Assembly (NCBI GenBank): GCA_964016885.1
Contig: OZ024750.1
Coordinates: forward strand, 7,006,001 to 7,070,000
Direction: 5' to 3'
DNA from: Eledone cirrhosa
Lineage: Eukaryota
Length of the DNA: 64,000 bases
Shown: one piece after another, positions 1 to 64,000 of the stretch
How positions within the stretch are numbered: the first letter of the stretch is position 1
Layout: every line of letters starts with the position of its first letter
Notes under the pieces: generated by a model
Database searches by the model: none
The model's input: only the letters and a program-made list of their open reading frames with translations
Told to the model about the DNA's origin: nothing
Position numbers and translations under genes: made by a program

Positions 1-284
1 CATTTTCCCTACAAGCAAGGGTTGGCTGTCTTTATATTATTGAAACTCTGATTATGTATACTTGGTGATAAAGCGATGTGAACTTGTAGAACACAACAAA
101 GAAGACAAGATACAAGATCTTAGTAAGATGACAGACTAATATAAGATGTGAAAAGAAATGAAGTGTGTGGTATTCAGATTTGTTCAACAATACCAGAAGT
201 TAGCAAAAAACATAGTTTTCATTATCATCACTATTTAACATTTATTTTGCACGCTTGCATGGGTTGTCAATATAAATAACTTAC

Positions 285-343
285 CTGCACATTAATGCTA
301 AAGCCTGCTGTCTTTGAACAGTATTTTGGAAGTTGGCCATTTG
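285..343 (-). CDS. PUF60: PUF60 coding exon preceding RRM1 (gene continues beyond the window's left edge)
   Basis: tttTAG acceptor, 59 nt QMANFQNTVQRQQALALMC+AG, GTAAGT donor; matches PUF60 'QRQRALAIMCR' immediately before RRM1. Confidence 0.93.
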
Positions 344-459
344 CTAAAAGCAGAAAGAATAATTTTAAATAACAAACAATGTTAAATATGACTAATGTAT
401 TCTTTACTCTAGGAAAATTGTATCATACATCATAAAAATAAGTCAAAATAAAACATATA

Positions 460-838
460 ACATATATATTCAAATATAAGTCGAGGAATATGTGGTAAAA
501 AATTCTAGTTATATCAATTCAGGGTCAATATTTTGACGATCTTCACCAACTTGTGATTATTTCTTAATGAAACACTATTTTTCTACATTTACTATATCGT
601 CGGGAGTTTTATTTATGCATTGAGAACATTCCCACAAAGTTTTATTATTTGAGCTTTTTAATAGATAAATATACCCTACACATAAACATATGCACCAACT
701 ATGTCTCTGTGACTTTTGTAATTATACTTTTTCACTTGCTCTCCCTCCTCTCTTCTTTTTCTCATTCTGCTTCTCCTTTCTTGTCCATTTCTCAGGTATA
801 AAATAAGGGAGTCAGCTTATATTCAGGTATATACAGTA
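460..838. mobile_element. Tc1/mariner-superfamily (Tc2/pogo-like) MITE, degenerate
   Basis: TIR-like ends catatatattcaaatataag / cttatattcaggtatatacagta; related copies at 30318-30512 and 35488-35631. Confidence 0.5.
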
Positions 839-1097
839 ATCCATAGATAAAAAGTCTGTGTGTGTGTGTATACATACACACGTGTTTGGTTTAGAATAGG
901 TACACTGTATCTCTACATGTTGCAAGAGTTGGTACCAGCAAGTATATCTCAACATAAAGCATTAGTTAAAGAAAAACCCTCATGATGAGCAAGAAACCTG
1001 TCATGAGACGGAGACCCACATGGTTAACTCCTGCAGGCAAAATGGCCTTAAAAAAGCTTATTTCTGTGTGTATTGCATGTGTATATGTAAACCTTAC

Positions 1098-1306
1098 CTG
1101 TTGTTGATGAGCAATTGTTTGTCGCACCAGGACACTTTTAATACTTTGTTCCATTGCATATTTCTTAGCTTTCTGTATAGCTTCTTGTTGGGATGCTGTC
1201 AGCTTCGGTAATACAAACGGCTTCTGGTCTCTTTTAGCACCAGGTCCTTCAACAATGGGGCCTATTTGTTCAGCCTGGGGTGTTTGGAGTTCTTCTGCAG
1301 CCAAAT
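1098..1306 (-). CDS. PUF60: PUF60 coding exon
   Basis: ctgacAG acceptor and GTAAGG donor; encodes ...[38 protein letters not shown], the conserved PUF60/Hfp pre-RRM segment (human [38 protein letters not shown]). Confidence 0.95.
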
Positions 1307-3616
1307 CTGTCAGCAAAACCAAAGCACAGTTAAATAAACAATCGAGATAGGACAAATATTTGAAGAAACTATATAATGAAAAAAAAAAAAAAAAAAAAGA
1401 AAAAGAATAAATAAACAAGAACCGGAATATGAACAGGGCCAAGACAAATGAAGACGGGGCAGAGACAAGGTTATTTTTTTTATTTGAGGCACAGACATAG
1501 TCCTTAAGGGATATGGAGAAAAATATAAAAAGGGAAGATCATTAAAAAAATTAAAGTAGGAGAGCAAGAATATTAGATCATCATCCAGACTAATATTGCT
1601 TTAAAAGATTCATAGTTTTTCTTTGATTACTAATGAAGAGTCGTAGAGAGAAAATATCAATGATGTGCACCAGTAGATATAGGCTGTCAGTATTTTAGGA
1701 ATCAAACAATTTACAATATATTCATGTGAAATAAGGATTACCACATCACAAGCACCGATCGACTGATTGCCTCCAGTTTGGCCCTAATTTTGGCCACTGT
1801 AGTCTCACCAAAAGCCCCATAAAACAGCTGGCCGTAAGGGTGGCACGAGCAATACTGAACTTCTTACTGATATATAAAAACACAAAAAAAGAGAGAAAAA
1901 TAGCATTTAAGAACAACATAAAGAGAATAAACGCAGATGCTTTCTAGATTTGCTAAAATATATCATTTAACTGTGACACTCCTTGGAATGGTCTAGATCA
2001 GGCAAAATTATTGAACGAGTTTTAAATATGGAAGCAGGGTGGAAAATTTGTTTAATGTTTTCTACTAAAATCAATGTTATTCCCCATAAAACACTGCTCC
2101 ACTAACAGTTATCACTTAAATTAGGTTTATTTTTTTAGCTTCAAGTATAGAAGATTGTGATGTTATTTTTGTAGAATCTACATCAAAGTGAAATAACTCC
2201 CAATTATTTGGAAGAAAATGAAAAAGAAATCTCCAATATCTTTGGTGAGTTAAGCCAAGTATAAACTTTATAGAATTAAAAATATGACGGAGCCTCTTCT
2301 CAAGTTACTATGTAAATTAGGTGCAATATTAAAATAATCTAAATTTGGTGTGCCTGACTTGGAAGATTACAATCAGGAACTATATAAACTACTAGCAGTA
2401 TTTAACTACAATTTATGGGGGAGGGACCCATACAGAGCTGGTTTAGTTTAGTTTCATGGATGAACTTATCCATTACATTACAATATTTATGTAAGAAAAT
2501 CTATTAACATCACCTAACAAGTTTATTTGAGAATTTAGATTTTATGGCAAAGCATTTTAGTTTCAATGCAAATATTTTTCTCATTCATAAGGTGCAGTGA
2601 ATTGTGAGTCTTTCACCATAAATTAAATTTTATGAGATTCTCAATTCACGATTTTCACTATTTACATCACAACTCATTATAAAATATCACTATATAAATA
2701 AATATATATAAACATATATATATATATAGTATAATTAAAATTTTCTACATTTAACATGTATGCACGACCTTAGGTTTCTGGGTCCAGTTATGGCCACCAC
2801 TGTACAGTGGAGGAGCTGTTTCAAATATATATGTTTATAATTACTACCACTAACAAAATTTTAAAAGAGTATTTGCAAGTGTTGGGGAATTTAATGCTTT
2901 TACGAGTATATAATATTAAATACATACTAATCTACACTATAGTTGAATAAAATGAAGAAAGCTTAATACGGCATTAGCATTAATATTACTTCAAAATTGG
3001 TGTGAGGACTGAATATTCCACTGTTGTGGGAACAATGTTTGTTTTAATGTATGTTGTAACACTAAATAATGAGCAAATATTCTAAACAGAAAAGAAATGA
3101 TATTCTCAGCAACTGATATAAAACAGTTGACAGTTACAAATGAGGTAAAGAGGACTCAAATACTGTGCCAACAAAACTAAATTAAAACATATTCTTGAGA
3201 TGTACGCACAATTGAAGAAAAAAGGAGCTTTTACATTCTTCTTCAATATAAATGTATTGTTTGTTAAACTATCTACATAGCTATGACAGAAAGTTCAACT
3301 GTAATTCAGTTCAATGATCAAGCTAAGAAAACCCCATCCAATAATGAACTGTCACAAAAATAGATCAATAAAACTGTATTAATCTTATTAGCTTAGCAGA
3401 ACAATGGACATTTTAAATTCAACGGATGACACACTATACCTATTTTGCTCCTAATTTTATAGTAAAACTAAAACTATAAATCTACTTATTGGTTTTAATT
3501 ATTTGTCATCAAACTATCTTTATAAGTTCTGACAATATCCAAGGAACTTAACTTCTATAATGAAACAACTATGTACCAAACAACTACATCACTAAATATT
3601 TTCTATTATTATATTT

Positions 3617-3728
3617 ATCCCGCCAAGGTTAACTTTGCCTTTCATCCTTACGGGGGTCGATAAAATAAAGTACCAGTAACGCACTGGGTGATTGCTGGCC
3701 TTGTGCCAAAAGTAGAAACAATTATTAT
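3617..3728 (+). mobile_element. Octopus-type SINE, 5'-truncated
   Basis: cccgccaaggttaactttgcctttcatcc..gtcgataaaataaagtaccag..ggccttgtgcc..(att)n; near-identical to 30668-30777. Confidence 0.8.
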
Positions 3729-4239
3729 ATTTATACTTCCAATCGATAAAGTATTTTGTTTGCAGGTCAATTAATTTAACAAAGAGGTAATCTTTATCAT
3801 TATTTCCCATTGATCACTTCTAATACAAGCTATTCTCATTAAATGAGCCAAAATCTATCTGCTGAAATTTTAAATGCAACAATTTTGTCAGTGGCATTTC
3901 ATCATTTATAATGAATCTTATTACAGAGTATAGAGTATTGTGTACTTTGTGTAAAAGCAGACACATATCTAAGCCTATTCTGCAAGCCAAAAGGTACCCT
4001 GAATTACTAGTTTATAATTCATCTAATTATTTAATTAGATACTAGCTAATTTAAATGGCTCCTCTTAGTCCTTAGTGTCACTCAGGCATAAAATGTTTTC
4101 CTGTCTAGTAGGTGTCTTACTCCAACAACAAACCTGCTCTAAATATCAGATTAGTCTTTATAAAAAACCTCCCAACAACCCTATCTTCTCCATTAATTAC
4201 CACATATCATTTTAGAAAATGTTACTGCTTTATCTAGTA

Positions 4240-4580
4240 TGGTATTGCATCAGCCCACATAGTATAATATATCTCTCCACAACCTCATCAGCTCACATAT
4301 TATATATCTCTGAGGCCCTCGGTATGCTATTTCATCAGCCCACATATTATATATCTCTCCACAACCTCATCAGCCAACATATATATCTCTGGAGCCCTTG
4401 GTATGTTATTTCATCGGCCCACATATATATCTCTGGGGCCCTCGATACACTATTTCACCAACCCATATATTATAAATATCTGGGACCCTCGATACACTAT
4501 TTCACCAGCTGACATATTATACATCTCTGGAGCCTTCACTACGCTGTTTCATCAGCTGACATATTAAATATCCCCTCTAC
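4240..4580. repeat. Degenerate ~40-50-bp minisatellite
   Basis: Recurrent tatttcatcagcccacatattatatatctctggagccctc units. Confidence 0.7.
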
Positions 4581-4977
4581 AGCATGAATTCAGCAATAAA
4601 TCTGACCAGAGGTTTGCTGTAACCTGTTTCAATCTGATCTGAACATATTACAGCTGAAAGGAATGTTATCATTACAAACTTTATTCCTTTATCTTTATCA
4701 CATTTTCTATGAGATTAGTAAATGTGATTCTAAAGATTAAACTTCATATCACTGTTGTTAACCTAAGAATACAAACTAGAACAACCCTAAAGACACTGAA
4801 GCTGATTTTCATTATAACCAATGAAACTTTCCCTAAGATATTACAGCAAAGGATTTGTAACAAATGGACAGATCTTTCCTAAATTTCTCAAACGATACAA
4901 TTTCATTTAATTATCTCTTGTAAGACTTTTTATTATAGGTGATTATTAAATAATGCAGTTGAAGGTGGTTTATATTG

Positions 4978-6642
4978 TCTAGAACTGGTCAGACCTCACT
5001 TAAGATAGCTTAGTGTTGTAGTCTAGCTCTGGTCAGTCCTCATGTAAGATAGCTTATTGTTGTAGTCTAGCTCTGGTCAGTCCTCACTTAAGATATCTTA
5101 TTGTTGTAGTCTAGCTCTGGTCAGTCCTCATGTAAGATAGCTTAGTGTTGTAGTCTAGCTCTGGTCAGTCCTCATGTAAGATAGCTTAGTGTTGTAGTCT
5201 AGCTCTGGTCAGTCCTCATGTAAGATAGCTTAGTGTTGTAGTCTAGCTCTGGTCAGTCCTCATCTAAGATAGCTTATTGTTGTAGTCTAGCTCTGGTCAG
5301 TCCTCATGTAAGATAGCTTAGTGTTGTAGTCTAGCTCTGGTCAGTCCTCATGTAAGATAGCTTATTGTTGTAGTCTAGCTCTGGTCAGTCCTCATGTAAG
5401 ATAGCTTATTGTTGTAGTCTAGCTCTGGTCAGTCCTCATGTAAGATAGCTTATTGTTGTAGTCTAGCTCTGGTCAGTCCTCATGTAAGATAGCTTATTGT
5501 TGTAGTCTAGCTCTGGTCAGTCCTCATCTAAGATAGCTTATTGTTGTAGTCTAGCTCTGGTCAGTCCTCACTTAAGATAGCTTAGTGTTGTAGTCTAGCT
5601 CTGGTCAGTCCTCACTTAAGATAGCTTAGTGTTGTAGTCTAGCTCTGGTCAGTCCTCACTTAAGATATCTTATTGTTGTAGTCTAGCTCTGGTCAGTCCT
5701 CATGTAAGATAGCTTATTGTTGTAGTCTAGCTCTGGTCAGTCCTCACCTAAGATAGCTTAGTGTTGTAGTCTAGCTCTGGTCAGACCTCACCTAAGATAG
5801 CTTAGTGTTGTAGTCTAGCTCTGGTCAGTCCTCATGTAAGATAGCTTAGTGTTGTAGTCTAGCTCTGGTCAGTCCTCATGTAAGATAGCTTATTGTTGTA
5901 GTCTAGCTCTGGTCAGTCCTCATGTAAGATAGCTTATTGTTGTAGTCTAGCTCTGGTCAGTCCTCATGTAAGATAGCTTAGTGTTGTAGTCTAGCTCTGG
6001 TCAGTCCTCATGTAAGATATCTTATTGTTGTAGTCTAGCTCTGGTCAGTCCTCATGTAAGATAGCTTAGTGTTGTAGTCTAGCTCTGGTCAGTCCTCATG
6101 TAAGATATCTTAGTGTTGTAGTCTAGCTCTGGTCAGTCCTCATCTAAGATAGCTTAGTGTTGTAGTCTAGCTCTGGTCAGTCCTCACCTAAGATAGCTTA
6201 GTGTTGTAGTCTAGCTCTGGTCAGTCCTCATGTAAGATAGCTTATTGTTGTAGTCTAGCTCTGGTCAGTCCTCACCTAAGATAGCTTAGTGTTGTAGTCT
6301 AGCTCTGGTCAGTCCTCATGTAAGATAGCTTGTTGTAGTCTAGCTCTGGTCAGTCCTCACCTAAGATAGCTTAGTGTTGTAGTCTAGCTCTGGTCAGTCC
6401 TCACCTAAGATAGCTTAGTGTTGTAGTCTAGCTCTGGTCAGTCCTCACTTAAGATAGCTTATTGTTGTAGTCTAGCTCTGGTCAGTCCTCACCTAAGATA
6501 GCTTATTGTTGTAGTCTAGCTCTGGTCAGTCCTCACCTAAGATAGCTTATTGTTGTAGTCTAGCTCTGGTCAGTCCTCACCTAAGATAGCTTATTGTTGT
6601 AGTCTAGCTCTGGTCAGTCCTCACCTAAGATAGCTTATTGTT
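4978..6642. repeat. 44-bp minisatellite, ~38 copies, in a PUF60 intron
   Basis: Unit TCTAGCTCTGGTCAGTCCTCA(TGT/CTT/CCT/TCT)AAGATAGCTTA(T/G)TGTTGTAG, period 44. Confidence 0.97.
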
Positions 6643-7269
6643 TGTACAAATGTAAAAACCTGCTCAGGCAAGCTAATTTTATGAATATCTATATGAAGAA
6701 TAGCATTGAATGTCAGTGTGCTTAGAAACTTAAAGACAAGCATTGAAAAGAAGAGTTGAGAAAGACCAACATAAAGGTATATCCGATATCTGCTATGGCT
6801 GGAGGTGAAGACAACAGGTAGCCAACATATACCCTTCACTAAAAAGATTTAAAAGAAAAAAAGAAAAGAAAATGCTTGGAGATTTGAAAAGGAAAAAAAA
6901 AAAAAGAGAAAAGAAAAAGAAATGGAAGTTTTCTCAGCACAGGATCACAGTGAAGTGTATGTGTGAGTGTGTATTGCCTGAAAGATAAAAAGAATAGTAC
7001 TGAAACTAGCTCAAATTCATTAGATAAAATATTACAACTTGTATCAAACATAAGAGAGATCAAGGGAGAGAGAGACAGCAACTAGCTGTAACGAATTTCA
7101 AGATTAAATCCTACTACATTCAACTTTAAACTTCACCCCTAACGGGTTGATAAATAATTACATCAACTATACCCTCCTCCACACAGCTTAGCTGTGTACT
7201 GAGTGAAAGAGCAACTAGCTGTAATGTACATCACAATCACTGGCCTTCCCCTTCAGAAACAGAAACTAT

Positions 7270-7680
7270 CAACCCTCTACATAGCTGAAGGTGAGACAAT
7301 AGATTGCTCCTCATATCTGAGACATTGCTGTTGATACACACACTCTCTTATATATTAGACTGATTCAGTCACATTATACTTCAAACCTCTGACACACAGA
7401 CATATCTTCTCTCTCTGCCACTACTACAGCAACCTCCACTTATCAGAACTGTCTGGTCTCCTCCTACCTCTCTTATCTCTCGCATCATTAACCATACTGT
7501 CAACCCACCACCACCACCTCACACGCTAACTAACCACTAAGACCAGTCCTTCCTCATTAAAATGTTGACCACCTGAAATTCTCTCCTTTCCTATATTTTT
7601 CCTGCAGCTATCAACTTCAAGAGGAATGTTAACCATATCAACCTCACCAGTTATGGAGGGCCTACAAAAGCAATAGGCAC
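7270..7680 (+). mobile_element. Degenerate LINE (CR1/L2/Jockey-like) ORF2 C-terminal fragment
   Basis: Broken translation resembles 'SF....WNSLP..IFP..NFKRNVN'. Confidence 0.35.
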
Positions 7681-9609
7681 AAACTCTTCCTCTTCACTAA
7701 TCCAACAAACAAAATTGAAGTAAATCAAATTATCCCAACCAAATATTAGATTTATCAGACAAAAATTAAAACCCAATCTAATAAGACCTTAGCATTGTTG
7801 TGTTGAGTATCAAACTATTAATGGTATAAGAGCCATATAAAATAGTTGATTGGAAATATAAGACATTGATATGGTCATGTTCACTTGTTATAGTGAAAGT
7901 AAGAGAATACTTTATAAAAGATATTAACCCAGAACAAGCCATTATAAACCAAAGTACAGAAGAAGAAGAATGATTCCTTATGTGAAGAATATAAACAAAA
8001 TTACTCAAAATAAATCAGTTTTGTGTTTAAGAATAAAAATACATCTAGAACGTACTAAACTATGTTTTAGATTATCATATATATTTAATGCTGAATCAAC
8101 TTAAAAACTATTATAGAGTTTGTGGTAAATTTACAACATTAAGTTTCAATCTTTACAGAATTGTCTGAAATCAACAGTGTCATTTTAAGACAAAGAGACT
8201 TAAGAGTGAGACAGTGATCTAATGAAGTACTGTTGCAGTATTATAATAATATCTATCTCAGTACCAAAGATGTTAACCTTTTCATATGTACAAAGTCACG
8301 GTAATATAACACATTTAACTTTCACGGAAGAATGAGTTTTACGTTGATAAAGAGTTTTAAAGAGACGGACAACATTTTTGATAAGTTGGGGAAAAAACAC
8401 AGTACAGAGATAAAGAAAAAGTGGTGAAGGAAGTAGATAAAGTTACATAAAGTAGTGTTGAAATAAGAAACCTGATGTAAAACTGAAACTATAAGAAGTA
8501 GAACGTAAGATAGAGAAGACTAAGATAATAAGTAAAGTGTTAAATCGTCAGAGAAGATAAACCTAGACAATATAAAACAATAGAATAAAACAGAAAGAAT
8601 AAATGATAAGAATTTAATACTGAAAAGAAATTAGTGGGAAGCTAAATAAACACAAATGATGAGCTGAATATGTTGAAAATGGTTATAGAAAATGGCCAAG
8701 AATAGGACAGAATAGAAAGGTGTTACTTTAGTACACAAACCATACTAGTAGAGATATGTGAATATCAAAATATCAATTTAAATATTTCAACTAATAATAA
8801 TCGAGAGAGAGATATATATATATATATAAATGTAACTTTAATAAGACAGACAAGAAAAACTAACCATATCAAATTATTTTACAAGCCACCAAAACAAAAA
8901 AAACGGCAAGATATCTTTCAATATAAAAATTATCAAATAAATCAATTATTATCACTAATTCTCATTAACCCTTGAAATCAACGCGAAGAAATATTTCATA
9001 AATTAGAAATAGATTGGAAGATAATTCAGTAACACAAAAAAAAAAACAGATTTTTTTTCTGTTTAGCAAATATTTGAAGTCCAAATGAGAGATGAAAATT
9101 TTTTAAACAAGAGAAAAATGGTATAACAATATACATGGAAGTTTTCAGGTTTCTAAATGAAATGTTTCAATCTCTAATATTGTGTCCCCTAAAAGATGGG
9201 TTAAATGGAAAAAAAAAAAAAAAAAAAATAAAAGCATCATTGACAAGTTTTCATGCCCAGGAACCCTTAAAAAATATTGTTTAGTTATCACTGAAACCCC
9301 TCTTAGAATAATATTTACTGAGAACTGAAAAACAAAGATACTTTAGTTTCTTTTCAGACTAAAAAAAAAATATATATATATCCCCATTACTATGACCATA
9401 TATTTTACTTGGATTAAATTAAACTAAATTATTAATTAAATACATTTTAAAGAGATTAATTAATTACACCAGATTTGGGTTCTTATAGTAATTAATTACA
9501 TAGGATTGGGATTCTTATGGTAATTTTCCCGAAACTATTTTTACAAAAATAATTAAAAAACAACCCAATAATACAATAAAGATCTGTTTAACATTATCAG
9601 CACAGATAA

Positions 9610-9920
9610 GTTAGCTTTAAATATAGTACTAGTTATAATAGTGTTCTCCCAATAAAACATATGTTAGCTTTAAATATAGTACTAGTTACAACAGACTGTG
9701 TTCTCCCATTAAAACATGTTAGCTTTAAATATAGTACTAGTTACAACAGACTGTGTTCTCCCATTAAAACATGTTAGCTTTAAATATAGTACTAGTTACA
9801 ACAGACTGTGTTCTCCCATTACAACATGTTAGCTTTAAATATAGTACTAGTTACAACAGACTGTGTTCTCCCATTAAAACATGTTAGCTTTAAATATAGT
9901 ACTAGTTACAACAGACTGTT
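9610..9920. repeat. 55-bp minisatellite, ~5.5 copies
   Basis: Unit gttagctttaaatatagtactagttacaacagactgtgttctcccattaaaacat. Confidence 0.93.
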
Positions 9921-12900
9921 CTTCCATCAAAACAAAAATTTTATTGGGAAGATAGTTTGATAAAGGTCAGGGGGTGGATGATGAATACATTAAAATCTTC
10001 TGAACCCCACCAACTACCGACTACCACAAAACAATCCCACCAAATATCCAGGTATTGTAAATTTCTCTTAAGTATCCAGAGGTTTTAAGTATTTAAACAA
10101 AGGCCTATATAATGTTCAAAACTGAATGGTTGTGAAAATATTCAGGGATCAAGTTCAGGTCACTGAAAAAGAAATGGAAAGAAAACAATGAGGTATTTCA
10201 GTACTGTCATACAACAATACAGCTGAGAAGACTAAACAGCTACCAGCAACTGGAATAGACCTGATGTGTATAAAAAAAAATAGACATTACTGAAAAGTCA
10301 TGTATTTTATATATATATATATAAAAGCAAATATATTATAGAAAGCACACCTCCCCCACTATATATATCTCACCACATACATGTATCCACATGTACATGC
10401 ATGTATATACAAGTATCTATCTACCTATACATACATACAACTTGCATGCATATATATATATTATGTACCTCTGCTAGATATTCAACAATGGATGTTCCAG
10501 TTATTTGATCAATAGAACAGCCTACTTTTGAAATTAACATGCAAGTGATTGAGTCCACACACACGTGTACCGATGACATAATTCTCAGGGAGATTCAGCA
10601 AGACACTGAGTGACAAAGCTGGTCCTGAGTTACAGATACAGTTCATCTGACAAGTTTCCAAACAGTTTGTCACTGACAAGGCTTAGGTTGACCTGAAGCT
10701 ATGATAAACAACACCTGCCCACAATGGGATTGAACCAACGACCTTATAATTGCAAAACTAATCCTTAATCAATCTGACACACTGCGTTCACACACGCACA
10801 CATACGTATATATGGTGTACACACACACACACATATATGCACAAATCCATATGAGCATGACGCGATCTCCAGACCTGATTTGTCTCATAAAATAACCAGT
10901 CAAACCCATGCAAGCATGGAAAATTGACATTAAATGATATATACGTACACACACTAACATAGATAGGTTTCTATACAGGAATCAGAAATGTATAGCTACA
11001 TTGAAGAAAAAATCTTCGAGGAAACCATTGAGCTAAGAAACTAAAACTGAAACCTGCATGACTTTTAAATATACACTCATACAATATGCCAAAATAACTA
11101 AACACATTTGTTTGTTAAGAATATAAACCAAGACATGGATTAGCCAAATTCTTAGATGGCAAAATGGTACCACCATGTCCATCTGACTATCACAAGAATA
11201 TGTACATACACACACAAAGAAAATTAATTCTACAAATAAAAGAAAATTCAGAGAAAGCAATATAGAGGACAGAACTCTTTAAAAAGACTAGTGTCCTGAT
11301 GCAGGGGATTTTAACCCTTTCTAAGTCGTGGAACCTAAAATGATTGGCACAAAACCCCGGTTGAGAATCTCTGCTGGACAGTCCCTTAAAGTCTGCACAA
11401 ATGGAATAACGAACCTTGTCTCATACTAGTTTTCTTTTTCTTTATTTCTATATTATATTTGTTCTAAATAGAAAAGACCAATGCTCACATAAGTCATATT
11501 TTACCAAGTTTCAATCATTGGACTGAGGCCATTCTGGGACACTACCTTTTATGGTTTAGTTGATTAGATCACTCCTAGTTCCTATTTTATTTGTTTCAGA
11601 AAGATGAAGGGCTAAGCAAACTTAGGTAAGAGATTTGAATCTAAATAACTTAAAGAATTTCAGCTGACACTATCAATTCTGTCATTCTACCACATATAAT
11701 ATTATTAACACACTCACACAGAGAAATGAATGTATAAAAATATAGAAGTGTGTGTATATATATACACAGGCACACAGCTGGAAGAGGAGGGTGTTTAATA
11801 CTTAGGTTAAGTGCAAGCCAAACAGGAACAGCAATAACTGAATTGAAAATTAACCTCAATTGATGCAGATGTGTTAAAACAAATTTATATCAAATTATTC
11901 CATATGAAGAATAATTATTTTAATAAACTCTTGAAATTCACCAACAATTTCTAATTAATACAAAACAAACAGCTTAGAATTCTTTCTTTGACTTCCTCTA
12001 AACAATAAAATGAGCAATAAGAAGACTTCAGGAAGACAAAACATAATAAATTAGAATTGTACCTATTCAAATCACTTTATCACATCAATCTAATTCAGAG
12101 TGATAATTCTAAATCATAAAGACAAATCCTTTTAAACTATCTGAAACTAGACCAAATGGCTAAAATGTGATACAATTAGATATGATTTTTAGTAAAATAT
12201 GTTTTCAAAAAGTCATTCTTGCTATATTATCTGCTGGATTCCACATTCAATCCAACGAAATGGAACTGGAAAGAAAACAACCCAACAAATGGTTAGCAAC
12301 AGAAAAAAAAAACGTTCAAAAAGTCTGTTAAAAAGATACATAAGAGAAATTAAAATTAAAATTTTTTAAGTCACACAAATTCTACAGTTACTTTTGAAGA
12401 ATTATTCTCAAAAGTGTTGAAACCTGGTTATGAAAAATTTGTTTAAATAATTAAACTGATGCTGTCATTTTTAATATATATATTTATATATATATCCAGG
12501 GAAATATCTGTATTCAGTAGTGTTTTGACCACAATATATGAGTAGCTACACTATGCTTCAGGAATATATCAGTTGAAGCATATGAACACAAATGTTTGTA
12601 TTTTTTTGTCTGTGAAACACGGTATTGTAGAGTGATGGGACACAATAGCAGTTTCTTCTCTTTATTTTTTTTTGTTTTACCTTACATAAAAAAATTACGG
12701 TGTTCATATCCAATATGAAATAGAAAAGCATAGAATTACTTCTTTCAGGTACAATTTTAGATATAAATAAACAGAAAATAGGCAACATATATATACACAT
12801 GGAGTTAAATCTAAACCAATAGCTTCTTTCTTGTACACAGTACGTGTATATAATAATCATCATATAACGATATATATGTATGTATGGATACACAACAAAC

Positions 12901-13168
12901 ACACCAACAAAATACACAAACTGAGATTAGTAAACCCAGTAAACTCAGGACTCCATTTTGATGAAATTATTGAATTTCTTAATAAGTTTGCTGGGACAAA
13001 TAGTGATATAGAAAGTGAACATGTATGAATGTGTATATACATATGTAAGTGTATGTGTATATATAATTAATAATTTACTAGTTAAAATGCTATATAATTT
13101 TGGTGAGGTTTTCTGAGTTATCAGGTATGTATGTGTATGCACGTGCATGTGGATGATATGTATGTATG

Positions 13169-13202
<34 letters not shown>

Positions 13203-16200
13203 GATGGTATATATGTATGCATGGATGGTATGTACACGTGCATGATTAGTTAGAACATCAGTTTCACCAGCCATTATTACTGTAGATCATTTCATATTAC
13301 AAAAAAAAAAACCCAACTTGTTGCAGCATAAAAACCTACAAAGATTTAAGCCATGTATTAAGTCTCGACTGAACCTACCTCCTAATAATCTACCACCTTT
13401 ATAAGTATACACATCCCCAAACTCGAAGTTTCTTTAACTAATGAAGCTACTCTAATTAACTTATGACTAATTAGTTATTGATATCACCTGCTGTGACATC
13501 TAACTCCAGCAGAAACCAAAGGCTGAGAAATTTCACATGGAATCTGTTCCAATTACTAACACATTTCTTTTAACTTAAAATAGCTTACTACTAACAATCA
13601 GAAGAAACTACACATTGATTTGATATATTAAAGCCAGCAAAAATTTAGAAAACTAAACTGCAATCTAGCAGGCATTGATCTCATATAATATTGGTTGCTA
13701 TGTATGATCAGAGCTGACTGGATCAAGTGAGCCTGCTGTAACATTGAAACATACATAAGATTGTTGCTTTAAAGTTGTCCAATATTAGATACTAAAGTGT
13801 TAAAATCACTAACGCTACAATCAAACAATATCTACTAATATAAACTATACAAAAACCCCCCACCTCACACTCCTTGTTTTAAAAATGGCCACACATCATT
13901 AACTGAGCCAATTAGTTATGATGAAGCTGTGTGATTACGACATCAACAGACTATTATTAACAGCTGAAACTGTATATATATATATATGGCTTCCATGCTG
14001 ACAGCTGATGCTGTTGTACAACAAATGTTGCTGATGTAATAATGGCAATTTAACATTATTAGCTACCAGATGGTCGGAGAAAATAAGGGTCAAAATCTTT
14101 TGAATTTAAAATCCCTCTATAATTTTTAAGCAGTAGCCAATTCTTTTTTAAAGTATTTCAAGATCACGATCTTGACTAATTTTAATTATATTTATCCTAC
14201 GACGTAAACCTATCTCTATCCTATACTAGACTAACATATTTTAAAATATAAACCATATCGTAATAAAGATTTGAAATAATGCTGCAAAAAAGCAGCTGGT
14301 TCGGCTGAATCATTCCTCTTACATCAGCAACTGGTGTCTGAGACTGAGGTACAAGGTTTGGGTCTCCTTGAGACCTTGTGTTTTCAGTGCTGCAAATATA
14401 GAGAGAAAAAAGAAAGAGATAGATATGAGAAGCTGCTACTTGACTGGTTGTAAGGGAAAGATAGGAAGATGACCTACTCAAAAGACGCCAGCAACTCATC
14501 ACCTGAAAAATATTATAAAAACCAAAAACTATTTTACATATATCAACATGTTTAGCTCCTTTTCCTCCCCACATGCAATAATTGCAAGAAATACTATGGA
14601 TTTATTTAACAACATCTTTTTAATGTTGTATAACTTATGGGAATTATCATTGTAAAAATATCGACACTGGTGTAATTTATGAGAATTAACTCCAATAACA
14701 GCTGTGTACCACATTTGAGAAGACTTCACCGATAAAACCTTAACACAAAGATAAAGAAAATCTCCAATATTGTAAATTTAAAATACAAAGAAATCTGTCG
14801 ACACTAACTGTAAACTTAAAATACAAAGAATTCTGTGGACACTAACTGTAAATTTAAAATACAAAGAAATTGTATTATTGAATGCTAATGTTCCAGTTGC
14901 TGTAATTAGAGAAAACAAACACTAATTCTTCAATACGATTTGTTGATAATACTGAGTAACATCCTGAATAATAGGCAAGCCTGAGAACAAAAATACTAAA
15001 TATAGTATAAAATAATTTGAACTTTAAAAAAATGGTCCTCGATTTAACAGAGATATCAAAATTTTATACCCACTTTTCCATGTTTGATGAGATCCTATGG
15101 GATTTTTTTTTTTTTTAAACAACAAAAATTATATTTTTTAAAAGTTGTAGTAAAAATAGCAGCTGAAAAAATTACATTTGTTTAAAATAGATTTCTCAAC
15201 AAAGAAAATATAAAATATAACTCATTAAAAAACGTTTAATATAAAAATGTAATGCCAGAGAGATTCTGTTTATTTTATCTTCAAGATGTTCATAGAGGTT
15301 CCTAAAAGACAAAATGTTCACAGGTCCTAAAAGACAAAATTCAAAATTTTCTTCACAAGCTGAAGAACTCAAACTCAACAAATAATAATAAATAAGTAAA
15401 TAAAATTTACACCAAGAATCTTTCCTTCCACTGATATTAACAAATGTTACATCGAAGCTGAAATAAATATTTACATGAATTATTCAGTCACTCAACTCAG
15501 TTAGCCAAAATATTATTTTCCTTAGTGAATATCAATTTCAGTGTCTATACGAGATTTCACGGTGTATAACACACATGCATGTATAATATTAATTTGAAGA
15601 GAATATTTCTTACATTAAATAAAATCCAGACATTAAAAGCTAGACACAAAATCTTTGAGCTACAACAGGAATTGATATCACCACACGCCACATAATATCA
15701 CCAATTATCTTATATACATCTATAATGTACAGGGCAGTTTATAAGACCTGTTTTTATAACAAAAGGTATGCATTCTATGCCATGAAATATGGTATATTGA
15801 TGCAGCTTCTTCAAGATTTCCTTCATTTTTTTTTTTTTAAATATAGATTGATTAACAACCTTTTTCATCAATGAACATCAATTATTTCCTTGCCATTAAC
15901 CAAGATTTGAGCTTGACTGGCAAGGAATCAAAAACCACGTTATAACCAATCTTGCCAAGATATTTTCAGATTAATATCTACACTCTCACCAATTATACAT
16001 ACTAAACTAAACTAAACAAAACAGCAAAATACCAGTGTGACCCACATTAGAGAACTGATCACACATCTGGAACAGTACTGTTACTTCACACATATAAACA
16101 TCCTAGACTACATCAAGATGATTGGCAAAGATTCATTTACCAACATCCAAATATATTTATTCTCTACTTTTCTACCTCGTCTACAATGGCTCCTGGTCCA

Positions 16201-17315
16201 TTAAACTAAGTTGTAGATCAACAATGTAAACCCCCCCACCTGATGGACCTGCCAACAGAAGTTCAAGTTGACTATCTAGTTCAGACAGAGGCAACATTTT
16301 TTTCAAGTAGTGGCTCATCATATGGTGGGCTACTCTACTAAAAAATCCTTCAAGGCAATTTTGAAATTAGGCATGCCTTGCCCATAACTGGTAAGAGAAT
16401 GAGAGATGGAAAGAACCTTTTATCAACACTTCTTCAATTGAATAGTTGTTTGCCTGTTTAGCATTTAAACCAGCTGTATCCAGCCAGAATTCTCTCATCA
16501 CTTTCTGTTCAAACTGGCCATAACCTGCTGCTCATACCTATGTTTAGGTATTGTTCTCAAAATAAATATCAAAATCTCATAACTTTGATATTATGTGAGA
16601 TAAAGCCTTTACCATGAAAATACAATAGTAAATATAGAGTAATGTAAATGCCATTCAGAAAACCAAACGAGCAGCGTATGGCTCATGGGCCACAGTTTGC
16701 CCATAACTGATCTAGTTCATTTATCTCTACAGTCACAGAAAGCGCTGGCAAGAACCTTTTACCAATATTTCTTCAACTGAATAGTTATTTAAAGTCTAAA
16801 TACAGAGTATTCAAGACAACTTGACACTTGATATATGAAGACATTATATACATGCATACGTGTGTTATGATAAAGTTATGACTAAGTAGCAGAGATCATA
16901 CATATATTACTACAAGAACAAACACTGGAATTGTCAAATAAAAACCTTCAAGAACTTTGATACAGTAAAATTAAAAGGTGAAAAAAGTGTATTAAAAAAA
17001 CAATAACCAGAAATCACTTTAACCAACAGTGGATTCAGCTGTTATAGAAGCACATTTTCTTATCACACCAATATCATTTCTTTTCCTTTTTTTTTTGTAG
17101 TATTGTTTTAAACCCAAATGTTTGTTCTATGAATTTGACACTGCTTACAGATGGTAACAATGCCAATATCAGGTGGGAGAGTCAGCCAATATAGGAAGAG
17201 GGAGGGAGGTAAAATTGAGGTCCAATATCTAGGAGTGTAACTGTAGCTTCCACAACTTTGCGCCACAAATCTCGAGTAAAATATAAACCATGATGCTGCT
17301 CAATTTTTCACTTAC

Positions 17316-17364
17316 CCACATCCAATTTGAGGACTTTAGCTCGTTCATCTGGCTGCAAATCCAA
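17316..17364 (-). CDS. PUF60: PUF60 coding exon 2
   Basis: tttcAG acceptor, 49 nt LDLQPDERAKVLKLDV+G, GTAAGT donor; phase 0 in, phase 1 out, matching the phase-1 exon at 1306. Confidence 0.7.
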
Positions 17365-19221
17365 CTGAAATAATAAATATTTTATGGTTAGAAAAAAGAA
17401 TGGTAAAAATAAATTAAATGAGGTCATTTTTTTGTTCAGATTCAGAGTTAAGATTTATTTTTTTCTCTGTTTATTCTCTCCTGACATGGAGTCCAAGAAA
17501 TATGATATATCGCTCTAACTTAGGTCCCAAGAAATATGATGTATCACCCTAACTTAGTGCCCTAAATTCAGAGAGGTACTTGACTAAGGTCAGTTATCCT
17601 GCTTCCCAATCAACCCAACACTGAAAAGAAGATCAAGGTTGACTTTATGTTCACTCAATGAAGTTGAGAAATTAATGAATGCCCTCAACCATCTGGATCA
17701 CATGGAGCAACAGAAACAGATGAAACAATTGGTGAAAGAGAACCAGGAATTAACCAGATTCTTGTGAATTTTCTCAGATGCCATTCCAGTTGACCTGGTG
17801 GGGATGATTGGTAGTCTACACCTCATGAGTGTGCATCCCATATTTACTTTCCTGAACAACTGTTTCTTCCTCCCCAATCTTCTCTTTTCACAGCACCGTG
17901 CTCAGTCATCCTCACATAAGACACATCAGTAAACTTGCCAACACCATCTTACAATGTAAATTTCAACAACACAGGCTGGTAATACCTGAAACCCACCACG
18001 TGAGATTTGGTGACCTTGGCCTCCACTCAAAATCCAACCTGGCACTGCCGACCTAACTTTCATTGATCATCTCCAACTGTGAAGTTCTTTGTAAAACATT
18101 GCAGCCACATGTGGACCAGAAACTTAAGCCAGCCCTAGCCATCTGGATTTGACGACAGCTTCACTGTCCACCAGTATGCAAGTTACCAACACAACTGGGA
18201 TATGAAATGCAGTTCAATCTGCATGAGAATAATCAAGTCTTCCTTAGATCAACAGTCTTATCTGTGTAGTGGTACATAGATCAATTCAAGGGCTCTAAGA
18301 GGAATTTAGAATTAGAACATAAATCGGCACTACAAATAAATCGCCTTTATCAAAACAAATAAAGTATGCGGTCCAACACTCCACCGACTGTTGGTACGTA
18401 TGTTTCGGTCCTCAAGTTTCAGTTGTAGTTGAGAGAGTTTTAGAGTTGAACCTCTACCCATAACTTATGAGGTTCGTGTGAAGGAGTTGCTGTCTGTTAC
18501 AGACTGTCAGCTTCACGTTGGTTAGGTATAATCTTTGTACTGCTTTTGTTGATAGAATGAGAAGAAAAAAAAGAAATTCTAAAGATATTTAATATATATT
18601 TAGAAAGAAAGAGAAAACCTAAACTAAATTTATCCTCTAATTATTTTATTGATTATGAAGTTAGAAACATAGGAGATGCGTGACAAACCGCAGAATATTT
18701 TCTAAAAAATTATTTTTTATCGACAATTTCCGTTAAGCACTGTTGTAAATTTAAATAGAAACAATTAAGTGGCGCCTGATTATATCTATAAAGTATTCAC
18801 AGTAATGAATGTCTGACTTGGTCATGGACACTGCGCAGACACTTCACATAGAAACCGTACGCTATCGACTAGGTAAAAGTGTTCAGTGTTGCCCACTTAA
18901 TTCTCCAACATGTGAGTGCACACAAAGGGTTTTTAAGTATTTAAGTCTGTAATGTTTCTTATCACAGGAAAATTAATAATTGTGAGAGAGAGAGAGAGAG
19001 AGAGAGAGATGGTGACTGTATTTATATAAACGTCGCTACCTCGTTAAATAAATGTATATACAAACTATCTTTTAACGATTCAAATATAAACTTGTATAAT
19101 ATACACAATAAAAATGATCAGTGTTTGATCTAATATGAGCGGTACGTAAGATGATCTCTTTAGATGTTTTGTCATATATTTTATACACACTATTAATAAG
19201 TAACGTATTATTATATATATA

Positions 19222-19446
19222 TAGTAGTGGTGGTCACGAGCTGATAGGAGCAACTAGAGGAGACGAAAGAAATCATAGAGGCTCTTTACATTCTGAGTTC
19301 AAATATCGCCGAGGTTAACTTTGCCTTTTATCCTTATTGGATCGATAAAATAAAGTACCAGTAACGTACTGGTGTCGATTTAAATGACTTTCTCCTTCCC
19401 CTCAAAAAAATTGTTGGTCTCTTGCCTAAAATCAGAAACCATTATT
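19222..19446 (+). mobile_element. Octopus-type tRNA-derived SINE
   Basis: B-box GAGTTCAAAT plus the same body as the other copies, with an (att)n tail. Confidence 0.8.
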
Positions 19447-19839
19447 TTCACGTATCACCCAAATACATATTGAAACAACTGACTATGCCAAACGGTTTAT
19501 TGTAATCGAACAATGCCGATAACACTCGATAGTCAATCAATCAATGAAGTTGGGAGAAATAGCAGCACGCCAAATTAAATACTTAAGAACATTGAAATGT
19601 CCGCTGGTTTATCGACTGTAAATGGTTCAGGGTTCATATGTACCTGATCAGTTGATCAGTACATTCTACTAATACACCTCTCTTAAATCTGGTCTCCTGC
19701 CAACCTAACATATATCTCACAAACCTGTAATTGGTTATTCTGTTTATTTTTCACTAATTATAAACGCTGCTATAGATATTATCGATCGCAGAATTTGTGT
19801 TGGCATACAACATATGCAGCTCTCTCTCTCTCTCTCTCT

Positions 19840-19884
<45 letters not shown>

Positions 19885-20457
19885 TCTTGGTATTTGGCGG
19901 TGGTATTGATTATGATGGCGGTGGTTATATTCTTATTAATTGTATTGTTGTTTAGTCTCAGGTGAATCTTCATTGAGCCGACCTAAGAAGATCAAAGACA
20001 TTTCACTCAAGTTTTCAAATACACTAGGGTACTCCATTATCTCATATCACAGTCTTATATTTTAAGATGTTTATGTTGTATATACTGTTGTTGGTCATTA
20101 CGGAGTTGGTAGTGTGATAATGTTGTTTGCCGTGGTGATAAAGAGTAGAAGTAAAGATTGATTTATGCATACACATACATATGTGTGTGTGTTTGCTTCA
20201 TAGGCAAGCCTCCACAATGCAAATAACTATAAATAATAATTGAATACGCCGGATGAATAGAAATGTGAGCAGAAATGCCTGCAGGAATCGAACGAGGCAT
20301 CTGCTGTATACCAGACAACCTCGTTTGACCGTTACACTAAAGCGTATCTCGTTCCATCTTGCCATCTTGTAGGTGTTAAGTGTTAAGCTAGAGGTGTAAA
20401 TAAAACATCTGGTTTATGTATATGAGATGTGGGGGCAGTACTGCATTGTGGTATATA

Positions 20458-20496
<39 letters not shown>

Positions 20497-21989
20497 ATCT
20501 CTAATATCTAAGAGTACAACTATAGCTTCCATTACTATATTGCTACAGATTTAGTTCTAAGTTAGTCTTGTCTCCTCCAATTTAGGTCCAAGTTTGTGTT
20601 GCATTCATCTTCAGAAAGGCATATTTCTCCTACACCATCTCAAGGGAAAATGTGTTACCATATTTCTTTTTTTAAAACTAAAATATGATAAAACATCTTT
20701 CTGGAGCGGAATAATATAATTATATAAGTTTTCCATTCACCAGTGCTGCATCAGATTTTGTTGTGTATTTTAAGAAAACGCCCGATATAACAAGTTAGTA
20801 TCTGTAAAGCTATGTCTATTATTAGTTGTGACATTCTTAGATACTTTACAGTGCAGCATTGTTTTAGAGGCACACAATTTGCCTTTTGTGTGTTCTTGTT
20901 TATAGGGGCCCATTAATAATAGGTATCAATGTGTTCCTGTTTATAGGGAACCATTAATTGACATCGATGTGTTCCTATTTATAGGGAACTAACTAATAAT
21001 TGTTTCTACTTTAGGCACAAGGCCAGCAAGGTATCGATGTGTACCTGTTTATAGGGAACCATTAAATAATATCGATTCTATAATCTATAGCTCCTACCAA
21101 TAAAAGAAATGTTATAATGCCTCAAGTGTTTATATTTCACCAATTAACTGTAACGATGCCGACCGCCACAACTCTTCTCAGATAAACAAGTTCAAAAACT
21201 GTCTTATTTTGGAAATTATTTTTTAAAAAGCCACGGGATATAATCGTAAAATTAATTATACGAAAAACAAAAACAAAAAAAAAACGAAAAAAATATACCC
21301 ATTTTAATTCAAATAATAAAAAAAAAATACACAATTACTTTCAGTCATTGATACAAAATCGATTAATAATATATGGACTGGACTACATGTGTCGTGATTA
21401 AATTATTCATTTTAATACATATAAAAATGAGAACACTCATTTCTAGAACAATGTTCTAGAGATGAGTATATGTATTAAAATATACTCTCGCTTCGTCTCG
21501 ATCAGAGATAACATGGTTTTGTTTTGTTTTTTTTGTGTTTCATTTTGTTAAATATGGATTGAAATAATTCTTCCAATTTATGTAACGGAATGAGAGGTTA
21601 AATGTATATTAATCAATCTAGGGGATGATTATCTTTCCAATTAGTGAATGAATCCGAGACAAGGAAACCATAATTTGGCGGTAAGATGTAGATGTGTTTG
21701 TTATAGCAAGAAATGTCGAAAGCTTCGTTGGAAATAAACTTAAGACATGGAACTTTCCAGTCGGACAATTTAACATTTCTAAACGCTACACAAAATATAA
21801 AACCGTTGTAAATAAATAATCAGGGTTTGTTTTTTCTCTTCTATTTTCCTCCCCAAAACAAAACATTTGAGGTTTATTTGCAATGGAAAGTCTCACATCG
21901 GATTAATTTATTAAGAAAAAAATATGTCAAGATTGGGAGGGAAACTTTTAAAAGAGCAGCTGTGATCAGTCTCTCTATATACACACACA

Positions 21990-22094
21990 TGCAGGATGTC
22001 CCACAAAAATGTATACACACTTTGATTACCTGTACAGGCTATATTTATCAGAATGCACAGCCTGTGTGTATATATTTTGGGGGGACATCCTGTA
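21990..22094. mobile_element. Short Tc1/mariner MITE
   Basis: ~30-bp TIRs caggatgtcccacaaaaatgtatacacac / gtgtgtatatattttggggggacatcctgta. Confidence 0.65.
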
Positions 22095-22770
22095 TATACA
22101 AATATATCACTCGATTTAACAATCTAAATTTAAGCTAACATTAAAAAGATATTGTAGAATTCAATAAATAATATTACAAAGTTGTTTATAAATCAGGTCA
22201 GTCGTTATCGAACGACCTCTGATCAAAGACGTCCCTGCCGTAACCACTCTGCCTATATTACATAGTATATATTATTTAGAACTACATCATCAAGGGTCTA
22301 TCCTTATATTTCAGCGATTTTGGAGGGGAAATTAGGCAGTTATCTTAGTATTAAAAGCCTCTTTGACTCGTATATTTTTTAGAGTCGATGGATAAATTAT
22401 ATAAAAATATTGTGACAATAGAGTAACTTTCTTTTCAATTTTTACAGACTTTTCTATACTGCTGTATATGTAGTAATACAACAGAAATGGAGAAAAACCC
22501 CAAGATCAACATCTCTACATAAATAAATTATACTACTAAGAAGCAACCATAAGGACACATTTTTAATAGATATAAAAGAGCGGAAAAGAAAAAAGGAAAT
22601 TGCGAGAGATTCCTAAAATATTTCTTCTCCTTGAGACGATGAAAGGAATAGTAATCACATTTCACTTTAATCACAGAAATAGACATTGGATAATGGAGTC
22701 CAAGATAGACGATATACTGTAGACATTGACTGCATAATCATATTATCTGGCGCTAAACACTGCTCCTAGC

Positions 22771-22815
<45 letters not shown>

Positions 22816-22990
22816 AACACACATGTATATACATACATTGTGTTTGTGAACAATAAGATTTAGTTACTAAAGAACCACGTATCACACAAAGCAGACTGGA
22901 GGCTAAATGACAATCTGCACTGGCAGAGTATTTCAATTTACGTGGCGGTAGGAAACGTGTATTGTATGGGTGTATATATATTTGTATGTA

Positions 22991-23042
<52 letters not shown>

Positions 23043-24385
23043 GAAACAAATATATATATACATACATAAGCACGCATAAAATTTACTTCAATACTCAAAT
23101 GCTTGATAGTGTTTATCTGGTAACGTAAACAATAAAAAAATTATACACACACATATAATGTATACACACACACAATGTATATACACACACATATATATAT
23201 AAAGAGAGAGATGAAGAAAGAATAACTACACATCGTCGATTAGAATTTCTTAGAATATTAATTATGCCTATTTTTTTCTCATTTTACCATTATATATATA
23301 CACATATAAACTATATATATATATATATATATATAGTTAAATGTGGAGATTTGCTGCGTAGTTAAAAATGCCACTAAATTCTCAGAATATAACAAAAAAT
23401 AGGATTTCTTAAAATACCGAAACGAACAAGATTCGCCTTTAATGTGGAGACTTCTAGATTTTGTTTTTCATAATACACGTGCTTTCAAAATGAAATTATT
23501 TAGTTTCACATTTTTACCTATCATTTCCTCGTAGTAAAATCTGACATTAGAATATATTGATATACCAGAAATATTGTTTATGTTATGTATAATGGTGACA
23601 ATGTTATAACAACTGCATTATATATATCGAAGGAAGTGTGGTAAGGAACCAGATGGACCATAACGCACCAGAGTACTCAATACTTAGGGTAGTAGAGTGG
23701 GTAATAGGAAAATGTTTAACCCCGACGGCAGAGCTCAAGCCGTTTCGACGGCTATTTCAGTCCAAACATAGCCGTCGAGGTCTTGAACATTTTCCTATAT
23801 GTATATATTTATATATATACATACATACAAAAAGGCAAACGTTATGAGTATATATATATATATATATATAAATACATACAAAAAGGCAAACGTTATGTGT
23901 ATATATATATACATACAAACATTTTATATATGTATATATACAGGGTGTCCAACCGTATATTTATATAAAAAGAAACATTAAATTCGGTAATTCAATAAAT
24001 ACCAATATATCTATATATCTACAAATGAGGAAGAAATACTAAATTGTTTATTTTAAACTAAATTCCTTTCTCACGATTTCATTTTAAAATACTGAACAAA
24101 GTAAAACTTCATACTATCTATTCATTACAATGAACATCTGCAATAGCTGGGCGTGGATATATATTATATACAGACATATACAGACATATATATATATTAT
24201 ATACACACCTATATCGGGATGGATTCAGTTTGAAACTGATTAGACCATTACTCGATATTTGGGGGACCACGACGGCTGAGCTCTTGCCGTTTCAAGACAA
24301 GACATCTGGAACTAGCTGTTGAAACGGCAAGAGCTCAGCCGTCGGGTCCCGACTCTTTATAATATATACATACACACACGTATAC

Positions 24386-24468
24386 ATACAGGGTGTACCC
24401 CCAAAATGTATGCATATATTTATTAAAATGCTGTTGAAGTGTGTATACATTTTGGGGGGACATCCTGT
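24386..24468. mobile_element. Short Tc1/mariner MITE (same family as 21990)
   Basis: tacagggtgtacccccaaaatgtatgca ... tgtatacattttgggggacatcctg. Confidence 0.65.
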
Positions 24469-25131
24469 GTGTGTGTCTATGTATATATATATATATATAT
24501 ATATATAATGTGAAATTGTAGAAATCTTTATTTCTGAGAAAGGAAAGTTAAGATAATCAGAGAAAATCTTCACCACGTTGACGAATTTTTTTTTTTTTTC
24601 ATATATGGTAAAAAAATGTCTGCTTTGGGGTCTTAAGAGGAAATGTTAAACTTTATAAGCATTTATATTATTAAAATATTTATTATATTATATATCCCCC
24701 CCCCCCCCCGATCAAATCATCAAATAATTTACCTACAATCGCTTCATTGAAGTAGATATTAATATAAATAAGAATTGATGTTTTAAGCAAAACCAACTTT
24801 TATATTATTTAACAATTGAGATATAAAATATAATAGATACATTATATTTCTTGTAATTTTAATAGAAATTAATTAAATTAGTTAATAAGAGCCATTTTCA
24901 TTATAAACTATTAAAGGCATGTGACGAAAAACGCAAAGATGGCGTGAAGTATGAATATAACAGCCATAAGATTATTTTTAAAAACATTTATATATATATT
25001 TACATATTAATGAAACAATACATTATTATTATTTTGGGACAATCAGTAGCAATTATCTTAATTATATATATATGTATATATTTTAATATCGTTTCAAACA
25101 AAATATTATTTTTGGACATGGCTATATTAAT

Positions 25132-25292
25132 CAGTGTCGGATTTACGACAAATGAGGCCTTGTGTTAAGTTATGAACAATTGACATTTGAAAAATTCATC
25201 TTAAAAAATATTTTTGGAAGATGGGATCCTTTCTTAGCCAACGGGGTCCTGTGGTTAAAACACACCTAAGTATGATCGGAAAGCCGACACTG
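25132..25292. mobile_element. hAT-type MITE in PUF60 intron 1
   Basis: TIRs CAGTGTCGG / CCGACACTG with an 8-bp near-TSD (atattaat / atcttaat). Confidence 0.65.
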
Positions 25293-25410
25293 ATCTTAAT
25301 TATATATATAGATAGATAGATTTATATATTTTTTAATATCGTTTGTGAATCCAACAAAATATAATTATTATTTTGTACAATCTTTAACAATTATCTTAAT
25401 TATAACTCAC

Positions 25411-25467
25411 CTCCATAATATCACCGTTGTGTTTCGGTGCTTTCAAGTCCGACATAGTAAGTGCCAT
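25411..25467 (-). CDS. PUF60: PUF60 (poly(U)-binding splicing factor / half pint), first coding exon
   Basis: ATG at 25467; encodes MALTMSDLKAPKHNGDIME then a GTGAGT donor (phase 0), compatible with the phase-0 exon at 17364. A promoter-like motif cluster lies ~300 bp upstream. Assignment rests on splice phase and position, not homology. Confidence 0.7.
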
Positions 25468-25724
25468 AATGGAAGTTTTGAAATAACAGTAAAAAGATGA
25501 GATACAAATCCTTCGTGCTGTCAAACACAAAAGACTTTTCTGAAAGCACCTTGTTTTCTCTTCAATATATTTACTTACTTATATATATATATAGTATATA
25601 TTATATATTTTAGACTAAAGTAATTGATTATTACTATCTAAATTCTCTCTGTAAATGTTTATTGAAATATTTACAGAATAACGATAAAAATTTCGACAAG
25701 AAATTCTTTCAATTTCGAAGTCGA

Positions 25725-25795
25725 CTGACGGATACAGACTTCCGGTTGCATCTGCGCAGTAAAGAACAGGAAGTGTAAAATTATGACGTCATGTT
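25725..25795. promoter_or_regulatory. Putative PUF60 proximal promoter motif cluster
   Basis: Within ~70 bp: ETS-type ACTTCCGG (25738-25745) and CAGGAAGT (25767-25774), palindrome CTGCGCAG (25752-25759) and a perfect CRE TGACGTCA (25784-25791). The patch is CpG-rich in an AT-rich background, ~300 bp upstream of the PUF60 ATG. Confidence 0.55.
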
Positions 25796-27065
25796 GTATA
25801 AATTTGACCAAATTAATATCTTTTACATTGACATAATTTTCTTAGTCTTTTAAAATTATTAATAATTTTTTTCTATTGAATATATATATATATGTTGTTT
25901 TTTATCAGGAAAAGTTTATTCTCATTAAATACATGTGTTTCACTCAGACAATTGGCTTAAAAACCATTGATAATTACATAAATATGAAAAAGAAAGATAG
26001 AAACAAAATTAAGTAATGAGAAGGAGGCAGTGGTAAAGAAAGGCAGGTCTGGTTGTATAGGAAAGTAGAGGAAAACACTATAAATGCCATAAATGAGAGG
26101 GAAAAGGAGAGAAAAGGCAAGGACTCTTGGGCCACATATGAAAGAAAAGATGGTGGGTTATGGGACGGTGTTTGAGTTGCGCCCCACGGCCAATTTGGTT
26201 TACGTTGGTGCTCTTTTATTTTGACACTTTATTGACAATTAAAGAATAACAATATACAGTGGAAATTGAACGTTTTATTGATTTGTTCAACAGGATTATT
26301 GGCAATTTTAATTGACAACAAAATCGAGAAAATTAACTTAGGTTTCCAAGAATTATTCACTGGCTTCTTTTTTTTTTTTTAATAAATATTTCATTAGTTT
26401 ATACTGACGAATCGTATCTAAAATATTGGTTTTTAACCATCACATGAACCTTCAAAGGATACTATATGCAGCTATTCGACATGCTAGAAATTGCAGCCAA
26501 ATCTTACTCAGATTTAAAACAAGGGACGATACATTAGGCGCTATAGTCATAAATGGCCATATAAAGACAAAATAGTTACGGCTGGAATATTTTAGATCGT
26601 AGGTATAAATTTCTTTTGTTAATTAGTAACACAAACTAAATAACATCGTCCAGGTGATAAAATTATGGAAATATAGTCGGACATGACTCATCGAGAGGCT
26701 GAGTGAAAGAGAAGACAACAAACAAGATGGAGTGAGGGTAAATAGCAAGTGAATTTGATAGATTTGACAAATATTGGAGATCGGACCTTTAAGGCTGTAG
26801 AACATGGGTCAACAGAAAGCTTTTAGCCATTAAATGTCTGAGTATAAAGAGAATAACACAACGTTTTTCAATGCAAGGCTTAAATCTCTAGTTACAACCT
26901 CATTAAATTTCCCTTAAGTTTTGTTATATATATTGCTATTTATACAACTGTGATTAAAAATTCTCATCGACAATACATTATCATGCATAAATATGTATTA
27001 AGTAATTTATATCGTCAACGGATACACATTATGCAAAGTAGATTGGTCATTTTAATTAAGTTCTT

Positions 27066-27310
27066 AATATAAGAATGTCTCAGGGAAGAATTGCTGGACA
27101 TATTTTACGGGGAAAACCAACCGATAGGAGACCCAGGGGTAGACCCCGAGCAAAATGATCGGATAACATCCATGAGCTTGGCTGGTCTCGCTTGGGGATC
27201 CAGCCAGATCAGATAGAGACGGTTGCTTCCGACAGGACCCGCTGGAAGGAGTGTTTCAGGACTCTGTCACCCACCACAACCCTCTCAGGAATATCTGGGC
27301 GAAGAATACC
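27066..27310 (+). mobile_element. RTE-type LINE 3' fragment
   Basis: RMSQGRIAGHILRGKPTDRRPRGRPRAK*SDNIHELGWSRLGIQP; homologous to 58115-58345. Confidence 0.7.
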
Positions 27311-27840
27311 CTGAAGGTGCACTAGGACAGACACCAGTCGAATTATATTTATTTATATAAATAGGCTTTGACAATAATTTTTTCGTAGACGGAAAGATAA
27401 GTAAGGGGAACTTATCCTCTGATGATCGGCCAATCAGCTGTGAAACGTATTGAGTGTGTGTGAAGAGAACAGCAGAATATTTCTCTTCTTGTTCCAGCCT
27501 ATTCTTATCCAGCTATTATGCTCTCAGAGTAACTGCCTACACTGCTAATTAGGTCACATAGGTAACAGAAGTTTTCAAGTATTATGGAGCCTTCTTAGGA
27601 TAGGAAAATTTTTATTTCACTGGGACTTTTATTACTAACTAACCCTGAGCATCTTCCACATACAAAATCTACTCTTTTTGTTAGTCTGCCTGCTATCCTA
27701 CTACACCACTTGTTTATTAATGTTTCACATTGCATACACCATATAGAGTTCCTGGCAATCTAGGCCAGGTTGAAAATAGCACGAGTAATCACCAGTTTCT
27801 CGAAGGGTCACGGGCGCTATAATTCCATATCTGGCTAAAG

Positions 27841-27910
<70 letters not shown>

Positions 27911-28482
27911 GTGTGTGTGTGTAAAGGAAGATTGAAAGAAATGTAGCCACATTATAATCAGATGCCGATAACAGCAGACGACGGAAGTAAACAGAAGTAA
28001 GATGAAAATGGATTAGCAATGCTGATATTTGCTGTATACTTTAAGTTCAGTGATAGCACAATAAAGGATTAATGTATTGCAATATTACTTTAAATTTAAG
28101 CAATTAAATATTATTTAATTATTTTTTAGTTTAAGCTTATTTGATTAAAATTAATTAATTCTTTATACATTTTCTCTTCACCACGTAAGCGGTATCTCAA
28201 CAGGAAATGTAATTTTGATAAGATCCGCAACTAACAAGAAAAATAATAAATTTAAAATTAATATCATTAAATTTCACTCTAAGTAATATAAACTATAAAA
28301 AATATGAATAAAATATTTATTTAGAAAATAAAAATGACAAAATTAAATAAAATAATTTTAGAATTAAGCCCGTCTTCCACCATATTTTAATTCCCTTTAC
28401 ATCCGGTCCACGTGTGTTTTCTTTTGCACAATAAATTATCAATTCTTTTAATCAATACAGTTCGAAGACATTAACTAAAACC

Positions 28483-28606
28483 ATGGATGAAAGTGAACTT
28501 GATAAGACCTGTATTTGGATCAAGAAAATTAGTAATTTATCACCAATTGCTCTGCCACTAGCACCAAGAAAATTAACGAAAAGAATAAACAAAGTTGTTA
28601 AGAAAG
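28483..28606 (+). CDS. NHP2: NHP2 (H/ACA ribonucleoprotein subunit 2), exon 1
   Basis: accATGG start; MDESELDKTCIWIKKISNLSPIALPLAPRKLTKRINKVVKK+G, GTAAAG donor; contains the NHP2-typical PIAxPLAxxKLTK motif. Confidence 0.92.
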
Positions 28607-30317
28607 GTAAAGACATTTATTTAAATTTTCGTCGTTGAAACTAATTAGTAAAATAAATTCCTGTATCTTGTCTAAAATATCAGAACTCATCTCTTTTTAT
28701 AGTACACCAACTTATTTTATTTACTAATGTTTATCGATACAAACCACCGCTTTCCTCGATCATGTTTCTTTTCCCTCGTTTATTATCAACAGATTCTTTT
28801 ATAAATATTGTTCTTAATGATAGACATTATTCATGCCAGCTTTCCGTTTTCATAACCACAAAATACACTTGAATGTTCAATGTAAACTCTACACCAAGGA
28901 GTATGCGGTTAATTAAATATGTCTGTGTATTTTAAGAGAAATAACTGGTTGAACGATAGTGTGGATGCCAAATATTGTCTGATTTTAACTGTTACACAAG
29001 TTATAAACCGGTTTCCATTATCGGAAACACGACAGGGATAGAAACATCAACAGCAATATTGGCCAAGTGCCACAAAGATATTCAGGTTGAAATTGATATA
29101 GATTAATTAATACTGGATATAAATATTTATATCCAGTATCAAGTACCTGTCATAGACTGTGGTCGGTTAGTATTGTGAAACATCCTAGATGTGAATGGTG
29201 TTGTATATAGAGATAATCTTATTTAGAAACTCTGTATTAGTGGAGTTTCTTTCCTCGTAATGAGAAATTGAATTTTGTTTTTGGTCAAGTCGTAATCTCC
29301 TGTGTTTAAAATAATTCAGAAAAACAAAAGATTGGTAAAATTGGGGGGGGGGGGGGGGGTTTATAAATTGATGTTTATAACAAATTGATCTCAAACATTA
29401 ATATAGCTAATACGTTTAGTCTCAGGTCAACTGTAACAGAAAATGTATGATCAAAAACCTTCCAACCATGACCGTCTCGTCTTTTTTTTTTTTTTTTTTT
29501 AAGGATTTTGACTAAGTTAGCATTGATTTCGAAAACTTGATCTCTGGCGTATTTTTTTTCTTCTTCCCAAATTTAAAATGTAAATTCAAAGAGTAATGCA
29601 GATCGAAATTAGTTAAATTAAATACTATTTATGATAATATACTTTAATATAGTACTGCATGTTAACTATGTCGACCTAACAAAGAATGTAAACTTCGTTT
29701 GGCAGATGCACAGAAGACGTTAGCAGCCAGAGCACACATGAAACTGGTGCTATCGTATGCTCAAATAGTTTTCTAGAAATAGTTGATAGTTTTTGTTGCT
29801 TGGTTGACCAAATTAGTAGTGGAGGTGGATGTTCTGCAAATACAGAAACTAGAGTACTTTTCAAGAGAAGCCACCATAACGTCACTTTGGAAGAAAAGGA
29901 AATAATTTCAAGTCATTTTTTTTTTCCTTTGTAGAGAATTTGCTACTTTTTCGTCCCTAATGAAATACACATATTTCAATTAATTTTGAAAATAACCAAT
30001 ATCATGGAAGAATTTAATAACTAACCTAACTATTTCATTATTAATAAACTGAGAAAATTGGATACACAGAATAACCTGAGACAGCAACAGTTTCAAACTT
30101 AAGAAGCACAGATAAAGAAAATGAAATATTTTCATGTATTATAAAACCGTTTTGTTACCACAATACTAGTGAAATACACTGGTTCAATTAATTTTGAAAA
30201 TAATCAATAATATAGAGCAATTTAATAACATACCTACCTATTTCATTATTAAACTGATGTTCAGAGCATTACTTAATAAAAAGTTCTTGCATAAAATTAT
30301 GATATAAGGTTTTAATA

Positions 30318-30512
30318 TACCATATATACTCAAATATAAGCCCAGGAATATGTGACTCCACAAATCGATGGTAGAATGGGGCATGAGTCGACTTATATAC
30401 ACCATCTAAACAATGTGTTGATTGACTGTCTCAGCTTATAGATGGGGTTTGGATTTTTGCCCATTTCTCAGACATACAATAGGGGTTGGCTTATATTCAA
30501 GTATATATGGTA
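30318..30512. mobile_element. Tc1/mariner-superfamily (Tc2/pogo-like) MITE
   Basis: TIRs TACCATATATACTCAAATATAAGCC / GGCTTATATTCAAGTATATATGGTA with TA at the ends. Confidence 0.7.
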
Positions 30513-30589
30513 AGTATGAACATTTTAAAAGTAGCAGTTTTATATCATAAAAGCCAGAGGCAGTTTCAGGAGGTTAATAGATATTTCAG

Positions 30590-30777
30590 TGGATTGGCAG
30601 TATCGGGAGAGGGTCGGACGCCATGCTTTGAAGCATAGAGTTACGTCCCTTTATGATCTGAGTTCAAATCCCGCCTAGGTTAACTTTGCCTTTCATCCTT
30701 ATGGGGGTCGATAAAATAAAGTACCAGTAATGCACTGGGTAATTGTGGCCTTGTGCCAAGAGTAGAAACAATTATTA
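30590..30777 (+). mobile_element. Octopus-type SINE in NHP2 intron 1
   Basis: A-box-like TGGCAGTATCGG, B-box GAGTTCAAATCC, shared body. Confidence 0.8.
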
Positions 30778-30842
30778 AACTGTTTCCTGCTGCTGTCATA
30801 TTTGGAGCTAATTTTTCTAATATCTTTGTTTTCTTTTAACAG

Positions 30843-30912
30843 CTAGCAAAACAAAATCATTGAGGAAAGGTGTGAGAGAAGTACAAAAGTTTATAAGGCG
30901 AGGAGAAAGGGG
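30843..30912 (+). CDS. NHP2: NHP2 exon 2
   Basis: Pyrimidine tract plus acAG; (A)SKTKSLRKGVREVQKFIRRGERG, the L7Ae-domain GVxEVQK motif; GTAAGT donor; phases match both neighbours. Confidence 0.95.
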
Positions 30913-31029
30913 GTAAGTTTATAAAATAGACCAGCTTTGATACTCCACTAGATTGTTTACATGCCTCCAAGATAAATGTGCCTTGCCCAGTAATAGTTGT
31001 GGTTGCCCCAAGATTGTGATTTACTGCCC

Positions 31030-31330
31030 AACCCATGCAGGTGTGGAAAGTAAAGGATGTAAAATGATGATGATGATACCATGATTGAACTGTTGTAATT
31101 CTGTGATTGAGGGTTTTATCATCATCATCGTTTAACGTCCATCTTCCACGCTAGCATGGGTTGGACGGGTTTGTCCCACTTGAGGCAAGTTGGTTCAGGT
31201 GACCATGTCTTGCTTGTACAGAACTGTTTCTGGCAGGTTCTCTATGGCTGGATGGCCTTCCTAATACCAACCACATTTAGTGTGGACTGGGAGCCTTTTT
31301 ATCATGTCCCCTACATGACCACTTTACAGT
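31030..31330. mobile_element. Second SINE family fragments, tail-to-tail, in NHP2 intron 2
   Basis: (ATG)n/(CAT)n tails with acccatgc..ggatgtaaaatgatg and its inverse; the motif ctatggctggatg(g/c)ccttcctaa(t/c)(a/g)ccaaccac recurs at 31640-31685. Confidence 0.6.
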
Positions 31331-31400
31331 GTGTTGTAATTCTGAAGGAATTTTTATGATATTTGATCTTGATTATTTTGTTTTTCTTCTTCCCATGCAG

Positions 31401-31506
31401 GATAGTTATTTTAGCTGGTGACATTAGTCCTATTGATATCTACAGTCACATTCCTATCATGTGTGAGGATAGTGAAATTCCATATTGCTATGTTCCTTCC
31501 AAACAG
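31401..31506 (+). CDS. NHP2: NHP2 exon 3
   Basis: gcAG acceptor; [35 protein letters not shown] (L7Ae core); GTGAGT donor. Confidence 0.96.
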
Positions 31507-31713
31507 GTGAGTTTACTATATTTTTTGTACGTCTTAAATATTTTAATGTCTTATTTCTGATCTACGTAGGGCTACTGGTCTCCCATATAAGCCAGCTTGG
31601 GTTGTCCAGATGCGAGCAACTGAACTAATTTCGGTTTGGTTTCTATGGCTGGATGCCCTTCCTAACGCCAACCACATTTACAGTGAAAATAAATATATTT
31701 TTTTTTCTGTCAG

Positions 31714-31839
31714 GATCTTGGCGCTGCCTGTGGAACAATACGGCCAGTCAGTTTGATAATGATAAATAAAAATCAAGCATATGAAGACCTCTACACAGAA
31801 TTATGGGATGAAATCAAAAGTTTACCATTTCCTATTTGA
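31714..31839 (+). CDS. NHP2: NHP2 exon 4 (terminal; spliced CDS 426 nt, 141 aa)
   Basis: tcAG acceptor; DLGAACGTIRPVSLIMINKNQAYEDLYTELWDEIKSLPFPI then TGA. Confidence 0.95.
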   Translation, partial: DLGAACGTIRPVSLIMINKNQAYEDLYTELWDEIKSLPFPI

Positions 31840-31858
31840 GTTGTATATATTTTTTAAG

Positions 31859-31864
31859 AATAAA
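31859..31864 (+). terminator. Probable polyadenylation signal of NHP2
   Basis: AATAAA ~20 nt after the stop codon, followed by T-rich sequence. Confidence 0.55.
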
Positions 31865-33084
31865 TTAATACCAAACAATTCTTTATTTAAATTTTCCATA
31901 TAATAATTTTCTATTATAATGTACGGTGGTGATCTGTTTGGAATATTTTGCTAGAAGTGATAGCATGTAAATAATGTAGAAATGCAAGGGTGGGCAACAT
32001 TTCTGGACCTTAGTAAAGTAAATCCTTTAGATCTGGCTTGATGAAAGCTTTAAATAATACATTTATACATACATACTAAGGGTGGCTGACCAAGGTACTC
32101 TCATGGTATAACCAAATGAGGTTTATTTTTCAACAGTCTCTAGAAAGAAACAATGCAGTTATTAATAAGGGGAGTTGAAATTTATGCATGCAAGATTTCA
32201 CAGCTCTAGCATCATTCCATAGTCAACTACAGTAATTAGATTCAAGCATTTAAAATTAAGGAAAGGAATTAAGTTTTAAATATGTTTATAATTTTATTAG
32301 ACACTTCAACAGTTGGATTTCACAAATCCTGACATCAACATATTTGAATTGAGCTGCTTGTATTTATATGGTACAGAAAAATATTGAAGCTTACATGAAA
32401 ACAAAATTGACAAGCATAACAAAATGACAGCATTGCCTCAGCAGAACTCACATAAGACTTTATTTAGCTGTTATTATCAGAAAGATCCAACATAGAAGAA
32501 AGAGGAGAATATGAATTGAAACGGGATATAACAGACAGAATCTAGAATAAGTGGCTTGGTGAAAGATTAATTCCACATTTATTTTTTTAATAAATAAATG
32601 GACAATTTAGATGATTTAGGAGAGTTTTTTTTTTTTTCTTTAAATAAAAAAATTAAACCCTAACTCACCTCCTGTAGATGATTAAAAATATCTCATGTCA
32701 TGCAGATATCACATGATAGAAGTAGATAGTAAGGAACAACTCGTATGAACGTGGATACGTATATAATTTAAAAAAAGTTATCCAAACTTGTGATGAAAGA
32801 TTAAATATTTTTAATCCATTTATTTTGAGTGTCTTGCCATGAAGAAGTAATAAAAAAAAAAAAAAAAAAAAAAAATCCTAAATCAATTCAATATATATTT
32901 TCCTACCCTACAATAACATGGATTTTGTAATATAGCCCAAATTCCATGAAAATTTTAGTCTTAAGTCTATTCTGTTTTTAAAGGTTAGTTTATTTCTTTC
33001 ATATACCACCCCTGTATAATTTCATACAGTAGATATTCGTACAAATTACATCTAACCACTGGTGCAGTTATTTCTCAAATCTAA

Positions 33085-33300
33085 AGTCTGTCGGTTCATC
33101 AGGCTGATGCTTATCCTGGTTTCTGTGGCGATAAGCAACTGACAGTACATGACTCTAGTCTATCACAGGGTTAAACCCCCATTTATTGCTGGTACTTATT
33201 TGCAGGTGAGTATACCAGAGCAACATGAAAGTGTTTTTTTTAAGAACACACAACATTATGATCATAAGTCCAACACCCTTACCACTAGGCCACATGCCTT
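33085..33300 (-). mobile_element. Third tRNA-derived SINE family (degenerate)
   Basis: The minus strand has a gtggcctagtggtaagg head, a gtacc central block, accctgtgatagact and a gaaaccaggataagc..cctgatgaacc tail; related to 44878-45290. Confidence 0.55.
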
Positions 33301-35487
33301 CATCCAAGTAGACAACAAACAATAATTGTGATACTTAGGCACTTTTCATCCATCCATTGTTAAATTACCATTGCTTATACTCAACACATTATTCTATATA
33401 TGCCTTTCATTTCACCACCAATATAACTATCATTCTCCATCCTTTATACAGGGAAAAAACTGATGTTAAAGCTATGATATCCCTTCTTTGGATAGAATCA
33501 CCTCCAGCTTTATTTTCCATTGATATCAGAACTATTATTTCTCATTTAACGTGAGAAATGGATGGAATTTACTTCTGGTTAGTTATTATTTCATGTTAAT
33601 CTTCATGAAATCCCATGGCAATGATTAAGCTGATTATATTTTGAGTCCCTGCCTAATCCTGGAAAATATTGAGTATTATTATTATTAGTAGTCTTCCAGG
33701 TTTCAAATATATTTTTCTCACAGCTCTTGGACTGATTCCGCAATAAAGACATACAAAGACAACCTAAAATTCTGAAGTGTTTTAAAGACAATTATGGAAA
33801 TAAAGTGACTGAGGACTGGGCAGTTTTTGAACATTCTTTTGATTTTAAATATCAAACTGACAATTTGTCTTTTAACTTCTTCATACCTCAGAAATTTTAT
33901 ATTTTCTGCAAGTTTTTTTTTCATTGTCTGAGATCCTGCCAAAACCCTTACTATATTAATAAATGCAAGATAGGGCTTTTTTTTTTTTTTTTTTGCCAAA
34001 TAATTTTATGCAGATGTCTCGCCAGGAATAGGGTTACTACTACTACACTTTCAAATGATAGAACTAACTTAGGTTTTAAAGTTATATATATAAATAAATT
34101 AAATCATTTAAAACTATCATATTTAAAAAGTCTATATAATAAAAAAAAAAAAGTAATTCTTCATATGTATTTTTAAAAATATATAAAAATATAAAATGAA
34201 ACAATACATTGGGTTGAAATAATAAAATGAAGAATTTTTCATTGGCAAGATTAAGCAGATAGGATTACCACGTATTGACACTCAATTTAAATTTATGGAG
34301 TAATATTTTTTTTCATTAGAAAACTGAAAGGAAATAACTTTTACTAAATCACAGACAAAGAAGGAGGTGGTGACTTGTTTGTTTAATACAAGAAGGTTCA
34401 TATACATGCATACACACACACACATACGCATAAACACACACACATGCATGTTATTTCCATGTGAAGTTTCAAACAATATACGAGTTTTAACATTTAAAAA
34501 TTCTTTTGTACATTTGTGGAAAATAGTAGAGGCGAGGGCAACAACAAGAACATAATGTTGAATTTTTATCACATATAATGGTGAATTTTGTTATTTACAA
34601 GAAGACATTTTCTTTTTTCTTCATTCATAAACATTACTGAACAACTCAATAAAACACACTTTTTTGGCTTAAATTATTTTCTGATTAATTCAGAAAAGAA
34701 TTTGAAGTAATGGTAAAAAAATTTAAGTCAAAAATAAATTAAACTATTTTCTAAAAAATAGTAATATTTAATATAATTATATTTATTGTTCTGAATTTAA
34801 AAGAATTAAAAATAAAAAAAAATGATTTTCTTAAACACTCTTTACTAACTAACTTAAAAATAATAAAATAAGTTATTATAAAAAATAAACAGATATTCAT
34901 ATATATATATATAGTAAACTAAATAAACTTTAGAATATTGTTATATCTTTATACAAATAAATAAAATTAATCTACATCTTGATTTCTTTTCTGATACACT
35001 TCAGATATTTATTAAAACAATAACAAAATAAAAAAAATCATTAAAAAAAAAGAAAGAAGCCCAAACTGCTTCTTAAATTGTCACTGAGTGAATATAACAG
35101 ACAATATAAGTTGAGATTTTTTTTGACAAAAAAAAAAGTGTCAGTGATTCAACACAATTTTCTGAAACATGTGAGCCTTGCTTTACATTGATATAAATTT
35201 TATCAAAAGCAAATCATCGTCGGATCATTTGAGACAGTTATAAAAACCAAAAGATTTCCCCAACCCTTCCATCCCCCCAAAAAGAATCAGTTTATAAATC
35301 TGGTATTAATACTTAATTATACTCATTACACACAGATTTTCCTTTTAAATGTACCAATTATAACAATCACTTCATCAGAGGTTACATTTTTCTGTTTAAA
35401 TTTCAAGCCTAAAATTAGACCTGTGATTGCTAATGGGGTACATTTCAGTTTCTACACCATATTTCACATTTTTCTGCACTTTTAACT

Positions 35488-35631
35488 ACCCTATATATTC
35501 AATTATAAGCTGACCCCACTATTTTATGTCTGAGAAATGGGTGAAAATCATCAAAATATTGACCCTGAATATAAGCAGGCCCTGCTTCTAACCATCAATG
35601 TTTTTGGTCACATATTCGAGTATATACGGTA
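35488..35631. mobile_element. Tc1/mariner-superfamily MITE, same family
   Basis: Ends ccctatatattcaattataag / atattcgagtatatacggta; internal similarity to 30318-30512 in inverse orientation. Confidence 0.6.
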
Positions 35632-35689
35632 AATATACTATCATAAATTACTCAAGCTATCATTTTGTAAAAGATATTCAAAGTTACCT

Positions 35690-35723
<34 letters not shown>

Positions 35724-36034
35724 ATTACTGACTGGGCATAACTGTTAGCTTTGTTTCATCCATCATCTTAAAAGTAAATATATCAGCTGTAAAAATATAT
35801 TACTAATATATCAGACATTTCTAGTTTAGTTTTAAAGAAACCTACCAAGAATTTAGAAATCTTTAACAGTGAAACTAATTGGAAAAAAAAGAATGGCTGA
35901 ACAAATAATTTTGTTGACACCAGGATAAGAGTTAATAAAAGTTAAAAAAGAAACTTCTGCTAGAAAGAAATGGAGACTTTTTTTTACTATATATGCAAGC
36001 TAAAATACATTACTAAATAGAATGAAGACCCTTA

Positions 36035-36225
36035 CCCTTTAGCATTTAAACCAGCCATATTCGGCCAGAATTCTCTCACCTCTTTCTGTTCAAATTGGCT
36101 GTAACCAGCTGCTCATACAGATGTTAAGGTATTTTTCTCAAAATCATAAATTCAATAATATATGAGGTAAAGCCTTTACTGTGAAAATACAATAGTAAGT
36201 TTAGAGTACTGCAAATGCTAAAGGG
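36035..36225. mobile_element. piggyBac-like MITE
   Basis: CCCTTTAGCATTT ... AAATGCTAAAGGG followed by TTAA; partial copies at ~16455-16655 and ~39157-39327. Confidence 0.65.
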
Positions 36226-36811
36226 TTAAACCGGCCAGAATTCTTTCTGTTTAACCTAACTAAACCAATGAAAAATCTGTGTCCCTTGATCAGGTGTGAA
36301 GGTATTTGACTGCTATATCTATTGCGCTGAGTAACTACACAGAAGCTCTCCAGTGTAGTATTACGGTGATTAAACTCCTGTAGAAAGTTTATAGATCAAC
36401 TAGCTTGTTATTTATACTTTTGTGTTGTGAGTATTGTCTGTGTATAGAAAGAATATCTATATATACAGACTGCGAGTGAAAAATGTCAGCCAACACTAGT
36501 ATCTATTTAAATATATATATAATATCAATATATAGACTAGGAATGAAAAATGTCAGCCAACACCAACAACTATTTGAATACATATAATTGATTATATATT
36601 CAATTATATATACATACAAAGTATGATTGAATGTCATTCATTACAACACCTTTAACACTTTATCTATCTATCTACCTATATATATACCTTGTGTATGTAT
36701 AGATATTGATTATACAAATTGTCACATAACGTTTCAAATAATTGGATGTACAACTCCCTTGAAAGATGTGTAAGGAATTAAGAATGATGTAAAACAGAAT
36801 TTTTCCATCTT

Positions 36812-36847
<36 letters not shown>

Positions 36848-39664
36848 CACACACACACAAGATTTTGGCTTTGCTTGGTTAGCAAGTCTGATGAGCAGAT
36901 CAGGCTGGAGTCGGGTCTATAGCATTCATATAGATCCTGAGCCACCTATCTATAAAACGGTTGGAACTATGTATAAACAATAAAGACCTGAATGTGAAAC
37001 TTTGCTTTGTTTGTGTGAATGTGTTTTATTACAATACTCACACATACAATTTTGAAGTTATTTCCTTTAAAATACTAAATGAATACTTTGGAGGTTATTG
37101 TGTAGCAAAAAATGCTGCTGAATTTCTTACACATCTTTCTAAAAAGATATGACAACTGATTTTTCCTGTCAGCCTGTGAGACCGATTTCATGACAGTTGA
37201 TGATAAACCAACTTAAAGTGTGTTGGTGTTGACCAAGGAGGCTTACTGTATTTTATTGTTTATGGATTAAAAACCCAACAGTATTGATGAGAAACACTTC
37301 ATCTCATGAAATACAAGGACTAGTTGCTGGAAAACTGGAAACAACAATGTTATTGTTCACCAGATATGATTCAGTTGGCAATATTGAAATTACATAAACA
37401 ATGTTACTTGCACGATTAAGAGAAAACGCCCGACGTAAGTTTTGAATGTTTTTCTTTACCATTATTCTTTTCAATGGACCTGACTTTTAGAGAGACAGAG
37501 AGCCTACATGTATGATAGGATATGTGTGCTGTGTTGACAGTTAATACAAGGTGTTACAGGTAGGTAATACTAATGTGATAGCTATATAATCAAGATTACA
37601 CAGTAAAGACTGTTTTTTCTTCAGTTCAGTACCAGATAATAAATTTATTCCTGATCATCTGATGACTTCTAGAAGGTTCAATGTGTGATTCATATTAGAA
37701 CTCTAGATTCTTTAATTAATTAACAAATTGCCTATTATCTCCACTGAAACCCAGCTAATGTTCTTGCCTCTCTTCACTCATGACCCCTCATACTCTAAAT
37801 ACTAACTGCAATTCTTCAGACTTCCTTCTTGCAGAAGACACCAGACTAACAAATGCGCTGTTCTTCCCCTGATGCATCCCAGATAGGATTAAATCTCGAG
37901 ACATAACTAAGATTAAGATAGAAACTTGTTTCATATTATCTCTTAATATCCTGCAATGATTCAGCAAAAAATAGGTTTGTTGATTCAAATGTTTATAATA
38001 GATTTTCTAGTGGACAGACCCTTGTGAATATTTGAAGTAAACTAAAGTCCAGAGATTAATTTGTAATGTGATGTGATGCCATCATAATACTGTTTTGTAC
38101 TTTGCAAGAATGAATGTTTTGCCAATGTGGTTTCATGAGGTACAGGACGTTAAGAGTTAATATTGACATTAGGACACTGAATTTGAAAAATTGGTAAAGT
38201 ATCAAATGAAACAGTAGTATTTACTTCCATGCTGAGTTTAGACCCTGCCATGCTCATTTATGTTGATAAATTAAATATTTAATGACATATTGGAGTTTAT
38301 TTAATCATCTATTTCCATCCCTGAAAACATGTGGTCTTGTATGAATGTGAAGAATTCATCATATTGACATTACAACGAAGTTTCTACAGATGTCTGGTGT
38401 TCTTCTGGACATCAGACTCAAATGTTAGACTGGAATAATGTAGGAGATATTGAGGGATTTATCAAATTATTAATTATTTCATTACTAAGTAACTCAATGT
38501 AAGATTTTAATTCAAATTGGAAACCTTTAAAATGGGAGATTTTATTTCATAGAACCAGAGCTGGTTTTTGTTGGATTGGTAACTAAAGGGTTAATACAGT
38601 TTCTGACAGATACTGAACAAACATGAGAATAAGACTTTTCACAGTGGCATCAGAAAATGAACAGCAATGATCTTTACTAACTTAGATGTAGAGGGAGAGA
38701 ATTAAGATAAACCAATCACAGTGTATGAGGTAAGAGATTGAAGACTGCAAAAAGGAAAAGACCCCAAAGCAAATTCATTGCCATCATCGTATTTAATGCT
38801 GGCATAGATTGTCTTCTCATCTATTAGGCTGAGCGTTTTGGAATCTAAACTCACCATTTCTTAGTCACAAGGCCTTGAAATAATGACAATACTCATAATC
38901 CATTAATCTCCATACCAATGTGATCTCTTATATGCAATGACTGATGCCTTTAATATCCAGCCAGTTTTCTCAGTTTATTAGTAATCTGCCTTTCATTATA
39001 TATCCAAACAGACCATGGTAAATATTCTCTCAAATCTTTACAAATATTACATATTTAATGTCCATGTAGCATCCCATTTCTTCTGCTTACTACAGACACT
39101 ATCTTTGTTGCTAAAAGATGTAAAAACTCCTGCAATTTTTCCACCCCTTTCGTATCTGCCCAGAATTCTCTCGCCTCTTTCTGTTCAAACTGGTTATTCA
39201 TAATATTAAAGTATTCTTCTCCAACTAAATAATATCAAAATCTCATAGATTTGATATTATGTGAGGTAAAGCTTTTATCATAAAAATATAATACTATATA
39301 CAGAGTAATATAAATGTTAAAGGGTTAAAAGTAAGTCTGGTAAATTTTGTTCTGTTATGGTATATATATATATATATATATATATATCATCTAAGTAATA
39401 TACCCATAGCAATCACAATATATTTAATCCAATACAGATTAGTAACCTGAAGATGAAGTGATAACAATTCAATTATAAAGAGAGAAACACACACACTGAT
39501 TATTTTAAAATATTTATGTTTAAAACTCAAGCTACATTTTGTCACGACTCTAAATATTCTTTATGGCTTCATACATAGAGAGGAAAGAGAATGAGGCTTT
39601 AGTTTTAAACAAATTATTATATATTTATATTGGGTACCATTTTCTTGTTTGCGAAATCTTACTG

Positions 39665-39681
39665 AATATATATATATATTC

Positions 39682-39718
<37 letters not shown>

Positions 39719-39894
39719 AAATGGGAAAAGAGTCAGGACCCCGACAGCTGAACTATTGCCGTTTCGACAGCTAGATCCGACATGTTTACATATATACATA
39801 TATACATATATATATATGTATGTATATATATATATATATATATATTTACACATACACACACATGTATACATATATCTACACATATATATATATG

Positions 39895-39936
<42 letters not shown>

Positions 39937-40350
39937 CACACATACATACATATGTATACATACATTGATACATATATATACACAAACACACCTTAAAATC
40001 TAATGAGGGGAAAGGAAGAAGGAACAAGAATTTATTCCCGAAATCATCCATAATCCGTAATAAATAAAAATCTAATCCATTCTATTACAAATGTTGGGAT
40101 TATTAGAAAACCATTGTTTCAGATTAGATATAAAGAATAAGAGTTAGTTGATAGAGAAGATAGTCTATGTAGTTTAAGATGAAGGACAAACACATCCTGC
40201 CAGTTTTATTTGGGAATCTGTCCTGCCATTGTACATTTACATATATATATCATCATTATCATCATTTAACGATATATATATACATACACAAACATACATA
40301 CAGATGCTTATATATATATTTATATATATATACACACACACATAGATGCT

Positions 40351-40386
<36 letters not shown>

Positions 40387-40435
40387 TGCTTATTTATATA
40401 TATATACACACACACATATATACATAAATGCTTAT

Positions 40436-40466
<31 letters not shown>

Positions 40467-40564
40467 TATACATAGATGCTTATTTACATATATATATATA
40501 CACACACATATATACATAGATGCTTATATATTTATATATACACATACACATAGATGCTTATATT

Positions 40565-40608
<44 letters not shown>

Positions 40609-40780
40609 CTTATACATATCTAGATATACACACATTTATACATATCTATATATACACACATTTATACATATCTATATATACACACACATACATATCTATA
40701 TAAACACACACATCTATATATATATACATATCAATATATATACACACACACTTATACATAACTTCATACACATATATCTA
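39665..40780. repeat. Compound (TA)n/(CA)n microsatellite region
   Basis: Long interrupted TA/CA tracts; similar tracts at 22770-23340, 43285-43740, 44400-45485 and 60115-60345. Confidence 0.9.
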
Positions 40781-41164
40781 CAGAAGCAGCAAATTGTTAC
40801 AGACATTAAATGACAAGAAAATGCCTTGCAGTATTTGCTACAGCTCTTTGCTCTGAGTTCATAACACACTGAGGTCAACTTTACAATTCATCCTTTCTCA
40901 GGTTTGAGAAAATAAAGTAATAGTCAAGTACAGTGGATTAGAGTAATTGTTAGTGTTGAATGAGATACCTAGCAGTAATTATTACAGCTATGAGTTCTGA
41001 GTTGTTGGCAGGCAGACATATTGTGTCTACTATTCTAGAGAAGTCCTCTATCCCTATTTTACAGACAGCATTTACCATGTCCCATGTTTTGAATTGACTT
41101 TTTGTATATCCAATAGGTAAAGCACATACTTGCTTTTTACACTGCATTTTGGAAGAAGCTATGT

Positions 41165-41612
41165 CACCTGGTTGTTGGGTGACTAAGATATAGCTTATAC
41201 AAAAGTATATTGAGTAATGTGACACCTTTTGTTGGGTGACTTTAAGGTATGTCTTATACAAAAGTATATATAGTAACCTGACACCTGGTTTAACACCACA
41301 ACCTTTTGTTAGGTGACTTTAAGGTATGTCTTATACAAAAGTATATATAGTAACCTGACACCTGGTTTAACACCACAACCTTTTGTTAGGTGACTTTAAG
41401 GTATGTCTTATACAAAAGTATATATAGTAACCTGATACCTGGTTTAACACCACAACCTTTTGTTAGGTGACTTTAAGGTATGTCTTATACAAAAGTATAT
41501 ATAGTAACCTGACACCTGGTTTAACACCATGACCTTTTGTTAGGTGACTTTAAGGTATGTCTTATACAAAAGTATATATAGTAACCTGACACCTGGTTTA
41601 ACACCATGACCA
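41165..41612. repeat. 77-bp minisatellite, ~5 copies
   Basis: aaggtatgtcttatacaaaagtatatatagtaacctgacacctggtttaacacc.. recurring at 41244, 41321, 41398 and onward. Confidence 0.93.
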
Positions 41613-41727
41613 GTTGATGGATGACTTTAGTATTGCAAGAATTCAAACCAGATCTCTGGGTTCAGTATTGTTTCCCCTACTTCCTGAGTCTCTTGGAGGC
41701 CCCGACACCAACTTTCCCTCCACTAAA

Positions 41728-41763
<36 letters not shown>

Positions 41764-41872
41764 AGATAAATTAAATTTCGTTCATGTAGATCATTTATTG
41801 AACACCCAATAAATTTCACCTGACCACTTCTTCCTGCCTAGTTCTCCGTTTTTCCTGGTACCATATTTATAC

Positions 41873-41904
<32 letters not shown>

Positions 41905-42559
41905 TATATATATATATACACACACACATACGTATACGATTGATGTTTCAAAAAGCCAGTACAATGCACTAGAAATATATAAAGGGCAAATAAAACAAAA
42001 TGTTTTACTCAGTATACTTCAACATGATATGTTGTAATTTAGGTTCGTGCCCTGATGGGTCACCACCTATACCTCTTTCTTAGTGAGACAAATACAGGAG
42101 AAATTCTTAGTAAAGAACAACTCACTGTGTATGGTAGAGAAGAACTTTAACTGTACCAAAGACTGTAGCTTAGTGGATACTTAAAGTGGCAGATGATGGA
42201 TAGCTTGTAACTCTAGCTAGCATGTAGAAAGATCGTTATCAAGGTGGGAGGTAGAAACTGTGTAGATAAGTGTACATCAGGGATTGGTTTTCAGACCCTC
42301 TTCTGTTTATTTTAGTTCTCATATGTCAAAACAGAGGAGTTTATAACAATCCACGGGAACACTTGTAAACCTATGACCTAGTTCCCCAACTGAATCTACA
42401 GAATACTTAAGGAGTAAATTCCAAAAATGGAAGAAAAACCTTAAATCAAGGCGTCATAAAGTAAATCTTGCAAAAGAAATAAGTTTTAGTTAACAAGAAA
42501 GAAGACAGGACTACTTCCATTTAGAAAGTAGCCATGCTCTATATGTAGAAAAGAAGTAG

Positions 42560-43277
42560 GTGGGTATACCAGCTAGTGAACATAATGGGTGCATAAGAGA
42601 CACTGAGATCACAGATAGGCTGTCAAAGACAAAGGACTTTGTATGTATTAGATGCACAGGAATAATTAACAATAAGAGCACCCATGAAAATCTCTGGAGG
42701 ACAGCCTACAAGTAGTTGGTAGCTTCTGTTACCTAGGTAGCCATATTAGCAATGGTGGGTGGCAGTCCAAAAATAGTGTAGCTAAAGAAACAGTGGAACA
42801 GATGAAGTTCAGGAGTTATTGCCTGTTAGAAAGAAGGGGATTCTCTCTCCAAGTGAAAATGGTAGATTGTAAGATGTAATATCAAGAGCAATGTTACTTG
42901 GCAGCATAATATAGGCAGTGAATGCAGAGTTTGTGGGAATACTTATAACAAAATACATACTAAAAAGAAATGAAGCAAGCATGACTGCTAGATATGTAGA
43001 GTTACTGGCTAGAAAGATGGAACGAAGATGAATGTCAGGAGAATTAGATGAAGTGTGTTAGAGAGAGAAGACTGAGCTGGTATGGACATGTGAGATGTGG
43101 ATGGTGGATAACAGTTAGGTTAAGTGATTTGAATAGAAGGAATATTTGGAAGGGGAAGACCAAGGAAGACATGGGAAGAAGTGGTGAAGGCTGATCTAAG
43201 AGACTGACCATCATGAAATAGATGAGAAAGGGACCCTATTAAGTGGTGAGACATTACACTGCAAATGACCCATGTTA

Positions 43278-43285
<8 letters not shown>
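42560..43285 (+). mobile_element. Degenerate RTE-type LINE ORF2 3' fragment
   Basis: Frameshifted motifs ..SFCYLGS.., RRLSWYGHV and GRGRPRKTWEEVVKADL. Confidence 0.7.
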
Positions 43286-43319
<34 letters not shown>

Positions 43320-43929
43320 ATATATGTACACACACACACACACAAATACATATAGATACACATGCACACAAGCATATACACTGACTTATACATACAATCA
43401 CATATATACAAACATATACATACGTAAATATATACATAATCATATAATATATATATACATACACACACATGCATATCATCAACATTGGCATCTGGCAGTG
43501 TTGAGAATTTGTTTCCTTTGAATTTATCTATATGTTCTGAGCTGTTGAAAACTATTTTGAACTTCAAAGAGCAGCACCAACAAAGACCTGAGAGAATTTG
43601 AGGGTTGCTGAGTCTAAGGATCTTTGCTGTTGATCTTCACACACACATACATACGCATGCATTATATATATATACACACACACATTCAAACATACATTTG
43701 CACTATATATATATTTATACACATACAAACACACACACATTGAGGTCAGCTACCCTGCAGAGATGAACAATCAATGAAGATTTTCTTTCACAATAATAAT
43801 TAAAAAGAAAACCTGCTTAGAAACCTACGACTCCTCTGCACAGATTATAAATTCACATTTCAGTTTTATACCGATACCTATTGGTATATTTAGCTATATT
43901 AGTAAATGTCTAAGTGGCAATTTTGAAAT

Positions 43930-44243
43930 GCTGGTACCTGCAGTCAAAGAAAGTGATCAGCTAATACAGCTGGTACCTTCAGTCAAAGTGACCAGCTAAT
44001 ACAGCTGGTACTTTCAGTCAAAGTGACCAGCTAATACAGCTGGTACTTTCAGTCAAAGTGACCAGCTAATACAGCTGGTACCTTCAGTCAAAGTGACCAA
44101 CTAACACAGCTGGTACCTTCAAAGTGACCAGCTAATACAGCTGGTACCTTCAGTCAAAGTGACCAGCTAATACAGCTGGTACCTTCAGTCAAAGTGACCA
44201 GCTAATACAGCTGGTACCTTCAGTCAAAGTGACCAGCTAACAC
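43930..44243. repeat. 35-bp minisatellite, ~9 copies
   Basis: Unit cagctggtaccttcagtcaaagtgaccagctaata. Confidence 0.93.
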
Positions 44244-44808
44244 ACACTTTACAAATACAATCTGGAAGTGAAACAGTAACAACATGCAAAACTTTCCTAA
44301 AGTTTAGCACATAATTCTTTACCTTCGTCGTTTGTTAGGAAGGATTTGTTACAAAGGATTCAAATAATAATAAAAATAACATACACACGTATACATATCA
44401 ATACATACATATATACATCAGTTTTTACATGACAGTGTAGGCTGGTCATATATGTGTCTATGTCTATGTGTGTGTGTGTGTATATATATATAAACACACA
44501 CACACACACACACACACACAAAACTTGAGTATGCATATATATTCACACACATACTAACATATATAAAATGTAAAGGGTGCAGCAGAAAAACGTCTCATAT
44601 TTTACACACCCTGTACATTTATATATATATATATATATATATTATATGCATACATCTGTATCAGCATACTTCAGTGAATCAACAGCTATAGACTCAAGCA
44701 TGAAGTTATATTGCGGATATATGTTTAGTAGATGGACTCCAGCTGCGAGTATTTATATATACACATATACACACATGTATATATATACTTGTGTGTGTAT
44801 GTATGTGT

Positions 44809-44856
<48 letters not shown>

Positions 44857-44877
44857 TTTAGTGTCCATTTCCCTGTG

Positions 44878-45290
44878 CAGCCTTGTGGTTAGTGAGTTGG
44901 ATTCGTGATGTCTATGGTGGGAGTGATTCCAGAACCAGGTGGTGTAACCACTTCACTTCATGCTACTTCAGTCAACTCAGCTGAAAATGAGTACCATCGG
45001 CAGCTGAGAGGTAACCCTACCATGGACTGACATCCCAGCCCTGAAGTACCATGAGCAGACGAAAGGTAACCCTACCATGGACTGACATCCCAGCCCTGAA
45101 GTACCATGAGCAGACGAAAGGTAACCCTACCATGGACTGACATCCCAGCCCTATAGTACCATGAGCAGACGAAAGGTAACCCTACCATGGACTGACATCC
45201 CAGCCCTGTGCTCACACTTCTCTAACAGCAATGAAACCTGGATAGGCTCTGACCTGATGAACCTTCTGGCTTGTTATAGACATTAACTTC
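44878..45290 (+). mobile_element. tRNA-derived SINE with internally amplified 55-bp segment
   Basis: Head ccttgtggttag..gattcc, central actcagctgaaaatgagtacc, tail gaaacctggatagg..cctgatgaacc; 55-bp tandem at 45010-45208. Confidence 0.55.
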
Positions 45291-45546
45291 ATGTACATAT
45301 ACAGTGTGTACACACACACATATATATATATATACACGCGTGTGTGTGTTCATACATACATACACACATGTATATATATATATATATACATATGTGTGTG
45401 CATACATACATACATACACACACACACGTATATATGTGTGTGTGAGTGTGTGCATACATACATACACACACATATATATATATAAGGAGAGCTAGCTAGA
45501 TATACACCGAGACAGCCTCCTACAAATGTGAGTGTAGAAAACAAAG

Positions 45547-47051
45547 CTAGTACTGATGACCTCTCATAATATGTGAATAGAAGCCATACTTGTTGGTACA
45601 TTGCTTACCACATACATTGCACACAAATGGGTCCGTATGACTGTGACAACCGATATGAATGGAGAAGAGGACCTCGTCTTCAAATGTAACTCCACAATAT
45701 ATACAACGGTTGTCTGTTACAGTCGCTGTACTCGGCTGTTCACTGCCTTCTGATTCACTTGCAATGGACACTGAACGAGACCCCGTTCGACGTGAAGGTA
45801 ACAGTTCACACTGCACAGCCCTTTCAATAAACTGACATCGCCACCGCTTTCGTTCAGGAGCTTCCTCCTGTTCGACATTGAAACCTTCATTTTTTACATT
45901 AGGCAGTACACACTGCACTGCCACACTTGATGTTTCTCTCTTCACCGAAGCAGAGTCCACATCTGTTTCACTACAGTCCTGTGTCATCGCTATATCACAC
46001 ATCACATTACAATTACCGATTGTTAGTGGATTCGACGTGTGATGTGTGTTCTCCATGTAATTTTTTCCAGAAGATGTTGAAGCTATGTTTTCTACACTTC
46101 CTATGCTTTCCTCAACTGGTGACTGGTATTCAAGTCTAGTATTTGAGGAATCTGCTATATCGCCAGTACTCTGGCTAACATTAGATACTGTTCTAAGCTC
46201 CATATTTCGATCAAAAGGATTACTAGAATTTTCTAAATAGTCCAAAGACTGTCTTTTTGATGAGGTTGATAAAACAGTCTGAACATCCCTTGAACAATCA
46301 GGGGTTAGAGTTCTCATGGGTGTAGCTGCTGCTGAACTTGACACATCAGATATTTCCTCACAATCGTAAGGTTCAACTTTAACTTTAACCTCGCCAGTAT
46401 CAGTTACCATGGGTATTGTGGATGACGTTGAAGAACCTATAGAGGCCGTTGAAGATGGAGGAAGTGTTGGTGTTGCTACAGTTGCTGCTGTAGTGTACAG
46501 ACTGGATGAGGTAATTGTGCTGGTAACAGGCACTCTTGGTGGGGGCGGGGGACTATTCATTATGGAGGAGACGATAGAACGGAGATAATTTGATGCTAAA
46601 TGTGTATCCTGATTAGCCTGTTGACTAGCTGATTCATAATGATTATATTGAGTGAAACAATTGTTAATTGGTGCAGCAGTTGATCGCCTGAACTGCATGT
46701 TAGGAGATTGTACAGTAGTTAACAACGTGTGTAAAGTACTCATACCAAGTGGGTTTCCGGAGGAGGCACTCTGGTCAACCCCAAAATGCCGAAATCGGAA
46801 ACGAGTCGCTTCATAAGTAGGGCCTGTAAAGGGGACTGTAGCTGAATCTGTTCCTGTACTATTAGGGGTATCTACATGCTCTTCACAGTAATGTTCTCGT
46901 ATTTTTCGAGGCAAGATTGTTGAATAAGTGCACTTGTCACATTTAAGGACATTCACAGGATTGTTCCTGAGGTGGAGACGTTTATGACGGCGGAAGTTAC
47001 TCTTGTCGTTGGTTGAATAATCACATAGAGGGCACTTCAGAGCTTTAACAC
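45547..47051 (-). CDS. Ikaros/Hunchback-family C2H2 zinc-finger transcription factor (Pegasus/IKZF5-like layout), last coding exon
   Basis: ttttcAG acceptor at 47053-47052 (phase 1). Contains two C2H2 fingers (CPLCDYS..HKRLH; CDKCTYS..HYCEEH), a long S/T/P-rich region, and the C-terminal pair CIYCGVTFEDEVLFSIHIGCHSHTDPFVCNVCGKQCTNKYGFYSHIMRGH, the Ikaros/Hunchback dimerisation signature (IHMGCH..DPFxCNxCG). The track ORF start at 47136 is intronic. Confidence 0.92.
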
Positions 47052-47471
47052 CTGAAAAGATGAAGGAAAAAAAAAAAAAATTATTTATATATAAAAGAAA
47101 AAAACCCCAAGATCTTGGATAACTTGTTAAAAACAATATTTAAATAAAAAATTATATTTTCATTGTATATTCTAAGTTGCTATATTCATAGTTGAGAAGA
47201 TAAAAAACAATTTTGTTAAAGCTAATGTCATCAGGTGAGAACCAGTAACACAGCAACAACTGGTAACTTTACTTCAGTAAAATAGCTGAAAGATTTCTTG
47301 CAATTTAGGGACAATACCAGCAAGAAGTGACCAATACAAATATACCTTATAAGAGGTGACAGGAAATTTCGCAACAAATTTCTTGTTGCATGATGCAAGC
47401 TCTATATGAAGTAAGGTCCCTCATACTAGCTGAAGCAAAATTAACTATTTAAAAGTGTTTGACCTAGCTGT

Positions 47472-47502
<31 letters not shown>

Positions 47503-48135
47503 CAAGCATGTTGTAAAGAAATCTAAAGCCAATATCAAAAGACATTGGCATCACACTGATACACACCCAGGAGGGCATCACAAATAGTTATTGGAATCAT
47601 CTACTTGGGTGGAGTCTAAAAATAAATAAAAAGAAAGAACAAAAATAGAATAAAACCATCAAAATGCTGAATATTTCAAATATAGGAAGCCAAAGAATAG
47701 AATATTATCCTCCCATTTGAATATCATGTATATCATTACATGTGTACACTAGTGTGTAGGTTTATTTGTGTACACACACATGTAGTGTGTATGTGTACTA
47801 GTGTACACATACAGATATGTAGTGTGTATTGGTGTACACGTACAGATATGTGGTGTGTAATGTATTGGTGTACACATATGTAGTGTGTATATGGAGTGTA
47901 AACATACATACATGTAGTGTAGTGTACATATACACCTATGTGCACACATATACTGTATTTGTACACTAGTGTACACACATATACAGACATTTTAAAAATT
48001 GGTTCAGTAAGCATTGAAGAAGAAAGAGTAAAATATGTGAGGCAGTGGTTCTTGAACTTTTATCTCAATAATTTGACAAATATAGAAATAGGGCAACATT
48101 CACAATCTATAATGTTTGTGTATTATATAGAGTAA

Positions 48136-49293
48136 CTAGCAGCAGGACCCAGCGCTGCACGGGGTAGGAAATGTGAAATAGCAACACACATATGCAAAGA
48201 TTGAGGAATGTAGCTGTTTATTTTTTGAATTCCCTCATCATTCTCAGGGAATGATTGTTCATCTACTGGAAACGTAGGACACCAGCAGGCCCGAATCGTG
48301 AAGCATCTGCATGCATGTGCAAAATCTGAAGAAAATCAGCTGGATACTCTTTAAGCATACTAAATCTTAGAGTATGATTTTTCTTCCATTTGGAGAAAAT
48401 CAGTTAGGTACATTTCGAGTTTTATAGATTCGCACCCAGTCATCCGGACAGACATCATCAGTTATGTCTATTGCACCTGTATGCTGCATACTGTACAGAG
48501 TAAAGCCTGCAATACTTGAATAAGACTTGTCATGCAACCGCACTGCATGTTGGGCCTTCCCCACACGAGACCATAGCCTCTTCGTAAATCTACCCAATCT
48601 GATATAGACCGACCTGTTATATCAGATGCTGAACGCTTCGGAGTTACTATTGGTGTCACCGTGGAATTAGCATAACTGCTGCTCGGCGTACTTGCGCAGG
48701 GCGTTCATACTGCGGTGTAGGTGCAACAAAAGGGGTCTTAGTAGAAGTAGCACAGATGTGAGTTTTATGGTGTCAATAACACGGCAACGCACACAGGGCC
48801 CAGATTTGTGCGTGATGAAAGCACAAAGCGTCAACAGGGCGCTGACAAAAACTTTAAGGTCCTCCTCATTTCCTCAATCCCCTGAAAATGGTCCTACTTA
48901 AAAGTAAGTAAGTGTTGTGTAAATAAATAAACCAAATTTTTAACGAAATATTATACACTACTTACGATGTTTAAGTAGTGTTTATATTGAAAATGAAAAT
49001 GGCATGTAATGCCCAATGCTAATTTGCAAATTTCCTAGAAACCATTAATGGAATCGGAAATTTTTTTTGTCCACAACAATGCGAGGGGACTAATGTATGC
49101 TGCAAATTTTTAAGTTACGGTTTTTTGCCTAATACAGGCCCTAGGGCAGAAAAAGTTAATTTTTTTTTTAGCCCATTGCACTTTAAGAAATATAAGTAAC
49201 ACATGTGTAAAGTTTGAAAAAAAATTGGTAGGGTACTTCGAGTTTTAGGGATTTACAGACAGACAGACATCCTTTGTTTTATATATATAGAGA
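48136..49293 (-). mobile_element. Non-autonomous Helitron-like element
   Basis: The minus strand starts A|TC..tatatataaaac..(gtct)n and ends with the GC hairpin cccgtgcagcgctggg then CTAG|T. Confidence 0.7.
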
Positions 49294-50120
49294 TATGTAT
49301 TACATTATATAGAGTATTATATATTAAATTATATAAAGATTTAGATAAATTTGACATCTGAATTAAATAGTTTGTGTATTAAATTATATGGAACAATATG
49401 TATTAGATTATATTAATATGTCAATTTGACATCTGACTTAGAGGATTAAATTATATGGAACAATATGTCAATTTGACATCCGAATTAAAAAGAAGGAAAA
49501 GGAAAGGGATGGACAAAGAATTAAATTAAGTTAGAAAATGGCATAAAAATGTAAAAGAGAAATATAAGGAGGCAGAAATAGTGAATATTTCTTAATTTGG
49601 AGAGATTTGTCTTGCATTTCATGTAGAAGAACGTTCAAGAACCACTGATTTTGATGTGAAAAGGAACCATTTTCAAACAAGAATTGTCTCTCTTTTTTTA
49701 TTTTTTTATAAAAACAAGAATGTGAGACTTTAAAAAGAAACAAAAAAACATTTGATTATAAATCATACCATCAAACAGGTTTAATACAATTCCACACAAA
49801 CATTTGCAAGGTAAGTTACCTTCCTGAAGGCATATTTGGCTTAGAGCCGACACATTTAAAGAGCTGATAACTCAGAAGATGATGTGCCAAAATTTATAAG
49901 TTGTTTCTTTAAAGCACTACAGAAAGGTAAAACAAAATTTTGTTAAGGTGATTTTTAAAAAAATAATAAATAGGGTTAAAAAAAAAACAACAAAAAATAC
50001 TCAGGCTGTGGGCAGTGTCAATATTGCTTTTCGTCTCTAGAAGTGCAGTTATTTTACAACTTACTTCAACATCAGATACTCTTATATTTTTTATTCATAT
50101 GGTTGTATAATTCATTATAT

Positions 50121-50376
50121 AGGGAGAGGAAAGTCGATTAAATCGACCCCAGTTCATTACTGGTACTTTATTTTATCAACCCTGTAAGGATGAAAGGCAA
50201 AGCTTAACTTCAGCGGGATTTTTTATATTCTGAGTTCAAATCCCGCCGAGGCTAGCTTTGATTTTCATCCTTATGGGGTCGATAAAATAAAGTACTAGTC
50301 ATGCACTGGGGTCGATTTAATTGACTTTTCCCTACCCCAAAATAGCTGGCCTTGTTCCTAAATCAGAAATCATTAT
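50121..50376. mobile_element. Head-to-head inverted pair of octopus-type SINE copies
   Basis: 50121-50220 is a minus-strand copy and 50226-50376 a plus-strand copy of the same SINE body. Confidence 0.8.
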
Positions 50377-52133
50377 ATAAGTCCTAAAAAAATCATCTCA
50401 ATTATTTACAAATAGTTTCAAGACTTAAAAAAATTTAACTGGAATCTTGTCTCAAATGAAAAGTATAGAGAAGAACAAAGAGTAATTAACAGACTAATTA
50501 ACAAAGAGCAATTAACAACTCTACATTCTTACCCCATCATATATATAGAGAGAGATGGAGGAAAGAAGAGATGTATTAGAAAACTTCCTCTTCTGTAGCC
50601 AACAATACAAACAGTATTTGCTAAGTAGCTGTTATTAAGAATTACACACACAAAGTAATATGCTATATTCTTACATCAAATTAACTAGCATGACGCTTAT
50701 ACTGCAAGTATATAATAACATGCAATATTCCTATATTAACTTGTATTGGATTTCATTAAGATATTTAGAAGAATTATCCTTACATCTATATATCTTCAAA
50801 TACTATTAAGTGATATCAGGAAACTTGACACAATCAACTGGAACTATTTTAAATGAAGACTAAATAAAATAAATCCAACTTATTTCTGGAAATATACAAA
50901 TAAATTCACTAGAATTTTGCTTCCAAACCAAAGATTAAGGTTTAAAAAATAATATATATATATATATATATATATATTGTTATACTTTGGGAGGGTCATT
51001 GGCAACATGACCCTCCCAAAGTATAACAATATCGGTTTCAACACACGATTTCAGATAAAGAATCTTGCTAAACAAATTCAGAAGCGAAATATATATATAT
51101 ATATATATTTGATTAACCACAGCTAAATGTCTAAACATAACTAAAAAAATGGTAATATAAGACTAAATAAACTAAAAGTGAAGACAGTCATTGAACTCAA
51201 GCTTAACATTGAGTCTACTGAAGTATTTACTTAAAAGATGTACTGAGTGAAAGAAACAGTTGGTATCTCCATTAAAATTGTCAGTAAAACAAATGCAACA
51301 CACAAACTGTAAAAGGAAAAAAACAACAACAAAATCCATGCATTAAATAAATTCAATTGCATATCTGAATTAAAACAATTTTGACTGGAAATAAATGACA
51401 GAATCTCTTAGTCATGAATAATAATAATAATCACAACTGAACTATACAGTAACCAATATATAAAGAATGAACAGGACATGGTTGAGATATAACTATATTT
51501 ACCAATGATGTATTACTTAAACTGTCACAACTGATATTATATATTGTTTCAACACATGATTTCATATTAAAAACCTTGCAAAACAAATACATTGCCACTA
51601 CTGTCACAACAGAACTAAACAGTAACCAACAAATAATGAACAGGATATGATTGAGATATAACTATATTTATCAATGATGTATTACTTAATCTGTCTAAAA
51701 TATTTCTCTGAATGACAATAAACATAAAAATGGAAATCTATTTTACTGTAGACAGCTGTAAAATCTATGAGCTTGATGCTAGATTTTTCTTAGAAATAGG
51801 AAAGCAACAGAATGAGTAATCCCACCAAAAGTATAATCAAAATTGGGAACTTTGAAAAGGAGAAACAAAATCTGACAATCTATTGAAATAATTTAACATA
51901 ATACCACAGTAAGGAAACAACAGTTACTATTATTAATTATGAAATATGTGAGACATTGATATACCAGAGTGAGGACATAACAGTTTCTATTATAAAATAT
52001 GTTTGGGGACTCTGCCCCCACGACCCTCTCAGGAATAAGTGGGTGAAGAATAAGAAGAACTATGTGAGAGACATTGATATATTACAGTGAAGAAATAATG
52101 GTTACTAAGAAATCCAAGATATTACAGAATACA

Positions 52134-52692
52134 TCTATATATATAAAAGCAAGTCGGTCTGTCTGTGTACAAATACTAGGCTCCTTTTAACTTTTGAAGT
52201 GCTAGGCCGATTTCAACCAAATTTGGCACACATGTTGCTTATATGCCAGAGCAGGTTTTGGACAAAAAGAAATTTGAAAAAAAAAAAAAAAAAAAAATCG
52301 ATATTGGGGCCGAAAAATCGCCTTTTAACTTTTGAAGTACTAGGCCGATATTTCTATGTCCAGTGGATGGTCAACGTGATAGTGGCAGCGCCATCTTACA
52401 CATAGGGTTTAGTCTACTGAAGGACATACGGTGCGTCTATTCCATCTTTATCCTCTTACTCATACCTACTACAGCAAGGCCGGACCTGAAATCATTCACG
52501 TCAATTAAATCAAGCTACCCCATGAATTGTTTTTATGTTGCCGTTTATTTCACTCAATCATGTCACTGTACACCCATTTTGTTAAACTGTTTTTTACAAT
52601 TACATTTCAATTCTTTGCTCAACCTTTGGCTCTCTTTATACGGACAAACAGGCTGTCATTCATTTCCCGAGCAACATCTGTACATCTGCTAG
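52134..52692 (+). mobile_element. Non-autonomous Helitron-like element
   Basis: Starts A|TCtatatatataaaagc..gtctgtctgt and ends cccgagcaac..ctgCTAG; internal duplication ccttttaacttttgaagt(g/a)ctaggccgat. Confidence 0.65.
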
Positions 52693-53700
52693 ATTATTTA
52701 TAAAAGACCAAGGAAAGTAGAGATATCACACAAGAGTCACTGACATTTTCACAAGTAATTAATGTGAAAATTTGCAGCTAAATTAAAACGTATAAGTGAT
52801 TAATGCCAGAAACATTAGTTTAGGGGATAAATTAAATATGCCTAGTTCTATAAATACCAGTTGATGCAGTAAACTAAGTCAGTGAAATAATACTTATATT
52901 TGTGGAGATCATGATTTGTTAAGGTTTTGAAAACAGAAAATAAACTGTTTTACAGAAAAGAATTGTTTTAAAATATCCAGGTAACTAATTTGAATATGAT
53001 GTTTCCACAGGAGAATTTAGTATTTAGTCCTGAATTCCAGAAAAAAACCCAACAACAACGAATAATAAACGATGCAACTTTCAACACTTATTTCTCAAAA
53101 CTCTCTATCTACATAGGATAAATGTTTTAGAATAATGTGTGATATCACAATGTAGACTGCAGTTGTCATTTAGATGTGATATAATGTAGACTACAGATGT
53201 CATTTAGATGTGATATTGAGTGAACACGGTGGACCTAAGAAACGCTGCTATCATATAATGGAACTATAGCAATATTTGCAAAAAAAATTAAGTAAATGTT
53301 TTAAGTTAGCTTCAAACAGAACTGTAACAGGTCAAGAAACATTAAAACTAGCCATTTCTATTTTCACTATTTTAAAAAAAAACACTAAGCAAGATGCTAA
53401 ACATGCACAGACCATTTTGTTAAGTACTAACCACACCTGAGATAGTTAAGTACTAAACCACACCTGAGACAATAGTTTATTGAAGAAAACCTAGTAAATA
53501 ACACTCAGAGCTAAGTAAACAAAACAACAAAAACAAAATCAACAAAAAAAAACATCAAAAAGAACAAAAAAACAACAACAAGAAGAGGAATAAATAAGAC
53601 GAAAAGATAGAAAGAGAGGCTATTATAGGATGAGTATAGCTTGAAAGAGTGTAGCACACAACTCAAAGGTTGAGTGAAGAAAAAATTTCTATCTACTCAC

Positions 53701-54136
53701 CACCATGCTTGGGCATGTGGAGTTGGAGCTGTGTGTACTTCATTGTTGAAAAGTTGCAAAATCTACACTTGTAGAGGCGAGCAGCAATAGAGAAACCAGT
53801 TGGAGTGACAAGGTTCTCAGGTGATGACCTGTCCTCATTATAATCTTCCAATGGTGAAAAATCTCCCCGGTTCATTTCATACTCACTTCTGGTAGTATCA
53901 AAGTCACTGCGGCTGGCATAGTTCACCACATAGTGCTGGTCCTGTGAGGAATCTCCATCAAGTGTGATGGTCGGAACTTCATTCAAGCTGTTTTCTTCTG
54001 TTGCCGAAGGAATTTCACTGTTAACATCATGATGTGTCATCCTATTGGACAGTAGAAGTCTAGCAATGGTACTATGTCTCAGCTCAGGCTTGTCATCCCC
54101 ACTGCTATTATAGGGGTCTTCTTCCATATTGTCTAT
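53701..54136 (-). CDS. Ikaros/Hunchback-family zinc-finger gene, upstream coding exon (first finger)
   Basis: ttgtAG acceptor; in-frame ATG at 54127 (MEEDPYNS...); ends YKCRFCNFSTMKYTQLQLHMPKHG+G, GTGAGT donor. It joins in phase to give the linker HGGVKALKC; ~643 aa from this ATG. Confidence 0.9.
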
Positions 54137-54290
54137 CTACAAATACAGAATATATAACCCAAAACTATTGGTACTTCATTATTTCAGCAGATAAACAACC
54201 AACAAACAACTAACACATTAGTCCAGAAACATTTTCAAATGAAAATCAGTAAATTAGAAGACACGAGTCTAACATTCAAATAGATAACAC

Positions 54291-55478
54291 TAGTCTAATG
54301 TACACCAAGGCCTCTTCTAGCCTATTGTACACCAACACCTCTTCTAGCCTATTGTACACCAATGCCTCTTCTAGCCTATTGTACACCAACACCTCTTCTA
54401 GCCTATTGTACACCAATGCCTTTCATAGCCTATTGCACACCAACGCCTCTTCTAGCCTATTGTACACCAACGTCTCTTCTAGCCTATTGTACACCAACGT
54501 CTCTTCTAGCTTATTGTACACCAAGGCCTCTTCTAGTCTATTGTACACCAAGGCCTCTTCTAGCCTATTGTACACCAAGGCCTCTTCTAGCCTATTGTAC
54601 ACCAAGGCCTCTTCTAGCCTATTGTACACCGTCTCTTCTAGCCTATTGTACACCGTCTCTTCTAGCCTATTGTACACGTCTCTTCTAGCCTAATGTACAC
54701 CAAAGTCTCTTCTCGCCTATTGAGAGCAAGGCCTCTTCTAGCCTATTGTACACCAACGCCTCTTCTAGCCTAATGTACACCAAGGCCTCTTCTAGCCTAT
54801 TGTACACCAAGGCCTCTTCTAGCCTATTGTACACCAAGGCCTCTTCTAGCCTATTGTACACCAAGGCCTCTTCTAGCCTATTGTACACCAAGGCCTCTTC
54901 TAGCCTATTGTACACCAAGGCCTCTTCTAGCCTATTGTACACCAAGGCCTCTTCTAGCCTATTGTACACCAAGGCCTCTTCTAGTCTATTGTACACCAAG
55001 GCCTCTTCTAGTCTATTGTACACCAAGGCCTCTTCTAGTCTATTGTACACCAAGGCCTCTTCTAGCCTATTGTACACCAAGGCCTCTTCTAGCCTATTGT
55101 ACACCAAGGTCTCTTCTAGCCTATTGTACACCAACGACTCTTCTAGCCTAATGTACACCAAAGTCTCTACTAGTCTATTGTACATCAAAGTCTCTTCTAG
55201 TCTATTGTACACCAAGGCCTCTTCTAGTCTATTGTACACCAGGGCCTCTTCTAGTGTAATGCACACCAAGGTCTCTTCTAGTCTATTGTACACCAGGGCC
55301 TCTTCTAGTGTAATGCACACCAAAGTCTCTTCTAGTCTATTGTACACCAGGGCCTCTTCTAGTGTAATGCACACCAAAGTCTCTTCTAGTCTATTGTACA
55401 CCAGGGCCTCTTCTAGTGTAATGCACACCAAAGTCTCTTCTAGTCTATTGTACACCAGGGCCTCTTCTAGTCTAATGC
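54291..55478. repeat. 27-bp minisatellite, ~44 copies, in a zinc-finger gene intron
   Basis: Unit TCTAGCCTATTGTACACCAAGGCCTCT; source of the repetitive ORFs in the track. Confidence 0.97.
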
Positions 55479-56082
55479 AAATCTTTAATAAGAATAATGC
55501 CAATAGTTGATACAAAATGTGAATATTTACAAAATTATACAGTACTACTTAAACGCAACTTAAATTAGGAACTACATGAATGAATGAGTATAAAATAATT
55601 AGAAAAACACTACAAATATTTAAAAACAGAAAAGGAAGGGAAAAGCAAGTGCTCTAGGCCCACAGAAGAATTGGAGGGGGGAACAGTGATGGGCTCTGAG
55701 CCTAGGGAGTAGCAGTGTTGGTAACAAAAACGTGTGTGTGTATATAACTGAGGTAGAAGATGAAAAATATACTATAGCTTACTGAAATTGGGTGTATATA
55801 TAATTGAAGTATAAACTGAAAGATATACTAGAGATTAGTAAAGACTATATGCCAAGTAACACCAATGTAAATCTTTGAGATTTCATTCTTACTTCAACCT
55901 CAACAATACATAGCTTACTATTAGGTCTTAGATTTGATGTCATTTTAAGGAATACCACATACTGATTAAAATAGCAGTTTTATTGAATTTTTTTTTCTTT
56001 CTAAGAAATAAATTCAGGAAATTTGTATTTGTCCCAAAGACACATGAACATGTCTGAAAGATAAAATATTTGATTTACTTAC

Positions 56083-56148
56083 AGAAGATGTTTCAGAGTC
56101 ACTGGAACATTTTTGATTTTCCTCTAGCCATATTTTTGAAGATTTTAA
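56083..56148 (-). other. Candidate upstream exon (66 nt) of the zinc-finger gene, 5' UTR or coding extension
   Basis: tttcatttttcAG acceptor and GTAAGT donor; open in the frame of the next exon (LKSSKIWLEENQKCSSDSETSS) and also holds an out-of-frame uORF. Confidence 0.55.
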
Positions 56149-57359
56149 CTGAAAAATGAAATAAATAGACAAGTCAGCAATGATGTTACATGGTAGTGAG
56201 ACATGGGTAGTACATGTAGAGGATGTGTGGTGCTACATGGTAGTGAATGTAGGGGGTGTGTTATGTTACAGTGTAGTGAGACATGGGTAGTTATTGTGGA
56301 GGATGTGTGATGTTACATGATAGTGTGACAATTATATTAGCCATTTTTATATTAAAACATAATATATATTATACACCTTTTCACAGCAAATTAAATACTG
56401 TTAATCTGCTCCTTTAAATAGCTTTCTCTTCAAAATTATAACACTCCTTCATTCACTGAAATATTTTCCAATGATTTAAAGGGGCATTAATATACATTGG
56501 AAAGCCATCAAGGGAAATAATTAAAAAGTAAAATAAAGAAAGCCGTTTATCTCCCTTACAAAAAAAAGGCTCTTGTAGATGGCAGAATCGGTAGAGCACC
56601 ATACAAAATATCCTGCAGTATTTAGTTGCCTCCCTTTGCATCCCCAGTCCAAATCAACTGTATTTGGCCTCCTTATGTGTTAAAATAAATACTTAGATCT
56701 CTATAATCCACTGTACTACGAGGCTCCCAGAAGGTGAAACTTTGCAACGATGTTGGTAATCCTTATTCATCATCACTTTACTTTCGCTTTCTAATGCTGG
56801 CATTAGGTTAGTAGATAGCAGAACTAATATAGTACAAGATAAAATGTTGGTATTAAGTCGGTGGAACGTAGAACTAGTAGATAAACTGTAGGCATTAGGT
56901 CGGTAGATAACAGAACTGGTATAGTGCTAGACAAAATGCTTTAAAGTATTTTGATGTATCTTTTTACATACATTCTGAATTTATATCCTGTCAAAATCTA
57001 CTTTGCCTGTTTGGGTTGATAAAATGAAATAGCATTAAAATGGCAGAGGTCTAGACTCCTTAATATCTCTCTCCTCATGAAGAGACATTTGTGTTACATT
57101 GCATATTCAGTTACCGAGTCGATGCTTTAGTTTCAATTCTCAGTCATGTCATCAAGAAAGATCCATTCCCACTTCCTAAAAGTTTGATGCTTTATCATGT
57201 ACTATGTAAGAAAATGTTTTCATGAGAAAAATAGTGTGTTTGAGAGTCTGGCAAAAGATATTACACATCATGGAGATATTAGTATTAGCAGGGAGGGAAG
57301 CTCCAACATTACCAAGTTACCAACAACAACCCTTAGCCCCTTTTTGAATTCCATGTGTC

Positions 57360-57700
57360 TAACACACGTGGGCATGACTACAAAGTCAGAAAATAGTACA
57401 GCTCCCATGACTTTTGGAAACATTTTTTCATGCTCAGAGTTGCTGAAGCATGGAACAAACTACCTGCATCAGTTGTTAGCTGCCGAGACACTGCATCCTT
57501 TAAAACCTCCATGCTTCCTGAAATTCGCCAACACTACACCTGATAACCTCCTCCATACACACACACACACACGCATGTATTTCATGACATACACTGTTCA
57601 CTTTCCTGACATTTGTACATTATTCTATGTACTATACATGCACCGTTGATAAGTTATAGTACACCTGAGCACTGTATACAATAATTTCATTATTATTATT
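57360..57700 (+). mobile_element. CR1-type LINE 3' end
   Basis: TRGHDYKVRK*..HFFMLRVAEAWNKLPASVV then a 3' UTR and (att)n tail. Confidence 0.7.
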
Positions 57701-57814
57701 ACAGAAAATTGTATCTTGGGTAATGACTGAAAGAATACAATTGCAAATACAAGCAGCCAAAATGGGGTTCCTCTGAAGGGACTTTGGAGTAATGTTACTT
57801 GATAGTGCGTATAG

Positions 57815-58345
57815 CTCAGAGAGTCATTCCGAATTGAGAGATCACAGTTCTGATACTATGGGCATGTGGTTAGAATGTCTCAGGAAAGAATTGCTGGACT
57901 GATTTGTAGCTCAGAGATCAGAGAGTCACTCCAGGTAGAGCTGCTACTTCTCCTAATTGAGAGATCACAGTTCTGATACTATGGACATGTGGTTAGAATG
58001 TCTCAGGAAAGAATTGCTGGACTGATTTGTAGCTCAGAGATCAGAGAGTCACTCCAGGTAGAGCTGCTACTTCTCCTAATTGAGAGATCACAGTTCTGAT
58101 ACTATGGACATGTGGTTAGAATGTCTCAGGGAAGAATTGCTGGACTGATTTTATGAGTAAAACCAACTGGCAGGAGATCCGTGGGTAGACCCTCAACAAG
58201 ATGGTTGAATAACATCCATGAGCTTGGCTGGTCTCGTTTGGGGATCCAGCCAGATTAGTCAGAGATGGTTGCTTCTGAGAAGACCCATTGGAAGGAGTGT
58301 TTGCCTCCATGGCCCTCTCAGAAATAAGTGGTTGAAGAATAAGAG
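57815..58345 (+). mobile_element. RTE-type LINE 3' fragment with 123-bp internal tandem duplication
   Basis: IERSQF*YYGHVVRMSQERIAG repeated ~2.6 times at a 123-bp period, then the same 3' end as 27066-27310. Confidence 0.7.
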
Positions 58346-58975
58346 TTTTGAAAATATTTACATGAGAGGAAGTATGGTAAAATAGTTTCGGTTTACTAAC
58401 ATTTCGGGAGGAATGGCCTTCAGGAACAAATTAAGTTCATGAACTGAGGTTCTACTGTAATTTCAACTGATGAGATGACAACTAATTTCTTTAATAATAA
58501 CAAAATGTTAATAAATCTCAGCTTCAGGTAGACTTCATTCTTTGTAATTGCATTTTAATAGTCATATTAGCCATTGAAAGCACATGCAATGTTATTATTC
58601 ACTTTTGTTTTATTATTTTATGATAATCACCGATCAGATCAGATTAATTCGAAAAAAAAAAAAAAAAAAAATTGATATTTAAATTGGTAGTTTGGAAATG
58701 ACAACTACCAGCAATCTGACTTCACAAATAATGACTATATATATATATTTATACACACACATACACATACATATACATACACACAAAATACAAGAATTAA
58801 TAATGGACTGATTGCTTTCTGTGAGGTGATAGAAGAATACAAAAGCCTATCTATCAATGAAAGGTCAGAAAATAGTCAGCAATCAGTCACTTGTAAGGTA
58901 AATATATATCAACTATCAATCAGAGATGGGTTCAATTCTTAAAAAAATCTCATTGTATTTGATCTATTTCAGAGA

Positions 58976-59065
58976 GGTGGAAGTGGTGGTGGCGGGTGGA
59001 ATGGGTGGAAGTGGTGGTGGCGGGTGGAATGGGTGGAAGTGGTGGTGGCGGGTGGAATGGGTGGG
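58976..59065 (+). repeat. 28-bp G-rich tandem repeat, ~3 copies
   Basis: ggtggaagtggtggtggcgggtggaatg x3. Confidence 0.9.
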
Positions 59066-59294
59066 AGAGATGATTTAGGTTATTGACTCTTTGCAGGTAT
59101 AAGAATCAAAAGTTCGTTCAACAGGTAACTCAGATTAAAATACAAAAGTCACCGCTGATAAAATAACGGTTCCATCTCTTTTAAACACACGCTGTATGTG
59201 TGTGTGTAAACAATTGTATCACAATTACACCTTCACAAACAAAAACAGTACATCTGAAATATTTTAATCATTCTCTTTTCAAAATAATATTATT

Positions 59295-59515
59295 ATTAAT
59301 AAAAATGGTTTCTGATTTAGGCACAAGGCCAGCAATTTGGGGGGAGGGGAAAGTCGATCAAATCGATTCCAGTGCATAACAGGTACTTTATTTTATCGAC
59401 TCAGTAATGATGAAAGACAAAGCTAACCTCGGCGGTATTTTAACTCAGAACGTAAAATGACGTAACTATATGCCGCAAGGCATGCTGCCCGACGCTCTAC
59501 CGTTTCTAGCAACCC
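59295..59515 (-). mobile_element. Octopus-type SINE, near full length
   Basis: Reverse complement of the same family, flanked by (TAA)n tracts. Confidence 0.8.
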
Positions 59516-59554
<39 letters not shown>

Positions 59555-60109
59555 TCTTAAGAGTCTACATGTAGGGGACAATACAAAAAGACGGAGACAG
59601 GTGGTTTACAAAATAATAATATTATTATCAGAACATTAAAAGAAAACAAAATTCTGTTTAAGGGTAGTTAGTTAATAAGGAAAAAAAAAAAAAAAGTGGT
59701 TCGAACGAAGTCGACATCAAATTGGCAAAATGACAAAAGAAAGCGATATATGAGTAACAGTACACTTGTATTAAGCAGGTAGTGAAACTTATGGAGAAAA
59801 AAAAGTTATTTTTGACACCCAAGAAGCCAGTTGTTGTTCTGAAAGTCGCAACATATAAATATTCCATGACTAGGTCGAATATTTTTTATATAAACATCTA
59901 ACAGGATATTTATTATTTGCTTGCGTGTTACGAAATAAACTTAATTCTTTTAGAGAGCTAACACGAAGAATTAAAAACAAAATAATTTTGTATTGACTAA
60001 AAAACTGTTACATAAAACTTAATGACAAATGTCAAAACAAATAAATAAAAAAACAAACAAACGTTCCGTTCTACAAAATAAACACGCGATTTCTTAACTT
60101 CATATCATT

Positions 60110-60158
<49 letters not shown>

Positions 60159-60281
60159 CGGGACTCTCACACACATAAATATATATATATATATTATTTT
60201 GTAAACCACCTGTCTCCGTCTTTTTGTATTGTCCCCTATATAAATATATATATATATATATATACGATATTAACAAATGGA

Positions 60282-60347
<66 letters not shown>

Positions 60348-60377
60348 TCCATTTGTTAATATCGTATATATATATAT

Positions 60378-60532
60378 ATTTATGTGTGTGAGAGTCCCGG
60401 GTTCACTCGGGGATAATCACAGTAATTAAGGTACTCAATAGATTAGTAGAGTGTAAACATCATGTTTAATATAGAAGTGGCTTCTACAGGTCTAGAACTG
60501 TTTCATTCAAAAGAAATCACCACAAAGCCCTG
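60378..60532 (-). mobile_element. Penelope-like pLTR fragment with degenerate hammerhead-like core
   Basis: The minus strand reads ..gtggtga-tttc-tttt-gaat-GAAAC-agtt-ctagacctgtagaag..gagtacc..actgtgatt.., homologous to 63877-63990; bounded by TA tracts. Confidence 0.5.
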
Positions 60533-60630
60533 ATATATATATATTAGGGTATAAATGTTAAACTTTCTCTTAGGTTAATCACTACCTTGATCAAATCTTA
60601 ACCATTTTAACACCTCAGGGTATGTCATGT

Positions 60631-60700
60631 ATCATTATATTTTGTCTGATGAGGACGTACTGTTGTACATCCGAAATATGTATAATAAAATGTAATTGAT
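60631..60700 (+). ncRNA. Minimal type I hammerhead ribozyme (Penelope/retrozyme type)
   Basis: CTGATGA (60646-60652); stem II GGAcGTAC-tgtt-GTACaTCC; GAAA (60673-60676); near-palindromic mini helix III ATATGTAT; NUH triplet ATA (60682-60684); ~15-bp helix I between 60631-60645 and 60685-60700. Confidence 0.8.
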
Positions 60701-60734
60701 CAAAAGAACATCTATTTTATTAATATTTGTATTT

Positions 60735-60768
<34 letters not shown>

Positions 60769-62103
60769 ATATTAAATGTATGTATTTTCGTTAAAAAAAA
60801 ATCTATAATAGAAATTGAAGAACTTTTAATGAATATAGCTTAACTGTCAAGTGGAAATTATATTTTATGCAACATCTCTAATGTCAAAAAAGAGATTACT
60901 AAAGAAACATCAAATACAACCTACAACGATGTTTTGATTCTATTTCACCGAACAATGAATTAATCCACATTAAAATAAGTTATATCTAAATTCACTTTGG
61001 AGAGGGTAAATAGGTCGGAATAGAACTGATTATCAAAGATCGAAATAAAATGAAAAAAAGTTACCTTTTAGAAGTTATGAAATATATTGTATTTTATCAA
61101 TTATATAAATCTGGATTAAAAACTTACATGTTTACATAATGGGAAATGGGATATCTATCTATCTATTTTATATATATATATATATAAGTAATTTGTTGTT
61201 ATTGTGATGTATCCAAATGGTTATTTGGTAAATAGTTTCCTTGGCACCTACCTAACTATAAAATGTTTTTTAAAATGTCAAAAGAGAGAGAGAGAGAGAG
61301 AAAATGACGCGATTTATTTACTTCTATACACACCAATGAATCAGAGAATACCCTAAAATGTAAAGCAGGTACGTGTCTAAAAGTGGTAAGAATTCAACGG
61401 GGAACTAAGTTCCAATAGATAGATATAATAAATAAACTGCAAAAACATTATAAGTCATAATATTTAGATATACATAGAGCATATTAATGCAATAGACTTG
61501 ATATGATCCGACTACTGCAGTTCGTTATTTGCATTCATATTCGACTCTCTAAGCTATAATAACATATGAAAATTATATAAATACCTGATGAGACAAGTGA
61601 ATATACTGTAGTATCATGCATGTCACCAAAAAATATTAAAGACATATTTTACATTTCAGTAAATGGCAATCGATTTAGCTGGGATTCAAAATGCCACCAT
61701 GTTGCTTTTAAACAGAAAATAGACTATCTTTGGTTTCGTAATATTAAAGAGTCGTTCCTGTGGTATAGATGGTAAACAGGACGGCTGACGGACTACAACC
61801 TACTGAATTACACATGCTGCATTTTACAGTCAACTTGACCTAAATACACAATACACCTCTTAATAACAGATAAGACGACAAGCGAAACACAATATAACTA
61901 AGAAATAAATGGTAATTGTTCCTTACATATAAATATATTATATATATAAACACACACACAAAACACGAGTCCTAATATATCCAGAGCGTGGTAATAATCC
62001 TAAGCACTACATTTCAAGTGTTTTCAAAACATTCGATGGTGAAATTAATCAGTTCAATAAGGAATCGAACGTGCTTTCAATAATCGTGTCTTTGAAAGCT
62101 TAC

Positions 62104-62300
62104 CTTTCTCTTTCTTTTTTATTTACAAATTATTGTCATTCCTACTACAAGACAGAACAGTTATTTTTAAAAGAAGACCTTAATATTTTTTTATAAAATT
62201 GCCTTTTCCCAAGGACATTACTGACGTAAATGAATTAGTCAAGAATGGAAAACAGATTAACTTAGTCCATTGGAATGTTACCTCTACTGGGCGACGTTCG
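62104..62300 (-). other. Candidate first (non-coding) exon / promoter region of the zinc-finger gene
   Basis: Strong donor AAG|GTAAGC at 62103-62098; TGACGT half-CRE at ~62222 and a CpG-containing patch at ~62290. The TSS cannot be determined. Confidence 0.3.
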
Positions 62301-63813
62301 CCCCAATTACAATTATAACTATCGATAAATAAATAATATCTGTTGCAACTTATTCACTATATAACTATTTCAAATTTAAAACAAAGCTTTCAAAATAAAA
62401 CAAGTTTAGTTTATGTTAGATTAAAAACCCTTTTGGAATGATCGCATTTTTTTACCCGAATAATAAATATTTGAATGTATTTCTTTATGATGACTATCTT
62501 AGTGAAGAGATAAAATACTCACACAGAAAAACACATGTAATCTGTTGTCCTTCACATTTAGCTGCTTCTCTCTCAACAAACATAACTCGAATCCAGGGGA
62601 AAAAAAGTCAAAGGGGAAAAAAGTTACAGCGCGCATACACATACACGCTTCTGTGTGTATACACACACGTGCTTGTTTGTGTATACAAGCTCTAACATAA
62701 ACACATATATACATACACATACATACGCACACACATGAACATGCATGCATAGACACCCACACACGCATGCGATTTGTTTTTTTACATACGTGTAATGCCA
62801 TTATATAAATTGTCATGGTATACTAGTCATATACTATGAATAGGCGACTTAAAATATATTTTTATAAATATCTACATCTACTTCTGTTGTTGTAGTTAGT
62901 TATTTAAAATAATATATCAAGTCCCTTATTAACGGAAAACCTTAATTCTGTCTATTATTTATGATATTTAAATGAAATACTAAATTTTCCGAGATATTTT
63001 TTTCTTATCCAAAATTAGGACTTTTCCTGTGACTATATTTCCATTACGTTAGCTATGAACCTGAACGAAGTGAATTGAACAGCTATAAATAGACAAACCT
63101 CCCCCAAATCACACCCGACCGTCTTAAAAAGAAAGCATCACATCGGATAATGTAGTTTTAGATGTTCTATAGCTAAAACAGACGGAATGGTTACACCACG
63201 ACGGCTGTTTATCTTAATTATATCACTGCTGCCCTGGACAAAATAACTGTTTGACCAATTAAATCTACCCCCAAACAACACTTTACCGCCTTTAAAAGAA
63301 AAGAGCACTGGATAATATAGACCCAGTATCAGTGTGCCTTGGATAAATGTGGAATGTTTATGTTTTGAATACGTAGTGTAGTTATGAAGGCGGCGGGAGT
63401 TTTGCCTGGGTGTCGCTTTTGACGTTTATTGTGCTGTATTTTTCATTTGTGAGAGATTTGAGGGACAGTCCCTTGCCAACAAACTCTTGCTACCCCCCCC
63501 ACCCTTTTTGTTTTCATAGGTTTCTTCAATTAGAGTTTATCTGGGGGCTAGACAACTGCAAGTAACTGGTAGAAGTGAGGTTTTTTTACGGTCGTTCACC
63601 CTGGTCGCAATAACAACCAATCACACTCAAGTATGTTTATGAAGGAGTAACAGATCGTATAAATGCTGCAGTCTCCCGGATAGACTACAAATGAATATAA
63701 TATAGGATAGAATTCTGACCACAGATCTAGGCACCTGACTTCGTAGTTAGAGGATCGGATTCGCAACCGTGAGGATCCGAGTTCGATTAACGGACCTATA
63801 TATATATATATAC

Positions 63814-63990
63814 CATATAGAAATGTCTTCTACAGGACTAAAACTGTTTCATTCATTTGAATTCATTTGGATATTCCTGATGATTTCAAACGACTGAAAC
63901 AGTTCTAGTCCTGTAGAAGTCATTTCTATATGAAACATATACCTTTACTAATGTATTGTGAACCTTATTTAACTGTGATTTCTTCCCAGC
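63814..63990 (+). mobile_element. Penelope-like element with hammerhead-like core and inverted partial copy
   Basis: CTGATGA at 63877 followed by GAAAC-agtt-ctagtcctgtagaag; preceded by an inverted diverged copy (63814-63867) adjoining a (TA)n tract; same family as 60378-60532. Confidence 0.5.
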
Positions 63991-64000
63991 CCCCTTTGTA

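Follow-up and report, generated by a model that had tools for sequence, protein, structure and literature searches.

A type I hammerhead motif in a truncated Penelope-like element of Eledone cirrhosa, probably of the Hydra clade and with predicted two-copy cleavage

Results

The locus and its surroundings

The 64,000-nucleotide stretch of Eledone cirrhosa DNA analysed here (the window) carries on its minus strand an Ikaros-like zinc-finger gene (Table 1), whose protein is 95% identical to an Octopus Ikaros-family protein and at most 43% identical to the named gastropod and bivalve ones, which makes the host an octopod and suits the cephalopod setting of the original prediction. On the plus strand, 60631-60700 holds a type I hammerhead ribozyme motif near the 3' end of a truncated transposable element. 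Judging from one predicted isoform, whose minus-strand exons flank the site, the motif likely lies inside a ~13-kb intron of the Ikaros-like gene, in the antisense intronic position originally proposed for it; since the element lies on the strand opposite to the host gene, the pre-mRNA carries the complement, which cannot cleave.

Table 1. Features of the hammerhead locus and of the host gene, in window coordinates except where a contig is named
Feature	Position	Strand	Basis or remark
Ikaros-like gene, last coding exon	45550-47052	-	residues 143-641 of P0001 matched at 95% identity
Ikaros-like gene, first coding exon	53699-54136	-	95% identity to P0001 residues 1-143
Likely upstream exon, nearest on the intron's downstream side	56107-56166	-	tblastn with P0069, 85% over 20 aa, E 1e-5
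Further exon beyond the window	G000:C10:7075049-7075216	-	same predicted isoform, 57% over 56 aa, E 2e-8
(TA)n target remnant, truncated 5' junction	60533-60544	.	sequence
5'-truncated 3' end of element, ~199 bp of ~4-kb unit	60542-60740	+	no tail, ORF or inverted partner here
(TA)n target at the element's common 3' end	60737-60772	.	sequence; repeats
Helix I, 5' arm	60631-60645	+	pair probabilities 0.48-1.0; covariation
Catalytic core C3-A9, CUGAUGA	60646-60652	+	sequence
Helix II: 3 pairs, unpaired C60656 facing A60669, 4 pairs, 4-nt loop	60653-60672	+	
Catalytic core G12-A13-A14	60673-60675	+	sequence; GAAA is 60673-60676
Helix III, 8-nt self-complementary AUAUGUAU, A15.1 to U16.1	60676-60683	+	pairing predicted between two copies
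A17 of the AUA triplet (60682-60684)	60684	+	predicted cut on its 3' side, 60684/60685, by hammerhead numbering
Helix I, 3' arm	60685-60700	+	fold; covariation

Several repeats lie around these features. A 27-bp minisatellite of 44 copies (90% matches) sits just upstream of the first Ikaros-like coding exon at 54290-55474, and a 123-bp repeat is present in 2.6 copies at 57828-58151. A ~190-bp repeat, probably a small non-autonomous element, recurs at 30589-30791, 3617-3737, 59297-59554, 19280-19372 and 50148-50310, and is also inserted at differing places inside copies of Penelope-like elements (PLEs) at the genomic loci L073, L078, L082, L083 and L091. A repeat family with inverted arms, very high-copy by depth, occupies 63805-63941 and 60393-60522, the latter being a decayed inverted piece directly upstream of the element end, and a hammerhead-like core with a GUC triplet and a poor helix II is found at 63877-63910. 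At 60246-60383 an inverted repeat with 69-nt arms surrounds (TA)n, its arms matching the extreme 3' end of a sister family with AUA-type hammerheads from the Hydra clade of PLEs; together with nested repeats near the motif (60156-60200/60358-60402 and 59569-59618/60192-60241), it marks the TA tract as a repeated insertion site.

Core and helices of the window motif

The defining core positions of a type I hammerhead are present (C3-U4-G5-A6-N-G8-A9, G12-A13-A14, A15.1-U16.1 and H17, with U16.1 at 60683), and the sequence confirms CUGAUGA, GAAA, U16.1 and the AUA triplet as first read. Helix II, formed by 60653-60660 and 60665-60672, is paired at seven of its eight positions and closed by a UGUU loop, and helix I folds into 15 pairs, two of them G-U, with one bulged U (60697); both agree with the original description. 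The three helices, with the ends of the motif meeting in helix I, are backed by covariation, helix III only as a pairing between two copies.

Measured on the window copy alone, the fold of 60625-60705 has a z-score of -2.07, with 5 of 200 shuffles equally good, and the bare core pattern occurs 8 times in the window against a mean of 4.1, a chance-level count that 7 of 100 shuffles reach. The check with Rfam hammerhead models that had been named beforehand came back empty, with no hammerhead match at the gathering score nor at E<=10 and TA-driven miRNA matches only, which weakens membership of Rfam families only. That the motif is real follows from the 2,308 copies of its exact core in the 3.0-Gb genome, with none for the reversed pattern used as control, and from covariation across related families; on these two grounds a chance motif is ruled out.

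The label 'minimal' initially given to the hammerhead does not hold in the strict sense, since min-HHRs have nothing of helix III or loop 3 beyond the core pairs and a short, 8-nt palindromic helix III is present here. The extra base 9/10.1 with a conserved G10.1-C11.1, likewise part of the min-HHR definition, does not characterize the 24 aligned rows described below. On its sequence, the window motif fits the 'small palindromic helix III' variant as set out in the available part of Cervera and de la Peña 2014.

A truncated copy of a dispersed family

What had been taken for a ~190-bp TA-flanked insert or island (60545-60735) is instead a truncated element end (Table 1), both ends of which blur into TA. 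The 200 bp around the motif have 1,724 candidates in the animal's own genome, and the 39 best other places are 96-98% identical to the window copy over 198 bp; against the long natural copy at L083, the window copy matches only the last ~200 bp. The family has a common 3' end ~55 nt after the hammerhead: among 29 other top loci, 14 stop at the same end base as the window copy and pass into (TA)n, 14 continue with a tail of ~95 bp before (TA)n, and one abuts another element. The 5' ends of copies range from ~200 bp to >1.5 kb and up to the full gene. All examined genomic copies run unbroken through the predicted cut site.

Among the first 100 exact copies listed, 34 form divergent inverted pairs and 66 are solo (counted by eye, with 12 pairs mapped), and none of these 100 has a same-strand neighbour within 10 kb. 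Full head-to-tail tandems are found at three of 20 loci (L073, L074 and L082), in the order hammerhead, tail, short 5' UTR, ORF, 3' UTR, hammerhead, with the motifs spaced ~4.06-4.28 kb apart and, in L073, the upstream cut site ~210 nt before the start codon. Most copies being solo or inverted, a cis partner is rare. The window copy is ordinary transposon debris and, as a solo copy without a cis partner that lies antisense to the host gene, it is likely inert.

Two variations within the family concern helix II: at L083:6843 and L064 it has collapsed through an internal deletion, and loop II is shortened in the window's family relative to an older subfamily (L140, L129). Across four contig sets compared with the stretch, no joint skips the insertion and no piece spans the stretch; variants at 60669 and 60672 recur in three runs.

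The parent element

Upstream of the family copies comes an AT-rich 3' UTR of ~1.5 kb and then a gene with reverse transcriptase (RT; GASD, YRDD) and endonuclease (EN; VY...YIG) frames, which is absent from the window copy. Tested the other way round, with 20 loci chosen through endonuclease-side DNA, 19 show this 200-bp end further downstream and in the same orientation; another PLE interrupts the remaining one, L091, which retains an inverted copy. The genome-wide search proposed at the outset, for copies, tandem arrangement and adjacent RT/GIY-YIG frames, has thus yielded all three: 2,308 exact cores, tandems at 3 of 20 loci and RT-EN linkage at 19 of 20.

The natural frames carry RWR, DKT, CxCx5C, CxxC...E...N...CxH, YIG and YRDD and have no GxKF/Y. 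In L083, RWR is a conservative change from RWK, DKT stands in place of DKG, and GxKF/Y is absent; the linker reads CNCRNKTDC in L091 and most copies, with the third C lost in L083. The residues E and N are flanked by CALC...E...NKKSE...CLH in the family frames, and the canonical CCHH is absent. Every long copy inspected has a broken frame, being frameshifted or interrupted. Pfam gave no significant family for four RT/EN frames, and a homologue search returned none at 771-2200 aa and 24 relatives, nearly all unnamed, at 242-770 aa.

The published marks of the Hydra clade, in the part of the description available, are RW(K/R), DKT, CxCx5C, CxxC/CxH, insertion into (TA)n and hammerheads, with a length generally <3 kb that is typical and not defining (PMC8557442). 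The window's family also inserts into (TA)n and shows the traits of EN+ PLEs, namely partial pLTR tandems, inverted 5'-truncated partners and an optional tail; at ~4.06-4.28 kb between tandem hammerheads, it is longer than that typical size. Its motifs, set by eye against the reference proteins, support a Hydra-clade PLE, with its GIY-YIG endonuclease at the C terminus, as the parent. A Naiad parent is ruled out by that group's N-terminal EN and lack of a hammerhead, and the linker and DKT do not fit Neptune, Nematis or Penelope/Poseidon. The family assignment originally left between PLE and retrozyme can accordingly be split: the PLE half is borne out by the 19 of 20 linkage and the Hydra motifs, and the retrozyme half is unsupported because the family has its own RT-EN gene and dispersed copies, with none of the 100 listed ones next to a same-strand neighbour within 10 kb.

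Genes of Hydra type also lie upstream in two sister AUA groups, their proteins being 38-63% identical to that of L083. For the GGUCAC/UAUCAC-type AUA families no Hydra-type gene was found upstream in the loci examined, which leaves three AUA groups with a tie to Hydra genes. Beside or inside Hydra copies, PLEs of other types have long open frames at L091:6826-8577 (+) and L086 (558 aa), the former with a putatively Neptune-like linker and the latter with a putatively Penelope/Poseidon-like RT.

Covariation and an unpaired cytosine in helix II

We aligned 24 hand-picked related copies spanning the families seen, with L037 included and L016 left out. The named pairs hold in 86% of cells, against 29-53% for slid controls, and the covariation score is 0.582 against 0.273 for shuffled alignments; none of 500 shuffles reaches it, a count that is not a probability because the rows are related and hand-picked. 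Related copies with covarying helices, on which the original prediction had been staked, are therefore present. The first eight pairs of helix I are paired in 86.5% across the 24 copies and seven of the eight have changed on both sides; these figures come from 24 rows taken without a helix I filter, clustering on at least 5 helix I pairs being circular. All seven pairs of helix II have changed on both sides. The pair G10.1-C11.1, said to be kept, is kept in the window copy and is not a conserved feature: at 10.1-11.1 the 24 rows have G-C in 3, G-U in 9, A-U in 9 and no pair in 3, the first position of helix II thus pairing directly in 21 of 24.

At position 4 of helix II none of the 24 rows has a pair, and all have C as the 5' base; no other column is invariant without having been imposed by the main search pattern (two of the 24 rows came from searches requiring the C). 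Genome-wide, 102,573 of 107,825 matches (95%) have C at this position. Of 100 listed copies in the window's family, 71 place A opposite this C and 29 a second C, giving C-A and C-C mismatches. With C at this place in all 24 rows and 95% of the genome-wide matches, the mismatch behind the 'seven of eight' pairs of the window copy is a kept feature. The unpaired C is likely under selection, and most simply its role would be a tertiary contact with helix I.

Self-complementary helix III and pairing between copies

Across the 24 copies helix III takes six self-complementary forms, AUAUGUAU, AUAUAUAU, AUGCGCAU, AUGUGCAU, AUACGUAU and AUGAUCAU. Its pair 3/6 is A-U in 16 copies, G-C in 6, G-U in one and unpaired in one, and all 24 have complementary bases at the two neighbouring centre positions (U-G 12, U-A 8, C-G 3, A-U 1). 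It is important to note that most of these rows came via a pattern forcing alternating purines and pyrimidines (RYRY), which inflates helix III pairing; in an unforced search with the middle four bases free, 92% are still RYRY, 96 of 100 listed matches are fully self-complementary, and 13 of 15 listed non-RYRY exceptions are a further perfect palindrome. Neighbouring centre bases cannot pair in one strand, and their complementarity thus points to pairing between two copies. The six palindromes, covarying down to these neighbouring bases, provide natural-variation evidence for PLE hammerheads pairing between copies.

Folding agrees in direction. In a single copy the helix III pair probability is 0.0 and forming the helix costs 2.8 kcal/mol, and the minimum-energy fold of two copies is a double hammerhead in which helix III has 8 pairs and the cores stay open, at -34.0 kcal/mol against 2 x -15.6 kcal/mol, a dimer gain of only 2.8 kcal/mol. 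Of the six variants, that of the window copy forms the weakest 8-nt duplex (-2.2 kcal/mol, with 6 of 8 pairs in duplexfold). Covariation and modelled folding together support cleavage that depends on two copies, and in the excerpts available PLE hammerheads are described as failing to cleave when monomeric and as cleaving at a low level when dimeric (PMC4209133; review PMC6765202).

Hammerhead load of the genome

A core pattern with an AU...AUA helix III and its middle forced to RYRY has 107,825 matches in the genome (control 214), two of 100 listed ones lacking any helix II by eye; with the middle free and C required at helix II position 4, the AUA pattern has 111,623 (control 191). Cores with a GUH triplet number 122,893 against a control of 11,446, i.e., about 111,000 over control. 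AUA and GUH cores together come to about 220,000 over control, these being core-pattern counts in which nested matches are counted twice. The motif families are many and often arranged as divergent inverted pairs. Schistosomes may be denser in hammerheads per megabase, and no density record is claimed here. In the published material consulted, the axolotl has 126,247 type I motifs (PMC7229834), Xenopus tropicalis about 9,000 and the coelacanth 4,000 hammerheads (PMC4209133), and the giant squid 235 by Rfam (PMC6962438). The count of ~220,000 exceeds the largest of those compared, that of the axolotl, and Rfam misses the one motif tested. A large Rfam-invisible load makes a long-open question testable by counting: if the motifs cut, sense copies should be depleted in introns and UTRs.

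A separate array, at G000:C1:1239857-1244284 (L171), consists of 311-bp units with one GUA-triplet hammerhead core per unit; 14 cores are listed, 5 on the minus strand followed by 9 on the plus strand. Judged by its sequence, the array resembles a genuine non-LTR retrozyme that carries an internal inversion.

Discussion

We propose, at a probability of roughly 80%, that the window motif is a type I hammerhead from the pLTR of a Hydra-clade PLE, left in (TA)n as a 5'-truncated solo copy, with cleavage predicted to take two copies and the copy itself likely inert. In the working cycle that we envisage, a tandem transcript would carry two hammerheads about 4.06-4.28 kb apart, the 8-nt palindromes of which would pair and both sites be cut, freeing a unit-length RNA that begins about 210 nt upstream of the start codon. 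Reverse transcription likely starts at two internal sites, some 55 and 150 nt beyond the 3' cut site, and its template would be RNA that is uncut at the 3' hammerhead or re-ligated, as suggested by genomic copies that continue unbroken through the cut site; two start sites on uncut RNA would explain both the two 3' ends and the read-through. The endonuclease likely opens the (TA)n target, and most insertions would stop early, the window copy being one such.

Part of this cycle has a counterpart in the Anolis PLE, for which the portions of the study available describe an optional tail from two internal RT start sites, uncleaved RNA as the main substrate, and a motif that cleaves and whose activity core mutants abolish (PMC11167929). 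In the same system, insertion in vitro persists when the hammerhead is mutated, and RNA-seq gave no reads ending at the cut site (PMC11167929); on these two results unit-length release stays a proposal only.

The same observations bear on the alternative that survives best, in which the fold persists because it serves some function different from cutting, for instance as a handle for the element's protein near the RT starts or in RNA dimerisation in a particle, and cleavage is slow or incidental. We consider this unlikely as the whole explanation, though it is partly compatible with the two-copy Hydra-clade reading. It would account for genomic copies that read through the cut site and for a G10.1-C11.1 pair in only 3 of 24 relatives, and it gains from cleavage being dispensable for in vitro insertion of the Anolis PLE (PMC11167929) and from Naiad elements, which thrive without hammerheads (PMC8557442), both as given in partial texts. 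A non-cutting role sits poorly with the catalytic bases and NUH triplet that define about 111,000 matches over many diverged families, and with the Anolis motif, which cleaved and was inactive in core mutants (PMC11167929).

A second alternative shares the origin and adds cleavage by monomers, through two helix III pairs and a 4-nt loop aided by the long helix I and a contact of the helix II C; were it true, solo copies would cut any sense transcript running through them. Helices I and II do fold with high probability, A15.1-U16.1 and U15.2-A16.2 are invariant in all 24 rows (imposed by the search patterns), and invertebrate retrozyme hammerheads with a short helix III are described in part of PMC7229834 as cleaving well as monomers. 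The helix III pair probability of 0.0 at a cost of 2.8 kcal/mol, together with a complementarity of central neighbours (24 of 24; 96 of 100 listed in the unforced search) that is useless in a single strand, makes monomer cleavage improbable in our view. We hold it equally doubtful that, of about 220,000 motifs, the half in a so far undescribed structural subclass with 3 pairs, an invariant unpaired C, AUA triplet and 8-nt palindrome gain through this C a new tertiary contact enabling two separate RNAs to cleave each other efficiently in trans; in that event sense copies in introns and UTRs could cut host transcripts transcriptome-wide, and the family palindromes would serve as pairing codes. 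With a one-base change at the conserved unpaired C, one could probe how these slow ribozymes are held together.

Far less probable is that the 200-bp piece moves by itself as a non-autonomous retrozyme or SINE-like unit. It is short, high-copy and equipped with a type I hammerhead, animal retrozymes have been proposed to derive from PLE pLTRs (bioRxiv 10.64898/2026.07.22.740005, in part), and the same genome contains a real tandem array of 311-bp hammerhead units from another family; a stand-alone retrozyme is largely refuted by copies whose 5' ends vary from ~200 bp to the full gene, by the absence of close same-strand neighbours (0 of 100 listed copies within 10 kb) and by upstream sequence leading to the RT-EN gene in 19 of 20 loci. 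Co-option of the window copy to regulate the Ikaros-like gene, suggested by its place between mapped exons, is rejected as very improbable, as the pre-mRNA carries the complement, the 96-98% identity to dispersed copies makes the insertion young, and at ~37 motifs per Mb a 13-kb intron often holds one by chance.

Comparison with known systems

Literature searches on octopus or cephalopod hammerheads and on the helix II mismatch gave no description of the class, which the work of Lunse et al. 2017, reportedly treating dimer cleavage, may cover. A paper on O. vulgaris repeats does not mention hammerheads (PMC13282606). Already in print are the hammerheads of Hydra PLEs, an Octopus Hydra family, the palindromic helix III and the dimer model. 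The comparisons that follow refer to the portions of the cited papers available to us.

With small-palindrome PLE hammerheads of Drosophila willistoni and Aedes aegypti, the window's family shares a long helix II and the proposal of dimers (PMC4209133). An 8-nt palindrome spanning A15.1 to U16.1, together with an AUA triplet, gives the D. willistoni row the same plan of helix III (PMC4209133, Fig. S3), and in one sea-urchin row C is mismatched with A at position 4 of helix II, as in the window copy (PMC4209133). The consensus in that paper typically includes an extra base A9/10.1 and G10.1-C11.1, whereas the window's class has no such extra base and does not conserve that pair, and its helix I has 8-15 pairs against 2-5 in the PLE hammerheads listed there (PMC4209133).

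Animal non-LTR retrozymes (Cervera and de la Peña 2020, PMC7229834) resemble the window's family in their type I hammerhead and very high count, and those of amphibians show the dimer-dependent cleavage predicted for the window motif; they are non-coding tandem units of 170-400 nt, whereas the window motif belongs to a dispersed, protein-coding 4-kb element. The Poseidon PLE PAc of Anolis carolinensis likewise has a hammerhead upstream of two alternative 3' ends, an optional tail and genomic copies that run through the cut site, but is of another clade and has its hammerhead overlapping the start codon (PMC11167929), which in the window's family lies about 210 nt downstream of the cut site.

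The closest likeness is to the Hydra clade (Craig et al. 2021, PMC8557442), which shares RW(K/R), DKT, CxCx5C, CxxC, CxH and the (TA)n target, a type I hammerhead on the sense strand, close to the 3' end and self-complementary in helix III, a relaxed 10.1-11.1 pair, inverted truncated partners and a one-sided tail. Hammerheads are listed there for Hydra elements including Hydra-1_Obim of Octopus bimaculoides, at 2,507 bp and with 'no pLTR' (PMC8557442); by eye, its protein resembles that of the window's family and its hammerhead and N terminus differ, making it another family. The window's family forms true pLTR tandems, unlike Hydra-1_Obim as listed, and its unit of about 4 kb with a ~1.5-kb 3' UTR exceeds the 2.1-2.7 kb of the complete Hydra families listed, as its tail of ~95 bp exceeds the clade's 30-40 bp (PMC8557442). 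Its triplet is AUA, against GUH in 26 of 26 Hydra rows of File S2, and the unpaired C at helix II position 4 is not found in those 26 rows (PMC8557442). Relative to the 26 Hydra rows of File S2, the window's family stands out by its AUA triplet and the unpaired C that it conserves, and by a length of 4 kb and a tail of 95 bp.
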